Shown here: piece after piece, positions 1 through 64,000 of the stretch | Position numbering within the stretch: position 1 is the stretch's first letter | Layout of the letters: every line of letters starts with the position of its first letter | Program-made: the position numbers and the translations under genes | Notes under the pieces: generated by a model | Told to the model about the DNA's origin: nothing | The model's input: the letters and a program-made list of their open reading frames with translations, nothing else | The model's database searches: none | Origin: Alphaproteobacteria bacterium | Lineage (GTDB): Bacteria > Pseudomonadota > Alphaproteobacteria > JAOXRX01 | Assembly: GCA_025800285.1 (NCBI GenBank) | Contig: JAOXRX010000037.1 | Location: forward strand, 144,150 to 208,149 | DNA length: 64,000 bases | Direction: 5' to 3'

Positions 1-602
1 AAGTCATTAAAATCTAATGTTACAACAATAAAAAATATTCTCTTCTTATTATGTATAGCTAAATTTGGAATAACAGTCTCTGCTTTTTCTAAAGGTAGAT
101 CTAAATATTTTAAATTAATAAAAGCATCCAAATCAACAAAAAAAGTTTTTTTCAACAAAGATATATTATGATATGCACATTTGTTCTCAGATTTACTCAA
201 AGGTAGTTTTATATTTGATATATTATTAAAGAAACTTCTCTTGTTCAATATTATTCTCTGCTTATCAAAATCATATTTTTCTATATACAAGGATTTAACA
301 AATCTATAAATATGTGGGTTTGTCTTTTTATTTTTTAATAAAGACTCTTTTAACTTATTTCTATATTTTTCTCTTTCAATTTCATTGCTAAATAGTAATT
401 TATTCTCTTCACAAGATTTTATAGCTATATAATCATCTAAAAAAGATCTATCATCCAAAAGATAAGAGTCTGAAAACTTAACAAAAGTATCAATTATATT
501 ACCTATTTTTGGTTGATATACCTTATCATTAGTTTCTTCTTGAGCAAAACTCGATGTAAGTGTTAATAATAATAAAACTATTATCAAAAAAGTTTTTTTC
601 AT
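1..602 (-). CDS. hypothetical secreted protein (C-terminal part lies beyond the window start)
   Basis: Minus-strand frame is open from ATG (602-600) to position 1. It is missing from the ORF track because it is truncated. N-terminus MKKTFLIIVLLLLTLTSSFAQ looks like a Sec signal peptide. No family recognised. Confidence 0.45.
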   Translation of the reverse strand, partial: MKKTFLIIVLLLLTLTSSFAQEETNDKVYQPKIGNIIDTFVKFSDSYLLDDRSFLDDYIAIKSCEENKLLFSNEIEREKYRNKLKESLLKNKKTNPHIYRFVKSLYIEKYDFDKQRIILNKRSFFNNISNIKLPLSKSENKCAYHNISLLKKTFFVDLDAFINLKYLDLPLEKAETVIPNLAIHNKKRIFFIVVTLDFND

Positions 603-679
603 ATGTTCTCCATTTTTATTTGATTAATATTTAATTTATTATATAATACACATAACACAAATAAACAAGAAAAAACATT

Positions 680-1144
680 ATGAAAAAAGATAAAAGATAT
701 TATAAATTACTCCCTTTATCGGAGTCTTTATCAAGAATTTACAAAAAAAACTCAAAGAACAATGATTATCAATTTCTAAATTTAATCAAGAATTGGGATA
801 AAATTGTAGGTAAAGAATACTCTAAAATATTAAAACCTATAAAAGTAATATCAAAAACTTCATCATTAGTTGTTATGTCTGATAGAAATTTTTCTTTAGA
901 AGCAAAATATATTTCTCCAATGCTTATTGAAAAAATAAATATTTTCTATGGTTATAAAAGCTTTAAAAAAATAGAGTTTGTTTTTAAGGACAAAAGTTTA
1001 AAAACAAATCAAAAACCTATTATTATACCAAGTGAATTAAAAAATAAGATTGAAGAAAAAGTTTGCAATATAGAGAATGATGATTTAAAAATAGCTTTAG
1101 AGAGATTAGGAAAATCAATGGCACAAAGAGGAAAATTAAAATGA
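680..1144 (+). CDS. DUF721 / DciA-like protein
   Basis: 154 aa with the pattern W..IVG......P..I....L.V.......LE......I...IN, typical of DUF721. It sits directly upstream of a DsbA-like gene with a 4-nt overlap, a pairing common in alphaproteobacteria. Confidence 0.55.
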   Translation: MKKDKRYYKLLPLSESLSRIYKKNSKNNDYQFLNLIKNWDKIVGKEYSKILKPIKVISKTSSLVVMSDRNFSLEAKYISPMLIEKINIFYGYKSFKKIEFVFKDKSLKTNQKPIIIPSELKNKIEEKVCNIENDDLKIALERLGKSMAQRGKLK

Positions 1145-1716
1145 TAAAAAAAATAATATTAACACTAGCTTTAATTATACTATGTAAAAATTCTTTTGCA
1201 ATAAATAATAATATAATGATTGGAGAAAAAAATGCTCCTGTAAAAATCAAAGTATATTATTCTATGGCTTGCTATCCTTGTAAAAAATTTCACACAGAAA
1301 TAGCTCCTCAAATAGAGAGAGACTTTATAGTAGATAATAAAGCATCACTAGAGTATGTTCCTTATCCTTTAGATTATGCCTCTATAGGTGTGGAAGCTAT
1401 TCTATCTTGCATACCTGATGCTAGAGACCATTACAATGCTATGAGTGCTATGTTTGAGCATCAAGAAGATTGGACTTATGCTGATGATAGGTTTAATACT
1501 ATATCAGAAGTTCTTTCACCATATATATCAAGAGAAAGAATATATGAATGTCAAAAAGATAAGAAATCATTTGTAGAGTTTCTAAAAAGAATTGATGAAT
1601 ATAAGCAAAAAAAAGTAGTTAGAGGTACTCCAACTATTTATATAAATGGGAAACCATTTAAAGGCAGCTTAATTTATAAAGATATAAAATCTCAAATTAA
1701 TTCTGCCTTAAAATAA
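1141..1716 (+). CDS. DsbA-family periplasmic thiol:disulfide oxidoreductase
   Basis: Signal peptide (MIKKIILTLALIILCKNSFA), CxxC active site (ACYPCKKFH) and C-terminal GTPTIYINGK motif of the thioredoxin fold. Confidence 0.7.
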   Translation: MIKKIILTLALIILCKNSFAINNNIMIGEKNAPVKIKVYYSMACYPCKKFHTEIAPQIERDFIVDNKASLEYVPYPLDYASIGVEAILSCIPDARDHYNAMSAMFEHQEDWTYADDRFNTISEVLSPYISRERIYECQKDKKSFVEFLKRIDEYKQKKVVRGTPTIYINGKPFKGSLIYKDIKSQINSALK

Positions 1717-1719
1717 ATA

Positions 1720-2973
1720 CTAATATATTGGGAAGTTATCACACATATTGATAACTTTTGATCTAGTTGTTTTTATAACTTTCTTTTCTTTAGATGTTCC
1801 AACAGCTTTTAGAACATTAGAAATCATAACGGCAATTTTTTTAAATTCTTTTTCTTTAAATCCTCTAGTTGTTCCAGCAGGAGTTCCAAGTCTTATACCA
1901 GATGTTACAAATGGAGATTCAGGATCATTTGGAATAGTGTTTTTATTACAAGTTAGTCCTGCTTCTTCAAGAGCTTTCTCTGCTTTTTTACCAGTTAGTT
2001 TTACACTTCTTAAATCAACAAGAACAATATGAGAATCTGTACCCTCTGATACAACATTAACTCCATTTTCTTGTAAAGTTTTAGCTAACATCTTTGAATT
2101 TTTTAAAACTTGTTTCTGATATTTTTTAAAGCTTGTTTTTAAAGCTTCGCCAAAACAAACCGCCTTACCAGCTATAACATGCTCTAAAGGACCGCCTTGC
2201 AGTCCAGGAAATATTGCAGAATTTATTTTCTTAGTTAAGTCTTTATTATTCCATAAAATTAAGCCACCTCTAGGACCTCTTAGAGTCTTATGAGTAGTTG
2301 ATGTAACAACATCTGCATACTTCATAGGAGAATCATAAATATTTGCAGCTATAAGCCCTGCATAATGAGCCATATCAACCATTAAATAAGCACCAACACT
2401 ATCTGCTATTTCTCTAAACTTTTTAAAATCAATTTGTCTAGAGTAAGCAGAGGCTCCTGCAATAATTAATTTTGGTTTGTGTTTTTTAGCAAGCTTTTCA
2501 ACTTCTTCATAATTCAAGAAACCATCATCATTTACACCATAAGATACAGGTTTAAACCATTTCCCAGACATATTAACAGGACAGCCATGAGTTAAATGTC
2601 CACCATTATCAAGAGACATTCCTAAAATTTTATCTCCTGGATTTAAAAGAGCTAAAAAAACGGCTTGATTTGCTTGAGAACCAGAATTAGGCTGAACATT
2701 AGCATATTTACATCCAAACAATTCACAAACTCTATCTATAGCTAATTGCTCAATATTATCAACGAACTCACAACCACCGTAATATCTTTTACCAGGATAG
2801 CCTTCTGCATACTTATTAGTTAAAATAGATCCTTGAGCCTCCATAACAGCTTTCGATACTAAGTTCTCAGAAGCTATTAATTCGATTCCATCTCTTTGCC
2901 TTTTGAACTCTTTTTTAATATTTTTATATACAGCTTTATCAGCTAATTTTAAACCTCTTGTAAAAAATCTCAT
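1720..2973 (-). CDS. glyA: serine hydroxymethyltransferase
   Basis: 417 aa. PLP-lysine motif [16 protein letters not shown]; N-terminal [10 protein letters not shown]. Confidence 0.95.
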
Positions 2974-2987
2974 TAACTATTTCTCCT

Positions 2988-3425
2988 TTATATTTTATCT
3001 ATTCTTTTTTGATGTCTTCCTTTTGCAAAATTCGTATTTAGAAATGTCTGCATTATATTAATTGCATCTTCTGAGCTTGTAATTCTAGCTCCAAGAACTA
3101 AAACATTTGCATCATTATGTTCTCTTGATAACTTTGCCATTTCAGAATCTAAACAAAGAGCTGCTCTGATAATTTTATGTCTATTTGCAGCTATAGACAT
3201 TCCTATTCCAGTTCCACAAATTAAAATACCTTTTGGAGCCTTGTTTAACTTAATTAAACTACATAATTTATTTGCATAGTCGGGGTAATCAACAGATTCT
3301 CCCGATTTATAAGTTCCGCAATCATGAACTTCGTATTTATTTTCTTCTAGAAATTTTATCAACTCTTTTTTTAAATCAAAACCTGCATGATCAGAGCCTA
3401 TTAATATTTTTTTATTTTTAAACAT
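2988..3425 (-). CDS. rpiB: ribose-5-phosphate isomerase B
   Basis: 145 aa, LacA/B-RpiB family. Motifs GSDHAGFDLK and CGTGIGMSIAANR. Confidence 0.9.
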   Translation of the reverse strand: MFKNKKILIGSDHAGFDLKKELIKFLEENKYEVHDCGTYKSGESVDYPDYANKLCSLIKLNKAPKGILICGTGIGMSIAANRHKIIRAALCLDSEMAKLSREHNDANVLVLGARITSSEDAINIMQTFLNTNFAKGRHQKRIDKI

Positions 3426-3490
3426 GATTAACTCCTGGATATTATTTTATAGATATTATTCTCTTTGCAAAAAATAATCAAGTTAAAAAA

Positions 3491-4162
3491 TTAGTCCCAA
3501 ATAGAATCTTTTATTTTTTCTAACATTTTCTTATGAGCCTCTAACTCTTCACTACTTATTTCGAATCTTCTAGGCTCTTTAAAATCTCTTTTTACACTAC
3601 TTGTTAAAAAAGTTTTCTTATTATTATTTTCCGATTCTTTTAAAAACTCAGGTTGCTTACCACCACAAAGCTCCAAATAAACTTCTGATAATAACCTAGC
3701 ATCTAAAAGAGCTCCATGAAGAACACGATTCGAATTATCTATACCAAATCTTCTACAAAGAGCATCAAGATTTGCAGGGGACCCTGGAAACTTTTGTCTA
3801 GCAATTAAAAGAGTATCTACAATTTTATTTTCTAACTTTTTATAGCCAATATTTTCTAACTCATAATTTAAGAATTTCATATCAAACTCAGCATTATGAA
3901 TAACTAGTGGAGAATCACCTATAAATTCAATAAACTCTTTAGATACTTGTGAGAATATAGGCTTATCTGCTAAGAACTCATTTGTTAATCCATGGATTCT
4001 AATAGTTTCTTCAGGAACTTCTCTTTCTGGATTTATATATAAATGACATACATTTTCTGTAGGCACATGGTTTATTAACTCTACGCAACCTATTTCAACT
4101 ATTTTATCTCCTGTAAAAGGATCAAATCCTGTGGTTTCTGTATCTAAGGCAATTTCTCTCAT
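3491..4162 (-). CDS. dnaQ: DNA polymerase III epsilon subunit (3'-5' exonuclease)
   Basis: Exo motifs DTETTG, VIHNAEFDMKFL and HGALLDARLLSEVY. Confidence 0.9.
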   Translation of the reverse strand: MREIALDTETTGFDPFTGDKIVEIGCVELINHVPTENVCHLYINPEREVPEETIRIHGLTNEFLADKPIFSQVSKEFIEFIGDSPLVIHNAEFDMKFLNYELENIGYKKLENKIVDTLLIARQKFPGSPANLDALCRRFGIDNSNRVLHGALLDARLLSEVYLELCGGKQPEFLKESENNNKKTFLTSSVKRDFKEPRRFEISSEELEAHKKMLEKIKDSIWD

Positions 4163-4319
4163 AAAAAAATTTATAAATCATTTAAATATTATATTCAAGG
4201 AAAAATTTTATTAAAAAAATTATTAACTAACAATCCATACAATTAATATAAATATATTTTATATTTTTTGTTTATTTAGTTTGTACTGTTAATTATGGTG
4301 ATTATTTTTTATGAACAGT

Positions 4320-4527
4320 TTATCCACAATATAATAAACATGTGTTTATATCAAATATATATTAGATTATAAGGTTTTTTTATAAAAAGTTATCTTTTAT
4401 ACCTCTTTGTTAATTCTTTTATTCACTTGTTTATAAAAAAATAATTTTTTGTTTGTAAGAGTGGTTTTTTCCACTTTTCCTTAGTTTTTACTAATTAAGT
4501 AAAATTTTATTCACAAAGTTATACACA
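4320..4527 (+). promoter_or_regulatory. DnaA-box cluster in the dnaQ-dnaA intergenic region (candidate oriC or dnaA autoregulatory region)
   Basis: Perfect TTATCCACA at 4320-4328. One-mismatch boxes TTATTCACA (4507-4515) and TTATACACA (4519-4527), all in the same orientation, inside a 443-bp AT-rich spacer. Confidence 0.45.
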
Positions 4528-4605
4528 GAAAAAAACATTGATTTTTTTTTATTTATAATATATAGATTACTATTAAAGAGTGTAAAAAGAAGGGAATCGC
4601 TAAAA

Positions 4606-5934
4606 ATGTCACTTGATAATAAATGGAATGAAGCAAAAAATATCTTAAAAAGAGACTTAGGCGATACTTTGTACTCAAGATGGATTGAACCAATAAATGT
4701 GTGCCAACAAGTTCAAGATACTATATTAATGGCTGTTCCGACAAATTTTATGAAAACATGGATTGTTAGTAACTATATAGATAATATTGTTTCTAGCTGG
4801 AAGGATATTGACGATTCTGTAGTAAATATCGATTTTATGGTTATGGATGATTTTAAATCAGCAGATAATACAGAATCGAAGGAAGAAGTTGTAGAAGAAA
4901 AAGAAACAATAAAATTTGATATATCTTTGGATGAAAGTTTAAAATTCGAAAATTTTGTTGTAGGTAAGACAAATGAATTTGCTTATTCTGCAGCAAAAAG
5001 AATCGCAAATTCTGATAAAGTTGATTTTAATCCTCTGTTTTTATATGGAGGAGTTGGTCTTGGAAAAACTCATTTAATGAATGCTATCGCTTGGGAGATT
5101 AAAGAAAAATTCCCTAAGAAAAAAATTGCATATATGTCCGCTGAGAATTTTATGTATCAGTTTATTAATGCTCTTAGAGGCAATAATGCTATGGATTTTA
5201 AAAATAATTTCAGATCTGTAGATGTTTTAATGATTGATGATATTCAATTTATTTGTGGAAAAGATTCTACTCAAGAAGAATTTTTTCATACATTTAACTC
5301 GTTGGTAGATCAAAATAAACAGATAATAATATCTGCGGATAAAAGTCCTTCAGATTTGGAAGGTATGGAGTTAAGATTAAAAACTAGACTTGGATGGGGA
5401 TTAGTTGCAGACATTCATCCTACAACTTATGAGTTAAGATTAGGTATTTTACAATCAAAATTAGAAGGTTTTAGTATTCCTGTTCCTGATGATGTCCTAG
5501 ATTTCTTAGCTGATAACATTACTTCAAATGTTAGAGAGTTAGAAGGAGCTCTAAATAGAGTTGTAGCACATAGTGAACTAGTTGGTCGTCCAGTTACTAT
5601 AGCAAGTTCTAAAGAGCTTTTAAGTGATATATTAAGGTCAAATAGTCAGAAAGTTACGGTTGAAGAAATTCAAAAAGCTGTTTCAAACCATTATAATATT
5701 AAAAATTCAGAGATGCAATCTGATAGAAGAAGTAGAAATGTGGCTAGACCTAGACAAGTTGCGATGTATTTATCTAAACAAATGACCTCTTATTCTTTGC
5801 CAGAAATCGGTAGAAAATTTGGTGGTAGAGATCATACAACAGTTATGCATGCAATAAAAACTATTAATAATCTTAAAGTTGAGAATGCAAGTATTAAAGA
5901 AGATATAGAAATAATTACTCGTAATCTTGGATAA
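4606..5934 (+). CDS. dnaA: chromosomal replication initiator DnaA
   Basis: 442 aa. Walker A GGVGLGKTHL, MIDDIQF box, C-terminal DNA-binding signature IGRKFGGRDHTTVMHA. Confidence 0.97.
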   Translation: MSLDNKWNEAKNILKRDLGDTLYSRWIEPINVCQQVQDTILMAVPTNFMKTWIVSNYIDNIVSSWKDIDDSVVNIDFMVMDDFKSADNTESKEEVVEEKETIKFDISLDESLKFENFVVGKTNEFAYSAAKRIANSDKVDFNPLFLYGGVGLGKTHLMNAIAWEIKEKFPKKKIAYMSAENFMYQFINALRGNNAMDFKNNFRSVDVLMIDDIQFICGKDSTQEEFFHTFNSLVDQNKQIIISADKSPSDLEGMELRLKTRLGWGLVADIHPTTYELRLGILQSKLEGFSIPVPDDVLDFLADNITSNVRELEGALNRVVAHSELVGRPVTIASSKELLSDILRSNSQKVTVEEIQKAVSNHYNIKNSEMQSDRRSRNVARPRQVAMYLSKQMTSYSLPEIGRKFGGRDHTTVMHAIKTINNLKVENASIKEDIEIITRNLG

Positions 5935-6011
5935 AAAGTATATCCTTATCTTAATTAAGTTAAAGTGTTAATATAAAAAAACTTGACAAAAGGAATTTAA
6001 TCCTATATAAG

Positions 6012-6084
6012 ATTGGTTGAAAACAGTTGTTTTCATTTGAGTTTAAAGATAAAAGCTCTCGATTAATTCGAGGGCTTATTTTTT
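6012..6084 (+). ncRNA. candidate small RNA or terminator-type leader (promoter, hairpin, intrinsic terminator)
   Basis: TTGACA (5983-5988), 17 nt, TATAAG (6006-6011). Perfect hairpin GAAAAC-AGTT-GTTTTC (6019-6034). Stem 6053-6077 followed by ATTTTTT. It ends just before the AGGAGG RBS of the 6100 ORF. Confidence 0.3.
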
Positions 6085-6099
6085 ATATAGGAGGAAAAA

Positions 6100-6315
6100 A
6101 TGGAAGAAAAAAACTTTTTAAAATCAAAAACTATGATTGGAGCTTTTGTAGCTTTATTTGCTTTAATATTATCAAATTTGTTTGGGTATGAAATATCTGT
6201 AGAAGATAAGACTCAAATTACAGAAATAATTATCACCTCTATAGGTTCTGCGGGTGCATTATTTGCTATGTACGGCAGAGTTAAGGCAACAAAGAAAGTC
6301 TCTTTAAAAAAATAA
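6100..6315 (+). CDS. small two-TM membrane protein, function unknown
   Basis: 71 aa with a strong RBS (AGGAGGAAAAAATG) and two hydrophobic segments. No family recognised. Confidence 0.4.
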   Translation: MEEKNFLKSKTMIGAFVALFALILSNLFGYEISVEDKTQITEIIITSIGSAGALFAMYGRVKATKKVSLKK

Positions 6316-6377
6316 TTTGCTGACTTTTATATTTTTTTATGTTAATCTTTATCTTGTTTAAAAGAAGGGAGTTTATT

Positions 6378-7079
6378 ATGAAAAAAATTAAATATTTAGT
6401 GCTACTATTAGTCTTATTACTGTTGTTGGTTATTGGCTTTTTGTTCTCACCATTATTTCCTAGATATCTTGCAAAGGGAATTGAACATTTTGGTAGTAAA
6501 GCTATGAAAACAGATGTTAGTCTAGAAAAAATTGATTTAAGTATTTTAGATGGATCTATATCATTACAAAATCTTGAAATCTCAAGTCCAGAAGGATTCT
6601 CTAGCAAGGCCTTTAGATTGGATAATGTTTTTGTTGATTTAGATATAAAATCTGTTTTTAAAGAAGTTATAGTTATAGATTCTATATTAATGCAGTCTCC
6701 AAAAATAACACTTGAAAAACAAGGTAGAAACCTTAATGCTTTATTAAAAGGTATGGAGCCTAAAAAAGAAATTAAGGAAACAAAGGAAACTTCTAAAAAA
6801 GATGAAGTGGTTACAGCTGAAAAGAAAGTTATTATAAAAAGTTTATTAGTACAGGATGCTAAAGTGGCTGTAGGAGATACTTTTAATATTAACTTACCAG
6901 ATATATCTATTAAAGATTTGGGTGAAGAGAAGGAACCTTTAAAAGCTTCAACAGCTTTATATGATGTTTTGAGCATTGTTTCAAAAGATTCTCTAGGAGC
7001 TCTTGCTTCAAAAGGTAAAGAAACATTAAAAGATATAGAAGATACAGCAAAAGATTTTATAAAAGGATTTTTTAAATAG
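6378..7079 (+). CDS. AsmA-family N-terminal-domain-like membrane-anchored protein
   Basis: Start moved to MKKIKYL (RBS AAGGGAG upstream). N-terminal anchor LVLLLVLLLLLVIGF. The pattern VSLEKIDLSILDGSISLQNLEISSPEGFSS...ITLEKQGRNLN resembles the AsmA N-terminus. Intrinsic terminator follows at 7085-7112. Confidence 0.5.
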   Translation: MKKIKYLVLLLVLLLLLVIGFLFSPLFPRYLAKGIEHFGSKAMKTDVSLEKIDLSILDGSISLQNLEISSPEGFSSKAFRLDNVFVDLDIKSVFKEVIVIDSILMQSPKITLEKQGRNLNALLKGMEPKKEIKETKETSKKDEVVTAEKKVIIKSLLVQDAKVAVGDTFNINLPDISIKDLGEEKEPLKASTALYDVLSIVSKDSLGALASKGKETLKDIEDTAKDFIKGFFK

Positions 7080-7084
7080 AAAAA

Positions 7085-7112
7085 AGAGCAGTTGAAAAAC
7101 TGCTCTTTTTTT
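7085..7112 (+). terminator. rho-independent terminator
   Basis: AGAGCAG-TTGAAAAA-CTGCTCT followed by a T7 run. Confidence 0.75.
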
Positions 7113-7246
7113 GTTATTTATTGAAAACGGAGTATTTTTCTTTTAATAACTTATAAATCAGAAATATTTTTAGCAAAGAGAAAAAGAAAACTAGCAGTTT
7201 AAAACTTCGCTAGATTTTTTAAAAATAAAATTGATTTAATTTAAAA

Positions 7247-7323
7247 TGGTAGCAAGGGAGGGATTTGAACCCCCGACACAAGGATTATGATTCCTCTGCT
7301 CTAACCAACTGAGCTACCCTGCC
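7247..7323 (-). tRNA. tRNA with CAT anticodon (elongator Met or lysidine-modified Ile2)
   Basis: Minus strand reads GGCAGGGTAGCTCAGTTGGTTAGAGCAGAGGAATCATAATCCTTGTGTCGGGGGTTCAAATCCCTCCCTTGCTACCA. It folds as a cloverleaf with anticodon loop ATCATAA and an encoded CCA. Confidence 0.9.
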
Positions 7324-7390
7324 ACGAGTATTTTGTATTAGCGAATATACTATGCTAATACGAAATAGTCAAGCTTTTTTTGAAAAATTA

Positions 7391-7645
7391 TTAATCTATA
7401 GATCTTTTAATTTTAAAACTTAGTTGTTTATGTTTTATTGTTGCTTTTAACAAGCCCCATGACATAATCATTATTCCCCATAAAAAACCAAACAAAGTTG
7501 AGATTAAAACAACCATATATAAAGGCATTTTGTATGCAGATTCTAAAGGAAACATAGAAACATCAACAACAGTTCTGTTGCTTATAGCAAAAATTGCTAT
7601 AATAAATATGAGAATTAATGAAAAAATAGAGGAAATTATTCTCAT
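7391..7645 (-). CDS. LapA/DUF1049-family inner-membrane protein
   Basis: 84 aa with two TM segments, immediately downstream of ihfB. This is the conserved ihfB-lapA arrangement. Confidence 0.6.
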   Translation of the reverse strand: MRIISSIFSLILIFIIAIFAISNRTVVDVSMFPLESAYKMPLYMVVLISTLFGFLWGIMIMSWGLLKATIKHKQLSFKIKRSID

Positions 7646-7647
7646 AG

Positions 7648-7926
7648 TTATTTATTTATTCTTTCTTTTAATAATTTACCAGATTTGAAAAATGGGACTG
7701 TTTTTTCCTCCACCATTACAGCCTCTCCTGTCTTAGGATTTCTAGATTTTCTAGCATTTCTCAACCTAGTAGAAAAAATGCCGAAACCACGAAGTTCAAC
7801 TCTTTTTTTATTTTTAAGAGCTTTAATAATTTCTGATAATATAGTATTAACTATCAATTCTGAATCAGAAATTGATAAATGTGGATTCTTTTCTGCCATT
7901 TTTTCAATTATGTTAGATTTTTTCAT
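7648..7926 (-). CDS. ihfB: integration host factor beta subunit
   Basis: 92 aa, HU/IHF fold. Motifs RVELRGFGIF and the arm [11 protein letters not shown]. Confidence 0.85.
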   Translation of the reverse strand: MKKSNIIEKMAEKNPHLSISDSELIVNTILSEIIKALKNKKRVELRGFGIFSTRLRNARKSRNPKTGEAVMVEEKTVPFFKSGKLLKERINK

Positions 7927-8138
7927 AAAACACCTCTCTTATATATAAATGTTAGTACATAAAACACCAAAAATCAAGGGGTTTTTCTCTTTTCTTAATT
8001 CTGTGTTAATATTTTATTGAAAGTTGAAATTTTATTAAATGCTTATTTGTTGGCTTATCGCTATATTTATGAGATTGACTTTTATATATGCTTGTTCTAT
8101 ATATTATATATAGAATTTTATTTATAAAGGAAAAATAT

Positions 8139-10121
8139 ATGTGTAATTTAAGCCAAGAGACACAAGTTAATCAATCTAATCAGGAAAAAATAAAAGTATC
8201 AATAGATGGTATTGAGACAGAGGTTCTTTACGGAACTACAATTTTACAAGCTGCTAGGAAGTTAGGTATACATATTCCAACATTATGTTATCATGATGAT
8301 TTATGTATATCAGGATCTTGCAGAATGTGTGTTGTTGAAGCTCAAGGTGGTAGGAAAAATAAGATACAAGCATCTTGTTGTTTTCCTATTTTAGAGCCAT
8401 TAACTGTAAAGACTAATTCTCCTAGAGTTAGGAAAGCTAGACAAGTAATTGTTGATATGATGATTTCTCAACATATAGGAGAGTGTTATAACTGTCCGAA
8501 AAATGGTGAGTGCGAATTGCAAAAGCTAGCAGAGCTATATGGTTCAGGTAAATACACATTCCGCCCTGCTACTCAGCCTGTTTTTGAAATTGATAATAGT
8601 TCAAAATCGGTTATTAGAGATATGAATAAGTGTATAAAATGTGGTAGATGCACTAGAGCTTGCGGAGATATGTTGCAAATTGGTGCTATTCATATGGATG
8701 GAAGAAGTATTGAAAGAAAAGTTCAAACAATGAATGATTTGCCATTAGGTAGCTCAAAATGTATTGACTGTGGTCAATGTATAACTCATTGCCCTGTTGG
8801 AGCTCTATCTATTAATACTCATGAAAATGCGGTTTGGGATGCAATTGATAACCCTAATAAACATGTTGTGGTTCAAACAGCTCCTGCTGTTAGAGTCGCT
8901 ATTGGTGAAGAGTTTGGTTATGCTCCTGGAACAGTGCTAACAAAAGAGATTGTAACAGCATTAAGAAAAATTGGTTTTGATAAAGTCTTCGATACAACTT
9001 TCGGTGCTGATATGACTATTGTTGAGGAAGGTGTTGAATTCTTACAAAGATTGGAGAAAAAATCTAAAGGGGAAGATGTTGTGTTCCCTCAAATGACTTC
9101 ATGTTGCCCTGGTTGGGTTTCTTATATTGAAAACTTCTACCCAGAGTTTATTCCAAACCTATCAACAACAAAGAGTCCTATTCAAATACAAGGTGCTGCT
9201 ATTAAAACTTATTATGCAGAAAAAAATGGAATTAATCCAGAGGATATAGTTAGTGTTTCAATGACTCCTTGTACTGCTAAAAAATATGAAGCTCAAAGAG
9301 AGGAAATGAATGATTCTGGCTATCAAGATGTGGACTTAACAATCACAACAAGAGAAGTTGCAAAAATGATGAAAAAAGCTGGTGTTATGGATATAACTAA
9401 AGAACCTAAGTCAGAATATGATGATATTTTTGGTAAAGAAACAGGTTCTGGTGTTATTTTTGCTACAACAGGTGGTGTTATGGAATCTGCTCTTAGAACT
9501 GTTATTGAAATAGTTACAGGAGAAGAAGGTTTAGAAAAATTATTTACTCATGCTGATATAAAACCAGTAAGAGGATTTGACGGAATTAAAACAGCAAAAA
9601 TAAAAATTGAAAATGTTGTTTCAAAAGTTCCTGAATTTGTTAAAGATGCTTTTGATAACTTTGATTTTGTAAAAGGAGCTGAAGTTAATGTTATGGTAGC
9701 TAATGGAATTGCAAATGCTAAAAAAATTCTTGAAGGGCTAAAATCAGGAGATGAAAGATTCTCAAATATTGATTTCATAGAAGTAATGGCTTGCCCTGGT
9801 GGTTGCTTAGGCGGTGGTGGACAACCAGTGCCTGTAAATGATGAGATTAGAAAGGCTAGAATGGAAGGTCTTTATAAGCTAGATGCTGGTGCTGAAACAA
9901 GAATATCTTATAAAAATCCAGCTGTTGTAGATATTTATAATGATTTTGTAGAAGGGTCTCCATCTACAGGGAAATCTCATAAATTATTCCATACAAGTTA
10001 TAAGGCTAGAGATGAAGAAGTTGTTGTTCAAGACTCTGATTCTCCAGATTGCGACCCTTCAAAATGTGGTAGTTGCAAACTTAAAGAGCCAATTAAAGAA
10101 AACGATGAATATAAAATATAA
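8139..10121 (+). CDS. [FeFe]-hydrogenase, CpI-like monomeric architecture (2Fe-2S, FeS domains, H-cluster)
   Basis: H-cluster motifs TSCCPGW, MTPCTAKKYE and EVMACPGGCLGGGGQP. N-terminal 2Fe-2S ferredoxin-like module (CYHDDLCISGSCRMC) and two CxxCxxCxxxCP motifs. Start placed at ATG 8139 after AAAGGAAAAATAT; the track ORF starts at 8088. Confidence 0.9.
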   Translation: MCNLSQETQVNQSNQEKIKVSIDGIETEVLYGTTILQAARKLGIHIPTLCYHDDLCISGSCRMCVVEAQGGRKNKIQASCCFPILEPLTVKTNSPRVRKARQVIVDMMISQHIGECYNCPKNGECELQKLAELYGSGKYTFRPATQPVFEIDNSSKSVIRDMNKCIKCGRCTRACGDMLQIGAIHMDGRSIERKVQTMNDLPLGSSKCIDCGQCITHCPVGALSINTHENAVWDAIDNPNKHVVVQTAPAVRVAIGEEFGYAPGTVLTKEIVTALRKIGFDKVFDTTFGADMTIVEEGVEFLQRLEKKSKGEDVVFPQMTSCCPGWVSYIENFYPEFIPNLSTTKSPIQIQGAAIKTYYAEKNGINPEDIVSVSMTPCTAKKYEAQREEMNDSGYQDVDLTITTREVAKMMKKAGVMDITKEPKSEYDDIFGKETGSGVIFATTGGVMESALRTVIEIVTGEEGLEKLFTHADIKPVRGFDGIKTAKIKIENVVSKVPEFVKDAFDNFDFVKGAEVNVMVANGIANAKKILEGLKSGDERFSNIDFIEVMACPGGCLGGGGQPVPVNDEIRKARMEGLYKLDAGAETRISYKNPAVVDIYNDFVEGSPSTGKSHKLFHTSYKARDEEVVVQDSDSPDCDPSKCGSCKLKEPIKENDEYKI

Positions 10122-10135
10122 ATAAAGGAAAAATA

Positions 10136-10879
10136 ATGAAAAAACTAACAGTAGGTATAATAGGTTATGGCATTTTAGGTCAATCTTTTGATAAATGGTT
10201 AAAGGAAAATACAAATCATGATGTGGTTATATCTGATCCACCGAAAGGAATTAATGATGATTTAACAAAAGCAGATATATTCTTTATTAGTATTCACATT
10301 CCTTCAGAGAAAGATGGGACACAGAATTTAAGTGTTTTAAAAAGTATTTTAAAAACAGTGCCTGATAGACCTATTTTTATAAGAACAACAATAAAACCAG
10401 GAACTTCTAAAAAATTATCAGAAGAATTTAATAAATCTGTTAACTTTATGCCAGAGTTTTTAACAGAGAGAACAGCATTTGAAGATTTTAAAACACAACC
10501 TATGGTTTTTACAAATCATATAGATTTATTAAAAAATGTTTTTATTAATCACTCTTATATTGAGATGACTTCATCAGAAGCAGAGATAGCTAAATATGCT
10601 CATAATGTATTTGGAGCTCTAAAAGTTACATATTTTAATGCTATATATGACTATTGTAAAGAAAATTTGTGTGATTATGATAATGTAAAGAAGGGGGTTT
10701 TATTAAGTAAATATATTAATGAAACACATACAATGGTTCCTGGTCCAGATGGTTCTTTAGGGTATGGTGGTAAGTGTTTCCCTAAAGATGTTATGGCATT
10801 TGATGAAAGTACAAAAAATCATCCGTTAAATGAGCTTATAAAGTCCTTAGAACACCTAAATTCTATTTTTAGAAAGTAG
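10136..10879 (+). CDS. short UDP-glucose/GDP-mannose dehydrogenase-family protein lacking the C-terminal nucleotide-sugar domain
   Basis: Rossmann motif GIIGYGILG, then PEFLTERTAFEDF, SSEAEIAKYAHNVFGALKVTYFNAIYDYC and the catalytic-Cys motif GYGGKCFPKD. Only 247 aa. Confidence 0.6.
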   Translation: MKKLTVGIIGYGILGQSFDKWLKENTNHDVVISDPPKGINDDLTKADIFFISIHIPSEKDGTQNLSVLKSILKTVPDRPIFIRTTIKPGTSKKLSEEFNKSVNFMPEFLTERTAFEDFKTQPMVFTNHIDLLKNVFINHSYIEMTSSEAEIAKYAHNVFGALKVTYFNAIYDYCKENLCDYDNVKKGVLLSKYINETHTMVPGPDGSLGYGGKCFPKDVMAFDESTKNHPLNELIKSLEHLNSIFRK

Positions 10880-10884
10880 TTAAT

Positions 10885-10923
10885 AAAAAGAGAGCTTGAT
10901 TTAAAAATCAAGCTCTCTTTTTT
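10885..10923. terminator. bidirectional rho-independent terminator
   Basis: 11-bp stem GAGAGCTTGAT / ATCAAGCTCTC flanked by an A-run and a T-run, between convergent genes. Confidence 0.8.
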
Positions 10924-10939
10924 CTAAATCTTATTTAGA

Positions 10940-11959
10940 TTAGAAATTGATTACAGTACCGATTGCAACAACAGTAGCATCATTTTCATCTCTACCACCA
11001 TCTGAATCATAAGTATTATAAGCAACTGATCCATTTAGTTTCATACCTGGTCCATATTCATAATTAACACCAGCCATGTATCTTTCTAGATCATCTTCAT
11101 CCCCAACTTCTTTGTATAGGTAAGAAGCACCATAAGTGTAGTCTCCGTTTGTGTAGTTTGCACCAACAGCAATTGCTTCAACTTCATCTGTAACATCTTC
11201 TTCTGTGTAGTAAGCAACACCTAAATCCCAAGCATCAACCATTGCATTTACACCAACATTCCATTCTTTAGAGTCGGCTGCAACATCTTTATTGTAACCT
11301 GCACCAAATACCCAGTCAGCTCCCATAACATCGTCAACCGCATATCTTGCAGCAAGAGACATTTTTTCGTTGTTTTCATCACTCATTTCAGCTCTGTTGT
11401 CATCACCATCGTCATCAGCACCTAGAGAGTAAGAAGCACCAACTTGTAATCCATCCCATACAGGAGAGATATATGTGATTTTATCTTCTCCAGCATCTTC
11501 TGAAGAACCATCGCCGAACATTGCATAAGATGTAGTATCTACTTTATTGCTTCCGTTAGTAACAACATCATATGTTGGATCCATACCGTCTAACTCAGCA
11601 TCAACTGCAGGAGCAGCAACTTGCATTAAGTAAGCAGCATTGTACTCTTTACCAACAATAACTTTACCGAAGCCGCCTTCTGCATAGATGTAAGCTTCCT
11701 CTTCGCCGTCGTTATCATCTTCTTGAACATTAGTTTCAATAGCAACTCCAACCTTCATACCGTTATCTAACATTGTTTCACCAGTGAAATTAACAGTCAT
11801 TTCTTTTTTAATTTCAAATTCTGCTTTGTCTACATCTTGGTTTGCATAAACACCGTAAACAGAAGCATTACCTTCTAGACCTAGTTTTAGTCCGTCTGCA
11901 GCTTGAGCAGTTCCTGCAAGCAATACAGCAGCACTAGCTAGTAATACAGTTTTTTTCAT
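10940..11959 (-). CDS. outer-membrane porin (beta-barrel)
   Basis: Signal peptide MKKTVLLASAAVLLAGTAQA, alternating beta-strand pattern rich in G/Y/A/V, acidic loops and a C-terminal Phe (VINF). Codon usage differs from its neighbours. Confidence 0.7.
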   Translation of the reverse strand: MKKTVLLASAAVLLAGTAQAADGLKLGLEGNASVYGVYANQDVDKAEFEIKKEMTVNFTGETMLDNGMKVGVAIETNVQEDDNDGEEEAYIYAEGGFGKVIVGKEYNAAYLMQVAAPAVDAELDGMDPTYDVVTNGSNKVDTTSYAMFGDGSSEDAGEDKITYISPVWDGLQVGASYSLGADDDGDDNRAEMSDENNEKMSLAARYAVDDVMGADWVFGAGYNKDVAADSKEWNVGVNAMVDAWDLGVAYYTEEDVTDEVEAIAVGANYTNGDYTYGASYLYKEVGDEDDLERYMAGVNYEYGPGMKLNGSVAYNTYDSDGGRDENDATVVAIGTVINF

Positions 11960-12235
11960 AATAAAAATCCTTTTCTTTTTTAAACTTGGATTGGTATTTC
12001 AATCCGCCTCAATAAATATATTGACACTTCTAAGAATCTTAGTCAATATAAATAGTGTTTTTTTAGATATGTGTGTTAAAAATAACACTGTTATTGTTTT
12101 AACTATTTGATTATAAAAGAATATTTTTATTGATTTTTATTAGGTTTTATAGATAATAATGCGGTTTCTTACGATATGTAATAAAAAAAGTATTTACATG
12201 TTGTTAATCTATAAAATATATTTTCCTAGTGTAAA

Positions 12236-12312
12236 TGGTGCTGATGGGGAGAGTTGAACTCCCGACCTCGCCCTTACCAAGGGCGCACTCTAACCACCTG
12301 AGCTACATCAGC
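12236..12312 (-). tRNA. tRNA-Thr (GGT)
   Basis: Minus strand reads GCTGATGTAGCTCAGGTGGTTAGAGTGCGCCCTTGGTAAGGGCGAGGTCGGGAGTTCAACTCTCCCCATCAGCACCA, with anticodon loop TTGGTAA. Confidence 0.9.
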
Positions 12313-12390
12313 ACTAAGAGTTTAGAGAAATATACATTATAATTAAATATAAATCAATAAAGAATTTACTTTTTGAAAGAAGTATAATGA

Positions 12391-13082
12391 TTATAAGGAA
12401 AAATCTAAATCTTTCGGTTGTATTCTTTCCCTTTTGTTTAATATAGATGTGCGATTGTTTCTAGTATTTGATGCCTCTAATACTTCTCCATTATATGTTA
12501 TCATACTACTTTTGTTTTTTAAAGTTCCATTCGGATTAAATTCTTTTAAGTTCATGGTTCTCAATTTATTTTCATAAACTTCAATCGCTACCTTCAATGT
12601 TCCGTCTTCATAATGGCAAAAATTACCTTCATAAAAATCTTTGATTTTATCGTCTATAATAAGCTTTTTTGTTTCTCTCTTTTTTAAAGAATCTCTATCC
12701 TGTTCTATTTCTAAAGAATTAATAACATTTCCATCTTTTATTTTTTCAGTTGTTATATGTGGTGCTAAGGTTTTCATGTCCTTATAATAAGTTTCTGTAT
12801 CCTCTTTCTCCCAATGCTCATTTTTAGTAACTTCTTTAAAAAGTTCTAATTTGCCATTTTCATCATAATGATAGGTGCAATGTTTTAGAAATTCTGGCCT
12901 ATTTTTTTTAAAGTGAAAACCTCCTTAGGAGCTTTTGGATCTCCATCTTTATTTAATGTTAATACAACATCGTTTCCATTCTCTTTTTTTATATACCCAT
13001 TTTTTTGTTCTTTAGATTTATAGTTCATTTGTGGTCTCCTTTTTTTCTGGAATATTATATCATAAAAGTGTGTTTTTATCAA
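12391..13082 (-). pseudogene. hypothetical gene split by a frameshift at an A8 homopolymer
   Basis: ORF 13082-12885 ends ...TLKKIGQNF*. The downstream frame stays open through the same site (FKKNRPEFLKHCTYHYDENGKL...) and continues into ORF 12777-12391. One extra A in the A8 run (plus-strand T8 at 12902-12909) would fuse them into about 230 aa. Confidence 0.45.
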
Positions 13083-13212
13083 TATAATGATACTACTTTA
13101 TAAGTTTTGTTAATAATCTGTATAGAAAATTATTAAATATATAATCTAATTGGATTATTTATCATTTACATATTGATTTTTAAAGTTTCGATGCTTATAC
13201 TATATATATAAG

Positions 13213-15531
13213 ATGAAAGGGAAGAAGATGAGTATAGAAGCATATCCAGTTTTACCGTTAAAAGATTTAGTGATTTTTCCAAAAATGGTGGTTCCTCTGT
13301 TTGTAGGAAGACAAAAATCTATTTTTGCATTAGAAGAAGCTCTTAAACACAATGGTAAGATTATACTGTTAACTCAAAAGAATGATAAAGAAAACGAGCC
13401 TAAATCAAAAGACTTATACAAAGTTGGTATTTTGGCCAATGTTCTGCAGTTATTAAAACTACCAGATGGAACTGTTAAAATTCTTGTTGAAGGAACAGAA
13501 AGAGTAAAAATAAACGGTGAAGTTGAAGGTAGGAAATACCTAATGGCTTTCACTAAAGAGTTTAAAAGTATATCCAATTCAGATCACGAACTTTTAAAGA
13601 ACTCTGTTATATCTGAGTTTGAAAAATATGTTCAAATGAGCGAAAAAATACCTACGGAAGCTCTAGCTACTATACTTAATATGAAAAGTGAAGATGATAT
13701 TTGCGATATTATTTCTTCACATTTAATTATTGGTTATAAAGAAAAGCAAAAGATTTTAGAAGAATCTAGCCTTAGAAAGAGGTTAGAATTGATTTTTGAA
13801 ACTATAGAACATGAAATTAGCTTGCTAAAATTAGAGAATAAGATTAAGAAAAGAGTTAAAGACCAAATGGATAAAACTCAGAAAGAATACTTCTTAAATG
13901 AGCAAATGAAAGCCATTCGTCAAGAGCTTGATGGTGCTGATGAAAACGGAGTAGATGAGGTTAAAGAACTCGAAGAAAAGATTAAAAATATAAACTTCAC
14001 AAAAGAAGCTAGAGATAAAGCTCTGTATGAGTTAAAGAAATATAAAAATACAAATGCAATGTCTCCAGAAGCGGGAATTATTAGAAATTATTTAGATTGG
14101 TTAACTTCAATCCCTTGGGGAGAGAAAACAGAAATAAGTTCAGATTTAATTGCTGCAATGAAGCTTCTTGATAAAGAGCATTATGGTTTAAAAGAAGTTA
14201 AAGAAAGAATTATTGAGTATTTAGCTGTCCAGCAAAGAGTGTCAAAAATAAAGGGCTCTATTTTATGTTTAGTAGGTCCTCCAGGTGTTGGTAAGACCTC
14301 TTTGGGTAAATCTATTGCAAAAACTACAGGTAGGAATTTTGTAAGAATGTCTCTTGGTGGTGTTAAAGATGAATCAGAAATAAGAGGTCATAGAAGAACT
14401 TATGTTGGAGCTATGCCTGGTAAGATAGTTCAGTCAATGAAGAAAGCAAAAAGTTCAAATCCATTATTCCTATTTGATGAGGTTGATAAGCTTGGATCTG
14501 ATTGGAGAGGGGATCCTTCTTCCGCTTTGTTAGAGGTTTTAGATAGCGAGCAAAATGATACTTTTTCAGATAACTATCTTGAAATAGATTATGACTTATC
14601 GGATGTTATGTTTGTTTGTACAGCCAACTCTTTAAATATGCCTGCTCCATTATTAGATAGAATGGAAATTATAAGAATCGCAGGTTACACAGAAGATGAA
14701 AAAATACAAATAGCAAAAAGACATTTAATTAAGAAACAGATGTCAGAAAAAGGTTTAAAGAAAACAGAGTTTTCTATAGATAGCTCTGCAATACAAGAAA
14801 TTATAAGATATTATACTAGAGAGGCTGGGGTTAGAGGTCTTGAAAGAGAAATATCAAAAATTGCTAGAAAGGCTATAAAGCAAATTTTAACAGGAGAAAA
14901 GAGAGTTCCTATAAAAATAACTAAGAAAAAAGTTGAAGAGTATCTTGGTGTTAGAAAACTATCTTTTGGTCAGCTAGAAAAGAAAAATATAGTTGGAGTT
15001 ACTACCGGGCTTGCTTGGACTTCTGTTGGAGGTGTTACTCTTCAAGTTGAAGCTGTTTTGATACCTGGTAAAGGTGGAATATCTATGACTGGTCAGCTTG
15101 GTGATGTTATGAAAGAATCTGTAAAAGCTGCAGAAATGTATATTAAATCTAATGTAAAAAAATTAGGTATAAAAGAAGATGTTTTAAAAACAAAATCAAT
15201 TCATGTTCATGTGCCTGAAGGAGCTACTCCAAAAGATGGTCCCTCTGCTGGTGTTACAATGGTAACTTCTTTGGTTTCTGCTTTAACTGGTAAAGCCGTA
15301 AGAAGAGATGTTGCAATGACTGGAGAGATTACTCTTAGAGGAAGAGTTCTTCCTATAGGGGGGCTTAAAGAAAAAATGCTTGCTGCAAAACAAGTGGGTA
15401 TTAATACTGTTATTATTCCTAAAGGAAATGTTAAGGATTTAAAAGAAGTGCCTGAAAACATCAAAAAAGGATTAGAAATTATACCAGTTGATCACATATC
15501 AAAAGTTTTGGAAAATGCTTTGGAAAAATAA
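13213..15531 (+). CDS. lon: ATP-dependent Lon protease
   Basis: Walker A GPPGVGKTS, LFLFDEVDK, and the proteolytic Ser in PKDGPSAGVTM. An alternative start is at 13228 (MSIEAYPVLPL). Confidence 0.95.
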   Translation: MKGKKMSIEAYPVLPLKDLVIFPKMVVPLFVGRQKSIFALEEALKHNGKIILLTQKNDKENEPKSKDLYKVGILANVLQLLKLPDGTVKILVEGTERVKINGEVEGRKYLMAFTKEFKSISNSDHELLKNSVISEFEKYVQMSEKIPTEALATILNMKSEDDICDIISSHLIIGYKEKQKILEESSLRKRLELIFETIEHEISLLKLENKIKKRVKDQMDKTQKEYFLNEQMKAIRQELDGADENGVDEVKELEEKIKNINFTKEARDKALYELKKYKNTNAMSPEAGIIRNYLDWLTSIPWGEKTEISSDLIAAMKLLDKEHYGLKEVKERIIEYLAVQQRVSKIKGSILCLVGPPGVGKTSLGKSIAKTTGRNFVRMSLGGVKDESEIRGHRRTYVGAMPGKIVQSMKKAKSSNPLFLFDEVDKLGSDWRGDPSSALLEVLDSEQNDTFSDNYLEIDYDLSDVMFVCTANSLNMPAPLLDRMEIIRIAGYTEDEKIQIAKRHLIKKQMSEKGLKKTEFSIDSSAIQEIIRYYTREAGVRGLEREISKIARKAIKQILTGEKRVPIKITKKKVEEYLGVRKLSFGQLEKKNIVGVTTGLAWTSVGGVTLQVEAVLIPGKGGISMTGQLGDVMKESVKAAEMYIKSNVKKLGIKEDVLKTKSIHVHVPEGATPKDGPSAGVTMVTSLVSALTGKAVRRDVAMTGEITLRGRVLPIGGLKEKMLAAKQVGINTVIIPKGNVKDLKEVPENIKKGLEIIPVDHISKVLENALEK

Positions 15532-15558
15532 AAAAAGAGGGGGTATCCCTCTTTTTTT
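15532..15558 (+). terminator. rho-independent terminator after lon
   Basis: GAGGG-GGTAT-CCCTC flanked by A6 and T7. Confidence 0.75.
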
Positions 15559-15826
15559 AAGATATAATTAATTCTTTTGTTTTTTTCTTCAGTCTAGAGT
15601 TTACAATTTTTTTAACACGAGAATCTTTTTTCGAGTTCTTAGGGAGCTTTTCTATAATGATTGGTAAATCTTTTTTGAAGCACCTCTCTATGACTGGAAT
15701 GTAAAAGTCAGGATAGTGTAGTTTTGCTCTATATTTAGAAATTAAATCTAAAATGTCCTTCTTTTTGCAATTTACTGCATCTTGGTCATATAAAACAATT
15801 TTTGATGGTCTTAAAATATCTACCAT
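15557..15826 (-). CDS. hypothetical basic protein
   Basis: 89-aa ORF with a Lys-rich C-terminus. No family recognised. Confidence 0.3.
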   Translation of the reverse strand: MVDILRPSKIVLYDQDAVNCKKKDILDLISKYRAKLHYPDFYIPVIERCFKKDLPIIIEKLPKNSKKDSRVKKIVNSRLKKKTKELIIS

Positions 15827-16187
15827 ATTTTCTCCTGTTTTTAAATTTTCTAATGAATAACTGTTTGCAATATATCATAATGTTAATGTTGTGTCAAATT
15901 AATTGAATTTTTATTACTTTTATTTGGTAAAATGATGTTTTATTGCTTTTTTTTATGAAAAATTGCAGGTGTTTTTCTCAAAAAATAGCTTGTAAACCCT
16001 GTAAAACAAAGGAAAAATGGGCAAAAATAGGTGTTTTTACGGTTTTTTTATAAAAATTGGTTAAATCTGCTTGACTATTGTTTTGATTTATGGTTCACTT
16101 ACTTAAGAACCTTGAAAATCAAAGGTTTGTTTAAGAGATCATATATATGATATTTGATAAAACAAATTAAAAAACGGAGTATTAATT

Positions 16188-16463
16188 ATGAACAAAACAG
16201 AATTAGTTACAGCAATCGCAGAAGGTGCAGAATTAACAAAAGCGGATGCAACAAGAGCTTTAGAAGCTACATTAGAAGCTGTTATCGAAACAGTTGCTGC
16301 TGGAGATAAAGTTTCTCTAGTTGGTTTCGGAACATTCCAACCTTCAGAAAGAAAAGCTACAACAGGTAGAAACCCAAAAACAGGTGAAGCTATCCAAATT
16401 GCAGCTGCTACTCTTCCAAAATTCAAAGCTGGTAAAGCTTTCAAAGATAGAGTAAACAAATAA
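16188..16463 (+). CDS. hupB: DNA-binding protein HU
   Basis: 91 aa. Motifs MNKTELV, GFGTF and the arm [21 protein letters not shown]. Confidence 0.9.
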
Positions 16464-16487
16464 TAAAATTTTATTATTTATTTTAAA

Positions 16488-16537
16488 TTAAGACCCCTTG
16501 TTATATATATTAATATTACAAGGGGTCTTAATTTTTT
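16488..16537. terminator. rho-independent terminator (14-bp stem) between hupB and rnj
   Basis: TTAAGACCCCTTGT ... ACAAGGGGTCTTAA followed by T6. Confidence 0.8.
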
Positions 16538-16549
16538 ATCTAAACTGAT

Positions 16550-18166
16550 TTAAAATAAATGTATTTCAATTATAGGTTTTTCAGTTTGAAACATCTCTTT
16601 AATCTTTTTCTTTGTAAGTCTTCTTACTAGCGGAGTGTCTATACAACTAAGATTTTTTAATTCTTCTTCTAAGTGATTTGCTATAGTATTTTGAGAAGCT
16701 ATTTTGTGATCATCAAGTCCAAGCAAAGTAACTTTAGGAGTTTTTAGTAAACTGCTATCCTCTTCCTTTAAGCATATTGAAACAATACAAGCTCCATTGA
16801 AAGATATTCTTTTTTTCTCTTTAATAGATGATCCGTTTATAGAAACAATTTTACCATGGTTTTTGCATACTAGTCCTGTTTCTATTGTTTCTATTACTTT
16901 TTTATCATATATATCGTATATTTCACCATTATTCACAATTAAGGAGTTTGGTATTTTTAAGCTATTAGCAAGATTTATATTTGCTTCAACTTGTTCTTGT
17001 TCTCCATGCATTGCAATAAGAGTATTAGGCTTTAGCCACTTATACATTTGAGCAATGTTATCGGGAGAGCTATGGCCAGAAACATGAACAAAATCATCAT
17101 CACAAGTTATTAGCTCTGCTCCTAATCTTTTTATTTTATTAGATATATGTCTAATATTATCTTCGTTACCAGGTATAGCTCTTGATGATAAAATAACAGT
17201 ATCATCTGAATCTATATCTATATAGTTAATCTGATTATTTGCAAGTCTGTAAAGTCCAGAGTTTTTTTGCCCTTGAGATCCTGTTGCAATTATAACCATT
17301 TCTTCTTTTGGTATTGTTGCCATATCATCTTCTGTTAGAAAATCATAATGTAATAAGCCTAGATCTTCGGCTATTTTATAGTTTTGCCTTAAACTGTAAC
17401 CGATTAACCCTACACATCTCCCTGCTTTTTTTGCAGCTTGTATAACTACTTTTATTCTAGCTACATTTGAAGCGAATATTGAGGTGAAAACACAACCTTC
17501 AGATGATTTAAATATTTTTGCTAAAGATTTTACAAGTTGGTATTCTTGCCCTTCTGAAAACCCTCCAAAGTTTGAAGATTCACATACAAAAACATCGACT
17601 TCATCTTTACCTGCTTGTTTCCATTGCTTCTCATCGGAGAACTCGAGAATTGGATTGTTGTCTAATCTCCAATCTCCAGCATGAATTAAAGTTTTTTCTT
17701 TTGTTTGTATCTTGATTGAGAAGGCTCCCGGCACAGAGTGAATCACTGGCATAAACTCTATATTAAACTTACCTAGTTTGATTTTTTCATAAGGCTTTAC
17801 ACTTTTGAGTATAGGTGCTTTCTTTTTCTCTCTAGCAAACTTTCTTTCCAATATTCTATTGGCAAATTCGCTTGCATATATAGGGCAATTTAATTGAGAA
17901 TATAGATTTGCTATTGCTCCGATATGGTCTTCATGTCCATGAGTACAGATTACTCCTAACAAATCATCTCTTATTTCTTCTACAAAGCTTAAGTCTGGGA
18001 ACATTATATCTACACCAGGATATCTAACTTTGTCATTATTAAAAGCTAGTCCGCAGTCTATCATTATCCATTTTTTTTGATATCTATATAGATAGCAATT
18101 TGCTCCAAATATTCCTACTCCACCTAACGGCAGATAATATAAATGATTATCTTTAAATTTTGTCAT
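16550..18166 (-). CDS. rnj: ribonuclease J (metallo-beta-lactamase / beta-CASP)
   Basis: 538 aa with the HGHEDH motif and typical RNase J length and N-terminus (LGGVGIFGANCYL). Confidence 0.8.
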   Translation of the reverse strand: MTKFKDNHLYYLPLGGVGIFGANCYLYRYQKKWIMIDCGLAFNNDKVRYPGVDIMFPDLSFVEEIRDDLLGVICTHGHEDHIGAIANLYSQLNCPIYASEFANRILERKFAREKKKAPILKSVKPYEKIKLGKFNIEFMPVIHSVPGAFSIKIQTKEKTLIHAGDWRLDNNPILEFSDEKQWKQAGKDEVDVFVCESSNFGGFSEGQEYQLVKSLAKIFKSSEGCVFTSIFASNVARIKVVIQAAKKAGRCVGLIGYSLRQNYKIAEDLGLLHYDFLTEDDMATIPKEEMVIIATGSQGQKNSGLYRLANNQINYIDIDSDDTVILSSRAIPGNEDNIRHISNKIKRLGAELITCDDDFVHVSGHSSPDNIAQMYKWLKPNTLIAMHGEQEQVEANINLANSLKIPNSLIVNNGEIYDIYDKKVIETIETGLVCKNHGKIVSINGSSIKEKKRISFNGACIVSICLKEEDSSLLKTPKVTLLGLDDHKIASQNTIANHLEEELKNLSCIDTPLVRRLTKKKIKEMFQTEKPIIEIHLF

Positions 18167-18169
18167 GAG

Positions 18170-18823
18170 CTAATTTTCTAAAGACAAGTGTTGATTAATA
18201 TAGTCTTTTAAAGACTTTATAAGCTTAGCTTCATTTTCTCCAGAGAAGTAATGATTTGCACCTTCAACAACACTGTATTCTAATTCTATGCCCTTATCTT
18301 CGTTCAGCTCTTTTGCAAGTATTGCTGTTTTGTGCTCTGGAGCAAAAGTGTCCTCAGAACCTTGAATTATTTTACCCTTACATGGATATGGAGCAAGGAA
18401 GTTGAAGTCATGTTTAGTTGTTGGAGGTGATACTAAAACAAATTTTTCTATCTCAGGTCTTCTCATAACTAATTGTAGCCCAACCCATGAGCCAAAAGAG
18501 TATCCACAAACCCAAACACTTTTAGCTTGAGGGTTGTTTTCTTGTAGCCAATTTAGCAATGCCATAGCATCGTTAATTTCGTTTTCACCACTGTCAGAGT
18601 AGCTTCCTAAACTCTTACCTACACCTGCAAAGTTAAATCTTAAAACAGAGAAACCTGCCTGAGCCAGTGTTTTATACATAGAGAAAACTACACGGTTATT
18701 CATAGTCCCTCCTTTTTCAGGACTAGGTGCAATTACTAGAGCAATTGGACTATCTTCTTTTTGATTATGATGGTATTTCACCTCTAATCTACCTTGAGGG
18801 CCTGTTAAAAACATTTCTGGCAT
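18170..18823 (-). CDS. alpha/beta-fold hydrolase
   Basis: 217 aa with nucleophile elbow GYSFG, plus downstream Asp and His (SEDTF, ANHYF). Confidence 0.7.
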   Translation of the reverse strand: MPEMFLTGPQGRLEVKYHHNQKEDSPIALVIAPSPEKGGTMNNRVVFSMYKTLAQAGFSVLRFNFAGVGKSLGSYSDSGENEINDAMALLNWLQENNPQAKSVWVCGYSFGSWVGLQLVMRRPEIEKFVLVSPPTTKHDFNFLAPYPCKGKIIQGSEDTFAPEHKTAILAKELNEDKGIELEYSVVEGANHYFSGENEAKLIKSLKDYINQHLSLEN

Positions 18824-18838
18824 TTATTATTATTTCTC

Positions 18839-19543
18839 CTATCTGTTTTGAAATCTTAATATATATAAGAATAAATTTATAAAGTCTAAGTATAAAGATA
18901 ATGCATGCATTATTCCAAGCTTAGCTGTTTCTTGAGGGTTTGTTAATGAAAATATTGCAGTTCTTTTTAGTTTTTGAACATCCCAAGCAGTTAGTCCCAT
19001 GAAAACAGCAACTCCAACTACAGATATAACAAAGTCCATAGCTGTTGATTTTAGGAATATGTTTATTAGGCTTGATATAATTAACCCGAATAATCCCATA
19101 ACCATAAAGCTTCCCATAGATGTTAAATCTTTTTTGGTTGTGTAGCCATAAAGACTCATTGATAAGAACATGCAAGCTGATACAGTAAATGCTCTAAATA
19201 TTGCAACTCCTGTATATGCTAAGAATATTGATGATAATGATAGACCCATTACAAAACAGAATGTCCAAAATGCATTTTTTAATTGAGATTTTGTAGCTGT
19301 TTTGAATTTAGCATTCATATAAACTACAAATCCAAATGGAGCAAGCATAATAAGCCATTTTAGAGGGCTACCGAATATCGCATTAAGTATCATTGGAGAA
19401 TGAGCTGTAGCATATGATATGATTGCAGTTATTATTAAACCAATCCCCATGTAGTTGAATACAGACTGAACTGTTGATTTTATAACTTCATTTGTATTTG
19501 CTCTTTTAGCCTCTGAAGCATTTTGAGATAAATCTATTAACAT
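18839..19543 (-). CDS. BAX inhibitor-1 / YccA-family membrane protein
   Basis: 234 aa, about 7 TM segments, and a family-typical C-terminus (ALSLYLDFINLFLYILR). Confidence 0.8.
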   Translation of the reverse strand: MLIDLSQNASEAKRANTNEVIKSTVQSVFNYMGIGLIITAIISYATAHSPMILNAIFGSPLKWLIMLAPFGFVVYMNAKFKTATKSQLKNAFWTFCFVMGLSLSSIFLAYTGVAIFRAFTVSACMFLSMSLYGYTTKKDLTSMGSFMVMGLFGLIISSLINIFLKSTAMDFVISVVGVAVFMGLTAWDVQKLKRTAIFSLTNPQETAKLGIMHALSLYLDFINLFLYILRFQNR

Positions 19544-19672
19544 ATTTGAAATCCTTTCGTTTAGAGCTCTTATAACTTATATATAGACTTTTTTTAGCTA
19601 AATTTCAAGAAAATAAAAAAAATGCTGGACAAAAACTTTTTTTTGTTATATAAAAGTGTTCTATCAAATGAA

Positions 19673-19748
19673 GCTCGGATAGCTCAGTTGGTAGAGCAAA
19701 GGATTGAAAATCCTTGTGTCGCTGGTTCGATTCCAGCTCCGAGCACCA
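19673..19748 (+). tRNA. tRNA-Phe (GAA)
   Basis: GCTCGGATAGCTCAGTTGGTAGAGCAAAGGATTGAAAATCCTTGTGTCGCTGGTTCGATTCCAGCTCCGAGCACCA, with anticodon loop TTGAAAA. Confidence 0.95.
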
Positions 19749-19751
19749 TTT

Positions 19752-19781
19752 AAAAAAGCCGCCAATTATGGCGGTTTTTTT
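19752..19781 (+). terminator. rho-independent terminator after tRNA-Phe
   Basis: GCCGCC-AATTAT-GGCGG followed by T7. Confidence 0.75.
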
Positions 19782-19982
19782 ATTGTGTTATTTCTCTTTG
19801 AAGTCTATTAAAATGAGAAATTTACAATATATTTACAAATACATTAAATTTATTTTTATATTTAAAATCTTGAAAACATTGAGTAAAAGTGTTTTTGTAC
19901 TTTTATTGCTCTTTTTACTGTTGACATAGTTTTTTTGTTGTGTTAGTTACTTGTTTTTGAGATTGTTGTAACGGGGGGAAAG

Positions 19983-20519
19983 ATGAAAGATGAAAAAAAT
20001 TTCATAAAAGATACAGGTGATTTTTTTGGTGCATTATTAGGAGGAGCTATGCCTGGAATAGTTGCATCTAATTTAACAACAATGAATGATATTCCTGTAA
20101 GTGCTAGAATAGCTGCATCACTTTTAATAGGTGCATCGGTTAGTTCTGGATTGGTCGGCTCGAGTTTGGGGAGCTCGTTAAGTTTATTGATTTCTGGTAA
20201 AAAAGATAAAATTAGTTCTGAGCTAGATAATCTTGCGAAATCAAAAGATAAGCGTTCTATAAGAGTTATATCTGAAATTACAAACATGGTTGGTGTGGCT
20301 TTTTTCGGATCAACTGCTTTATATAGTTGTTATAAGCATCCAGAACTTTTAGAAAATGAGGTGTCTTTAGCAGCATTAGGTGTTGGTGTAGGTATATCAA
20401 GTTTAATGTTCACTAATATATTAAACAATAAAAGGCCTTTAGTTAACTGTACTTGTAAAGGTATTAAATTAGTATCCAAGCTTATGAAGAATAAAAATAA
20501 TAATTTAGATTTAAGCTAA
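19983..20519 (+). CDS. hypothetical membrane protein
   Basis: 178-aa ORF with Gly/Ser/Ala-rich hydrophobic segments. A 114-aa ORF overlaps on the opposite strand, so the strand choice is tentative. Confidence 0.3.
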   Translation: MKDEKNFIKDTGDFFGALLGGAMPGIVASNLTTMNDIPVSARIAASLLIGASVSSGLVGSSLGSSLSLLISGKKDKISSELDNLAKSKDKRSIRVISEITNMVGVAFFGSTALYSCYKHPELLENEVSLAALGVGVGISSLMFTNILNNKRPLVNCTCKGIKLVSKLMKNKNNNLDLS

Positions 20520-20566
20520 AAAAATATGCTCTATTTAAAGAGCATATTTTTTTAATTGGTGGTTTT

Positions 20567-21106
20567 CTAAGCTTTTTTCTCTGGAGATAGTAGCATTCCC
20601 ATTTGACGACCTTCCATTTTAGGTTTGTTGTCAACTTTAGCTAGTTCAGCAGTATCTGCAATAACTCTTTGAAGAAGCTTCATTCCTAATTCGTTATGAG
20701 ACATTTCTCTACCTCTGAAACGAATTGTAACTTTAACTTTATTACCCTTTTCAATGAATTGCTTAATATGTTTTAGCTTTGTGTTATAATCATTTATTTC
20801 TATATTTGGTCTAAGTTTAATTTCTTTTATTTCAATTTTAACCTGATTCTTTTTAGCTTGGTTTTGTTTTTTAGATTGTTCGTATTTAAACTTACCGTAA
20901 TCCATAATTTTACAAACAGGAGGTTTAGCTTGAGGAGAAATTTCTATTAAATCTAGTCCCTCATTTTTAGCTATGTTTATAGCCTCTCTTGTTGATAGTA
21001 CGCCAATCATCTCACCGTCAGATCCAATTACTCTAACAGTTTCCACTTTTATTTGGTTGTTTGCCCTAACCATAGGTTCTCTTTGCTTTGAAATACCCGC
21101 CTCCAT
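20567..21106 (-). CDS. infC: translation initiation factor IF-3
   Basis: Motifs VRVIGSDGEMIGVL, PPVCKIMDYGKFKYE and IRFRGREM. The true start is uncertain because IF-3 genes often use a non-ATG start. Confidence 0.9.
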   Translation of the reverse strand: MEAGISKQREPMVRANNQIKVETVRVIGSDGEMIGVLSTREAINIAKNEGLDLIEISPQAKPPVCKIMDYGKFKYEQSKKQNQAKKNQVKIEIKEIKLRPNIEINDYNTKLKHIKQFIEKGNKVKVTIRFRGREMSHNELGMKLLQRVIADTAELAKVDNKPKMEGRQMGMLLSPEKKA

Positions 21107-21261
21107 TTATTATTCAAATTTGTTAAACATTGATACTTTATAACTTTTTATTTAATTTTGCAAGTAAAAAATCTATGTAAGCCTTAAGACACTTGCATTT
21201 TAGTGTAAAATATTTCATATTGTTTTTTATAGATACTAACTTAATTATGAAAAGGTAAAAT

Positions 21262-23217
21262 ATGAATTTATATAAACAAAAAATTAATGCACTTAGATTT
21301 TTAGCGATTGATGCTGTTGAGCAAGCTAATTCAGGTCATCCAGGAATAGCATTAGGGCTTGCTGATGTTGTGGGCACTCTATTCTTAAAACATTTGAAAA
21401 TTAATCCTGCAAAACCAGAATGGCCTAGTCGTGATAGATTTGTTATGTCTGGAGGGCATGGATCATCTCTTTTATATTCTGCTCTACATTTATCAGGGTA
21501 TAAAAAGATTACCTTAAAAGAGTTAAAAAATTTTCGTCAAAAAGGAAGTGTTTGTGCTGGGCATCCAGAAGTTAATGTCTCTGCAGGTATAGAGTGCACA
21601 ACAGGGCCTTTGGGTCAAGGTATAGCTATGGCTGTTGGTATGGCTATTGCTGAAGAAAAATCAAGAAGTGAATATGGTAAGAATTTAATATCAAACTATA
21701 CTTATGTTACTCTTGGAGATGGAGATTTACAAGAGGGGGTATCTCATGAAGCTTGTTCTTTAGCAGGGCATTTAAAATTAAGTAAACTAATTATGTTTTA
21801 TGATGATAACTCAATTACAATTGACGGATCTACAAAACTTTCTTTCACAGAAAATGTTAAAGCTAGGTTCTTAGCATATGGGTTTGATGTTCAAAAAATA
21901 AATGGGCATAATACAAAAGAAATTTCAAGAGCTATTATAAAGGCTCAGAAAAGTAAGAAGCCATCTATTATAATTTGTAAAACAAAAATAGGATATGGAT
22001 CTCCTAAAGCTGGAACATCCTCTGTGCATGGAAGTCCGTTAGGGAGTGAAGCTTTGGCAAAGACAAGAGAGAATCTTGGTTGGGAAAATGCTAAATTTAA
22101 AGTTCCTGCAGAAATCAAACAAGCTTGGAAAGATGACATCGCTAAAAATAAAGAGGCTTATGTTAAATGGGAAGAAATATATAAGAAAGAAGACAGGGAT
22201 TCTGTGTTCAATAGAGTTTTTGTAAAAGGTGAACTTTCTTTCTCTTTTGAAGATATGTTAATGGATTATAAAAACAATGAAATAAAAGAAAAAAAATCTA
22301 AAGCTACAAGAAAAGCATCAGGAGAAGTTCTAGAAATATTATCTTTAGCTTTACCAGAAATGATGGGAGGCTCTGCAGATTTGTCTCCTTCAAATAATAC
22401 ATTTAACTCAGCATCAAAAGATATAGAGCCAGGGAAGTTCTCTGGTAATTATATTAGATATGGTGTTAGAGAATTTGCAATGGTTGCTATTGAAAATGGT
22501 ATTTCTCTATATGGCGGTTTAATACCTTATGTTGGTACATTCTTATGTTTCTCAGATTATGCAAGAGGTGCTATAAGATTATCTGCTTTAATGGGGACAA
22601 GAGGCATAAATATCTTCACTCATGACTCAATTGGCTTAGGAGAAGATGGTCCTACTCATCAACCTGTTGAGCATGTAGCAAGTTTAAGAGCTATGCCAAA
22701 TTTAAATGTTTTCAGGCCTGCGGATTCTATAGAAGCGGCTGAATGTTTAGAGCTTGCAGTTAAGAGTAAAAATACTCCTTCAATAATGGCTTTAACAAGA
22801 CAAGGACTGCCTGTTCTTAGAAAAGATGCAAAAGAAAATCTATCAGCTAAAGGTGCTTATATATTAGACGATTGCAAAGGCAAGCCTGATGTGGTTATTA
22901 TGGCTTCAGGATCAGAATTAAAAATAGCAGTTGAAGCTAAGAATAAACTAAAAGGGAAAAAGGCAAGAGTTGTTTCTGTTCCTTGTATGGATATTTTTGA
23001 TGCTCAAGACTTAGAGTATAAAGAAAGTGTTATTGGTAAAAAAGGAACAAAAATAATTGCGGTTGAAGCTGGAGTGCAACAGTGTTGGGATAAATATCTA
23101 GGAGATAATGGTTCTTTTGTTGGAATGTCAACATTCGGAGAATCTGCTCCTATAGATGATCTTTACGAGCATTTTGGTATTACAGTTAAAGCTGTTTTAG
23201 AGGCTTGTAAGAAATAG
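21262..23217 (+). CDS. tkt: transketolase
   Basis: 651 aa. SGHPG, TPP-binding GDGDLQEGVSHEA and THDSIGLGEDGPTHQPVE. Confidence 0.95.
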   Translation: MNLYKQKINALRFLAIDAVEQANSGHPGIALGLADVVGTLFLKHLKINPAKPEWPSRDRFVMSGGHGSSLLYSALHLSGYKKITLKELKNFRQKGSVCAGHPEVNVSAGIECTTGPLGQGIAMAVGMAIAEEKSRSEYGKNLISNYTYVTLGDGDLQEGVSHEACSLAGHLKLSKLIMFYDDNSITIDGSTKLSFTENVKARFLAYGFDVQKINGHNTKEISRAIIKAQKSKKPSIIICKTKIGYGSPKAGTSSVHGSPLGSEALAKTRENLGWENAKFKVPAEIKQAWKDDIAKNKEAYVKWEEIYKKEDRDSVFNRVFVKGELSFSFEDMLMDYKNNEIKEKKSKATRKASGEVLEILSLALPEMMGGSADLSPSNNTFNSASKDIEPGKFSGNYIRYGVREFAMVAIENGISLYGGLIPYVGTFLCFSDYARGAIRLSALMGTRGINIFTHDSIGLGEDGPTHQPVEHVASLRAMPNLNVFRPADSIEAAECLELAVKSKNTPSIMALTRQGLPVLRKDAKENLSAKGAYILDDCKGKPDVVIMASGSELKIAVEAKNKLKGKKARVVSVPCMDIFDAQDLEYKESVIGKKGTKIIAVEAGVQQCWDKYLGDNGSFVGMSTFGESAPIDDLYEHFGITVKAVLEACKK

Positions 23218-23308
23218 TTACAAAATGTAATATAATAAGAGTTGTCAAAAGAGTGTATATATAGTAAATAAAAATTAGTTTAATTTAAAGATATAAGGAT
23301 ATTTACAC

Positions 23309-24094
23309 ATGATACACTCGACAGCAATTATTGAAGATGGAGCAAAATTAGGAAAAGATGTTGAAATTGGACCTTTCTGCATAGTTGGTTCTAATGTTGA
23401 ACTTGGAGATAGAGTTTGTTTGAAGTCTCATGTTTCTGTTGTTGGAAATACTAAAGTTGGAGCAGACACTGTTATATATCCTTTCGCTTCAATTGGAGAA
23501 GTTAATCAAGATTTAAAATATAAAGGTGAAGACACAAGAGTTATCATCGGAGAAAGAAATAGAATCAGAGAACATGTAACAATCCATAATGGAACTGTTC
23601 AAGGTGGCGGTTTAACTCAAGTTGGTGATGACTGTTTGTTTATGGTTGGATCTCATATCGCTCATGATTGTAAAGTTGGAAATAGAGTTATTTTAGCAAA
23701 TAATGCAACTCTTGCTGGACATGTTGAGGTAGATGATAAAGCTATTATTGGAGGCTTGTCAGCAGTTCATCAATTTACTAAAATTGGTAAAGGTGTAATG
23801 GTTGGAGGCATGTCAGGTGTTGATGGAGATGTTATCCCTTATGGTTTAGTAAAAGGAGAAAGAGCTAACTTAGCAGGGTTTAATTTAGTTGGTTTATCAA
23901 GAGGTGGAATTGATAAGAAAGTTACTAAAGAGATGTTGTTAGCATTTAAAGATTTATTTGAAAGCGATGGAACTTTTGCTGAAAGAAAAGAAAGAGTTAG
24001 ACAAGAGTATAAAGATAATCAATTTATGGCAGAGATTTTAGATTTTATTGATTCAGATGAGAGACATCAATCTCTTTGCACTCCTAAGCATTAA
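23309..24094 (+). CDS. lpxA: acyl-ACP:UDP-GlcNAc O-acyltransferase
   Basis: 261 aa with left-handed beta-helix hexapeptide repeats and the N-terminus [14 protein letters not shown]. Confidence 0.9.
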
Positions 24095-24216
24095 AATATA
24101 TATAATCAGTTTTTTATTATAACTTGACAAAGTTGTTACATATTATTAATAATAAATATGTTATATAATAGTTAGGAGGAGTATTAAATCCCCCAACTTT
24201 AAAATAGGAAATAATT

Positions 24217-25029
24217 ATGAAGAAAGATAAAATTGCAGTTATAGCTGGTAATGGTGAATTGCCAAAGAAGATTATAAATAAACTAAAAAAAGATAATAAA
24301 GAGTTTATAGTTATATCCTTATTGGGAGCTATAAATATAAATGATTATGCTGATTATGAGAATTACTCTTTTTACCCAGGACAAATGAAAAAGATTCTAA
24401 GTAAGTTAAAAGAATGCAAAGTTAATAAAGTTGTTTTAGCTGGGGGTCTAAAAAGACCATCTATATTTGATGTAAGATTAGACTCTTTATCTTATAAGAT
24501 ATTAGCTAAAGCAGTAATGCAGGGTCTAGGAGATGATGCTCTTCTTAGATTAATAATGAAAGAGATTGATAAAGTCGGGGCAACTGTTGTTGGTGCTCAT
24601 GAAATTTGTCCTTCTCTAACAATGAACAAAGGTGTTTTGGGCAAGGTTAAGCCTTCAAAAAAAGATTCTTTAAATATTGATAGAGGTATAAAAGTTTTAC
24701 AAGCAACTGCAGATTTAGACATGGGGCAATCAATAGTTATTGATGAGGGTGTAGTGGTAGGAATAGAGGCTGTTGAAGGAACTGAAGAGCTTATAAAAAG
24801 ATGTGGTAAACACAAGCTTAGTGAAAAAGGTGGAGTTCTTGTTAAGATGAAAAAATCTTCTCAAAGCGATAAGGTTGATATGCCAACTATAGGTGTTAAA
24901 ACCGTAGAGCAAGTTTACGAGGCTGGGTTTTCTGGTATAGCAATTGAATCAGGTAATGTTTTGGTTATAAATCAAGATGAACTAATAAAAAAAGCTAATG
25001 AGCTTAAAATTTTCATAAAGGCATTTTAG
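24217..25029 (+). CDS. lpxI: UDP-2,3-diacylglucosamine pyrophosphatase LpxI (DUF1009)
   Basis: 270 aa located between lpxA and lpxB, the alphaproteobacterial arrangement. Motifs DMGQSIVI and GIEAVEGTEELI. Confidence 0.75.
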   Translation: MKKDKIAVIAGNGELPKKIINKLKKDNKEFIVISLLGAININDYADYENYSFYPGQMKKILSKLKECKVNKVVLAGGLKRPSIFDVRLDSLSYKILAKAVMQGLGDDALLRLIMKEIDKVGATVVGAHEICPSLTMNKGVLGKVKPSKKDSLNIDRGIKVLQATADLDMGQSIVIDEGVVVGIEAVEGTEELIKRCGKHKLSEKGGVLVKMKKSSQSDKVDMPTIGVKTVEQVYEAGFSGIAIESGNVLVINQDELIKKANELKIFIKAF

Positions 25030-25039
25030 AGGAAAGATA

Positions 25040-26137
25040 ATGACAAAAAAAATATTTATTATAGCAGGAGAGGATTCAGGAGATATATTAGCTTCTGGTT
25101 TAATGAAAAGAATAAACACTAAAGCAGATGTTCAATACTTCGGCATAGGTGGAGATTTAATGAAAGCGGAAGGCTTAGAAAAGTCTTTTTTCTCTATGGA
25201 TGAGTTATCTGTCATGGGGCTAGATATTGTTCCTCAAATACCACACTTTTTGAGGAGAATAAATGAAACAGTTGAAGAGATATTAAGAGTTAATCCTGAT
25301 GTTGTTGTTACAGTAGATGCTCCAGAGTTTTCTTTTAGAGTTCTAAAAAAACTTAGAGCTAAAAATAAGTATATAAAATTGGTTCATTATGTTTCTCCTA
25401 GTGTTTGGGCTTGGAGAGAAAAAAGAGCAGAGAAAATATCTAAATTTTTAAATGCTGTTTTGCTGTTATGGCCTTTTGAGAAGAAATATTATCCAGATAT
25501 AAAAACTTTTTATGTTGGGCATCCTGCAACAATGAGGTTTAAAGAGTTAAAAGAAATAAAGACAAATAAAATTCTTTGTTTGCCTGGCTCAAGAAAAAAA
25601 GAAGTATCTAAGCTTTTGCCTGTGTTTACAAAAGTTATTAATAAGCTTTATGAAAAAGATAAGACAATATCTGTTGCTATTCCTGTCGCTCCAAATGTTG
25701 CAGAGTTAGTAGAAAAACTATCTCAAAAAATAAATGCTAAAGTAACTCTAATTCATGATGATGATAAAAAGAAAAAGCTAAATGGTAAGATTGCGATGGT
25801 TGCAAGTGGAACTGCTGTTTTTGAAATTGCTCTAAAAGAGATACCTACTGTTTCTGCTTATAAAATGGGTAGGGTTGCAGGACTTATTGGTAAGATAATG
25901 ATTAAATCTAAGTGGGTTACTTTGCCTAATATCATTATGAATAAGCAAATTGTTCCAGAGTTGTTACAAAGAAAATGTAATGAAAAAGCGATTAGAGAAG
26001 AGCTGGAAAAACTTCTTTATAACGATAAAGAAATATTGAAACAAAGAAATAACTTTAAGAAGATGAAAAATAAATTAAAAGTTGGTAGAGTTAATCCAGA
26101 TATTGAAGCTGCTAAAGCTATAATGAAGTTCTTATAA
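25040..26137 (+). CDS. lpxB: lipid-A-disaccharide synthase
   Basis: 365 aa, GT19 family. N-terminus IFIIAGEDSGDILAS. Confidence 0.9.
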   Translation: MTKKIFIIAGEDSGDILASGLMKRINTKADVQYFGIGGDLMKAEGLEKSFFSMDELSVMGLDIVPQIPHFLRRINETVEEILRVNPDVVVTVDAPEFSFRVLKKLRAKNKYIKLVHYVSPSVWAWREKRAEKISKFLNAVLLLWPFEKKYYPDIKTFYVGHPATMRFKELKEIKTNKILCLPGSRKKEVSKLLPVFTKVINKLYEKDKTISVAIPVAPNVAELVEKLSQKINAKVTLIHDDDKKKKLNGKIAMVASGTAVFEIALKEIPTVSAYKMGRVAGLIGKIMIKSKWVTLPNIIMNKQIVPELLQRKCNEKAIREELEKLLYNDKEILKQRNNFKKMKNKLKVGRVNPDIEAAKAIMKFL

Positions 26138-26156
26138 TTAGATGACTTTATAATGT

Positions 26157-26185
26157 AAAAAAAAGCCCGCTTTCGCGGGTTTTTT
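26157..26185. terminator. bidirectional rho-independent terminator (lpxB / secA)
   Basis: A-run, CCCGC-TTTC-GCGGG, T-run. Confidence 0.8.
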
Positions 26186-26187
26186 AA

Positions 26188-28875
26188 TTAATTAACTTTG
26201 CCGTGGCAGTGCTTATATTTTTTACCACTTCCACAAGGACAAAGAGAGTTTCTTGGTAACTTAGACCATGTCTCTGGTTTGCTTTTATTAAATTTAGCAT
26301 TCTTAATTGTCTTAACTTCTTCATTTTCAGTTTTTTCTAATGCTGGATCTACGCGAGTTTCGTGCATTTCTTGCTCTGGTCTTAAAGCTCCAATAGCTTT
26401 TTCATTAGTTTGGAACTCTACATGAGTAAGAATAGAAGTAACTCCTTCCTTTAATGATGCTAGCATCATTTCAAAACGATTGAATGCTTCTCTTTTGTAT
26501 TCGTTAAGAGGATCTTTTTGTCCATAAGCTCTTAATGAGATGCCAGTTCTTAAATGATCTAGAGAAAGAAGGTGTTCTTTCCACAGGTGATCCATAACTT
26601 GTAATAAAATACCTTTTTCAACACTTCTAATTACTTTAGGCCCATATTTAGAGACTTTTTCTGCCATATATTTATTAGAAAGGTTAATAATTCTTTCAAG
26701 TAATTCTGTTTCGCCTAAGCCTTCTTCTTTTATCCAATCTGAGAATGGAAATTCGATGTTTAAGAACTTTTTACAAGCTATATCCATGCCTTCAACATCC
26801 CATTGCTCTTTATAAGACCCCTTTGGTACATGGTTGTAAACAATGTCTTCAATCACTTCATGACGGAAATCTTTAATTGTTTCAGAAAGGTCATTAGCAG
26901 CCATTATTTCTTTTCTTTGGTCGTAAATAACTTTTCTTTGATCATTCATAACATCATCATATTTAAGTAGATTCTTACGAATTTCAAAGTTTTGTGCTTC
27001 AACTTTTTTCTGAGCTTTTTCTATAGCTTTGTTAATCCAAGGATGAACTAAGGCCTCACCATCTTTCAGACCAAGAGTTTTAAGTACTGCATCCATTCTT
27101 TCAGAACCAAAAATTCTCATTAGGTCATCTTCAATAGATAGGAAAAATTTAGATTCACCTGCATCACCTTGACGACCTGTTCTACCTCTTAATTGATTGT
27201 CAATTCTTCTGGATTCATGTCTTTCTGTTGCAAGAACATATAACCCTCCTGCTTCCATCGCTACTTCTTTAGCTTTTTCAATTTCTGCTTCAATTTTTTC
27301 TGTGATTTTTTTTATTTTCTTTTCATCTGTGATACCGTTAAGTTCTTTTTCAAGTCTCATTTCAAGGTTACCACCTAGTTTAATATCTGTACCTCTACCA
27401 GCCATATTTGTAGCAATAGTGATTGCTCCTGGTACACCAGCTTGAGCAATTATATATGCTTCTTGTTCATGGAACTTAGCATTTAGAATGTTATGTTTTA
27501 TTTTATGTTTCTTTAGTAGTTTAGATAAATCTTCTGAGTTTTCAATTGAAGTTGTTCCAACAAGAACAGGTTGATTTCTATCGTGGCATTGTAGAATTTG
27601 ATCAACGATAGCTTTATATTTCTCTTTTCTTGTTCTATAGATTTCATCATCTTGATCTATTCTAGCAATAGGTAAATTTGTTGGTATTGCTAAAACATTT
27701 AAATCATAAATTTCAGAGAACTCTGCTTCTTCTGTAAGAGCTGTACCTGTCATTCCAGATAATTTAGGGTACATTCTGAAGAAGTTTTGAAATGTTACAG
27801 AGGCAAGAGTTTGGTTTTCTTGCTGTATTTTAACATCTTCTTTTGCTTCTAAAGATTGGTGCAAGCCTTCAGAGTATCTTCTGCCAGGCATCATTCTTCC
27901 TGTAAATTCATCAATGATAATCACTTGATCGTCTTTTACTATATAGTCTTTATCTTTTTCAAATAATTTATGAGCTTTTAAAGCTTGATTTATATGATGA
28001 ACTAAATTTACATTTTGCATATCATATAAGCTTTCGCCTTTAAGCATTTTATTTTTTATTAGTAACTCTTCAACATGATCATTACCTTGCTCTGTAAGAA
28101 CAACTGTTTTTTGTTTTTCATCTTTTTCAAAATCATCATCTTCTAATAGAGGTATTATTTTATTAACTTTTTTATATTCCTCAGAGAAATCTTCTGTTGG
28201 ACCAGATATAATTAATGGAGTTCTAGCCTCGTCAATTAAAATAGAGTCAACTTCATCAATTATAGCGAAGTTAAAGTCTCTTTGTACTCTGTCTTCTTCT
28301 CTTAGTTTCATATTGTCTCTTAGGTAGTCGAAGCCAAATTCATTATTTGTTCCATATGTTATATCACAGGCATAAGCTTCTTTTCTTTCTGTGTCATTAA
28401 GTCCGTGATAAATCTTTCCAACAGTTAATCCTAAGAATTCATATACTTGACCCATCCAGTTAGCATCTCTTTGAGCCAAATAGTCATTTACAGTAACAAC
28501 ATGAACACCTTTGCCTGATAGAGCATTTAGATATACAGGTAGAGTGGCTACTAATGTTTTACCTTCACCTGTTTTCATTTCAGCAATGTCTCCATTGTGA
28601 AGAGTAAGCCCACCTATTAGTTGAACATCAAAAGCTCTCATGTTTAAAACTCTTTTACCAGCTTCTCTCACAACCGCAAATGCTTCTGGTAAAATAGAAT
28701 CTAAAGATTCGCCATTTTTTATTCTTTTTTGGAATTCTTTTGTCTTTGATTTTAATTTTGTGTCTGATAATTTCTCGATTTCTGCTTCTAGACCATTTAT
28801 TTTTTCTACGATTTTTTGTAGAGATTTAATTCTTCTTTCATTTTGAGAACCAAATAATTTGCTTATAAGCTTCAT
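26188..28875 (-). CDS. secA: preprotein translocase ATPase SecA
   Basis: 895 aa. [30 protein letters not shown] and the C-terminal zinc motif [14 protein letters not shown]. Confidence 0.97.
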
Positions 28876-29113
28876 AGTTTTACTCTTTTCTTTCTGTTAA
28901 ATCATTGTAATAATTTGATTTATAACGATATGTACTTTTTATTCTAAATTGAAATATATACTATATTATTCCAAAAATTATTTCTTTAAATATATATAGA
29001 GTTTAAATCTCTAAAAATCAAGCCTTTTTATTTAATTAATAGTGTTGACATATTTGCTAATTTGTATTAAAATTCGGGCGATTTAAAAATTCAATAAAAA
29101 AGAAAGGTTTTTT

Positions 29114-31357
29114 ATGACAAATCAAGTTGAAAAAAACTGGGAAGGCTTCATTCCTGGTGAGTGGAACGACTCTATAAACGTTAGAGACTTTATCCAAAAA
29201 AACTATACTCCTTATGAAGGAGACGATTCTTTCTTAGCTCCTGTTACAGAAAGAACAACTTCTATATGGGAAGAAGTTTTAACATTAATGAAAGCTGAAA
29301 TTGCTAAAGGTGGTGTTTTAGATTGTGATACATCTACTCCATCAGCTGTTAATGCATTTAAAGCTGGTTACATTAACAAAGACAAAGAGATTATCGTTGG
29401 TCTGCAAACAGATGCTCCTCTAAAAAGAGCTATCATGCCTTACGGTGGTTATAGAATGGTTCAAGCCTCTTGTGATGCTTATGGACTAGAAGAAGATAAA
29501 AACATCAGAGAAGTATTTACAAAATACAGAAAAACTCATAATGATGGTGTTTTCCAATCTTATACTCCTGCTATAAGAGAATGCAGAAGAAGTGGTATTA
29601 TTACAGGTCTGCCAGATGCTTATGGTAGAGGTAGAATTATCGGTGATTACAGAAGAATCGCTCTTTATGGTATCGATAGACTTATCGAAGATAAAATGGC
29701 TCAAAAAGCTGTTACAGATGGTAACCTATTAAATGCTGCTGATATTTTGGAAAGAGAAGAAATCTCAGAACAAATTATTGCTCTTGGTCAAATGAAAGAA
29801 ATGGCTGATGCTTATGGTATTGATATTTCAAAACCAGCTAAAGATACAAAAGAAGCTGTGCAATTCACATACTTCGGTTACTTAGCTGCTATTAAAGATC
29901 AAAACGGTGCTGCTATGTCTCTAGGTAGAGTTTCTACTTTCTTAGATGTTTATGCAGAAAGAGATATTAAAGCTGGAACTTATACAGAATCAGACATTCA
30001 AGAAATTATGGATGATTTCATCATTAAATTAAGAATGGTTAGATTCCTAAGAACTCCAGAGTATAATGCTCTATTTAGTGGAGACCCAGTTTGGATTACA
30101 GAAACAATCGGTGGTATGGGATTAGATGGTAGAACTCTTGTAACAAAGAACTCATTCCGTTTCCTACATACATTAACAAATATTGGTCCTGCTCCAGAGC
30201 CAAACCTAACAGTTTTCTGGTCAACTAAATTACCAAAAGGTTTCAAAGATTTCTGTGCAAGAATGTCTATTGAAACATCTTCAATCCAATACGAAAATGA
30301 TGATCTAATGATTAAAGATTTCGGAGACGATTATGGTATCGCATGTTGTGTTTCTCCAATGACTATTGGTAAACAAATGCAATTCTTCGGAGCTAGAGCT
30401 AACTTAGCTAAAGCTTTATTATATGCGATTAACGGTGGTGTTGATGAAAAATCATTCAAAAAAGTTGTTGATGGTTTCGAACCAATTACATCTGAATACT
30501 TAGATTATGATGAAGTTTGTGAAAAATTTGATAAAGTTATGGACTGGTTAACAAAAACTTATGTTAATGCTTTAAATATCATTCACTTTATGCATGATAA
30601 ATACTACTATGAAAAAGCTCAAATGGCTCTTATGGACAGAGAAGTTGAAAGAAATCTAGGTTGTGGTATTGCTGGTTTCTCAGTTGTTGTTGACTCTCTA
30701 TCAGCTATTAAAAATGCTAAAGTTAAAACAATCAGAAACGAAGACGGAGTTGTTGTTGATTTCGAAATCGAAGGTGATTATCCAAAATTCGGTAACAATG
30801 ATGATGCAGTTGATGATATCGCTGTAAGTGTTACAAAACAATTCATGGATAAAATTAGAAAAATCCCTGCTTACAGAGATGCAGTTCCTTCACAATCAAT
30901 CTTAACAATTACATCTAATGTTGTTTATGGTAAGAAAACAGGTAACACACCTGACGGAAGAAAAGCTGGTGAGCCATTTGCTCCAGGTGCTAACCCTCTA
31001 CATGGTAGAGATACACATGGTGCTCTAGCATCATTATGCTCTGTTGCTAAAGTTCCATTTGCTGATGCTAAAGATGGTATTTCAAATACTTTCTCAATCA
31101 TTCCTAACTCTTTAGGTAAAGATGAAGCAACTAAAATCGGAAACTTAACAGCTCTTCTAGACGGATATGTTTCTAAAAGCGGACAACACTTAAATGTTAA
31201 TGTTCTTAACTTAGAAACTCTTCAAGATGCTATGGAGCATCCTGAGAATTATCCTCAGTTAACAATTCGTGTTTCAGGTTATGCTGTGAACTTCATTAAG
31301 TTGACAAAAGAACAACAACTTGATGTTATCAGCAGAACTTTCCACGAAAAAATATAG
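29114..31357 (+). CDS. pflB: pyruvate formate-lyase (glycyl-radical enzyme)
   Basis: 747 aa. Active-site Cys pair in GIACCVSPM and glycyl-radical motif [11 protein letters not shown]. Confidence 0.95.
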
Positions 31358-31364
31358 GAAAGCT

Positions 31365-32105
31365 ATGTTAACAGCGAATATTCATTCTATTGAGACAGCG
31401 GGTACTCTTGACGGAATTGGCATTAGATATGTCATTTTCATGCAAGGGTGCCCCCTTCGCTGTAAATTTTGTCATAATCCAGACACTTGGTTTGGTAAGA
31501 CGGATAAACAGAGAACAGTTGAAGAATTAGTTAATGATATATTAAAATATAAAGAATTTTTCACATTCTCAAATGGAGGTGTAACTCTTTCAGGAGGCGA
31601 GCCTTTATTGCAAAAGAAATTCGTTTTAGAGCTATTCAAAGAGCTTAAGAAAAACGGAATACATACCGCTTTAGATACATGCGGTTATATAGATATAGAT
31701 GATACTATATCAGAAATATTAGACTATACGGACTTATTATTGTTTGATATTAAAAATATTGATTCAAAAGATCATGAAGAATTAACCGGTAAACCTAATG
31801 ATAAGATATTAAAGTTCTTAGAGTTTGCTGATACAAAAACAAATTTAGAAATATGGATTAAGCTTGTTTTATTAACAGGAACAACTGCTGAAGTTGATTA
31901 TCTTGAAAAGGTAGCTGAACATATTAAAGACTTCAAACAGATTTCTACAGTAGAGTTATTGCCTTATCATAAAATGGGAGTTCATAAGTGGGAAGCTTTA
32001 GGTTATGAATATAAGCTAGATATTGATGAGCCAAGCAAAGAAGCAGTTAAAAAAGCTGTAGATGTTTTTAAGAAAACAAGATTTAAGGTTATCTGCGCTG
32101 AGTAG
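31365..32105 (+). CDS. pflA: pyruvate formate-lyase activating enzyme (radical SAM)
   Basis: CPLRCKFCHNPDTW (CxxxCxxC) and GGVTLSGGEP. Start placed at MLTANIHS, just after the pflB stop. Confidence 0.9.
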   Translation: MLTANIHSIETAGTLDGIGIRYVIFMQGCPLRCKFCHNPDTWFGKTDKQRTVEELVNDILKYKEFFTFSNGGVTLSGGEPLLQKKFVLELFKELKKNGIHTALDTCGYIDIDDTISEILDYTDLLLFDIKNIDSKDHEELTGKPNDKILKFLEFADTKTNLEIWIKLVLLTGTTAEVDYLEKVAEHIKDFKQISTVELLPYHKMGVHKWEALGYEYKLDIDEPSKEAVKKAVDVFKKTRFKVICAE

Positions 32106-32805
32106 AAGAACTAAGTTTTATAAATATTAAAGATAACTCAAATAGTATAACAATTACAGAAGCTAAAATCAGTTGAGATATTACATCTGGTGGAGTTAAA
32201 AATGCTCCTAATATAAAAGCAATGATTATAAAATATTTCCTAGCTTTTTTAAGAGTTTCAAAACTTACAATGCCAATCTTAACTAATAAAGAAAGAATAA
32301 CTGGAGTCTCAAAGCATAGCCCAAAAGCTATTATTAAGCTCATTATCAAAGATAAGTATTCACTTATTTTTGCAGTTAGCTCTATACTATCGCTTTGAAA
32401 GCTTAAAAAGAAGCTCCAAGCATTAGGGATTACTAAAAAGTAAACAAAAGCTCCTCCTAAGTAAAAAAGAATAGGAGTCATTATTATAAAGGGAAGTATT
32501 GCTTTTCTTTCATTTATATAAAGTCCTGGAGAGATGAATCTCCATAATTGTATTAAGCAAAATGGTATGGATAAAAATAAGCCTCCAAAATAAGCAACCT
32601 TTAAATAAGTAAAAAAACCTTCTGTAAGGTTTGTGTAAATCATTTTATTATTTTCTAGCGGAGAAGCTAGAAAGGCAAAAATTAAATCTGAAAAATAGTA
32701 AGATATACCGAATGATATTAAAAAGAATAAAAAACAGCTTATTAACTTATTTCTAAAATCAGAAAAGTGAGAGGTTATGTGATCTTTTTTATTCATCATC
32801 TTCAA
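32089..32805 (-). CDS. tatC: twin-arginine translocase subunit TatC
   Basis: 238 aa, six TM segments and a family-typical sequence (FLTPPDVISQ). Confidence 0.9.
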   Translation of the reverse strand: MKMMNKKDHITSHFSDFRNKLISCFLFFLISFGISYYFSDLIFAFLASPLENNKMIYTNLTEGFFTYLKVAYFGGLFLSIPFCLIQLWRFISPGLYINERKAILPFIIMTPILFYLGGAFVYFLVIPNAWSFFLSFQSDSIELTAKISEYLSLIMSLIIAFGLCFETPVILSLLVKIGIVSFETLKKARKYFIIIAFILGAFLTPPDVISQLILASVIVILFELSLIFIKLSSSTQRR

Positions 32806-32992
32806 CCTCTTGATTTATTATTGCATTATCAATGAAGTCGTTTAGGTGATGGTTTATGCCTCTTGAGAATATTCTGATTTTGGCTAATACTTTTCCTAAA
32901 TTCTTCATGACAATAGGAACATCTTTAGGAGCAATAATTAATATTGCTACAAAAACAATTATTATTAATTCATTTGCTCCTAGAGAAAACAT
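32789..32992 (-). CDS. tatB: TatA/B-family protein, probably TatB
   Basis: 67 aa with an N-terminal TM plus amphipathic helix (MFSLGANELIIIVFVAILIIAPKDVP). It lies between tatA and tatC. Confidence 0.65.
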   Translation of the reverse strand: MFSLGANELIIIVFVAILIIAPKDVPIVMKNLGKVLAKIRIFSRGINHHLNDFIDNAIINQEVEDDE

Positions 32993-33225
32993 TATTTAGT
33001 TTTTTTCTTTGCTGCTGTTTTTTTAGCAGGAGCTTTTTTTGCAGTATTTTTCTTTTTAGCAGGAGCTTTCTTTTCTTCTACGATTGGCTCTTCGCTTGCT
33101 AAGCCTTTGTTGAATGCTTTTATACCTTTTGCAATGTTCTCCATAATTGTTGGGAACTTGCCTGTTCCAAAAACGATAATTACTATTAATGCGATTATTA
33201 TAATTTGTGGTAGAGATATACTCAT
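32992..33225 (-). CDS. tatA: twin-arginine translocase subunit TatA with a Lys/Ala-rich tail
   Basis: IIIIALIVIIVFGTGKFP followed by an amphipathic helix. The C-terminus is KKAPAKKKNTAKKAPAKKTAAKKKTK. Confidence 0.8.
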   Translation of the reverse strand: MSISLPQIIIIALIVIIVFGTGKFPTIMENIAKGIKAFNKGLASEEPIVEEKKAPAKKKNTAKKAPAKKTAAKKKTK

Positions 33226-33295
33226 GAACTTACCTTTCTTTTTTGTTAGTCTTTTTTATATTAAAATTTTTACTATTATATGTCAATATCTATGT

Positions 33296-33946
33296 TTATT
33301 TACACATATTTCCAAGTTTTGTGTATTCTTCAACAGTATCTATTTTCCCCTGCTCTATGGTTCTTTCTTTAACCATTCTCTCTATTAAGGGAGCTAGGTC
33401 GTCCTCAACTTTTTTGAGCAAATTAACTTTTGCATTAGAGTTTACTAAGCCGCTTGTAATTGGATATAGAGCTTGTTTTCTTAAGTTGTTTTTAATTTTA
33501 TCTCTGTATTTCTTTAATATAGCTATATCAATCTTAACATGTTGTCTTTCGTGAGTTATAACAGTGTTGTACTTGCAACTGCCTCTTTTATACTCTTTCG
33601 CTACAAATATGGTAGGAGAGAAAACCCAATTAAAATTTATAGTATCAATCCAATAACATGCCTTGCCAACATCTGGATATGTTAACCCTTTTAATTTTGC
33701 ACTTATTTTATAATTAGGAAATTTGCTTGACATAATTCCTTCATTTATCCACCCTGCCCATTGAGCTGATTTAGTTAAGTTCGCGGCTGTTAACTGTTTG
33801 GTAGTTTTTGAAAAATTGAATTTTGTCGGTGTTTTTCTCATAGAAAAATTTATTTTGGGCTTCGGAGCTTCGGGACAAGTAAAAGCAAAAGATTTGTGTT
33901 GCCTTAAGGCTAATATCATTAACATGTAGAATATAGTTTTTTTCAT
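33296..33946 (-). CDS. secreted putative Zn-metallopeptidase (DUF922-like)
   Basis: Signal peptide (MKKTIFYMLMILALRQHKSFA) and an HExxH motif (THERQHV). The family assignment is from memory only. Confidence 0.4.
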   Translation of the reverse strand: MKKTIFYMLMILALRQHKSFAFTCPEAPKPKINFSMRKTPTKFNFSKTTKQLTAANLTKSAQWAGWINEGIMSSKFPNYKISAKLKGLTYPDVGKACYWIDTINFNWVFSPTIFVAKEYKRGSCKYNTVITHERQHVKIDIAILKKYRDKIKNNLRKQALYPITSGLVNSNAKVNLLKKVEDDLAPLIERMVKERTIEQGKIDTVEEYTKLGNMCK

Positions 33947-34111
33947 TTTCCGCTTCTTTCTGGTTATTTGTGATTTTATTATACATAAAAAAATGATTTA
34001 TACAAGAAGCTTATTACAAAAATAAAATATTGAAAAAAATAAAAAAACACTTTACATCTATGTTGATATATGCTTTATTTAAGGTAGCTATAATTTTAAC
34101 AAGGGCATAAT

Positions 34112-34582
34112 ATGAAGAAAATCAGTATAAAAATAATGTTGTTTTCATTATTGTTTGTGACAAGCTTGGCTCAAGCTGAATCACATAATCCTTTCACCAT
34201 GAAAGGAGCTGGAGAGTTTACAAAAGCTGATAGAGAAAAACTAGAAAAAGAAATTCAGGGTCAAGTAGATATGAGAATTTCTGTGCTAGAAGAAAGAATA
34301 AGAGTTGAGATAGACCAAATTAGAAGAGAAAATGCTGAAAAGAACAGTGTTAGAAGAAATCAATCAAATAGACTTCCTTTTGATGGAGATAATAATTCTA
34401 ATTTAGACAGTTTTGAAACTGCTAAACCTAAAGTAAATAAATTCAAAGATGCTATGTTTATCGGTTGTATAGATAAGAAAGCTCTTTATAAGAACAAAAA
34501 AACAAACGAACAATTTTTTATACCAGTAGAAGAGGCGAAAGAAAATGAAGAATTTAATAAAATGGGTGGCTGTGGCTTTTAA
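34112..34582 (+). CDS. small periplasmic coiled-coil protein, possible secretin accessory protein
   Basis: Signal peptide MKKISIKIMLFSLLFVTSLAQA. Its 3' end overlaps the secretin start by 38 nt. No family recognised. Confidence 0.4.
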   Translation: MKKISIKIMLFSLLFVTSLAQAESHNPFTMKGAGEFTKADREKLEKEIQGQVDMRISVLEERIRVEIDQIRRENAEKNSVRRNQSNRLPFDGDNNSNLDSFETAKPKVNKFKDAMFIGCIDKKALYKNKKTNEQFFIPVEEAKENEEFNKMGGCGF

Positions 34583-36587
34583 TGCTTTCTTGTTGATTGC
34601 ATGTTCCCCTCCATTACCAGATACAAATTTAGACGATATGAATGGCTTCGAACAGAAGCAGCACTTTAAATGGGCAGAAAGAAAACCTCTTCGTAAAGTT
34701 AAACTTGCGGGAGATTTCTTTATATCTAAACAGTTAGATTCAAATCTACCTAAAAGCAAAGCAAAACAACCTATATCAATTAAGTTTTCAGGGAGAATTG
34801 GTACAGTAGGTGATATTGTTTTCATGCTTGAACAAAAAGGCTTTCCTGTTTCTTATAACTGGACCGTATATGATGAAGGTGCAAGTAGCCTAGGAGGAAG
34901 TAGTAGTGATATCTCTGACTCTGACTCTGATAGCGATATAGATTTTGAAGAAGATTTTTCATCAAGTGCTTCGTCAAATGGTAATGCTCTAAGTGCTATA
35001 ACTCAGCTGGAAAAAAGAGTTGTTCCTTTTAAAACATATAAAGGTACAATTGGCGGACTTTTAAAAAGACTTAGAAGTGCAATGAATATTTCTTATTGGT
35101 ATGAAGATGGAACTATTTTCTTATCTACAAAACAAGAGTATGTTGTTTCTGTTCCTCAACAAAAAGATATTATAGATTCAATTTCAAGTGAGATTACAGC
35201 TTTAGGTGCTACAGATGTTTCAACTTCTTTGACAGCTGGTCAAATAGTTTATTATGCAAAACCAAGATCTCAACAAAACTTGATAAAACCATTTTTGCAA
35301 AGAATTTCACATAACTTAAGTGAGATTACATTGCAGGTTGCTCTAGTGCAGGTTGAGGTTAAAGGCAATAAATCTACAGGTTTTGATTGGGATGCATTTA
35401 AACTTGAATTGAAAGACCCTACTGATAGCTCTAAAAATAGTAATGCTGTAACAATTCAACCATATAATGGAGATTCTGATAATCCGACAGGAAATATCTC
35501 TGGTAAGTTCTTTAGAAAAGGTATCTCAATATTCGGAACTGAAACAGATGTGTCAGTTGATATGGCTATTAATATTCTATCTACTTTAGGTAGAACAACT
35601 ACAGAACAAAATGTTGAAATGAGAACAATTTCTGGTAAAGAAGTAAAACTGGAATCTGTTAAAGAAGAGGCTTATGTTTCTGGATATGATGGTGGTAGCT
35701 ATGGCGATAATCCTGAACCTCCTTCTCCAAAATTTGATACTGTTGAAACAGGTCTTACTTTAACATTCTTGCCGGTTTTTGATGCTTATAATGCAATCGT
35801 AACTATTGATGCTAACTTTGAGCTAAGTAATAGATTGGCTGATACAACTGTTAATGCTGGGGGAGACTTTAAAGAGATAACAGTTAAACCAAATATTAAA
35901 AAAGACAATCTTCAAGATGTTGTTAGAATACCAGTTGGTGAAACAGTTATTTTAGGTGGTTTGATGAGTGAGATTAGTAATGATAATAGAACAACTCCAA
36001 TGGGAGCTTGGTCTTTAAATAGTGCTAAGATTAGCTCTAATAAGCAAGCTTTGTTCTTAATTATAAGACCTTTAGTTACTCTTTATGAAACAGAAGGAAA
36101 TGAAATGAGCTTAGATGAAGAAAAGGTAGTTAAAAATGTAAAGTATAATTACAATAAAGCTCAAGAAAAGAAAAAAGAAGATGAGAAAAAAGCTCTTGAA
36201 GAAGCTGAAAAAAAGAAAGCTCAAGAAATAAAGCAAGCTAAAGAAAAGGTTAATAGAAAAGCTTTAGAACTAGAGCAAAAAAGAAGAGAAAAAGAAAAGC
36301 AAAAAGCTGAAATGGAAAAAAAGCTTGAGCAAATAAAAAAAGAGATGGAAAAGAAACATCAAGCTATGTTAGAAAAAACATCTCAAGAAAACTCTAGGCT
36401 AAAAGCTGAATTGGAAGAGCAAAAAAAGGTTAGAGCTGTTTTAGAAGCTGAAGAAGAGTGGAAAAAAGAAGAGGTTGTAGAAGATGTTTCAGAAGAGATC
36501 TCTGAAGAAGAAATTAAAATACCACTAAGCGAAGAAGAGCTTAAAAAGATTAAAATGCTTAACATGCTAAGAGGAATTAAGAACTAG
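34545..36587 (+). CDS. lipoprotein secretin (T2SS / type IV pilus secretin family) with a C-terminal Lys/Glu coiled-coil extension
   Basis: Lipobox LLIAC. Secretin-domain hallmarks: ITLQVALVQVEV..GFDW at its start, and VRIPVGETVILGGLMSE...ALFLIIRPLV at its end. An N-terminal Ser/Asp linker and about 155 aa of K/E-rich sequence follow the secretin core. Confidence 0.7.
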   Translation: MKNLIKWVAVAFNAFLLIACSPPLPDTNLDDMNGFEQKQHFKWAERKPLRKVKLAGDFFISKQLDSNLPKSKAKQPISIKFSGRIGTVGDIVFMLEQKGFPVSYNWTVYDEGASSLGGSSSDISDSDSDSDIDFEEDFSSSASSNGNALSAITQLEKRVVPFKTYKGTIGGLLKRLRSAMNISYWYEDGTIFLSTKQEYVVSVPQQKDIIDSISSEITALGATDVSTSLTAGQIVYYAKPRSQQNLIKPFLQRISHNLSEITLQVALVQVEVKGNKSTGFDWDAFKLELKDPTDSSKNSNAVTIQPYNGDSDNPTGNISGKFFRKGISIFGTETDVSVDMAINILSTLGRTTTEQNVEMRTISGKEVKLESVKEEAYVSGYDGGSYGDNPEPPSPKFDTVETGLTLTFLPVFDAYNAIVTIDANFELSNRLADTTVNAGGDFKEITVKPNIKKDNLQDVVRIPVGETVILGGLMSEISNDNRTTPMGAWSLNSAKISSNKQALFLIIRPLVTLYETEGNEMSLDEEKVVKNVKYNYNKAQEKKKEDEKKALEEAEKKKAQEIKQAKEKVNRKALELEQKRREKEKQKAEMEKKLEQIKKEMEKKHQAMLEKTSQENSRLKAELEEQKKVRAVLEAEEEWKKEEVVEDVSEEISEEEIKIPLSEEELKKIKMLNMLRGIKN

Positions 36588-36595
36588 GAGATATT

Positions 36596-37909
36596 ATGGC
36601 TGATATAAAAGATGATTTCATAATAAGTGATAATAGTGATATCTCTGATGAAGTGGATATGGGAGAAGAACTTATATCTGGAGACTTTAACTCTATAGAA
36701 GATATTGATGTTTTAGAAGAAAAAACACAAGGTATTGTTGGAGGTAAAGATTTAGTAGATGGTGAAAAAGATGATTTTCTTTTAAATAAGGGTCATAAAA
36801 ATCGTAAAAAGACAAAAAATGTTGATATCGAAAAAGTTAACAGAAGAAGTAAGAATAATATAACATCTGCAAGAACTGTAGTTATTGACTTTTTGGATGG
36901 AACTAGTAAGAAAAGTGAAGCTATTGCTTATGCTAGAGGTTTTATTGATAACCATTATCCTGTTCCTGCTGATTGCTATATGTATGCAATAGCAAATGAA
37001 GGTGGTTATGCAGTAGAAATTCATGATGGTGGAGATGGTAAAGCTTATTTGCCAGAAATAATAAAGACTTTACAAGAAGACCCAACAGCTTGTATTTGTA
37101 TAAGAAACAAAAGAAGAGTTCTTGAAATAAAGAAAAGTGATAAAGAAGGGTTTTCTTCAATATTATTACCAGAAGGTATTGATTCTGTCGAAACAAATAT
37201 AGTGAATATTTGCCCTTCAAATACAAATATGACACCGTATAGTTTTAAGGCATTACCTTTTGCTTTGGTTGGAATGGTTTTTGGTGCTTTAGGATTCTCA
37301 TTCTTAATTATTTCTTTGATTGTAGGTGTTTTAGCTAGAACTGCTCCTGTTAAAACCCTTCCTGTTACAAAGGTTAATAACTTACCTATACAGCAATGGG
37401 ATGAATTAATGAATAATTATTCTGATGAAAAGTATGTTGGTAAATTATCTTATGTTTCTGATAAATGGAATGTTGAAAATAAGATTTCTCCATTGTTTGT
37501 GCCTAAAAAGGCAGAAGAAGATAGTGCTGTAGAGGAAGTATCTATTAATAAAGAAATAGAAGCTGAGTATATCTTATCAGATGGAGATAAAGCAAAAATA
37601 GATATTAAGATACAAGAGGAAATTATAGAGATTGAAGATGAATCTCTATCAAAAAATGAATTTGAAGCTGATTTTCCTCAAGCAGAGGTAAAAGAAGATA
37701 TTATAGAAAATTCTTCAATACAAGACTCTAAAGAAATAGAGAAGGTAAATAAAACTCTTATAGATGAAGAAGAGGTTGATTTATTGACACCTCCTGCTCA
37801 TCCTGAAGATCTTTCAGAGATTAAAGATATAGAACTAATAGAAGATACTTTATCAGAGGAAATGCCTCCGATAGAGGAATATGATTTAACATATCCTACA
37901 GAAATGTAA
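36596..37909 (+). CDS. acidic bitopic membrane protein, function unknown
   Basis: 437 aa with a single central TM (ALPFALVGMVFGALGFSFLIISLIVGVLA) and Asp/Glu-rich termini. It starts 8 nt after the secretin stop. Confidence 0.4.
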   Translation: MADIKDDFIISDNSDISDEVDMGEELISGDFNSIEDIDVLEEKTQGIVGGKDLVDGEKDDFLLNKGHKNRKKTKNVDIEKVNRRSKNNITSARTVVIDFLDGTSKKSEAIAYARGFIDNHYPVPADCYMYAIANEGGYAVEIHDGGDGKAYLPEIIKTLQEDPTACICIRNKRRVLEIKKSDKEGFSSILLPEGIDSVETNIVNICPSNTNMTPYSFKALPFALVGMVFGALGFSFLIISLIVGVLARTAPVKTLPVTKVNNLPIQQWDELMNNYSDEKYVGKLSYVSDKWNVENKISPLFVPKKAEEDSAVEEVSINKEIEAEYILSDGDKAKIDIKIQEEIIEIEDESLSKNEFEADFPQAEVKEDIIENSSIQDSKEIEKVNKTLIDEEEVDLLTPPAHPEDLSEIKDIELIEDTLSEEMPPIEEYDLTYPTEM

Positions 37910-37933
37910 AATAGCTTTGTTAAGGAGGAAGTT

Positions 37934-38161
37934 ATGGAAGATAAAATTAGAGAGCTAGCTTATCAAATTTGGGAAGAAGAAGGTTGTCCTCACGGTAGAG
38001 AGATTGAGCATTGGAATATGGCTCAACAAAGATTGCTAGAAGCAGAATCTAAAACTGTAAAAGCAAAAAAAGCTCCAGCAAAAAAGAAAGTAGCGCCAAA
38101 AAAGGTATCTATAAAAAAGAAAGTGGCGCCAAAGAAAAAAGCTGCAATAAAGAAGAAATAG
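37934..38161 (+). CDS. DUF2934-family protein with a Lys/Ala/Pro-rich tail
   Basis: N-terminus IRELAYQIWEEEGCPHGREIEHWNMAQQRL matches the DUF2934 consensus. The tail is KAKKAPAKKKVAPKKVSIKKKVAPKKKAAIKKK. Confidence 0.65.
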   Translation: MEDKIRELAYQIWEEEGCPHGREIEHWNMAQQRLLEAESKTVKAKKAPAKKKVAPKKVSIKKKVAPKKKAAIKKK

Positions 38162-38238
38162 TTTTATTTAAACTATCAGCATAGCTTTTTAATAGAAATA
38201 ACATATTTCTATATTACTTTGTTAACTAAGGATTTAAT

Positions 38239-40401
38239 ATGTCAGACTTATTTCATCATTTTATAAACGGAGACTTGCATGACTCTTTTGCATATTTTGG
38301 CATGCATAAACATGGGTCTGATATAGTAATTAGAACCTTTTTCCCCTATGCAAAATCTATAGAGGTCATAAATAAAAACAATAATAACTCTTTAGGTTTT
38401 ATGAATGAGATTTATAATAGTTCAGTGTTTGAGCTTGTTGTGAAAAAAGGGAAAAAAACACCATATTTTTTAAGAATAACAAACTCTCATAATCATGTAA
38501 TGGATTTAGAAGATGCTTATCGTTTCCACTCTATTTTTGGAGAGATTGATAGACATCTTTTAGCAGAAGGCACTCATTTTAAATCATATAATAAAATGGG
38601 AGCACACCCATGTGAGCTAGAGGGGGTTAGAGGAACCTCTTTTGCGGTTTGGGCTCCTAATGCTTGTAGGGTTTCTGTGGTTGGAGATTTTAATGGCTGG
38701 GATGGTAGAAGACACATAATGAGATATCACCCTTCTTGCGGAGTTTGGGAAATGTTTGTGCCTCATGTTTCCGTTGGAGATGTATATAAGTTTGAAATAA
38801 AGAGCAAAGATGGTAAGGTTATGCCTCTAAAGGCGGACCCTTATGCTTTTTGTGCAGAGAAGCCTTCAAAAACAGGCTCTGTTGTTCACGGAGTACAAGA
38901 TTATAAATGGCAAGATAAAAACTGGATGAAATCTAGGGATGCGGATAGGAATTCTCCATTAAATATATATGAGGTTCATGCAGGCTCTTGGAAAAGAAAA
39001 AATGGCGGAGAGTTTCTCTCGTATAAAGAATTAGCAGATGATTTGATTCCTTATGTTAAATGGATGGGATATACTCATATTGAGTTGTTACCAATATCAG
39101 AGTATCCATTTGAAGGCTCTTGGGGATATCAGACTATTGGGTTATATGCTCCAACTGCTAGGTTTGGCAATCCTGAAGATTTTAAATATTTTGTGGATAA
39201 GGCTCATCAAGAAGGTATAGGAGTTATATTAGATTGGGTAGCAGGACATTTTCCTAAAGATGAGCATGGGCTAGGGTGCTTTGATGGAACAAAGATATAT
39301 GAACATGAGGATGCTAGAAAAGGAGAACATAAAGGTTGGGGAACTTTAATATATAATTATTCTCGTAAAGAAGTTAAAAATTATTTGCTGTCTAATGCTC
39401 TGTATTGGATGGATGTTTTTCATATAGATGGGCTAAGAGTTGATGCTGTTGCTTCTATGCTTTATCTGGATTATTGTCGAGAGCCTGGTGAATGGGTTAA
39501 AAATGAATACGGTGGAAGAGAAAATATAGAAGCAGTTTTATTCTTAAAGGAATTAAATGAGGTTATATATAGAAAATTCCCAACAGCAATCACTATTGCT
39601 GAGGAATCTACAGATTGGGGTATGGTATCTCAACCAACTTATGATGGAGGGCTAGGCTTTACATATAAGTGGAATATGGGCTGGATGCATGATACTCTTA
39701 GATACATTAAGCAGGACCCTATTTATAGAAAGCACAATCACAAAGACCTAACATTCGGTATGCTATATTTTTATAATGAGAACTTTGTATTGCCAATTTC
39801 TCATGATGAAGTAGTTCATGGCAAGAGCTCTCTTATCGGTAGAATGCCAGGAGATGAGTGGCAGAGGTTTGCTAATTTAAGAGTTTACTTAACTATGATG
39901 ATGACATATCCTGGTAAAAAGACTCTCTTTATGGGGTGTGAGTTCGGGCAGTACGATGAATGGAAATATAAAGGCAGTCTTGATTGGCATTTAAATCAAT
40001 ATGCTGTTCATAAAGGGGCTCAATTGGTTACAAGAGATTTAAATCATTTATATAAGGATGAGAAGTCATTATATGAGTTTGATAATGATCCTGAAGGATT
40101 TCAGTGGATAGAGTGTAATGATGCAGAAAACTCTGTTCTTTCTTACATAAGAAAATCAGATGAAGAGCATATGGTGGTTGCTTTAAACTTCACTCCAGTA
40201 ATTAGAGAAGAGTATCGTTTAGGAGTTCCTGAATATGGATATTATAAGGAAGTATTTAACTCTGATTCTGAGTATTATTCTGGATCAAATGTTGGTAATT
40301 TAGGTTTAATACATAGTGATAAAATACCGATGCATGGATTTGATTACTCTATAAAAGTCTGCCTCCCACCCCTCGCAGGAATTATATTGAAAAAGAAATA
40401 A
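38239..40401 (+). CDS. glgB: 1,4-alpha-glucan branching enzyme
   Basis: 720 aa, GH13. Motifs HIDGLRVDAVASMLY, ITIAEESTDW and SHDEVVHGK. Confidence 0.95.
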   Translation: MSDLFHHFINGDLHDSFAYFGMHKHGSDIVIRTFFPYAKSIEVINKNNNNSLGFMNEIYNSSVFELVVKKGKKTPYFLRITNSHNHVMDLEDAYRFHSIFGEIDRHLLAEGTHFKSYNKMGAHPCELEGVRGTSFAVWAPNACRVSVVGDFNGWDGRRHIMRYHPSCGVWEMFVPHVSVGDVYKFEIKSKDGKVMPLKADPYAFCAEKPSKTGSVVHGVQDYKWQDKNWMKSRDADRNSPLNIYEVHAGSWKRKNGGEFLSYKELADDLIPYVKWMGYTHIELLPISEYPFEGSWGYQTIGLYAPTARFGNPEDFKYFVDKAHQEGIGVILDWVAGHFPKDEHGLGCFDGTKIYEHEDARKGEHKGWGTLIYNYSRKEVKNYLLSNALYWMDVFHIDGLRVDAVASMLYLDYCREPGEWVKNEYGGRENIEAVLFLKELNEVIYRKFPTAITIAEESTDWGMVSQPTYDGGLGFTYKWNMGWMHDTLRYIKQDPIYRKHNHKDLTFGMLYFYNENFVLPISHDEVVHGKSSLIGRMPGDEWQRFANLRVYLTMMMTYPGKKTLFMGCEFGQYDEWKYKGSLDWHLNQYAVHKGAQLVTRDLNHLYKDEKSLYEFDNDPEGFQWIECNDAENSVLSYIRKSDEEHMVVALNFTPVIREEYRLGVPEYGYYKEVFNSDSEYYSGSNVGNLGLIHSDKIPMHGFDYSIKVCLPPLAGIILKKK

Positions 40402-40500
40402 AAAACTAGCTACCGAAGTAGCTAGCTGTAAATATCGAAATAAATTTCTTATTAACGACTAGACATTTAAATCCAATATGCTATCTATATAATTCATTAA
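40400..40500 (-). ncRNA. tracrRNA candidate (5' end uncertain)
   Basis: Minus strand 40484-40456 (ATAGCATATTGGATTTAAATGTCTAGTCG) is perfectly complementary to nt 5-33 of the minus-sense CRISPR repeat. It is followed by a small hairpin and an intrinsic terminator GCTAGCTAC-TTCG-GTAGCTAG-TTTTTT (40426-40400). Confidence 0.7.
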
Positions 40501-40609
40501 TAATTTAATCGATAAATTAATTATTATATATTTTTAATATAAAGTCAACTTGTTTTTTGTAAATATATATTTTATATTATATTAAAATAAAACATGGAGG
40601 ATAAAGTAT

Positions 40610-43600
40610 ATGAAATATAGATTAGGTTTAGATATGGGTTCAACTTCAATTGGCTGGAGTATTGCTGAACTAAATGAAGATGATATAGCAGTTGATATAA
40701 TTGATACAGGTGTTAGAATATTCCCAGATGGTAGAGATGATAAAAGTAAAGAGTCTCTATGTGTATCAAGGAGAAATGCTAGAGGAGCAAGAAGACTGCA
40801 TAATAGATATAAGCAAAGAAGATCAGACTTAATAAATAAACTTATAGAAATAGGTTTGTTTCCTATGAATATTGAAGATAGAAAGTCTTTAGAAAAACTA
40901 AATCCATATAAGTTGAGGAGCGATTCCGTTAATGAAAAATTAACTAAATATGAACTGGGGAGAGCTTTATTTCATTTATCTCAAAGAAGAGGTTTCAAAT
41001 CTAGTCGAAAAGACGATGCAGAACAAGGAGGAAAGTTAAAAGATGGTTATAAAAAGTTACAAGAGGAAATGTTAGAGCATAATTGCAAAACTTATGGACA
41101 ATATTTATATAAAAAACTTAAAAATGGAGAAAATGCAAGATTAAATGATGCTTATGATGACAGTGGTAACTTTATAGGCAATGCTTCTTTTCCGTTTAGA
41201 GATACATATATAAATGAATTTGATATAATTTGGGATAAACAAGCCGAGTTTTATCCCGATGTTTTAAATTTAGAAAATAAGAATAAAATAAAAGAAACTA
41301 TATTTTTTCAAAGAGCTTTAAAAGAGCAGGAAGAGGGAACTTGCACTCTTGAAAAAGGAGAACCAAGAATTGCAAAAGCTCATCCATTGTTTCAAGAATT
41401 TAGATTATTACAAACAATAAATATTATTAAGTATGCAGAAAAAAATGATACTAATTATAGAAATTTAACACAAGAAGAAAGAGATAAGCTTTTACATATA
41501 TTAAACAATCCTCAAGATTATGATACAACTGCAAAGGGTAGAATTAATTTAGGAAAGATAAAAAAATATTTAAATTTACATAAATATGGCAAGTTCAATT
41601 TAGAAGGTAAAGGATTTAAATATAGCAAAACAGCTGAAGATTCAAAATCAATTAATACAAATTCTACAGTTTTTGCTATATATAATGAAAAATCTAACAC
41701 TGAAAATTTAAAGAAGGAATGGAGTAATATATCTTCAGAACAACAAGAAAAGGCTATTGAAATAATATCAAGACCAGATATAGATAAATATCAAAAATTA
41801 TCCGCAGATGATTATACAAATTTAGTTATAAAAGAATTAATTGCAAAAGTTTCTTTAACAGAAGAATCTGCAAAAGAATTAGCTATGTTGAATTTAGAAG
41901 ATGGTTTTGGTAATTTATCAAAAAAAGCCATAAGAAATATACTACCTTATTTACGAGAAGGTTCGCTCTACAGTGAAGCTTGTGAAAAAGCAGAATATCA
42001 TCATTCTCAAAAAGAATATGAGCATATTGATAAACTTCCATATTATGGAGAAATTCTTTCAGAACATTGTTTGGGAAAAAAATCTCAACCTAAAAACATA
42101 GAAGAAGAATTTGGTAAAATAAACAATGCCACAGTTCATGTTGCTCTTAATCAAATTAGGCATCTAGTAAATGAAATTATATCTTTATATGGAAAACCTT
42201 TTGATATAGCGATTGAATATGGAAGAGATTTATCTGCTGGCTCAAAAGAGCGAAGTAAAATGACAAATGTAAGAGATAAAAATGAGAAAGAAAATGAAAA
42301 AATAAGAAAAGAGTTGATTGACAAAGGTATTTTAACAGATCCTAAAAGATATGACATCCAAAAATATAAAATATGGAAAAATTTAGGAATAGGTAAAGGA
42401 GATAAGGTTTTAGATAGAGAGTGTCCTTTCTCAGGAGAAAAGATATCTCTAACAGAATTGTTTAACGGGAATAAATTTCAAATAGAGCATATATTACCAT
42501 TTTCAATAACATTAGATGATTCTTTAAATAATAAAGTTATAGCTTTAATAACAGCTAATAAGTTTAAAGGCAATAGAACTCCATGGGAAGCTTTTAACGA
42601 ATCCCCTAATGGTTATAATTGGGATGATATTAAAAGAAGAGCAATGAAATTATCTTCTGAACAACAATGGAGATTTAATGAAAATGCTATGAAGAAGTTT
42701 TCTGATAAAGAGGGCCCGATAGCGAGAGCTCTAAATGATACTAGATATATGACTAGACTATTACAAGAATATCTTTTGCCAATTTGTAGGGAAGATGGAA
42801 AGAAGACAGTTTTATCAGTTCCAGGTAAGTTAACTAGTTTAGTTAGGAAGTCTTGGGGCTTAAATGAATATAAAGAAAAAACAAAAGATGTTGGTTATAA
42901 TCCTGAAACTGGAGAAGTTATTGAAGAAAAAAACGAAGATTATAGAGCTTTTCATAATCACCATGCTATGGATGCTATAGTTATTTCTTCTCTATCTAGA
43001 TCTCAATTGCAACAAGTTGTTCCTGAAATGAAAAGGTGTTCTAATGATATTATGAACCATTTTAAAGATGATTTTTATAAATTAAGAGATTCTTTAGTCT
43101 CAAAAGAAGAAAAAAAAGAATTGAAAAAAAGAATTCGTGATTTTAGAGAATGTAAAGAACAAGGAATTATTTCAGAATATATACCTATACCTAAAAAATT
43201 GAATGTATTTAATATAAAAGAAAAAGTGGCTAATATAAATATATCATATAAACCTAAAACTAAAAATCCGTATGATTTAAAATCTACAGTCGGACAATTA
43301 CATGAAGACACTGCTTATGGGATAATTGGATTCTTAGATGATAAATCGTTAAAAGCAAAATTTCATGTTCATAAAGAAGATAAAAATAAAAAAGTAGATG
43401 CTTTAAAAGATAACAGTATTGTTAGTTATATACCAATGTTTCATACTCAAGAAGATAAAAAAGCTTATTATAATGCTTATAAAGAATGGTTTATTAATGA
43501 TGGTAAAGCAAAATTAATGAATGCAAAAACAAAAGAAGAAAAAGCTCTTAAAAAAGAACAATCTGAAAAAGAATTGCAAACAGTTCTCGCTTTAAGAGAA

Positions 43601-44128
43601 GCTTCTTTAAAATCTTTTAAATGGTTTGTTGGAGGAGGAAATTTCTGTGCGGAGATATATGAAATTAATCCTCAAAACAAACATAAAGGAGTTGCAATGA
43701 AAAATGCTGGAAAATGGGAAGGAGAAATCATTTCTAATTATAATGCAACAGTTAGAGCACATAATAATGAACCTATAAGCTACTTACATTATAAATATCC
43801 TAATGCTAAAAAGATTATGACTTTAAAAATGAATGACATGGTCATGGCAACATTTAATAAAGAACAAGCTTTCGATGATAAATTCCCTAAAGGTATTCAA
43901 AATTATGTTAGAGAGAAATTTAATAAAGAGAAAAATTTAGAAAATATTGCTATTTTGTTTAGGGTTAAAAAGATTAATTCAGCTGGAACATTATTTTTAA
44001 GACCTCATAATATTGCAAAAGAGGAAGCTGATAAAAAATGCTGGATAGCTTCTATCTCTGGTATGGGAAATTGCAATGCTAAAAAAGTTTTTGTTTCTTC
44101 AACAGGAAAAATTAAAGATGTTAAATAA
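40610..44128 (+). CDS. cas9: Cas9 endonuclease, type II-C
   Basis: 1172 aa. RuvC-I GLDMGSTSIGWS, Arg-rich bridge helix RRNARGARRLHNRYKQRR, RuvC-II IAIEYGRD, HNH QIEHILPFSITLDDSLNNKVIALITANKFKGNRTPWEAF, RuvC-III HNHHAMDAIVIS. RBS GGAGGA. Confidence 0.95.
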   Translation: MKYRLGLDMGSTSIGWSIAELNEDDIAVDIIDTGVRIFPDGRDDKSKESLCVSRRNARGARRLHNRYKQRRSDLINKLIEIGLFPMNIEDRKSLEKLNPYKLRSDSVNEKLTKYELGRALFHLSQRRGFKSSRKDDAEQGGKLKDGYKKLQEEMLEHNCKTYGQYLYKKLKNGENARLNDAYDDSGNFIGNASFPFRDTYINEFDIIWDKQAEFYPDVLNLENKNKIKETIFFQRALKEQEEGTCTLEKGEPRIAKAHPLFQEFRLLQTINIIKYAEKNDTNYRNLTQEERDKLLHILNNPQDYDTTAKGRINLGKIKKYLNLHKYGKFNLEGKGFKYSKTAEDSKSINTNSTVFAIYNEKSNTENLKKEWSNISSEQQEKAIEIISRPDIDKYQKLSADDYTNLVIKELIAKVSLTEESAKELAMLNLEDGFGNLSKKAIRNILPYLREGSLYSEACEKAEYHHSQKEYEHIDKLPYYGEILSEHCLGKKSQPKNIEEEFGKINNATVHVALNQIRHLVNEIISLYGKPFDIAIEYGRDLSAGSKERSKMTNVRDKNEKENEKIRKELIDKGILTDPKRYDIQKYKIWKNLGIGKGDKVLDRECPFSGEKISLTELFNGNKFQIEHILPFSITLDDSLNNKVIALITANKFKGNRTPWEAFNESPNGYNWDDIKRRAMKLSSEQQWRFNENAMKKFSDKEGPIARALNDTRYMTRLLQEYLLPICREDGKKTVLSVPGKLTSLVRKSWGLNEYKEKTKDVGYNPETGEVIEEKNEDYRAFHNHHAMDAIVISSLSRSQLQQVVPEMKRCSNDIMNHFKDDFYKLRDSLVSKEEKKELKKRIRDFRECKEQGIISEYIPIPKKLNVFNIKEKVANINISYKPKTKNPYDLKSTVGQLHEDTAYGIIGFLDDKSLKAKFHVHKEDKNKKVDALKDNSIVSYIPMFHTQEDKKAYYNAYKEWFINDGKAKLMNAKTKEEKALKKEQSEKELQTVLALREASLKSFKWFVGGGNFCAEIYEINPQNKHKGVAMKNAGKWEGEIISNYNATVRAHNNEPISYLHYKYPNAKKIMTLKMNDMVMATFNKEQAFDDKFPKGIQNYVREKFNKEKNLENIAILFRVKKINSAGTLFLRPHNIAKEEADKKCWIASISGMGNCNAKKVFVSSTGKIKDVK

Positions 44129-45020
44129 TATCATTGAAATTTCTACGGATAATAAAAAGCTTTCTGTTTATAGGGGTTTTTTAAGAATTGAAGGAAATTC
44201 GGATGTTCTAAAAGATATAACTTTTGATGCAATTAACTCCCTTATAATAACAGCTCGAGGAGTCATTTATACAAATAATTTATTGCAACAGCTGTGCGAA
44301 AGAGGAATACCTTTAGTAATTTTAGGTAAAAATTTTCATCCTATAGGGACATTATTATCTTGTATTGGTAATTATAAACAAACTGAAGTTCAGTTGAAGC
44401 AAATTGAAAATAAAAAACCATTACAAAAACGAATATGGCAATTAATAATTCAAGAAAAGATAAAAAATCAATCAAGAGTTTTAGACAGTTGGAATAAAAA
44501 AAATGAATTAAAATGTTTACATAAAAAAGTTCTTTCAGGAGATTCTACAAATATAGAGGCTTATGGGGCTAGGTTATATTTCAAATCTCTTTATGGAGAA
44601 GATTTTATTCGTAATAAAGACATGGAGGGGATTAATTCTTTTCTAAATTATGGTTATGCTATTATAAGAGCGGCTCTTGCAAGATATGTAGTTGCTTCAG
44701 GGTTAAATCCATCTTTTGGAGTAGAGCATCATAATAAGTTAAATCCATTTTGTTTAGTTGATGATTTAATTGAACCTTTTCGCCCAATAGTTGATAATAC
44801 CGTATATGCAATTTTTCAAGAGAATAATGTTTCAGAATTAACTACAGAATATAAAGCTAAACTATCAAATTTATTAACAGAAGAATTTTATAACGGAGAA
44901 GGATTTTCTCCACTATATGTTATATTGCAACAAATAGTTCGAGATTTAGTGAAAATATATGAAAGCAAGAATGTTAATTTTAACTTTAATTCTCATTTAA
45001 TAAAAGAAGATTTATTTTAA
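44118..45020 (+). CDS. cas1: Cas1 integrase
   Basis: Start set at MLNNIIEIS, which overlaps the cas9 stop by 11 nt; the track ORF starts at 44076. Conserved NSFLNYGYAIIRAALARYVVASGLNPSFGVEHH. Confidence 0.9.
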   Translation: MLNNIIEISTDNKKLSVYRGFLRIEGNSDVLKDITFDAINSLIITARGVIYTNNLLQQLCERGIPLVILGKNFHPIGTLLSCIGNYKQTEVQLKQIENKKPLQKRIWQLIIQEKIKNQSRVLDSWNKKNELKCLHKKVLSGDSTNIEAYGARLYFKSLYGEDFIRNKDMEGINSFLNYGYAIIRAALARYVVASGLNPSFGVEHHNKLNPFCLVDDLIEPFRPIVDNTVYAIFQENNVSELTTEYKAKLSNLLTEEFYNGEGFSPLYVILQQIVRDLVKIYESKNVNFNFNSHLIKEDLF

Positions 45021-45365
45021 ATGAAAGAAGAAAAAAGATATTTAAATGGGAGGAAACTTATGTGGATGATGGTTATGTTTGATTTACCTACAGATACATC
45101 TGTTCAAAGAAAGTCTGCAAGTAAATTTAGGAAGTTTTTGTTAGATACAGGTTTTGAAATGGTGCAGTTTTCTGTCTATACTCAATTTACAGGAACATGG
45201 GAGTCTTCTCAAAAATATGTTAATAACATCAAAGAAAATACTCCTAAATATGGAGATATAAATATATTATTTTTTACAGATAAACAGTTTGAAAATATTA
45301 TCCATATAGAAAATTTAAAAGAAGAAAAATTAAGAGAAAAGCCTAATCAGTTCGAACTTTTTTAA
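45021..45365 (+). CDS. cas2: Cas2
   Basis: 114 aa. The ATG abuts the cas1 stop. First beta-strand WMMVMFDLPT, with size and position typical of type II Cas2. Confidence 0.85.
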   Translation: MKEEKRYLNGRKLMWMMVMFDLPTDTSVQRKSASKFRKFLLDTGFEMVQFSVYTQFTGTWESSQKYVNNIKENTPKYGDINILFFTDKQFENIIHIENLKEEKLREKPNQFELF

Positions 45366-45475
45366 GAAAATGAAAAACGAATCGATAAAAAAATAATTAT
45401 ATTTTCAAAAAAAATGAAAAAAACATATGAAAAAACATGCATAAAAAGCCATTTTTTTTATAGGTTAATATAAAG

Positions 45476-45503
45476 AAAAAGCCCCCACCCAGAGGGCTTT
45501 TCG
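45476..45503. terminator. bidirectional intrinsic terminator between cas2 and the first repeat
   Basis: AAAAGCCC-CCACCCAGA-GGGCTTTT, with T-runs on both strands. It ends 7 nt before repeat 1. Confidence 0.6.
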
Positions 45504-45510
45504 ACTATCT

Positions 45511-46601
45511 ATTATAGCATATTGGATTTAAATGTCTAGTCGCAACGGAAATGCCGTAGATATATCAACAAGCACAATTATAGCATATTGGATTTAAATG
45601 TCTAGTCGCAACAAATCGTCATAAGGCAACATTATTTGTTTTATTATAGCATATTGGATTTAAATGTCTAGTCGCAACTATTGGGGATGAAATATGGGAT
45701 GTTAGATTATTATAGCATATTGGATTTAAATGTCTAGTCGCAACTTTATCTCCTTTTCCTTTTGTTTTTTTTATATTATAGCATATTGGATTTAAATGTC
45801 TAGTCGCAACAAGAAGAACTTAAACAAAGAATCCTTGAGGATTATAGCATATTGGATTTAAATGTCTAGTCGCAACTTTCCAATCACATAAGAACGAGTC
45901 CTCAACATTATAGCATATTGGATTTAAATGTCTAGTCGCAACGAGACTCTCCTACATCTTGATAGCCTCCTAATTATAGCATATTGGATTTAAATGTCTA
46001 GTCGCAACTATATGAACGGCTTTTGCTTTTGTTTTAATATTATAGCATATTGGATTTAAATGTCTAGTCGCAACTAGCTGGACTGATGAGTTTAAACAGA
46101 TGTTATTATAGCATATTGGATTTAAATGTCTAGTCGCAACCCTAATCAAACAGTTAAGTTTTTGCATAGAATTATAGCATATTGGATTTAAATGTCTAGT
46201 CGCAACTTTACTCTCCTTTTCCTTGAGTATTGTTTTATTATAGCATATTGGATTTAAATGTCTAGTCGCAACCTATTATGTACTCATCCATCTCTTTTGT
46301 AGATTATAGCATATTGGATTTAAATGTCTAGTCGCAACTTATCTTTGCCTTTCTGCTCCTGCAATAAGATTATAGCATATTGGATTTAAATGTCTAGTCG
46401 CAACATGTAAATTAGGTTTTCATAAGTGGGAATAATTATAGCATATTGGATTTAAATGTCTAGTCGCAACTAACAGTAGGTGATAGCATTTCGTTTTTTA
46501 TTATAGCATATTGGATTTAAATGTCTAGTCGCAACTTGTTGAAGCCAAATAGTATTGTCTTCGAGATTATAGCATATTGGATTTAAATGTCTAGTCGTAA
46601 T
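45511..46601 (-). CRISPR. CRISPR array: 17 repeats of 36 nt and 16 spacers (15 of 30 nt, one of 29 nt)
   Basis: Plus-strand repeat ATTATAGCATATTGGATTTAAATGTCTAGTCGCAAC starts at 45511, 45577, 45643, 45709, 45775, 45841, 45907, 45973, 46039, 46105, 46171, 46237, 46303, 46369, 46435, 46500 and 46566. The last copy is degenerate (...GTCGTAAT). Minus-strand sense (GTTGCGAC...TATAAT) is inferred from tracrRNA complementarity and the II-C repeat convention. Confidence 0.97.
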
Positions 46602-46621
46602 AAATGAGTATATAAAAAAGA

Positions 46622-46642
46622 AACCTCTCAATTTGAGAGGTT
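46622..46642 (-). terminator. intrinsic terminator after rpsI
   Basis: AACCTCTCA-ATT-TGAGAGGTT, with a T-run downstream on the minus strand (TCTTTTTTAT). Confidence 0.7.
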
Positions 46643-46675
46643 CTTTTATAAAGTAAATTCCATATGTTTTGGAAA

Positions 46676-47149
46676 TTATCTTTTAGCCCATTGTTTAGCT
46701 CTTCTAGATTTATGAAGACCATATTTATGTCTTTCGTTAATTCTAGCATCACGAGTTAATAGACCTTCTTTCTTAAGAGCAGCTCTTAATGCTGGGTCAA
46801 ATCTGTTTAATGCAACAGCAATACCGTGCTTAACAGCATGTGCTTGACCAGATAGTCCACCACCTTTTACAGTTGCTTTAACATCGAATTGTCCTTCAAC
46901 ACCAGCTACTACGAATGGGTGATTAACAATCATTTGTAGAGTTTTTCTTGCAAAATATGCAGGAAGCTCTTTACCATTAATTTCAACTTTACCAGTACCT
47001 GCTTTTACCCAAACTCTAGCAGTTGCCCATTTTTTCTTTTTACCTGTAGCATATGCTCTACCTAGGTCATCTATTTGAGCTTTTCTTTCAACAGGAGCTT
47101 CTGTTGCAGTTGCTTCAACTTCTTGTTTCAAATCTTTTAAATCTGTCAT
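46676..47149 (-). CDS. rpsI: 30S ribosomal protein S9
   Basis: 157 aa. [16 protein letters not shown] and the C-terminus RRAKQWAKR. The N-terminal extension is typical of alphaproteobacteria. Confidence 0.95.
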
Positions 47150-47164
47150 TGTTATATACTCCTA

Positions 47165-47632
47165 TTATCTTGCATTCTTTTCGTTCATTGCAGCAATATC
47201 AAGCACTTCTGGGTTTTGAGCAGCGTGTGGGTGATTTGGTCCTACATAAACTTTAAGTTTTGTTAATTGTTTTCTAGCTAGAGGGCTTTCTTTTGGAAGC
47301 ATTCTTTGAACAGCTTTCATGATAACTCTTTCAGGATATTTACCTGTTAGTCTTTCGCCCATAGTTCTTGATTTAATACCACCTGGGTGATTTGTATGCC
47401 AGAAGAACTTTGTTCTGTTTAATTTGTTACCTGTTAGTTTTACTTTCTCTGCATTGATAACGATGATATTATCACCACAATCTGCATGAGGAGTAAATGT
47501 TGGTTTGTGTTTACCACGAAGTCTCATAGCGATTATAGAAGCCATTCTACCTAGTACTAGTCCTTCAGCATCTACAATGTACCATTTTTGATCTTCAACT
47601 TTAGGAGTCTTAGCCATAAATGTTTTTGTCAT
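47165..47632 (-). CDS. rplM: 50S ribosomal protein L13
   Basis: 155 aa. [16 protein letters not shown] and the conserved rplM-rpsI operon order. Confidence 0.95.
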
Positions 47633-47849
47633 TATTGTTTTCCTTTTTTTATTGATCTCGAACTCATTCCGAAATCTTGTTATTTAATTTGAGATGTAAA
47701 TATATCTCGATTTTTAATTTTTGTCAATAGCATATATGTAAAATTCAATAAAAACAATTAGTTAGTCTTATGGTATTATTATACCTTATTTCCAAGTCAT
47801 TGAATAATAAGTATTTATTTTTTTAAAATACGATTCGCTGTTTTTATTT

Positions 47850-50800
47850 TTAACTAAAATCTTCTACTTTATTTATACCCTCAAGAACTCTAATTTCATC
47901 AATTTTATTTGGAATTAAATTGAAACCACCTATAGATATTTCTACTTGTTTAGAGAAATCGCTTGTAGACATTATTATATTCACCTTGATTTTCCCTTTG
48001 GGAATATCTTTAAGTATATTGTGAATGTTGGTTATAGATTTTTTATCTTCCACAAAAACTTTAATTGATTTTGTAGCATTTACCATTTCCTTAGCTAAAT
48101 CTTTAACTGCAGCACCTCTAAGTTTTAGATTATCTTCATCAATATCTGCTGCAGCAGGTATAACTACGAGGTTTCCTACTTCTAATATATCTTTAGAATT
48201 TTCTAGAGCATCACTAAATAGAGTTATTTCGTAAGATCCTGATGAATCGCTTAAGCCTATGAAGGCAAATTTGTTACCTCTTCTGGATGTTTTTATTGAT
48301 TTAGATGTTATGATGCCAGCAAGTTTGACATAATTTTTACCTGTGTCTTTTACTTCTTTTAGAACATCTGCATATTTTATAACTTCCATGGATTGTAAAG
48401 TCTTGTTATATAAATCTAAGGGATGAGATGAAAGATACATACCAACTGCTTTAAATTCATACTCTAGTTTTTCACTATTGCTCCAAGGTTGAATTAAAGG
48501 TAACTTTGGAGTTTCTAGTTTTATGTCTTGCCCTCCAAATAAAGAAACTTGATTTGAGTTTTTTTCATGGCTATATGTGCTTGCATATTTACCTAATATT
48601 TCCATAGACTCTATTAGTTGAGCTCTGTTGGGATGTATATCGTCTAAAGCCCCGGCATATGTTAAACCTTCAAGCTGTTTTTTATTGCATCCTTTGTCTC
48701 CAACTCTTTCAACTAAGTCGAATATGTCTTTGAAATTGCCATTTTCTTTTCGTTCATTTACAAGAGATTTCATTGCTCCGACACCAACTCCTTTAATTGC
48801 TCCCAGAGGGTATCTTATTACATCCGTTCCATTCTCTTGTTTCTCTACTGCAAAGTTTGCAAGAGATTTGTTCGCATTTGGAGGAAGTACCTCTATCCCC
48901 ATCTCATTAGAGTTTTGCTTGAAGATCGCAAGTTTGTCAGGATTGTCAACATCTAAATGCATTAATGCAGTCATAAATGCTACGGGATAATGTGCTTTTA
49001 GATATGCTGTTTGATATGCAATTAGAGCATAAGCAGCAGCATGGGATTTGTTGAAACCATAACTAGCGAATTTTTCTAGAACTTCAAAAATATGAGTTGC
49101 TGTTTTTTTATCAACTCCTCTGTCCATAGCACCATTTACAAATTTAGGACGGTGTTTATCCATCTCTTCTTTAATTTTTTTACCCATTGCTCTTCTAAGC
49201 ATATCACCTTCACCAAGAGAGTATCCTGCCATAGTTTGAGCAATTTGTTGAACTTGTTCTTGATAAACAGGAATACCATAAGTTGGCTCAAGAATAGATT
49301 TAATCATAGGGTGATAATAGTTAGCTTCTTTTTCTCCGTGCTTCACAGCAATATATGTCGGTATGTTATCCATAGGCCCTGGACGATATAAGGAAACTAA
49401 AGCGATAATATCATCAAAGTTAGTAGGCTTTAGTTTAGAGATAACATCTTGCATGCCAGAAGATTCTAACTGGAATACACCAATAGTATTACCAGATCTT
49501 AAAAGCTCAAAAGTTTTTTCATCATCAACTGATATTGAATCAATGTCTATTTTTTCTCCATATGTTTTTTCAATAATCTTTGTGGCTCTTTTTATAACTG
49601 TAAGAGTTTTTAATCCTAAGAAATCGAATTTAATCAGACCAGTTTGTTCAATGGTTTTCATATTGAATTGACTAGAAGGCATGTCTAAGTCTGATTTAGG
49701 ATCAACATATAGAGGTACTAGCTGAGGTAAAGGCCTATCTCCAATAAGAAGTCCTGCCGCATGAGTTGATGCATGACGATATAATCCTTCAAGCTTTTGA
49801 GCTACCTCTATTAATCTTTCAACTTTTTCATCTGTTCTTCTTAAAACATCAAGCTCTGTTTCTGTATCAAGAGCATCTTGAATTGTTTTTGCATCCATTG
49901 GTATCATTTTTGCAACTTTATCAACTTCAAAATAGGACATTTGAAGAACTCTACCAACATCACGAATTACAGCTTTTGCTTTTAGTTTACCGAAGGTGAT
50001 GATTTGAGCAACTGATTCTTTACCGTATTTCCTTTGTACATATTGTATCACTTCTCCTCTACGAGATTGACAGAAGTCAATATCAAAATCGGGCATGGAT
50101 ACCCTTTCTGGATTTAGGAATCTCTCAAATAATAACCCTAGTCTGATTGGATCTAAGTTTGTAATTAACAAACACCAAGCAACAACAGAACCTGCTCCAG
50201 ATCCACGACCTGGTCCAACAGGGATATCATTGTTTTTTGCCCATTTGATAAAATCCATACATATTAAGAAGTATCCAGAGAATCCCATTTTAATAATAAC
50301 TGAAAGCTCATAATTCAATCTTTCAAAATATTTTTCTTTTATTTTCTCTTTTTCTTCTTCAGACATATCATCTGTATATACAAAGTTTTCTAATCTATAT
50401 TTTAAACCCTCTTCAGATTGATGCCTTAGTTCGTCATCTTCACTTCTTCCGTCTCCACAATCTGCATGAGGAAGTAGAGGTGCTTTCTCTTCTAGAAAAT
50501 GACTACATCTTTTTGCTATTTGTACAGTGTTTAAATATGCTTCAGGGAGATCTTTAAAAAGTTCTATCATTTCCTCTGATGTTTTAAAATAATGCTCCGG
50601 AGTTTCTTTTCTTCTATCATCTTCAATTACATAGTTACCACCAGAAATGCAAAGTAGAGCATCATGAGCTGAATACATATCTTTAGTTTTAAAAAATACA
50701 TTATTTGTTGCAACAAGAGGTATATTCATTTCATATGCCCATTTTAAGAAGAACTCTTCACAAAAATCCTCTTCTGATAAGCTGTGTCTTGATAATTCCA

Positions 50801-51308
50801 TATACAATCTATCGCCGAAGTATTCATGCAGGTTTTGAAGCATTTCTTTAGCATGGTCTTCTTTTTTGTTTAAGAGTAAGTAACCTAAAGGTCCATTATA
50901 TGCTCCAGTTAAACAAATTATGCCTTCGTTTAATTCTTGAAGGTCTGCTAAATCAATATGGGGGTTTCCTTCTTTTCCATATATTGTGTAGGAACGACTC
51001 ATTAGTTCGGAAAGATTTAAATATCCTTGATGATTTTGAGCCAACAGAACTATATTTTTAAAAATGCTTTCTGTTATTGGCCCCATATTTATCTTAACAG
51101 CAATAGATGTTCCTAATATAGGTTGTATTCCTTCTTTAGGTGAAGATAATGAAAACTCCATAGCTCCAAACATATTGTGAGTGTCTGTAATAGCAATAGC
51201 GGGCATGTTATTTTGCTTTGCTAGTTTTATCATATCCTTAGCTGTGATTGCCCCCTCTGCAAGAGAGTAGGCACTGTGTGTTCTAAGGTGTATAAAGCTA
51301 TTTCCCAT
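47850..51308 (-). CDS. dnaE: DNA polymerase III alpha subunit
   Basis: 1152 aa. PHP N-terminus FIHLRTHSAYSL and palm motif GPGRGSGAGSVVAWCL. Confidence 0.97.
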   Translation of the reverse strand: MGNSFIHLRTHSAYSLAEGAITAKDMIKLAKQNNMPAIAITDTHNMFGAMEFSLSSPKEGIQPILGTSIAVKINMGPITESIFKNIVLLAQNHQGYLNLSELMSRSYTIYGKEGNPHIDLADLQELNEGIICLTGAYNGPLGYLLLNKKEDHAKEMLQNLHEYFGDRLYMELSRHSLSEEDFCEEFFLKWAYEMNIPLVATNNVFFKTKDMYSAHDALLCISGGNYVIEDDRRKETPEHYFKTSEEMIELFKDLPEAYLNTVQIAKRCSHFLEEKAPLLPHADCGDGRSEDDELRHQSEEGLKYRLENFVYTDDMSEEEKEKIKEKYFERLNYELSVIIKMGFSGYFLICMDFIKWAKNNDIPVGPGRGSGAGSVVAWCLLITNLDPIRLGLLFERFLNPERVSMPDFDIDFCQSRRGEVIQYVQRKYGKESVAQIITFGKLKAKAVIRDVGRVLQMSYFEVDKVAKMIPMDAKTIQDALDTETELDVLRRTDEKVERLIEVAQKLEGLYRHASTHAAGLLIGDRPLPQLVPLYVDPKSDLDMPSSQFNMKTIEQTGLIKFDFLGLKTLTVIKRATKIIEKTYGEKIDIDSISVDDEKTFELLRSGNTIGVFQLESSGMQDVISKLKPTNFDDIIALVSLYRPGPMDNIPTYIAVKHGEKEANYYHPMIKSILEPTYGIPVYQEQVQQIAQTMAGYSLGEGDMLRRAMGKKIKEEMDKHRPKFVNGAMDRGVDKKTATHIFEVLEKFASYGFNKSHAAAYALIAYQTAYLKAHYPVAFMTALMHLDVDNPDKLAIFKQNSNEMGIEVLPPNANKSLANFAVEKQENGTDVIRYPLGAIKGVGVGAMKSLVNERKENGNFKDIFDLVERVGDKGCNKKQLEGLTYAGALDDIHPNRAQLIESMEILGKYASTYSHEKNSNQVSLFGGQDIKLETPKLPLIQPWSNSEKLEYEFKAVGMYLSSHPLDLYNKTLQSMEVIKYADVLKEVKDTGKNYVKLAGIITSKSIKTSRRGNKFAFIGLSDSSGSYEITLFSDALENSKDILEVGNLVVIPAAADIDEDNLKLRGAAVKDLAKEMVNATKSIKVFVEDKKSITNIHNILKDIPKGKIKVNIIMSTSDFSKQVEISIGGFNLIPNKIDEIRVLEGINKVEDFS

Positions 51309-51314
51309 TATTTG

Positions 51315-51824
51315 TTACTTAATCCTTTTTATAAAAGTTGTTGCCCAAGGTTTATAATTATTGTTTTTATAAAAATTGATACTATTTTTATTATCACTTA
51401 AACAAGATAACATTATAGTTTTTTCATTTTCTTGTATAGCATATTCTTCAGCTTTTTGCATTAACTTTTTCCCATATCCTCGCCCTCGGTGTTCTTCTTT
51501 AATAAAAATCGAGCTTATAAATATTCTAGGTTTCATGCAACAATTGCCTCTGTTATGTGTAAAATTTATGAATCCAATATAGTTTTCATTTTCTTTTATT
51601 AAGTAAATGTTTTTGTCTGTTTTTATTTGTTTTGTCTCTAAATCTATACTGTCTTGCATCATTTTTTCTAAAATATCTTCAGTAACCTTATTAGTTAAAG
51701 TATAAGGGCAATGTTCATTTGTTATATCTCTTTCATATTGAGATAACTTTTTCTGCAGCATTTTAAATTGTGGAAATAATTCTGGATTATATTTTGCAAT
51801 TTTTATAATGTTTTCTTTTTCCAT
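51315..51824 (-). CDS. GNAT-family N-acetyltransferase
   Basis: 169 aa with acetyl-CoA binding motif HRGRGYGKKLM. Confidence 0.7.
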   Translation of the reverse strand: MEKENIIKIAKYNPELFPQFKMLQKKLSQYERDITNEHCPYTLTNKVTEDILEKMMQDSIDLETKQIKTDKNIYLIKENENYIGFINFTHNRGNCCMKPRIFISSIFIKEEHRGRGYGKKLMQKAEEYAIQENEKTIMLSCLSDNKNSINFYKNNNYKPWATTFIKRIK

Positions 51825-51826
51825 TC

Positions 51827-52303
51827 TTAAACCTCAACTACCATATATTCATTGCCACAATGAGTAATAAACTTAACTAAATCATCATAAGATATAGAAA
51901 TAGTTGAAGTATTTATCATTGGGTGAAATAGAATCTTTTCTTGTCCAATTAATTCGCAATCTATAACAACTTTAACAAGATTGTTATCGTCATTCATGAT
52001 TCCAAAAGGGCAAACTGAACCCGGTGTTAAATCTAGCACTTCTTTCAATCTATCTGCTGATGCGAAAGAAAGTCTTTTGCTTCCAATTTGTTTTTGTAGG
52101 GTGTTCTGATTAATAGCTTTTTCAGCAGGAGTGCAAAATAAGAAATACTCTCCTTTTTTGTCTTTTAGAAACATATTTTTACAAAATAACCCATCAAATG
52201 TTTTTTCACATTTTTTTACATCTTCAATAGTATGTAGAGCTTCGTGCTCATACTTGTCGTGCTCTATGTTTAACTCTTTTAATAAAATCTCAAGCTGTTT
52301 CAT
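51827..52303 (-). CDS. YbaK/ProX-type aminoacyl-tRNA trans-editing domain protein
   Basis: 158 aa. Motifs KNMFLKDKKG and GSVCPFG are typical of prolyl-tRNA-synthetase-associated editing domains. Confidence 0.65.
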   Translation of the reverse strand: MKQLEILLKELNIEHDKYEHEALHTIEDVKKCEKTFDGLFCKNMFLKDKKGEYFLFCTPAEKAINQNTLQKQIGSKRLSFASADRLKEVLDLTPGSVCPFGIMNDDNNLVKVVIDCELIGQEKILFHPMINTSTISISYDDLVKFITHCGNEYMVVEV

Positions 52304-52311
52304 TTATACTA

Positions 52312-53322
52312 TTACCCAAATATTTTTTCTTTTATCTCTGCTAAGTTTTTCCTTGCAATTTCTCTAGCTTTTTCAGCACCTTTTTGTAAAATAGCCTCAA
52401 GCTCTTCTTCGTGAGATATATAATATTCGTATTTTTCTCTCATATCACTGATTAAAGCTAAATAGTCTTCAAGCAACATCTTCTTGATGTGTCCATAACC
52501 AAGTTTGCCTTCTTTTAATCCTGTAGCCATTTCTTCTAATCTTTCTGGAGTCATAATTGTTTTAGCAATTTGATATACTAAAATGCCTTCTGGATCTTTA
52601 GGCTCTTCAATAGGTCGAGAATCAGTCGCAATTGACATAATCGCTTTTTTAATTTCTTTATCAGTTTTGAATAAAGGAATTACATTATTATAGCTTTTGC
52701 TCATTTTTCTGCCATCTGTTCCAGGTAAAGTTGCAGCATCTTCTTTTAAGAAATAATCAGGAGTCTTGAAAACCTTGTCTTTATAAACATGATTAATTGA
52801 AGAAGCAATATCTCTGGTTATCTCTACATGTTGAACTTGGTCCTTACCTACAGGAACTATATCTGATTGGAACATAAGTATATCAGATGCCATTAGAGTT
52901 GGATATGTATATAATCCCATGTTTACTCCATCATCTGGATGATGACCTTTTTCATTGTTCTTATCTACAGATGCTTTATAAGCATGAGCTTTGTTCATCC
53001 ATCCTTTTGGAGTATATGCAGATAATAAAACTTGTAGCTCAAATATTTCAGGAACATCTGATTGGCGATAAAAAACAGAATGCTCTGGGTTTAGACCGCA
53101 AGCAAGATAAGCTGAAGCAATTTCTTTAGTCCACTGTTTTATATTACTTCCATCTTTTTCTTGATTAAGAGCATGATAATCTGCAATAAACATAAAGTGT
53201 TTATTTTGATCTACTTGATTTCCTAAGTCTATGGAAGGAACCATTGCTCCAACATAGTTACCCACATGAAGAGTCCCTGTTGGTTTAATTCCTGTTAATA
53301 CAATTTTGTTTTCTAAGTTCAT
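52312..53322 (-). CDS. trpS: tryptophanyl-tRNA synthetase
   Basis: 336 aa. HIGH-type motif TGTLHVGNYVG and the KMSKS motif. Confidence 0.93.
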   Translation of the reverse strand: MNLENKIVLTGIKPTGTLHVGNYVGAMVPSIDLGNQVDQNKHFMFIADYHALNQEKDGSNIKQWTKEIASAYLACGLNPEHSVFYRQSDVPEIFELQVLLSAYTPKGWMNKAHAYKASVDKNNEKGHHPDDGVNMGLYTYPTLMASDILMFQSDIVPVGKDQVQHVEITRDIASSINHVYKDKVFKTPDYFLKEDAATLPGTDGRKMSKSYNNVIPLFKTDKEIKKAIMSIATDSRPIEEPKDPEGILVYQIAKTIMTPERLEEMATGLKEGKLGYGHIKKMLLEDYLALISDMREKYEYYISHEEELEAILQKGAEKAREIARKNLAEIKEKIFG

Positions 53323-53440
53323 TGCTTTATTCCTTTTTATTAAATTATATGAATTTGTTTAGCATATTTCTCTTTACAAAACAAGATTTTTATTGTATTT
53401 ATTGCTTTATAAATAAAAGGCAAAATAAAAGGAAAAGTGC

Positions 53441-54124
53441 ATGGAAGTAGATAAAGAAGATAAAAGATTTCATGGTAGAATTTTTGGTAAGACTATGAAA
53501 GGCGAAAGAGCTTCTTATATAAAGACTCATTTACCTAAGGTAGAAATAAAAGTCGATGAGGATTTTTCTGATCCAAAAGGTATCTTTGATATGCCCGTTG
53601 ATGAAGTGTGGTTAGAGATAGGTTTTGGAAATGGAGAACATGTTATTTCTCAAGCAATACACAACAGTAATGTTGGGATAATAGGAGCAGAGCCATATAT
53701 GAATGGTGTCTCCGCATTGCTTAGAGATATGGGAGACCTAAAAAACATCAGAGTTTTGCCCTCTGATGTTAGGCCTCTTTTAGATAATTTGCCAGATAAT
53801 TGTTTAGATAAGGTTTTTATACTTTTTAATGATCCTTGGCCAAAGAAGAGGCATCATAAAAGAAGATTTGCTAATAAATATAATCTCGATAGACTTGCTA
53901 GAGTTCTGAAAAGTGGCGGAGAGTTAGTTTTTGCTACTGATCACAAAGGTTTGGCTATACATAGTATCAGAGCCTTTGAAGGGCATCCAGATTTTATTTG
54001 GGTAAATAGAGATAAAATATCAGCTTGGAGAAAAAGACCTGAAGGCTGGTTCCCAACAAGATATGAAGAAAAGGCTCTTAAACAAGGAAGAAAATCTGTA
54101 TATTTCTTTTTAAAGAGAATATAG
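53441..54124 (+). CDS. trmB: tRNA (guanine46-N7)-methyltransferase
   Basis: EIGFGNGEH, FNDPWPKKRHHKRR and TDH. Confidence 0.9.
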   Translation: MEVDKEDKRFHGRIFGKTMKGERASYIKTHLPKVEIKVDEDFSDPKGIFDMPVDEVWLEIGFGNGEHVISQAIHNSNVGIIGAEPYMNGVSALLRDMGDLKNIRVLPSDVRPLLDNLPDNCLDKVFILFNDPWPKKRHHKRRFANKYNLDRLARVLKSGGELVFATDHKGLAIHSIRAFEGHPDFIWVNRDKISAWRKRPEGWFPTRYEEKALKQGRKSVYFFLKRI

Positions 54125-54125
54125 T

Positions 54126-55535
54126 TTATCTAAAGCCGACTTCTTTAAAACTTCTTAGTTTTCTGCTATGAAGTTTGTTTGGACCGTTTTCTCTTAAGAG
54201 CTCCATTGCTTTTACACCAATATGTAAATGTTGAGATATTTGCTTTTTATAAAATTCATTAGCCATCCCTGGGAGCTTTAGTTCTCCATGCAATGGTTTG
54301 TCTGATATTGACAGTAGAGTTCCATAAGGGATTCTAAACCTGTAACCATTGGTAGCAATTGTTGCGGATTCCATGTCTAGAGCAATTGCTCTAGAATCTG
54401 AAAGAGTTTTTATAGACAAAGAGTTCTTATCTATTTCCCAGTTTCTATCTCCAGTTGTTATGACTGTTCCTGTTCTCATTAAATTCTTTATGCTGTTTTT
54501 ATCTGTTTTAGTTATTTCCATAATAGCATCTTGAATGGCATTTTGTATTTCAGATAAGGCTGGTATAGGAATTGATAGAGGAACAATATCATCTAAAATC
54601 CCATCTAATCTTAAATAAGCATGAGCTAAAACATAGTCTCCTAGTTTTTGAGAGTTTCTTAGCCCAGCACAGTGTCCCAGCATCATCCATGTATGAGGTC
54701 TTAAAACGGCTACATGATCTGTTATTGTTTTTGCATTTGATGGGCCAACTCCAATGTTAATTATGGTTATTCCCTTATGGCCTTCTGCTTTTAAATGATA
54801 TGCAGGCATTTGTATATTTTTTTGGTTAGTGTCTGGTGATTTAAAATCTAAATATTTACCTTTTTTTATAGACTCTTCTTCAGCATATTTTTTAAACTCA
54901 TCTATATAGAACTGATAGTTTGTGAAAAGAATATATCTTTGAAAATCTTCAGGATTTGTTCCTGTATAGTGAGCTAATCTTTTTAAGCTTAAATCTACTC
55001 TTGATGCTCTGAAAAGAGATAAAGGCATTACCTTTATGTCTTCCTCTAATAAGTGCGAGCCATTAGAGTAATCATCATCAATTATCGACAAATTAGGAAC
55101 ATCAAATAAATCAGGGATTTGAGCCTGCTTCTCTAAATCTAAAGAATTAGCATTTGTATCTTCTGATAAAGCAAAGTGTAAAGGAATCTTTTCTTTAGAT
55201 AAGCCTATTTCTACAGGGACTTTGTGATTATTTAATAGTAAAGAAATTTGATCAAGATAATATCCTTCAAATACATTAAATGCTGTTAAAGTTGTTTTGT
55301 ATATTCCTGGAGCTGTTATCAGTCCATAAGATAAATGACCTTTGTTTTTGTTTTCAATTCTTGCGGATTTTATGTTTATTTTTATATATGGATAATATGC
55401 AGATACTCTTTCTGCTATTTCTTTACCGTTTGTAAAATCCTCAAATGCAGATTGTAGTATCTCAATGTTGCTATTGTATATTTTTTTTGCATAATCTACA
55501 GCTTTATTTGCATTTGTAAAAAATTTAGATTCCAT
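54126..55535 (-). CDS. amn: AMP nucleosidase
   Basis: 469 aa. An N-terminal AMN domain plus a PNP/UDP-phosphorylase-type catalytic domain (MLGHCAGLR, ALDMESA). Confidence 0.75.
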   Translation of the reverse strand: MESKFFTNANKAVDYAKKIYNSNIEILQSAFEDFTNGKEIAERVSAYYPYIKINIKSARIENKNKGHLSYGLITAPGIYKTTLTAFNVFEGYYLDQISLLLNNHKVPVEIGLSKEKIPLHFALSEDTNANSLDLEKQAQIPDLFDVPNLSIIDDDYSNGSHLLEEDIKVMPLSLFRASRVDLSLKRLAHYTGTNPEDFQRYILFTNYQFYIDEFKKYAEEESIKKGKYLDFKSPDTNQKNIQMPAYHLKAEGHKGITIINIGVGPSNAKTITDHVAVLRPHTWMMLGHCAGLRNSQKLGDYVLAHAYLRLDGILDDIVPLSIPIPALSEIQNAIQDAIMEITKTDKNSIKNLMRTGTVITTGDRNWEIDKNSLSIKTLSDSRAIALDMESATIATNGYRFRIPYGTLLSISDKPLHGELKLPGMANEFYKKQISQHLHIGVKAMELLRENGPNKLHSRKLRSFKEVGFR

Positions 55536-55736
55536 ATTTTTTATCCTTTGTTTTGCCGTTATTTCGACCTTAGTATAGAAAATCCTTCAAGTCAATTATA
55601 CCTTTTAATTTTAATTCTCTTCGCTCAATATGACGAAGGGAGTGTTGTTTTTTATTATGTTAAGACAAATGATTTGCAAATTCAACTCTTTTCTAGTATA
55701 TTGAGAAAAATCTTAATAATAAAAAGAGAGGTTTAG

Positions 55737-56639
55737 ATGAAGATAGCATATATGGGGACTCCTGATTTTGCAGTTCCTGCTTTAAAAAAATTAATAGAGA
55801 AATTTGGAATTGAAGTTGTTTATTCTAAAGAGCCAAAACCTGTTGGTAGAGGGCATAAAATTAAAAAAACTCCAGTTCATATAATCGCGGAAGAAAATAA
55901 TATAGAGGTTAGGACTCCTAAATCTTTGAGGAAGAATACAGAAGAGTGGAATTATTTAAAATCTTTAGATTTAGATTATATAGTGGTATGTGCATATGGT
56001 CTTATTTTACCGCAAGAGCTTTTAGATATTCCAAGTAAGGGTTGTATTAACATTCACGGATCTTTACTTCCTCGTTGGAGAGGAGCTGCTCCTTTGCAAA
56101 GAGCCATCTTAGAAGGTGATGAAAAAACTGGAATAACTATTATGAAAATGGATGCTGGATTGGATACAGGAGATATGCTTCTTAAAGGAGAATTATCTAT
56201 AGATAAAAACACTACAGCTATTTCTTTACATGATGATATGGCAAATTTAGGAGGAGAACTTATAGTTGAGTATATAGCTAATCCAACTAAACCTGAAAAA
56301 CAAGATGATAGTATGGCAAATTATGCAAATAAAATCACAAAAGATGAGGGGCTAATAGATTGGAATAGCTCTGCAGAAAAAATACTAAGGCAGTATAATG
56401 CTCTAGCTATTTGGCCAGGGGTTTATTTTGAGCTTAATGGTCAAAATATAAAGGTTAAGTCTTTAGAATTAGTAGAAGGTAGTGGTAAAGCTGGAGAAAT
56501 ATTAAATAAAGATATGGTTATTGCTTGTTCTGAAGGGGCAATAAAGTTAAATAAATTACAAAAACCTGGTAAGTCTGCTGTGGATGGAATAGCATTTTTT
56601 AATGGAACTCAAGAATTGAAAGTTGGAGATGTTATATAG
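55737..56639 (+). CDS. fmt: methionyl-tRNA formyltransferase
   Basis: MGTPDFAVP and NIHGSLLPRWRGAAPLQRAI. Confidence 0.95.
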   Translation: MKIAYMGTPDFAVPALKKLIEKFGIEVVYSKEPKPVGRGHKIKKTPVHIIAEENNIEVRTPKSLRKNTEEWNYLKSLDLDYIVVCAYGLILPQELLDIPSKGCINIHGSLLPRWRGAAPLQRAILEGDEKTGITIMKMDAGLDTGDMLLKGELSIDKNTTAISLHDDMANLGGELIVEYIANPTKPEKQDDSMANYANKITKDEGLIDWNSSAEKILRQYNALAIWPGVYFELNGQNIKVKSLELVEGSGKAGEILNKDMVIACSEGAIKLNKLQKPGKSAVDGIAFFNGTQELKVGDVI

Positions 56640-57346
56640 TGAATATAAAAGAGAGAACAGTAGATTATTTTGAATCTTTAGCAAAGCCTTTTTTAGAAAA
56701 TAAAAACTTAAGTGATGATCAAAAAACTAAAGTGGATATAAAATATTCTCACCCATATAGAGTGGCGAAATTAAGTGAAGAGTTTGCAGATTATTTTAAT
56801 ATGTCTAAAGAGGATGCTGATATGTTTTATGTAATTGCTCTTTTACATGATGTGGGGAGATTTGAGCAAATAAAAGTATTTAATTCCTTTTCTGATAAAG
56901 ATACTATGGATCACGGAGATTTAAGTGAAAGAGTAATAAGTGAACTAGATTTTATCAAGAATCATTTTTCAACAGAAGACTTTGATATTATTTGTAAAGC
57001 TATAAAAAATCATAATAAACTCACCATAGATAATAAAATAACAGATGGTAGAACTTTATACTTTTGTAAAATGATTAGAGATATTGACAAGCTAGATATA
57101 TATAAAGTTTATATTGAGGATATATATGAAAAAGGAAATCTAGATAGTGTTGAAGGTAAGGGGAAGGGCAACCCAAGAGAAGTGCCTTCAGATGTTTTTC
57201 AAAGTGTTTTGAATAAGGAGGAAGTGCCTTACACTCTTATAAGAACACAAGCAGATAAACTTATTTTGTCATTAGGTTATATTTTTGATATAAATTATAA
57301 ATATAGTTTTGAAATTTTGAAAAAAATGGTTATTATGATAAGTTGA
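56639..57346 (+). CDS. HD-domain phosphohydrolase, function unknown
   Basis: GTG start overlapping the fmt stop (TAGTG). HD motif ALLHDVGRFEQ, with DKLD downstream. Confidence 0.6.
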   Translation: MNIKERTVDYFESLAKPFLENKNLSDDQKTKVDIKYSHPYRVAKLSEEFADYFNMSKEDADMFYVIALLHDVGRFEQIKVFNSFSDKDTMDHGDLSERVISELDFIKNHFSTEDFDIICKAIKNHNKLTIDNKITDGRTLYFCKMIRDIDKLDIYKVYIEDIYEKGNLDSVEGKGKGNPREVPSDVFQSVLNKEEVPYTLIRTQADKLILSLGYIFDINYKYSFEILKKMVIMIS

Positions 57347-57434
57347 TTAGTGTTGTTGAAGAGAAAGTTAACGAGTTCGATAAACTCAAATCTATTTATA
57401 TTGATTTTATTAATGAAAAATTGGAGATTTAATA

Positions 57435-58172
57435 ATGCAAAGGTGGAAAATAATAATTGAATATGATGGAACTAGCTTATACGGTTGGCAAAAACAAAAA
57501 GGTTTTTTAAGTGTTCAAGAAATAGTAGAAAATGCTTTAGAAAAATTCTCAAAAGAGAAAATAGAGATATATGGTTCTGGTAGAACTGACACGGGTGTTC
57601 ACTCAACCGGACAAGTTGCTCATTTTGATATGGAAAGAGATATGGAGGAGTTTCAAGTTTTTGAAGCTTTAAACTCTTTTTTAAAGAAATCTCCAGTCGC
57701 TATAATAAGTGCAGAGAAAATAGATAACAGCTTTCATGCGAGGTTTGATGCTAAATTAAGGCACTATACTTATAAAATTCTAAATAGAAAAGCTCCAACT
57801 TCTTTAAATAGATATAGAATGTGGCATTTTAAATATGATTTAGATATTGAGGCAATGCAAGAAGCGGCAAATTTCTTAATTGGAAAACATGACTTTTCAA
57901 GCTTTAGAGCAGCAAATTGTCAGTCAAATTCTCCTATAAAGAGTATTGAGAGAATATCTTTTCATAAAGAGGGGGATGTGATTTCTATGGATATATCTGC
58001 TAAATCTTTTATGTATCATCAAGTTAGAAACATTATCGGAACTTTAGTTGATGTAGGAAATGGAAGAACTTCAGTGAAAGAGTTTAAAGACATATTAGAA
58101 GCAAAAGATAGAACAAAAGCTGGAATAACTGCTCCTGCTTGTGGGCTTTATTTTACAAGAATAGATTATTAA
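57435..58172 (+). CDS. truA: tRNA pseudouridine(38-40) synthase
   Basis: GSGRTDTGVHS with the catalytic Asp, and YHQVRNI. Confidence 0.95.
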   Translation: MQRWKIIIEYDGTSLYGWQKQKGFLSVQEIVENALEKFSKEKIEIYGSGRTDTGVHSTGQVAHFDMERDMEEFQVFEALNSFLKKSPVAIISAEKIDNSFHARFDAKLRHYTYKILNRKAPTSLNRYRMWHFKYDLDIEAMQEAANFLIGKHDFSSFRAANCQSNSPIKSIERISFHKEGDVISMDISAKSFMYHQVRNIIGTLVDVGNGRTSVKEFKDILEAKDRTKAGITAPACGLYFTRIDY

Positions 58173-58250
58173 TAAAAAATTTACTTTAATTTTTTTTATA
58201 AATAGTGTATGTTTTTTTAAATATTAAATATAAAAGGAAAGAGAAGAGAA

Positions 58251-59240
58251 ATGAAAAAAATTACAGTTATCGGTGGTGGAGCTTTTGGAACATCTTTAGC
58301 TATGACAGCAGCGAAAGCTAATAATGATGTTATCTTGTGGGCAAGAGAACAAGATGTTGTACAGGAAATAAATGAATCTCACACTAATAGGTTTTTACCT
58401 AAAGCAACTTTGCCAGATAATATTATTGCAACCAATGATATGCAAGAGGCTTTATCTTCTCCAGACATTGTTTTATTTGTTACTCCTGCTCAATATGTTA
58501 GAGATACTTTTAAAGAAATATTACCAAAATTAAATTCAAAAACTCCTGTTGTTATTTGTGCGAAAGGTATAGAAGTTAAAACTGGACTTTTATTGAGTGA
58601 GGTTATTAAAGAGATTTCTAAAGATACTCCTTTAGCAGTTCTTTCAGGCCCAGGTTTTGCCGCAGAAATAGCAGATGAAAAATTAACAGCTGTTACTATA
58701 GGTGCTGATGATATTAATGTAGCAGAAGAAGTTTCAAATGCTTTAAAAAATTCATATTTCCGCCCTTATATTTCTAATGACCTGATTACTCCTCAAATAG
58801 GAGGGTCGGTTAAAAATGTTATTGCAATTGCAGTAGGTATTGCAGATGGTTATGAATTAGGAGATAATGGTAGATCGGCTCTAATTGCAAGAGGCTTGGC
58901 TGAGATGTCTCGTTTTGCTGCAGCCATAGGAGGGAAAAAAGAAAATATTATTGGATTGTCAGGAGTGGGAGATTTAATATTAACCGCAAATTCAAAACAG
59001 TCTAGAAATTACTCTTGTGGATATGAAATCGGGAAAACAGCAAATGCAGAGAGTGTTATATCTTCTTCAACAAAAACGGTTGAAGGATTGTGTACTGTTG
59101 TTGCTGTCCTTAAAAGAGCAAAAGATTTAGGTGTTGAAATGCCGATATGTCAAGCAATATATAATGTTGTTTATGAAGGCAAAGATATAGAAACAGAAAT
59201 AGAAGCTCTTTTCTCAAGAAGTGTTGGTAAAGAATTTTAA
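58251..59240 (+). CDS. gpsA: NAD(P)H-dependent glycerol-3-phosphate dehydrogenase
   Basis: GGGAFGTSLA, SGPGFAAE and GSVKNVIAIAVG. Confidence 0.95.
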   Translation: MKKITVIGGGAFGTSLAMTAAKANNDVILWAREQDVVQEINESHTNRFLPKATLPDNIIATNDMQEALSSPDIVLFVTPAQYVRDTFKEILPKLNSKTPVVICAKGIEVKTGLLLSEVIKEISKDTPLAVLSGPGFAAEIADEKLTAVTIGADDINVAEEVSNALKNSYFRPYISNDLITPQIGGSVKNVIAIAVGIADGYELGDNGRSALIARGLAEMSRFAAAIGGKKENIIGLSGVGDLILTANSKQSRNYSCGYEIGKTANAESVISSSTKTVEGLCTVVAVLKRAKDLGVEMPICQAIYNVVYEGKDIETEIEALFSRSVGKEF

Positions 59241-59623
59241 TCTATAAAAACTTTTTCCTTATAAAGCTGTTGTTCGTGTTCTGATAGGAATCCGTCATTA
59301 TTTATATCAGCTTGACGAAACTTAATTCTGGAGTATTCTAGATCTTTTAATAGATGTTTTTTCTTTCTTTCTCCATATTGAGGAGAGTTTTTAATATCTT
59401 GAGCCATGATTGATATTCGTTTTTCAATATTATCTAGTGTAATATAATCGTAATAACCGTTTCTACTTGACCAAGTTGTTCTTCCTCGCCATCTTCTATT
59501 TTGGTTGTTGTATGAAGCTGGTGATTGTTTCTTTACTTTTACAGAGTCTGTCCATATGCTTTGAGCAAAAGCCTCTCCGTAATTAATAAATAAAAGTAAT
59601 ATAAGTATTGTTATTTTTTTCAT
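59237..59623 (-). CDS. secreted protein with an EF-hand Ca-binding loop
   Basis: Signal peptide MKKITILILLLFINYGEAFA. DINNDGFLSEHE fits the canonical 12-residue EF-hand loop (D-x-N-x-D-G-x-L-x-x-x-E). Confidence 0.5.
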   Translation of the reverse strand: MKKITILILLLFINYGEAFAQSIWTDSVKVKKQSPASYNNQNRRWRGRTTWSSRNGYYDYITLDNIEKRISIMAQDIKNSPQYGERKKKHLLKDLEYSRIKFRQADINNDGFLSEHEQQLYKEKVFID

Positions 59624-59928
59624 AAAAACAGCCTCCTTTTAGATATATTATACTATATAATTAAGCTTATTGCAATATAAAACACTTGACTTATTAGGAA
59701 AAATATCCTATAAAGCCTTTGAAGGGCACTCTTATGGGGTGTCTTTTTTATTTGTTTAAATTAATTATAAAAAGGAGGTAATATGCTTTTAAGATTAGGA
59801 TACCTATTACAGGGTGTTGAAAGAGTAGTTAGGGTTATTATATCAGCAAAAACAATCTTGTTTGCTGATAATACTAATTACAAATCTGATTCAGATGTTA
59901 TTAAAGCGGATAACAATTCAAATATTGT

Positions 59929-60435
59929 TTAGTTCTCAATAATTCCGCCCATAGTTCTGTTAACATATACAAGTTGGCCTTTATAATATATTTCTTCTCT
60001 GCCAAGGAAATCTTTATAATCGCCTTCTTGTATTACAAAAGAATAGTTAAAATCCCCTTCTTCAAACTCTTTAGGTCCTCTAAAAGGCATTTCTTTAGTG
60101 TTGTTTCTAAGAGCTTCTCTTAAGAAATCGTAAATTTTATTAACAATTGAGAAATCATTAGTTAGAATTTTACTTCTATATGCCATTGTCCAAACTGGCT
60201 CATTTTGGTAGTATATAACTTCTCTTCCAGGAGCATTTATTTCGCCTAAATATGAATCATGATATGTCCAGCCATCTCTTTCATACACATATTCAATAAA
60301 TCCGTCATTTTTAGGGGGAGTTAATTGATATTTTTGATTTGTTTCTCTTGTTGCTGCATATGTTCTTAAATGAGCTTCATACATGAAACTTAAAATCTCT
60401 TTAATTCTCTCCTCAGTAAGTCTTTGATGGTACAT
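59929..60435 (-). CDS. conserved hypothetical protein (possibly DUF5680-like)
   Basis: 168-aa ORF with an RBS. The family assignment is from memory only. Confidence 0.35.
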   Translation of the reverse strand: MYHQRLTEERIKEILSFMYEAHLRTYAATRETNQKYQLTPPKNDGFIEYVYERDGWTYHDSYLGEINAPGREVIYYQNEPVWTMAYRSKILTNDFSIVNKIYDFLREALRNNTKEMPFRGPKEFEEGDFNYSFVIQEGDYKDFLGREEIYYKGQLVYVNRTMGGIIEN

Positions 60436-60517
60436 TTTAAACTCCTAAATTTTTATTTGTAAATTTGTATTTTTTGTATTATAAAAAATATATAAATAAA
60501 AAGCAAAGGATTTTTAC

Positions 60518-63133
60518 ATGGCAAAAGAAGTTATTTACAGAAAAGATTATAAAGCTCCAGATTTTTTGATTGATAATGTTTATCTAAATTTTGATTTAGA
60601 AGAGGACAATACAATTGTAAAATCTAAAATAGAATTTAAGAAAAATAATAAAGAGGCAAAAGATTGTGTTTTGTTTGCAGATGATTTGATTTTTATATCT
60701 GTATCAATGAATGGTGAATTGTTATCAGTTGATGACTATATTCTTTCAGAGAAAGAGTTAATTATTAAAAATGCACCAGATAAATTCATTTTAGAAGTTG
60801 AAAATAAAATAGATCCATTAGCTAATAAAAAACTAGAAGGGCTTTATTGCTCTAGTGGAAATTTCTGTACTCAATGTGAACCGGAAGGGTTTAGGAGAAT
60901 TACCTATTACCCAGATAGATCAGATGTAATGGCTAAGTTTACAGTTAGAATGGTTGCGGATAAAGATAAATATCCAGTTTTATTGTCTAATGGTAATTTG
61001 ATTGAACAGGGGAATCTAAAAGACAATAGGCATTTCGCTGTTTATGAAGACCCGTTTAGAAAACCGTCTTATTTATTTGCTTTAGTTGCTGGAAAGCTGG
61101 ACTCGATTTCTGATAAGTTTACTACCATGACAGGTAAAGAAGTGGATTTGCACATATATTGTAATCCTGGGGATTCAGAAAAATGTTATCATGCTATGGA
61201 GTCTCTTAAGAAAGCTATGAAGTGGGATGAGGTTAGATTTGGAAGAGAATATGACTTAAACATATTTAATATAGTTATTGTTCATGATTTTAATTCAGGA
61301 GCGATGGAAAATAAATCTCTAAATATTTTTAATTCTTCAGTTGCTTTGGCAAATCCTAAGACTGCGACAGATAATAACTTTACATATATTGAAAAGGTAA
61401 TTGGTCATGAGTATTTTCATAATTGGTCAGGTGATAGAGTTACTTGTCAGTCATGGTTTGAATTAACATTAAAAGAGGGTTTTACTGTTTTTAGAGATAG
61501 TGAGTTCTCGGCAGATATGCAAGATAGATCTACAGAAAGAATTAAAGATGTTATTACTTTAAGAAATGCTCAATTTCCAGAAGATGATTCTCCAATGGCT
61601 CACCCTATAAGGCCAGATAGCTATATGGAGATAAATAATTTTTATACTGCAACTGTATATGAAAAAGGTGCAGAAATTATTCGTATGATGCATACAATGC
61701 TTGGAGAAGAAAAGTTCCGAAAGGGAACAGATTTATATTTCTCTAAATTTGATGGGCAGGCAGTAACTTGTGATGATTTTGTTAATTGTATGGAAGAAGT
61801 GTCAGGAATAGATTTAACTCAATTTAAATTGTGGTATTCTCAGTCAGGTACTCCAGAAGTTAAAGTTAAAAGTTATTGGAATAAAGAGGATAGAACTTAT
61901 AAATTGGATCTATCTCAAGAAACTTTGCCAACAAGTAAACAAAAAGAAAAAACAAACTTGTATATACCTGTTAAAATGGCAATCCTTAATCATGAGGGAG
62001 AAGAAATAGATTTAATATTAAATGGAAAAAATCTTGGTAAAGAAACAGTTATTATTTTAAATGAAAAAGAGCAATCTTTTGTGTTTGAAAATGTTCACTC
62101 CCAGCCAACAGCTTCTTTGTTTAGATGTTTCTCTGCACCTGTTAAAATAAAAACAGATTTTGATATTGCTGATTATAGATTCTTGATGGAGAATGATGAG
62201 GATGGCTTTAATCGTTGGGATAGCTCTCAGAAGTTAGCTAAGCATGTTATTATGAACGGAATAAAAGATTTTGATAACTTTGAAGTTCCAGAGTATATGA
62301 TTAAATCTTTTAGAAAAATAATGCTAAATGATAATATGGATGATGATTTTAAAGCTCTAATGCTTAGACTCCCAAGTGAGAAAGAAATCTCAGGGTGGTG
62401 TAGTGTTATAGATCCTGATGTTATTCATGCTGTAAGAGAAAAAATAATATCAGAGCTTTCTATAAAATTAAACCATGAGTTTATAGATATATATGGTAAG
62501 ACTACTTTCTCAGGAGAGTATGATATTTCTCATGAGAGTATAGGAAGGAGAGCTTTACATAATGTTTGTTTGAGTTATCTATGTGCTAACTCTAATAAAG
62601 GAGCTCTAATGTTAGCTGAAAATCAATATTTTCATTCAAACAATATGACAGAGCAGTTTTCTGCTATGACTAATATTATAAATAAAGATGAAAAAGTTGA
62701 TTTAGTTTTAAATAACTTCTTTGAAACATATAAAGACGATTTTCTTGTTGTTAATAAGTGGTTCTTAGCACAAGCAACTTCATCTAAAGATAATGCTTTG
62801 GAAAAAGTAAAAGAGCTGAAAAAACATCCTAATTTTGATATGAATAATCCAAACAAGGTTAGAAGTTTAATAGGTGTGTTTGCTTCTATGAATCCAACTA
62901 ATTTCCATAAAAAAGATGGCAGTGGTTATAAGTTTATCGCAGATTGTTTAATAGAGTTAAATTCTATTAACCCTCATGTTGCTGCAAGAATTATTGACTC
63001 TCTTTGTGCATTTAAAAAATATGATAAAAATAGACAGGATAAGATGGTGACAGAGCTAAGAAGAATTAAAGATATTGAAAAAATATCTCCTAATTTGCTA
63101 GAAAAGATTGACAGTGCTCTTAAAACTGTTTAA
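60518..63133 (+). CDS. pepN: aminopeptidase N (M1 family)
   Basis: 871 aa. GAMEN exopeptidase motif, and zinc site HEYFHNWSGD with a downstream E (LKEGFTVF). Confidence 0.95.
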   Translation: MAKEVIYRKDYKAPDFLIDNVYLNFDLEEDNTIVKSKIEFKKNNKEAKDCVLFADDLIFISVSMNGELLSVDDYILSEKELIIKNAPDKFILEVENKIDPLANKKLEGLYCSSGNFCTQCEPEGFRRITYYPDRSDVMAKFTVRMVADKDKYPVLLSNGNLIEQGNLKDNRHFAVYEDPFRKPSYLFALVAGKLDSISDKFTTMTGKEVDLHIYCNPGDSEKCYHAMESLKKAMKWDEVRFGREYDLNIFNIVIVHDFNSGAMENKSLNIFNSSVALANPKTATDNNFTYIEKVIGHEYFHNWSGDRVTCQSWFELTLKEGFTVFRDSEFSADMQDRSTERIKDVITLRNAQFPEDDSPMAHPIRPDSYMEINNFYTATVYEKGAEIIRMMHTMLGEEKFRKGTDLYFSKFDGQAVTCDDFVNCMEEVSGIDLTQFKLWYSQSGTPEVKVKSYWNKEDRTYKLDLSQETLPTSKQKEKTNLYIPVKMAILNHEGEEIDLILNGKNLGKETVIILNEKEQSFVFENVHSQPTASLFRCFSAPVKIKTDFDIADYRFLMENDEDGFNRWDSSQKLAKHVIMNGIKDFDNFEVPEYMIKSFRKIMLNDNMDDDFKALMLRLPSEKEISGWCSVIDPDVIHAVREKIISELSIKLNHEFIDIYGKTTFSGEYDISHESIGRRALHNVCLSYLCANSNKGALMLAENQYFHSNNMTEQFSAMTNIINKDEKVDLVLNNFFETYKDDFLVVNKWFLAQATSSKDNALEKVKELKKHPNFDMNNPNKVRSLIGVFASMNPTNFHKKDGSGYKFIADCLIELNSINPHVAARIIDSLCAFKKYDKNRQDKMVTELRRIKDIEKISPNLLEKIDSALKTV

Positions 63134-63167
63134 CAATTATAAATAAAAAGAAAGGAAATTAAATAAA

Positions 63168-63407
63168 ATGGTAAGAAATTTAATGGAAATGAAAAAGAAA
63201 GCTCAAAAAGGCTTAAGAATTGCGGATGTTTTGATAACAATAGTGTCTTTTGCATGGGCTGCTTATTTATATAACTTAAAAGGTTTTTATTTCTGGTTCT
63301 GGTTCTGGTTTGTTTTTGCTGTTATTTCTTTAGTTATGGTTATAACAAATCCAACAGAGAAAATTGAGAACAAAGTAATGGGATCTTTTATTAAAGGGAG
63401 AAAATAA
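63168..63407 (+). CDS. small membrane protein
   Basis: 79 aa, two hydrophobic segments. It contains FYFWFWFWFVF, encoded by (TTCTGG)x3 at 63291-63308. Confidence 0.35.
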   Translation: MVRNLMEMKKKAQKGLRIADVLITIVSFAWAAYLYNLKGFYFWFWFWFVFAVISLVMVITNPTEKIENKVMGSFIKGRK

Positions 63408-63409
63408 TC

Positions 63410-64000
63410 ATGATAGCAGTAGTTATATATGGTATCATTGCAATTGCTTTAGCAGCTGTAGCGGGATATTCAATTATTTCATTTTTTGATGCATCAAGAA
63501 CAATGTCAAGAGCATCAGAAAACTTATCGAGAATGAATATGGCTGTAAGTTTAGTTAAGGCAAATGTAAGATATGTTGATGGAGAAGCTCTTGTTCCAAT
63601 GGGAAGTGCTGGAGCAGATTATACAATACTTCCAACATGGATGGGAGCTCATGATACATCAACATCGGGCGATAAATACTTATATTGTCCATTTGCTACT
63701 GCTAATAATCCCTCTGCTACTTCTGGAACTGTAACAGATGGAGACTCTTCTACTTATACTGTTGCTATAAAGAATAATTCACAAACAGGAAGCAGAGATT
63801 ATGTTTATGGATTTGATGATACATTTATGGATGCCTCTGTAAGAAACAAGGGAGTGCTTGCTTTTGTTATATCTCCTTTAGAAGGAAACTCCAATCTACC
63901 AAATTGTTCAGATGTTAATTATAATGCTAATGGAAACTTTGTTGTACCTAATGGTATAGTTGAAGTTGTTCAGCTCGGTACAGTGTTCGCTCATAGAAAT
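63410..64000 (+). CDS. hypothetical N-terminally anchored protein (3' end beyond the window)
   Basis: Frame is open from ATG 63410 to the window end (197 codons). It is missing from the ORF track because it has no stop. N-terminus MIAVVIYGIIAIALAAVAGYSIISFF is followed by a polar Ser/Thr/Asn/Gly-rich domain. Confidence 0.4.
   Translation, partial: MIAVVIYGIIAIALAAVAGYSIISFFDASRTMSRASENLSRMNMAVSLVKANVRYVDGEALVPMGSAGADYTILPTWMGAHDTSTSGDKYLYCPFATANNPSATSGTVTDGDSSTYTVAIKNNSQTGSRDYVYGFDDTFMDASVRNKGVLAFVISPLEGNSNLPNCSDVNYNANGNFVVPNGIVEVVQLGTVFAHRN

Follow-up and report, generated by a model that had tools for sequence, protein, structure and literature searches.

A lipobox secretin module in a reduced alphaproteobacterial genome is probably a displaced part of a divergent type IV filament machine

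The described machines closest to the locus studied here are type IVb pili, type II secretion systems (T2SS), MSHA and type IVa pili. Type IVb operons, such as bfpG-B-C-U-D-E of EPEC, pilL-V of R64 or tcpQ-C of V. cholerae, follow the order small periplasmic protein, lipoprotein secretin, bitopic protein, small proteins, ATPase, platform and pilins. In Pseudomonas and Neisseria the type IVa genes pilQ, pilBCD and pilMNOP lie at separate sites, scattered pil genes being normal for working type IVa pili, and secretins also occur as single genes in inoviruses. Here, we analyze a window, that is, a stretch of 64,000 nucleotides, from the reduced genome of a host-associated alphaproteobacterium (a metagenome-assembled genome of 1.1 Mb in 117 contigs), in which a secretin gene and two companion genes stand apart from any motor gene. 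This module is probably a displaced sub-operon from a divergent, unannotated type IV filament machine, of which it would encode the part that spans the envelope and crosses the outer membrane.

The secretin module and its neighbours

The four open reading frames (ORFs) proposed in the initial annotation were all found in the sequence. A secreted protein of 156 amino acids (34112-34582, plus strand) is encoded at the head of the secretin sub-operon and is followed by a lipobox secretin of 680 amino acids (34545-36587, plus strand) and a bitopic protein of 437 amino acids (36596-37909, plus strand); a secreted HExxH protein of 216 amino acids with a HERQH motif is encoded on the opposite strand (33296-33946, minus strand). 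As had been claimed, and as can be read directly in the sequence, the secretin start overlaps the gene for the 156-aa protein by 38 nt and the gene for the 437-aa protein begins 8 nt after the secretin gene. Since, in addition, a GAGG/AGGAG site precedes the secretin start and the start of the 437-aa gene, the three-gene module fits one transcription unit. A promoter and terminator scan of the locus was uninformative because the counts equalled the shuffled expectation. In a syntenic relative the module also lies beside glgB, with a secretin 65% identical, a 437-aa protein 46% identical and intact frames.

The earlier statement that the window contains no gene for an ATPase, platform or peptidase is correct, as all T2SSE, T2SSF and A24 matches of the genome lie outside, and no motor gene occurs within 25 kb on either side of the module inside the window. 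Two nuances concern the downstream edge: the ORF of a large pilin-like protein begins at 63410 and runs open-ended past the window end (63410-64000, plus strand; first 197 of 515 codons), and an ATPase gene begins 1,024 nt beyond it (contig position 209173, window end 208149).

The secretin identity of the ORF starting at 34545 was borne out by the Pfam model Secretin (PF00263), which it matched over residues 345-482 with 38.7 bits (gathering threshold 27.5; 40.9 bits in the genome scan). Its N-terminus is MKNLIKWVAVAFNAFLLIAC, with the lipobox ...AFLLIAC(20)S, whose Cys20 is invariant in four homologues, so that the lipobox noted initially stands as well. Judged from its sequence, the protein therefore carries the lipobox of the type IVb lipoprotein secretins (BfpB/TcpC/PilN) and would probably need no separate pilotin, being self-piloting. 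A Ser/Asp-rich linker is located at about residues 110-150, and a Lys/Glu-rich C-terminal tail of 155 amino acids is lineage-specific. Among NCBIfam models the best match was MshL (TIGR02519) with 49.8 bits, which does not reach the equivalog cut-off of 250.2 bits. When a profile of four homologues was compared with the PDB, GspD (6i1x, E 8e-5) and BfpB (9u5s, E 1.6e-4) matched about equally. Secretin_N_2, a domain that the genome's own PilN does match, gave no match in the 680-aa protein.

In the 156-aa protein, a signal peptide, an NPF motif and a coiled coil are followed by an F-I-G-C...G-C mini-domain at the C-terminus, and the NPF motif is invariant across nine family sequences. Homologues are encoded directly 5' of the secretin gene in the related loci L025, L042, L043, L035, L037, L040, L046 and L049 and on the Bosea plasmid. 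The protein itself has no sequence match in Pfam or the PDB, and an assignment to TcpQ (PF10671) or another known family was rejected, as Pfam scans of nine members and a PDB profile search returned noise; the protein encoded upstream of PilN on C48 does match TcpQ, with 73 bits. A PilP-like identity, considered on account of the NPF motif and a short beta segment, was dropped as a claim.

For the 437-aa protein, one transmembrane helix is predicted at about residues 219-247, with some 220 residues before and 190 after it, in agreement with the bitopic layout (about 225 plus 190 residues) described initially. Its N-terminal stretch is acidic and disordered and gives way to a conserved alpha/beta domain on the cytoplasmic side (about 125 amino acids, residues about 90-215; AF2 pLDDT >90 at residues about 90-180); the membrane helix is followed by a periplasmic alpha-beta-beta element, which is short and conserved, and by an acidic C-terminal tail that is again disordered. 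The family comprises 514 clusters at 50% identity (E<=1e-3) without a model in Pfam or NCBIfam, and the protein itself matched nothing in these databases or in the PDB sequences. In a Foldseek search of its model against the PDB, the best four matches were all cytoplasmic domains of GspL/EpsL/PulL and all weak (E 0.06-0.19), and the alignment with GspL covered about 118 columns, corresponding to about half of the GspL cytoplasmic domain, with a TM-score of about 0.2. This modelled likeness to GspL is suggestive only, and we propose that the protein is a GspL/BfpC-type link from motor to periplasm. An identity with R64 PilO was rejected, no match to PAP_PilO (PF06864) being obtained at E<=1, and so was one with the genome's own PilO (BLASTP E 0.27; hhalign probability 0.3%). 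Genes of the 437-aa family adjoin the secretin gene in L025, L041-L043, L046, L049 and Bosea, and lie one gene earlier in L035. Within the flanks examined, no homologue is found in the Azospirillum clusters, which may thus have replaced the protein or do without it.

The HExxH protein had initially been counted as part of the block. It is indeed present and divergently transcribed, and among its 10 homologues the gene again lies beside the module in a roughly 50%-identical relative (L025/L026), but outside this close clade it is not a conserved partner: P0162, a 30%-identical homologue, has no secretin module nearby, on which ground the protein was rejected as a system component, and in the compact clusters L035 and L046 a Peptidase_M15 gene occupies its place. 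It is probably a neighbour and not a machine part. The 75-aa DUF2934 protein (37934-38161, plus strand; Pfam DUF2934, 52.1 bits), which has a Lys/Ala/Pro-rich tail, recurs as a neighbour of the system, homologues being encoded after the module in L025 and, in L037 of Azospirillum soli and in L038, shortly past the gene for the platform.

Motor genes and pilin-like proteins elsewhere in the genome

In a genome-wide census, secretins and T2SSF platforms were each found exactly twice, T2SSE ATPases four times and an A24 peptidase once. The 680-aa protein of the window is one of the two secretins, and the similarity between both is weak and N-terminal (pairwise E 0.001). One set of secretin, ATPase and platform is accounted for by a complete R64-type type IVb cluster on C48 that encodes a TcpQ-like protein, PilN, PilO, PilQ, PilR and PilS and includes pilins and its own secretin; another T2SSE ATPase is DotB, encoded beside DotC and DotD. 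Besides these, the genome encodes a large pilin-like protein of 515 amino acids (C51:207559-209106, plus strand) with the N-terminus MIAVVIYGIIAIALAAVAG and no leader peptide, followed by a GspE/PilB-like ATPase of 577 amino acids (from contig position 209173 on C51; T2SSE, 289 bits), a GspF-like platform (T2SSF) as a lone gene on contig C56, and six further pilin-like proteins on contigs C51, C23, C115 and C34, one of whose genes adjoins that of a small membrane protein.

Resembling the motors of T2SS, MSHA and type IVa pili, the ATPase comes closest in sequence to GspE (239 bits) and PilB (about 220 bits), with BfpD well behind (91 bits), and its N-terminal motif passes an MshE-related c-di-GMP motif model with 41.1 bits (cut-off 38). 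The best NCBIfam match of the platform is GspF. Equivalog cut-offs were not reached by the ATPase (GspE, 289 of 630 bits required) or the platform (GspF, 53 of 424 bits), and among the cluster proteins neither PilMNOP nor the other Gsp families (GspC, G, H, I, J, K and M) found a match. Most of the machine's components fall into families without a database model. GLUG proteins and giant pilin-headed proteins accompany the machine in this genome.

Seven proteins of the genome share the N-terminus M-[AS]-N-L-I-[IV]-T-I. In the pilin-like proteins Met1 directly opens the hydrophobic helix (M-x-N/Q-L-I), and neither the Gly(-1) cleavage site nor Glu5 is present, with Ile, Val or Met at the Glu5 position. 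They have no Pfam match to N_methyl (PF07963), a model that the C48 PilS pilins do pass. In an AF2 model of one of them, the N-terminal helix spans 57 residues and is joined by a small domain at the C-terminus, at a mean pLDDT of only 68.5. Foldseek returned nothing significant for a pilin-like model, the best pilin being C. difficile PilA1 (E 6.3), and neither a PDB profile search nor a Pfam scan nor an hhalign comparison with PilS from the same genome reached significance. Because of these results, the term pilin-like is based on protein size, the N-terminal helix and a Cys pair, together with the copy number and position of the genes, and we infer from these features that the subunits may be pilins.

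Single clusters in relatives and comparison with known machines

In L035, L037/L038, L046, L048, L049 and Bosea pANAM02, one cluster holds homologues of both motor and module proteins, counting the secretin, the 156-aa, 437-aa and 515-aa proteins, the 577-aa ATPase, the platform and small pilin-like proteins. Carriers are Azospirillum, a Bosea plasmid and several metagenomic contigs, and the usual order is small NPF protein, secretin, 437-aa family, two small proteins, ATPase, pilin-like protein, platform and more pilin-like proteins. T2SSE and T2SSF genes are linked to the secretin gene in L035, L046, L049 and Bosea pANAM02, so that the generic signature of a type IV filament system, ATPase and platform linked to a secretin, is found in the relatives. 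Homologues of the 515-aa protein adjoin the ATPase in L035, L037 and L038 and lie within the same cluster in L046. In Azospirillum the platform gene directly follows the secretin gene, and in A. cavernae the platform encoded there has its best match in the C56 platform (E 2.6e-60), not in PilR of C48. Among L046, L048 and L049, the clusters listed with their Pfam domains, none contains Peptidase_A24, and the Bosea annotation names no peptidase.

The likeness of the locus to type IVb sub-operons that was pointed out initially stands for gene order, which the compact relatives share with the bfp, R64 and tcp operons, and for the predicted lipoprotein secretin, probably self-piloting and with a profile matching BfpB. 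It fails at the family level, where neither PAP_PilO nor TcpQ was matched. Type IVb pili also differ from this system in their ATPase, from which the one found here is remote, and by the prepilin peptidase and classical prepilin that the checked clusters lack, and a genuine R64-type cluster coexists in the same genome. Towards T2SS and MSHA the likeness lies in the GspF-related platform, the MshL-related secretin and, weakly, the GspL-like fold. In contrast to T2SS, MSHA and type IVa pili, the components reach no equivalog cut-off and include none of GspC, G-K, M or PilMNOP, a class III signal peptide is missing from the subunits, the secretin is a predicted lipoprotein and the genes are ordered as in type IVb operons; a canonical T2SS (Gsp) this is not. 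With the scattered type IVa loci the system shares the distribution of one machine over distant loci, the secretin gene lying away from the motor genes, although the component families differ. A literature search retrieved nothing relevant on this system or on leaderless pilins, which is not proof that it is undescribed.

Probable origin and possible function of the secretin module

That the scattered genes of this genome act together is deduced from the clusters of the relatives. An ancestral single cluster of about 11 genes would have broken up in this reduced genome into the secretin module (34112-37909), the 515-aa and ATPase genes (from 63410), the C56 platform gene and the six pilin-like genes elsewhere; since relatives keep a single cluster, the scattering appears to be secondary. 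In the assembled machine, ATPase and platform would build a fibre or a pseudopilus by polymerising the pilin-like proteins. The GspL-like cytoplasmic domain of the 437-aa protein may dock the ATPase while its membrane helix and periplasmic element reach into the periplasm, where the 156-aa NPF protein would form the bridge to the lipoprotein secretin as the putative outer-membrane exit. As the pilin-like proteins lack Gly(-1) and Glu5 and the checked clusters lack a prepilin peptidase, the machine is probably peptidase-independent.

Two options had been left by the initial annotation, a module working with distant genes or a stand-alone outer-membrane channel of unknown cargo. The first gains support from the relatives, in which the same families are clustered with ATPase, platform and pilin-like genes. 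A channel operating without ATPase, platform or filament would suit the 25 kb free of motor genes on either side and the same isolated layout beside glgB in the closest relative, yet at least six more distant lineages embed the same families with T2SSE, T2SSF and pilin-like genes, and this genome retains orthologues of exactly those partners, which have no secretin of their own; we regard this reading as very improbable. The same layout beside glgB, together with homologues in ATPase/platform clusters and the lack of phage-type genes around the secretin gene, makes it extremely unlikely that a pIV-like secretin of a filamentous phage, serving phage extrusion, was acquired, even though inoviruses have single-gene secretins. 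A displaced component of a machine lacking its own secretin had also been envisaged, and since the module probably is a displaced component this is essentially what emerged, with the difference that the parent machine is no canonical T2SS or T4P operon.

No more plausible than a stand-alone channel is a spare secretin set, that is, a diverged PilL/PilN/PilO duplicate serving the genome's R64-type type IVb pilus or its Dot/Icm system. The order of small protein, lipoprotein secretin and bitopic protein of about 430 amino acids mirrors TcpQ-like/PilN/PilO on C48, and the two secretins share their weak N-terminal similarity, but C48 already encodes a full set of its own, including a secretin, PilO, ATPase, platform and pilins, the 437-aa family is unrelated to PAP_PilO in Pfam and by hhalign, the 156-aa protein has no TcpQ domain, and orthologues in relatives cluster with a GspE/PilB-like ATPase and not with one of the BfpD/PilQ type. 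Decay deserves slightly more weight and is still unlikely: a machine shattered during genome reduction and no longer functional would be in line with the small genome, the many pieces of the cluster and the long low-complexity acidic or K/E-rich extensions that the proteins have gained. Against it, every core ORF of the scattered machine is intact and without internal stops, a relative with 46-65% identity likewise has intact module frames, the genome still provides a gene for each core role, and functional type IVa pili normally have scattered pil genes.

For the scattered machine, our best guess at the output is a c-di-GMP-controlled adhesive fibre displaying large modular subunits, and our second choice is a T2SS-like export of the neighbouring GLUG proteins. 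Because it survived extensive gene loss and occurs together with GLUG and giant pilin-headed proteins, the machine is a candidate attachment device. A broader reading, which we offer tentatively and rate at slightly under even, is that of an undescribed type IV filament lineage, common on alphaproteobacterial chromids and megaplasmids (Bosea, Methylorubrum extorquens AM1, Rhizobium leguminosarum and Azospirillum) and in many uncultured relatives, that would have leaderless, Glu5-less subunits, peptidase-independent assembly and an envelope sub-complex of three families without system-specific models (NPF-motif periplasmic protein, lipoprotein secretin and 'half-GspL' bitopic protein). If leaderless subunits do polymerise, they would constitute a Proteobacterial exception to the rule of class III signal peptide and prepilin peptidase, one that could be studied in cultured strains. 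A secretin without apparent machine thus receives a concrete explanation, which points to a filament lineage missed by annotation pipelines; in the Bosea plasmid cluster, 8 of the 11 genes are labelled hypothetical by PGAP.

The secretin module and its immediate surroundings

In the metagenome-assembled genome under study (1.10 Mb, 117 contigs, 97% complete, about 31% G+C), of which the window covers C51:144150-208149, ORF listing returned the four ORFs exactly as described in the initial annotation, and the 38-nt overlap of the gene for a 156-aa protein (34112-34582) with the start of the secretin gene (34545-36587), as well as the start of the gene for a 437-aa protein (36596-37909) 8 nt past the secretin stop, could be seen in the sequence. 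All three genes lie on the forward strand and a GAGG/AGGAG site precedes both downstream starts, an arrangement that fits translational coupling in one operon. The ORF at 34545 had been proposed to encode a secretin and indeed passed the Pfam Secretin model (38.7 bits with a cut-off of 27.5), and its best NCBIfam match was MshL, far under the cut-off (49.8 vs 250). The N-terminus of this 680-aa secretin consists of a signal peptide and a lipobox, with Cys20 invariant among homologues. No Pfam or NCBIfam model matched the 156-aa and 437-aa proteins or the divergent 216-aa HExxH protein (33296-33946, reverse strand). Within the secretin, residues 110-150 or so (about 34870-34990) form a Ser/Asp-rich linker and residues from about 525 to 680 (36117-36587) a 155-aa Lys/Glu-rich coiled-coil tail, which is shared with a 65%-identical homologue, is Pro/Ala-rich instead in another relative, and is absent from the secretins of Azospirillum, Bosea and L046, a locus of a more distant relative.

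The HExxH protein has few homologues, a distant one of which lies without the module nearby, and it was therefore treated as a neighbour only and not as a machine part. At the position just upstream of the secretin sub-operon, L046 carries a divergent Peptidase_M15 gene (PF05951/PF08291, cell-wall peptidase type; 7031-7618, reverse strand) and the related locus L035 an ORF of similar size and look (4035-4637, reverse strand); the HExxH protein occupies this position in the window and is unrelated to Peptidase_M15. After the module, both the window (37934-38161) and L025, a locus of a close relative (11290-11586), encode a small DUF2934 protein whose tail is rich in Lys, Ala and Pro. In Azospirillum soli (locus L037) a DUF2934 gene (13189-13506) lies about 0.8 kb past the platform gene, and this linkage recurs across distant relatives.

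Genome-wide inventory and compact clusters in relatives

The module had been called an orphan secretin, either served by distant partners or forming a stand-alone channel, and its orphan status was overturned when the whole genome was inventoried. Two secretins, four T2SSE-family ATPases, two T2SSF platforms and one A24 prepilin peptidase were counted. An R64-type type IVb cluster on contig C48 (49272-57916) is complete, comprising a TcpQ-domain protein, a PilN-type lipoprotein secretin, PAP_PilO, a small protein, an ATPase, a platform and two prepilins of the PilS/bundlin type with classical G|VTLLE sites, and a further ATPase is DotB, adjoining DotC and DotD (C23:45396-48049). Left over, with no secretin near any of them, are a 577-aa GspE/PilB-like ATPase 1 kb past the window end (C51:209173-210906), a lone 411-aa platform flanked by unrelated genes (C56:55125-56360) and a 320-aa PilT-like ATPase (C23:30798-31760; pilT_fam 126 bits, under cut-off). 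The 577-aa ATPase scores far higher against GspE (239 bits) and PilB (220 bits) than against BfpD (91 bits) and passed the model for an MshE-related c-di-GMP-binding motif. The 320-aa protein, whose gene lies about 2 kb from a gene for a 142-aa leaderless pilin-like protein, may be a retraction motor of the same machine. The type IVb cluster and the Dot genes together make up an IncI-like combination, which this genome-reduced alphaproteobacterium carries fixed in its chromosome.

The gene directly downstream of a secretin homologue of 36% identity in Azospirillum cavernae encodes a T2SSF platform, and the platform of our genome that it matches best is the lone one on C56 (E 2.6e-60), not the one on C48. 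When proteins of our genome were compared by phmmer with ten loci fetched with a secretin profile, Azospirillum soli and two MAGs proved to hold, in a stretch of about 12 kb, homologues of the ATPase, a 515-aa pilin-like protein, one small pilin-like protein, the 156-aa protein, the secretin and the platform; one of the MAGs (L035) also has a 437-aa homologue. Further compact clusters were reached through more distant members of the 437-aa family. L046 encodes on one strand a 182-aa NPF protein, the secretin, a 437-aa family member, proteins of 146 and 72 aa, T2SSE, a 223-aa pilin-like protein, T2SSF, three small pilin-like proteins and a 572-aa pilin-like protein; loci L048 and L049 are similar, and the same core is present on plasmid pANAM02 of Bosea sp. 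ANAM02, where PGAP named only secretin, ATPase and platform and left the other eight genes as hypothetical. No Peptidase_A24 gene was found in these four inspected clusters. Judged from these sequence comparisons, the leftover ATPase and platform genes and the window module probably form one system, which would account for the orphan secretin as a component displaced from its machine. The isolated layout of the window is preserved in a relative with about 50% identity (216 aa on the opposite strand, 218 aa, secretin, 420 aa, DUF2934, glgB), so the split is older than this genome, and the module genes have stayed intact since.

Large plasmids of Azospirillum sp. B510, Rhizobium leguminosarum, Methylorubrum extorquens AM1, Sphingosinicella and Erythrobacter carry secretin homologues as well, and Pseudomonas and Vibrio megaplasmids carry homologues that are more distant (about 27-30% identity). 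A 137-aa membrane protein containing the Cys-rich motif SFCMGESC, encoded beside a 125-aa pilin-like gene (C51:14051-14875), weakly matches (E 0.003) the 146-aa protein encoded next after the 437-aa family member in L046, and the 137-aa gene is probably a further piece of the same ancestral operon.

The 437-aa, 156-aa and pilin-like proteins

The 437-aa family comprises 514 clusters (50% identity, E<=1e-3; 411 at E<=1e-10). Only the middle is conserved, namely a cytoplasmic domain of about 125 aa, a TM helix and a periplasmic element of about 40 aa, and the acidic stretches at the two termini are confined to the protein's own clade. The AF2 model of the core has a pLDDT above 90, and its top four Foldseek PDB matches are all GspL/EpsL/PulL cytoplasmic domains, one of which had been crystallised together with GspE; these matches are weak (E 0.06-0.19) and the suggested GspL-like fold is coherent with the gene context without amounting to proof. 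In the 156-aa family, an NPF motif just after the signal peptide is invariant and the C-terminus is a Cys-bracketed segment, F-[IV]-[GA]-C-x-[DN]-G-x-A...G-C. Pfam searches with family members and a PDB profile search detected no relatives.

In every cluster, the products of genes at the 'pilin' position start at Met1 with M-[AFYS]-[NQS]-L-[IV], run straight into a hydrophobic helix, lack Gly(-1) and Glu5, and carry a C-terminal Cys pair. Our genome encodes seven such leaderless proteins, among them a giant of 2,295 aa and the 515-aa protein starting at window position 63410. An AF2 model shows a 57-residue N-terminal helix with modest overall confidence (68.5). Because Foldseek, a PDB profile search, Pfam and hhalign did not confirm a pilin relationship, we infer the pilin assignment from gene position, copy number and the N-terminus, size and disulfide of the proteins. 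The 2,295-aa protein and an adjacent 424-aa protein (C34:31336-39514), with the leaderless pilin-like N-termini MSNLIITILGIVL and MANLIITMMAIAL, look like giant modular subunits.

Proposed mechanism and output

In the mechanism we propose, ATPase and platform would polymerise the subunits, the 437-aa protein would, like GspL, connect the motor with the periplasm, the NPF protein would link to the lipoprotein secretin, and the secretin would serve as the outer-membrane exit. Assembly would probably be gated by c-di-GMP through the ATPase N-terminus. For two key assignments, the structural evidence is weak.

Two giant secreted proteins with GLUG motifs have near-identical N-termini, and each is encoded near one of the two ATPases that are neither of the type IVb nor of the Dot type: one of 818 aa (C51:210927-213383) directly after the 577-aa ATPase, and one of 1118 aa (C23:25102-28458), part of which resembles the N-terminal region of M26 IgA proteases, at a distance of about 2 kb from the 320-aa ATPase. 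They may be cargo or fibre-associated adhesins. Given these GLUG giants near ATPases and the giant pilin-headed proteins, an adhesive fibre is our first choice for the output of the machine, and T2SS-like export of the GLUG-motif proteins comes second.

Among the models tested, none specific for T2SS, T4aP, T4bP, MSH or Tad fitted the machine, and no description of such a machine was found in the literature searched. Many unassigned 'generic' systems have been listed (Denise et al., 2019; PMC6668835), and the lineage of this machine may be among them.

What the first reader, a model, noticed from the sequence alone, without database searches (positions are those of the whole stretch)
45511..46601. 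Every CRISPR repeat ends in a perfect extended -10 box (TGCTATAAT), suggesting one promoter per spacer
Read on the minus strand the repeat is GTTGCGACTAGACATTTAAATCCAATATGCTATAAT. Its last 9 nt are TG-n-TATAAT, a consensus extended -10 element, sitting directly upstream of each spacer. In Neisseria meningitidis and Campylobacter jejuni II-C systems an equivalent repeat-terminal box (TGCTACAAT-like) drives independent transcription of each crRNA. There the 5' ends fall inside the spacers and RNase III processing is dispensable. Here the box is closer to consensus and is intact in all 17 copies. In the degenerate terminal repeat both substitutions fall at the opposite end (ATTACGAC...), which is outside the tracrRNA duplex. 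I predict transcription starts about 6-8 nt into each spacer, giving guides of roughly 23-24 nt from 30-nt spacers.
Basis: partly seen in the sequence, partly recalled or inferred. Interest (0 to 1): 0.7.

Follow-up and report, generated by a model that had tools for sequence, protein, structure and literature searches.

The report
CRISPR repeats that each carry a promoter
This is a genuine type II-C CRISPR-Cas9 locus from an uncultured gut-type alphaproteobacterium, and each repeat ends in a near-perfect promoter pointing at the next spacer, a crRNA production mode already described in Neisseria and Campylobacter, so it is a sound but ordinary example.

Summary
Positions 45511-46601 hold 17 repeats of 36 nt. 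Sixteen are identical and one, the cas-distal repeat, is degenerate. Read on the minus strand, all 17 end in TGCTATAAT.

The locus is cas9-cas1-cas2-array, which is the type II-C layout. The tracrRNA lies upstream of cas9 on the minus strand, with an anti-repeat, a nexus hairpin and a covarying terminator.

Each repeat also carries a -35-like TAGACA 16 nt upstream of the -10 box (11 of 12 matches plus TG). Only 6 other sites in the window score as high.

Across 54 distinct repeats from related loci, the last hexamer is conserved as T98 A91 n A85 A78 T98. That matches the conservation pattern of a sigma-70 -10 box. The motif is lost in the anti-repeat copy. It is kept in decaying oldest repeats, some of which survive only as their last 11-22 nt.

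Terminators bracket the array, and there is no room for an external promoter.

This is a new member of a known kind. No transcript data exist for this locus.

The parts
45511..46601 (-). CRISPR array with 17 repeats of 36 nt and 16 spacers (15 of 30 nt, 1 of 29 nt). crRNA sense is the minus strand, convergent with the cas operon.
   Evidence: strand from the tracrRNA
46500..46535 (-). Representative repeat with its embedded promoter: -35-like TAGACA at 46527-46522, a 16-nt spacer, TG at 46508-46507 and -10 TATAAT at 46505-46500. The same layout is present in all 17 repeats.
   Evidence: 11 of 12 matches plus TG in every repeat; only 6 other sites this good in the window
46566..46601 (-). Oldest, cas-distal 'extra' repeat. 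It is degenerate at positions 1 and 4 (ATTACGAC...) and keeps both promoter elements. It would serve only as the promoter for the oldest spacer.
   Evidence: general pattern described in PMC12080349
46621..46643 (-). Intrinsic terminator of rpsI. The stem ends 19 nt upstream of the first repeat, so it insulates the array from the ribosomal-protein operon and leaves no room for an external array promoter.
45511..45546 (-). Last, cas-proximal repeat, which abuts the leader. It is the presumed site of new spacer insertion.
   Evidence: acquisition polarity from PMC12080349 and PMC4607530, inferred here from the degenerate repeat lying at the other end
45476..45502 (-). GC-rich hairpin followed by a T-run, starting 9 nt after the last repeat (GAAAAGCCCTCTGGGTGGGGGCTTTTTCTTT). 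It is a terminator for array transcripts and for the last repeat's promoter, and it protects cas2 from antisense transcription.
   Evidence: an equivalent hairpin is present in 55 of 63 related arrays
45366..45510 (.). AT-rich cas2-array intergenic region, the 'leader' in the integration sense.
40610..44128 (+). cas9, 1172 aa, with HNH and RuvC domains and conserved catalytic residues. The nearest solved structures are 1082-1095-aa Cas9 chains (entries 6JDQ, 6KC8), which from memory are Neisseria meningitidis Cas9.
44076..45020 (+). cas1 (matches the type II model cas1_NMENI).
45021..45365 (+). cas2.
40398..40513 (-). Predicted tracrRNA: anti-repeat 40484-40455 (30 bp with repeat positions 4-33), nexus hairpin 40448-40437, terminator hairpin 40427-40404 and U-run 40403-40398. 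The 5' end is an estimate.
40520..40548 (-). Predicted tracrRNA promoter, TTGACT-N17-AATAAT. The -35 lies within a family-conserved AAAAACAAGTTGAC motif.

Best explanation
This is a type II-C CRISPR-Cas9 locus in which every 36-nt repeat doubles as a sigma-70 promoter on the minus strand. The promoter is TAGACA, a 16-nt spacer, TG, one base, then TATAAT.

RNA polymerase would start about 7 nt downstream of the TATAAT, inside the adjacent spacer. That gives a nested set of primary transcripts, each beginning with roughly 23-24 nt of one spacer followed by the next repeat.

The minus-strand tracrRNA pairs with repeat positions 4-33. Cas9 binds this duplex, and the 30-bp helix is a likely RNase III substrate that would define the crRNA 3' end.

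The rpsI terminator directly upstream keeps outside transcription from producing a guide-less crRNA from the first repeat. A hairpin terminator directly after the last repeat ends all array transcripts before they run antisense into cas2.

Shown here: the anatomy, the strand, the conservation pattern and the flanking terminators. Inferred: promoter activity in vivo, the exact start site, guide length and the role of RNase III.
For: (1) Layout: glgB, tracrRNA, cas9-cas1-cas2, array, rpsI, with no csn2 or cas4.

(2) Strand: the tracrRNA has its anti-repeat, nexus and terminator only on the minus strand. The arrangement is conserved in about 55 related loci, and 14 of 20 predicted pairs show compensatory changes.

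(3) Promoter quality: every repeat scores 11 of 12 matches plus TG. Only 6 other sites in the rest of the window score as high. One of them is the likely rplM-rpsI promoter, TTGACA-N17-TATATT. The family's tracrRNA promoters also use TTGAC(A/T). The host therefore reads canonical promoters.

(4) Comparative: 54 distinct repeats from related loci all have the same orientation relative to cas9. Positions 31-36 are conserved as T98% A91% n41% A85% A78% T98%. 48 of 54 carry TAnnnT and 29 of 54 also carry TG. 42 of 54 match TTGACA in at least 5 of 6 positions at 9-14. The mean best promoter score is 9.9 of 12 on the crRNA strand against 6.2 of 12 on the opposite strand.

(5) Not a pairing constraint: in several relatives the anti-repeat pairing stops at repeat position 26-31. 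The anti-repeat copy keeps TAnnnT in only 8 of 51 cases.

(6) Oldest repeats: across 45 arrays there are 60 substitutions at positions 1-8 against 3 at positions 29-36. In 7 arrays the terminal remnant keeps only its last 11-22 nt, exactly one 30-nt spacer upstream of the next repeat.

(7) Insulation: the terminator stem ends 19 nt upstream of the array, and a second terminator starts 9 nt after it. A hairpin after the last repeat is present in 55 of 63 relatives, with a median z-score of -5.4.

(8) Precedent: dRNA-seq found start sites inside spacers driven by the repeat -10 box in C. jejuni (PMC3656092). The N. meningitidis case is reviewed in PMC5965381. A gnTAnaaT motif at the repeat 3' end was reported from a survey that included 58 II-C species (PMC4607530). 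[quoted passage not shown]
Against: There are no transcript data for this organism.

The 17 copies are not independent, and the related loci share ancestry, so the counts overstate the number of independent events.

The repeat's 3' end abuts the leader. Its conservation could partly reflect recognition by the Cas1-Cas2 integrase.

The -35-like block lies inside the part of the repeat that pairs with the tracrRNA and is bound by Cas9. Its conservation is therefore confounded.

The 16-nt spacer is one base shorter than optimal.

In the decaying first repeats the stretch between the two hexamers is also little mutated. The asymmetry may therefore reflect targeted loss of the 5' end, as proposed in PMC12080349, more than retention of the promoter. 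Truncation from the outside would also leave 3' remnants.

Spacers show no purine bias at positions 6-8. That result is uninformative rather than contrary.
Confidence: 0.8

Rival explanations
1. The array is made as one long precursor from outside, for example by read-through of the highly expressed rplM-rpsI operon, and is then cut by RNase III with the tracrRNA. On this view the promoter-like sequence in the repeat is incidental.
For: rpsI lies directly upstream on the same strand. The 30-bp perfect repeat:anti-repeat duplex is a good RNase III substrate. Terminators can leak.
Against: A strong terminator sits between rpsI and the array, with its stem ending 19 nt before the first repeat. 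Incidental sequence would not show -10-type conservation across 54 diverged repeats, nor lose it specifically in the anti-repeat copy. In the characterised II-C systems the repeat promoters are active (PMC3656092, PMC5965381). Read-through and internal initiation could also coexist.
Confidence: 0.07
2. The conserved 3'-terminal motif is kept mainly because Cas1-Cas2 recognise the leader-proximal end of the repeat during spacer integration. Its resemblance to a promoter is secondary.
For: In this orientation the TATAAT end of the last repeat abuts the leader, where II-C systems insert new spacers (PMC12080349). In other type II systems, repeat ends are known integrase determinants (general knowledge).
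Against: The position-by-position pattern, with strong T1, A2 and T6 and a free third position, is that of a -10 hexamer. TG sits at the correct offset in 29 of 54 repeats. The motif is retained in the oldest repeat and in 11-22-nt remnants at the end of the array where no integration takes place. The two functions are not mutually exclusive.
Confidence: 0.1
3. The array is transcribed on the plus strand as an extension of the cas9-cas1-cas2 operon, as in type II-A systems.
For: The array lies downstream of cas2 on the same DNA. The degenerate repeat is then at the far end, which is the usual position in leader-driven arrays.
Against: A plus-strand crRNA would need a plus-strand tracrRNA. On that strand the anti-repeat is followed by AT-rich sequence with no terminator. 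On the minus strand it is followed by a nexus and a covarying terminator. A hairpin separates cas2 from the array. Plus-strand promoter scores within repeats are low, 6.2 of 12 on average.
Confidence: 0.02

Closest known systems
Neisseria meningitidis type II-C CRISPR-Cas9 (Zhang et al. 2013, Mol Cell, PMID 23706818; paper not held here, read through the review PMC5965381)
   Same: A cas9-cas1-cas2 operon with a convergent array of 36-nt repeats. Each repeat ends in an extended -10 box (TGCTACAAT there, TGCTATAAT here). crRNAs start inside spacers. The closest solved Cas9 structures to this protein are, from memory, the N. meningitidis enzymes.
   Different: The Cas9 matches the solved chains only over its first ~758 residues (E about 1e-61). 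Here the tracrRNA is upstream of cas9 and divergent from it. The repeat here also carries a -35-like TAGACA/TTGACA. My recollection, not checked, is that the Neisseria repeat has no such element.
Campylobacter jejuni minimal type II-C system (Dugar et al. 2013, PMC3656092)
   Same: A -10 box in the 3' part of each repeat, with dRNA-seq start sites inside each spacer. The genome has a similarly low G+C content. RNase III together with the tracrRNA trims the 3' end.
   Different: The C. jejuni repeat (GTTTTAGTCCCTTTTTAAATTTCTTTATGGTAAAAT, quoted in PMC4607530) has no -35-like hexamer and a weaker -10 (GGTAAAAT). Its tracrRNA lies downstream of the array (PMC4607530).
Surveys of type II-C arrays (Pearson et al. 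2015, PMC4607530; Feussner et al. 2025, PMC12080349)
   Same: These surveys report a gnTAnaaT motif at the repeat 3' end, an array antisense to the cas genes, a degenerate repeat at the transcription-proximal end mutated mostly in its first 15 nt, and a Rho-independent terminator upstream of some arrays. All of these features are present here.
   Different: These uncultured gut and rumen alphaproteobacterial loci may not have been in those data sets. The hairpin just after the newest repeat and the -35-like element are not discussed in the parts of those papers that I read.

Membership tests
Type II-C CRISPR-Cas | The cas operon consists of cas9, cas1 and cas2 only, with no csn2 or cas4. | tested here: met
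   ORFs 40610-44128, 44076-45020 and 45021-45365 match Cas9, Cas1 (cas1_NMENI) and Cas2. The flanking genes are glgB and rpsI.
Type II-C CRISPR-Cas | A tracrRNA whose anti-repeat is complementary to the repeat, followed by structured 3' hairpins. | tested here: met
   A 30-bp duplex with repeat positions 4-33, plus a nexus and a terminator. Covariation in 17 relatives. Rfam has no matching family.
Type II-C CRISPR-Cas | The Cas9 belongs to the II-C clade. | tested here: inconclusive
   The best solved-structure matches are 1082-1095-aa Cas9 chains such as 6JDQ and 6KC8 (E about 1e-61). I recall these as Nme1/Nme2 Cas9, but the table does not name the organism. No phylogeny was built.
Type II-C CRISPR-Cas | [quoted passage not shown] | tested here: met
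   Strand inferred from the tracrRNA. The degenerate repeat at 46566-46601 is first in crRNA sense. This matches PMC4607530.
Repeat-embedded crRNA promoters (Neisseria/Campylobacter mode of crRNA biogenesis) | A sigma-70 -10 box (gnTAnaaT) at the 3' end of every repeat, facing the spacer. | tested here: met
   TGCTATAAT in 17 of 17 repeats. TAnnnT in 48 of 54 related distinct repeats.
Repeat-embedded crRNA promoters (Neisseria/Campylobacter mode of crRNA biogenesis) | Primary (5'-triphosphate) crRNA 5' ends inside spacers. | not testable with these tools
   This needs dRNA-seq or 5' RACE. No transcript data are available.
Repeat-embedded crRNA promoters (Neisseria/Campylobacter mode of crRNA biogenesis) | A single repeat drives transcription in a reporter or in vitro, and does so in a -10-dependent way. 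| not testable with these tools
   Experimental. Only the consensus score is available.
Repeat-embedded crRNA promoters (Neisseria/Campylobacter mode of crRNA biogenesis) | Interference is independent of RNase III processing. | not testable with these tools
   Experimental. The 30-bp duplex suggests that processing does occur, but says nothing about whether it is required.

The most novel reading that the evidence does not exclude
In this large, uncultured Cas9 clade (gut and rumen Alphaproteobacteria, reaching to Cloacimonadota), the repeat may have evolved into a complete -35 / extended -10 sigma-70 promoter, not merely a -10 box. Selection would then keep these promoter modules even in the decaying oldest repeat: remnants break just upstream of the -35 hexamer, or keep only the extended -10. 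The system would further depend on a conserved hairpin terminator immediately after the newest repeat to stop the last, spacer-less promoter from firing antisense into the cas operon.
Probability: 0.4. Interest if true: 0.4.

Novelty: new member of a known kind. Interest (0 to 1): 0.25.

Why it matters
The finding adds a well-resolved example, with about 60 relatives, of promoter-in-repeat crRNA production in a lineage known only from metagenomes. It also supplies comparative support for a model that has been tested experimentally in only a few species.

On the practical side, it gives the correct crRNA strand, a tracrRNA sequence and a likely guide length of about 24 nt for a Cas9 family of ~1130-1215 aa that no one has characterised.

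It does not change how type II-C systems are understood.

Tried and rejected
Protospacer and PAM search as an independent test of crRNA strand: the whole array against the phage collection gave only chance-level hits. Four 24-nt spacer cores against IMG/VR gave nothing.

Rfam scan for a tracrRNA family: only one sub-threshold, unrelated hit.

RNAalifold on the hairpin after the last repeat: it returned no consensus because the alignment was out of register. I replaced it with per-sequence folding against shuffles.

Purine bias at spacer positions 6-8 as a footprint of the start site: none among 671 spacers. This is uninformative.

The primary Neisseria paper (PMC3694421) is not held. I relied on reviews and later papers instead.

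A full-text search for TTGACA together with CRISPR repeat terms found no paper discussing a -35 element in II-C repeats. This is weak negative evidence only.

I considered and rejected plus-strand transcription and an external leader promoter; see the rival explanations.

Full report
**What is there.**
Window 45511-46601 is a CRISPR array of 17 repeats of 36 nt. Sixteen are identical. The one at 46566-46601 differs at two positions. No shuffle of the window produced any match. Fifteen spacers are 30 nt and one is 29 nt.

All 17 copies end in TGCTATAAT. These copies are duplicates of one sequence, so 'intact in all 17' is not independent evidence. The motif is rare per position: 10 other occurrences on both strands of the window, with 7.8 expected by chance.

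**Locus context.**
Upstream on the plus strand lie cas9 (40610-44128, 1172 aa, with HNH, RuvC and Cas9 alpha-helical lobe domains), cas1 (a cas1_NMENI match) and cas2. glgB is on one flank. rpsI-rplM is on the other flank, on the minus strand. There is no csn2 or cas4. This is the type II-C layout.

The best solved-structure matches are 1082-1095-aa Cas9 chains such as 6JDQ and 6KC8. From memory these are the Neisseria meningitidis enzymes.

The nearest database relatives are only 59% identical. They come from gut and rumen MAGs labelled Alphaproteobacteria.

**Which strand makes the crRNAs.**
A 29-nt exact copy of repeat positions 5-33 sits at 40456-40484, between glgB and cas9.

On the minus strand this anti-repeat is followed by GUUAAUAAG, a small nexus hairpin (40448-40437), a 10-bp hairpin with a UUCG loop (40427-40404) and a U-run. 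On the plus strand it is followed only by AT-rich sequence.

I fetched 80 related loci and found arrays in 63 of them. Every one lies downstream of cas9-cas1-cas2 in the same orientation. In about 55 of them the anti-repeat lies 110-150 nt upstream of cas9, in the same sense.

An alignment of 17 tracrRNAs gives the same nexus and terminator. Fourteen of 20 predicted pairs show compensatory changes.

The tracrRNA is therefore a minus-strand RNA, and functional crRNAs must be minus-strand too.

**Promoter anatomy.**
The consensus scan finds TAGACA-N16-TATAAT preceded by TG in every repeat, which is 11 of 12 matches.

In the remaining ~63 kb, on both strands, only 6 sites reach 11 of 12 matches, and only 2 of those have TG as well. 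One of the six, TTGACA-N17-TATATT, sits 67 nt upstream of rplM and is presumably the ribosomal-protein operon promoter.

The tracrRNA promoters of the close family share a conserved AAAAACAAGTTGAC(A/T) followed about 17 nt later by a -10-like hexamer.

The host thus appears to use canonical -35/-10 promoters. The repeat scores as well as its best housekeeping candidate.

**Comparative test.**
The 63 arrays give 54 distinct 36-nt repeats. At positions 31-36 the conservation is T 98%, A 91%, variable (41%), A 85%, A 78%, T 98%. These are the positions that matter most in a sigma-70 -10 hexamer, and the third position is free.

- 48 of 54 repeats have TAnnnT.
- 29 of 54 also have TG at positions 28-29.
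- 42 of 54 match TTGACA in at least 5 of 6 positions at 9-14, always 16 nt from the -10 hexamer.
- The best promoter score inside the repeat averages 9.9 of 12 on the crRNA strand and 6.2 of 12 on the other strand.

tracrRNA pairing does not explain the terminal hexamer. In several relatives pairing stops at repeat position 26-31. The anti-repeat copy keeps TAnnnT in only 8 of 51 cases. In the window it reads TATCTA.

**The oldest end of the array.**
In 45 arrays whose cas-distal end is complete, the first repeat carries 60 substitutions at positions 1-8 and 3 at positions 29-36. The other 758 repeats are almost unmutated.

In seven arrays (L005, L012, L031, L032, L049, L057, L058) a further remnant lies exactly one 30-nt spacer upstream. 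It keeps only its last 11-22 nt, that is, the extended -10 region.

I do not treat it as proof, for three reasons:
- The stretch between the two hexamers is also little mutated.
- Truncation from the outside would also leave 3' remnants.
- Feussner et al. attribute the 5' mutations to suppression of the extraneous crRNA (PMC12080349).

In the window, the two substitutions hit position 1, which is outside the predicted duplex, and position 4, its terminal G.U pair, which becomes A-U. The duplex energy is unchanged (-47.5 versus -47.2 kcal/mol). The more relevant point is that this part of the first repeat belongs to no crRNA.

**Insulation.**
On the minus strand the stem of the rpsI terminator (46643-46621) ends 19 nt before the first repeat. 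There is no room for an external array promoter.

Nine nucleotides after the last repeat comes a GC-rich hairpin with a T-run (45502-45476). An equivalent strong hairpin starts 1-14 nt after the last repeat in 55 of 63 relatives. The median z-score is -5.4 against shuffles. The sequences differ between loci. 27 of 63 have a T-rich tail.

The array is thus closed off on both sides. Transcription arising inside it is stopped before cas2.

**Comparison with what is known.**
- dRNA-seq in C. jejuni showed start sites inside each spacer, driven by a -10 box in the 3' part of the upstream repeat (PMC3656092).
- The same was shown for N. meningitidis, where RNase III is dispensable (Zhang et al. 2013, as reviewed in PMC5965381; the primary paper was not available).
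- Pearson et al., in a survey that included 58 II-C species, reported a gnTAnaaT motif at the repeat 3' end, convergent antisense arrays and a degenerate transcription-proximal repeat (PMC4607530).
- Feussner et al. analysed more than 650 II-C systems on the premise that each repeat has its own promoter. They described first-repeat mutations concentrated in the first 15 nt, and upstream terminators (PMC12080349).

Every one of these features is present here. The finding is therefore a correct recognition of a known mechanism in a new lineage.

Two features may go slightly beyond the literature I could read: the near-consensus -35 block inside the repeat, and the conserved hairpin right after the newest repeat. 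The -35 block overlaps the part of the repeat bound by the tracrRNA and Cas9, so its conservation cannot be credited to promoter function without an experiment.

**What stays untested.**
Promoter activity, the exact start site and the guide length are untested. Whether RNase III is needed is also untested.

Protospacer searches, intended to confirm the strand through the PAM side, found nothing.

**Verdict.**
This is a new member of a known kind, of low to moderate interest.

Noticed in passing
window 45469-45509 (minus strand); also L003-L080, the ~50 nt between cas2 and the array: A strong hairpin of 10-21 bp starts 1-14 nt after the last (newest) repeat in 55 of 63 related II-C arrays (median z-score -5.4). 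Its sequence differs between loci, and it often has an A-run before and a T-run after. It is probably a bidirectional terminator between the convergent cas operon and array. It also sits at the leader-repeat junction where spacers are inserted. The II-C survey I read examined only the other end of the array.
   Followed up: partly
L005, L012, L031, L032, L049, L057, L058: one spacer length beyond the first full repeat on the cas-distal side: Remnant 'repeats' that keep only their last 11-22 nt (the extended -10 region), spaced exactly 30 nt from the next repeat. In other loci (L003, L009, L040, L041, L047, L065) the first repeat is replaced only at positions 1-8, with the break falling just before the TTGACA block.
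   Followed up: partly
window 40455-40493 (plus strand): The anti-repeat is a copy of the repeat facing cas9, but its -10 hexamer is broken (TATCTA instead of TATAAT). Only 8 of 51 relatives keep TAnnnT at this site. A different promoter-like site, TTTAAA-N16-TATAAT (40466-40493), points toward cas9. Whether it is the cas9 promoter was not examined.
   Followed up: partly
window 40543-40560 (minus strand) and the equivalent region of L003-L023: A 14-nt motif, AAAAACAAGTTGAC, is nearly invariant upstream of the tracrRNA in the close family, while the -10 region varies. It lies in the divergent tracrRNA/cas9 control region and could also be a regulator binding site.
   Followed up: no
L057 4682-5301: One related contig carries a second, unrelated array upstream of cas9: a 37-nt repeat, ATTAAAGCAGCCCCGAATTTAGAAGGGGACTAAAACT, in 10 copies. 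This suggests another CRISPR type lies next to the II-C locus.
   Followed up: no
window 44076-44128: The listed cas1 ORF overlaps the end of cas9 by 53 nt. The true cas1 start is probably a later codon.
   Followed up: no
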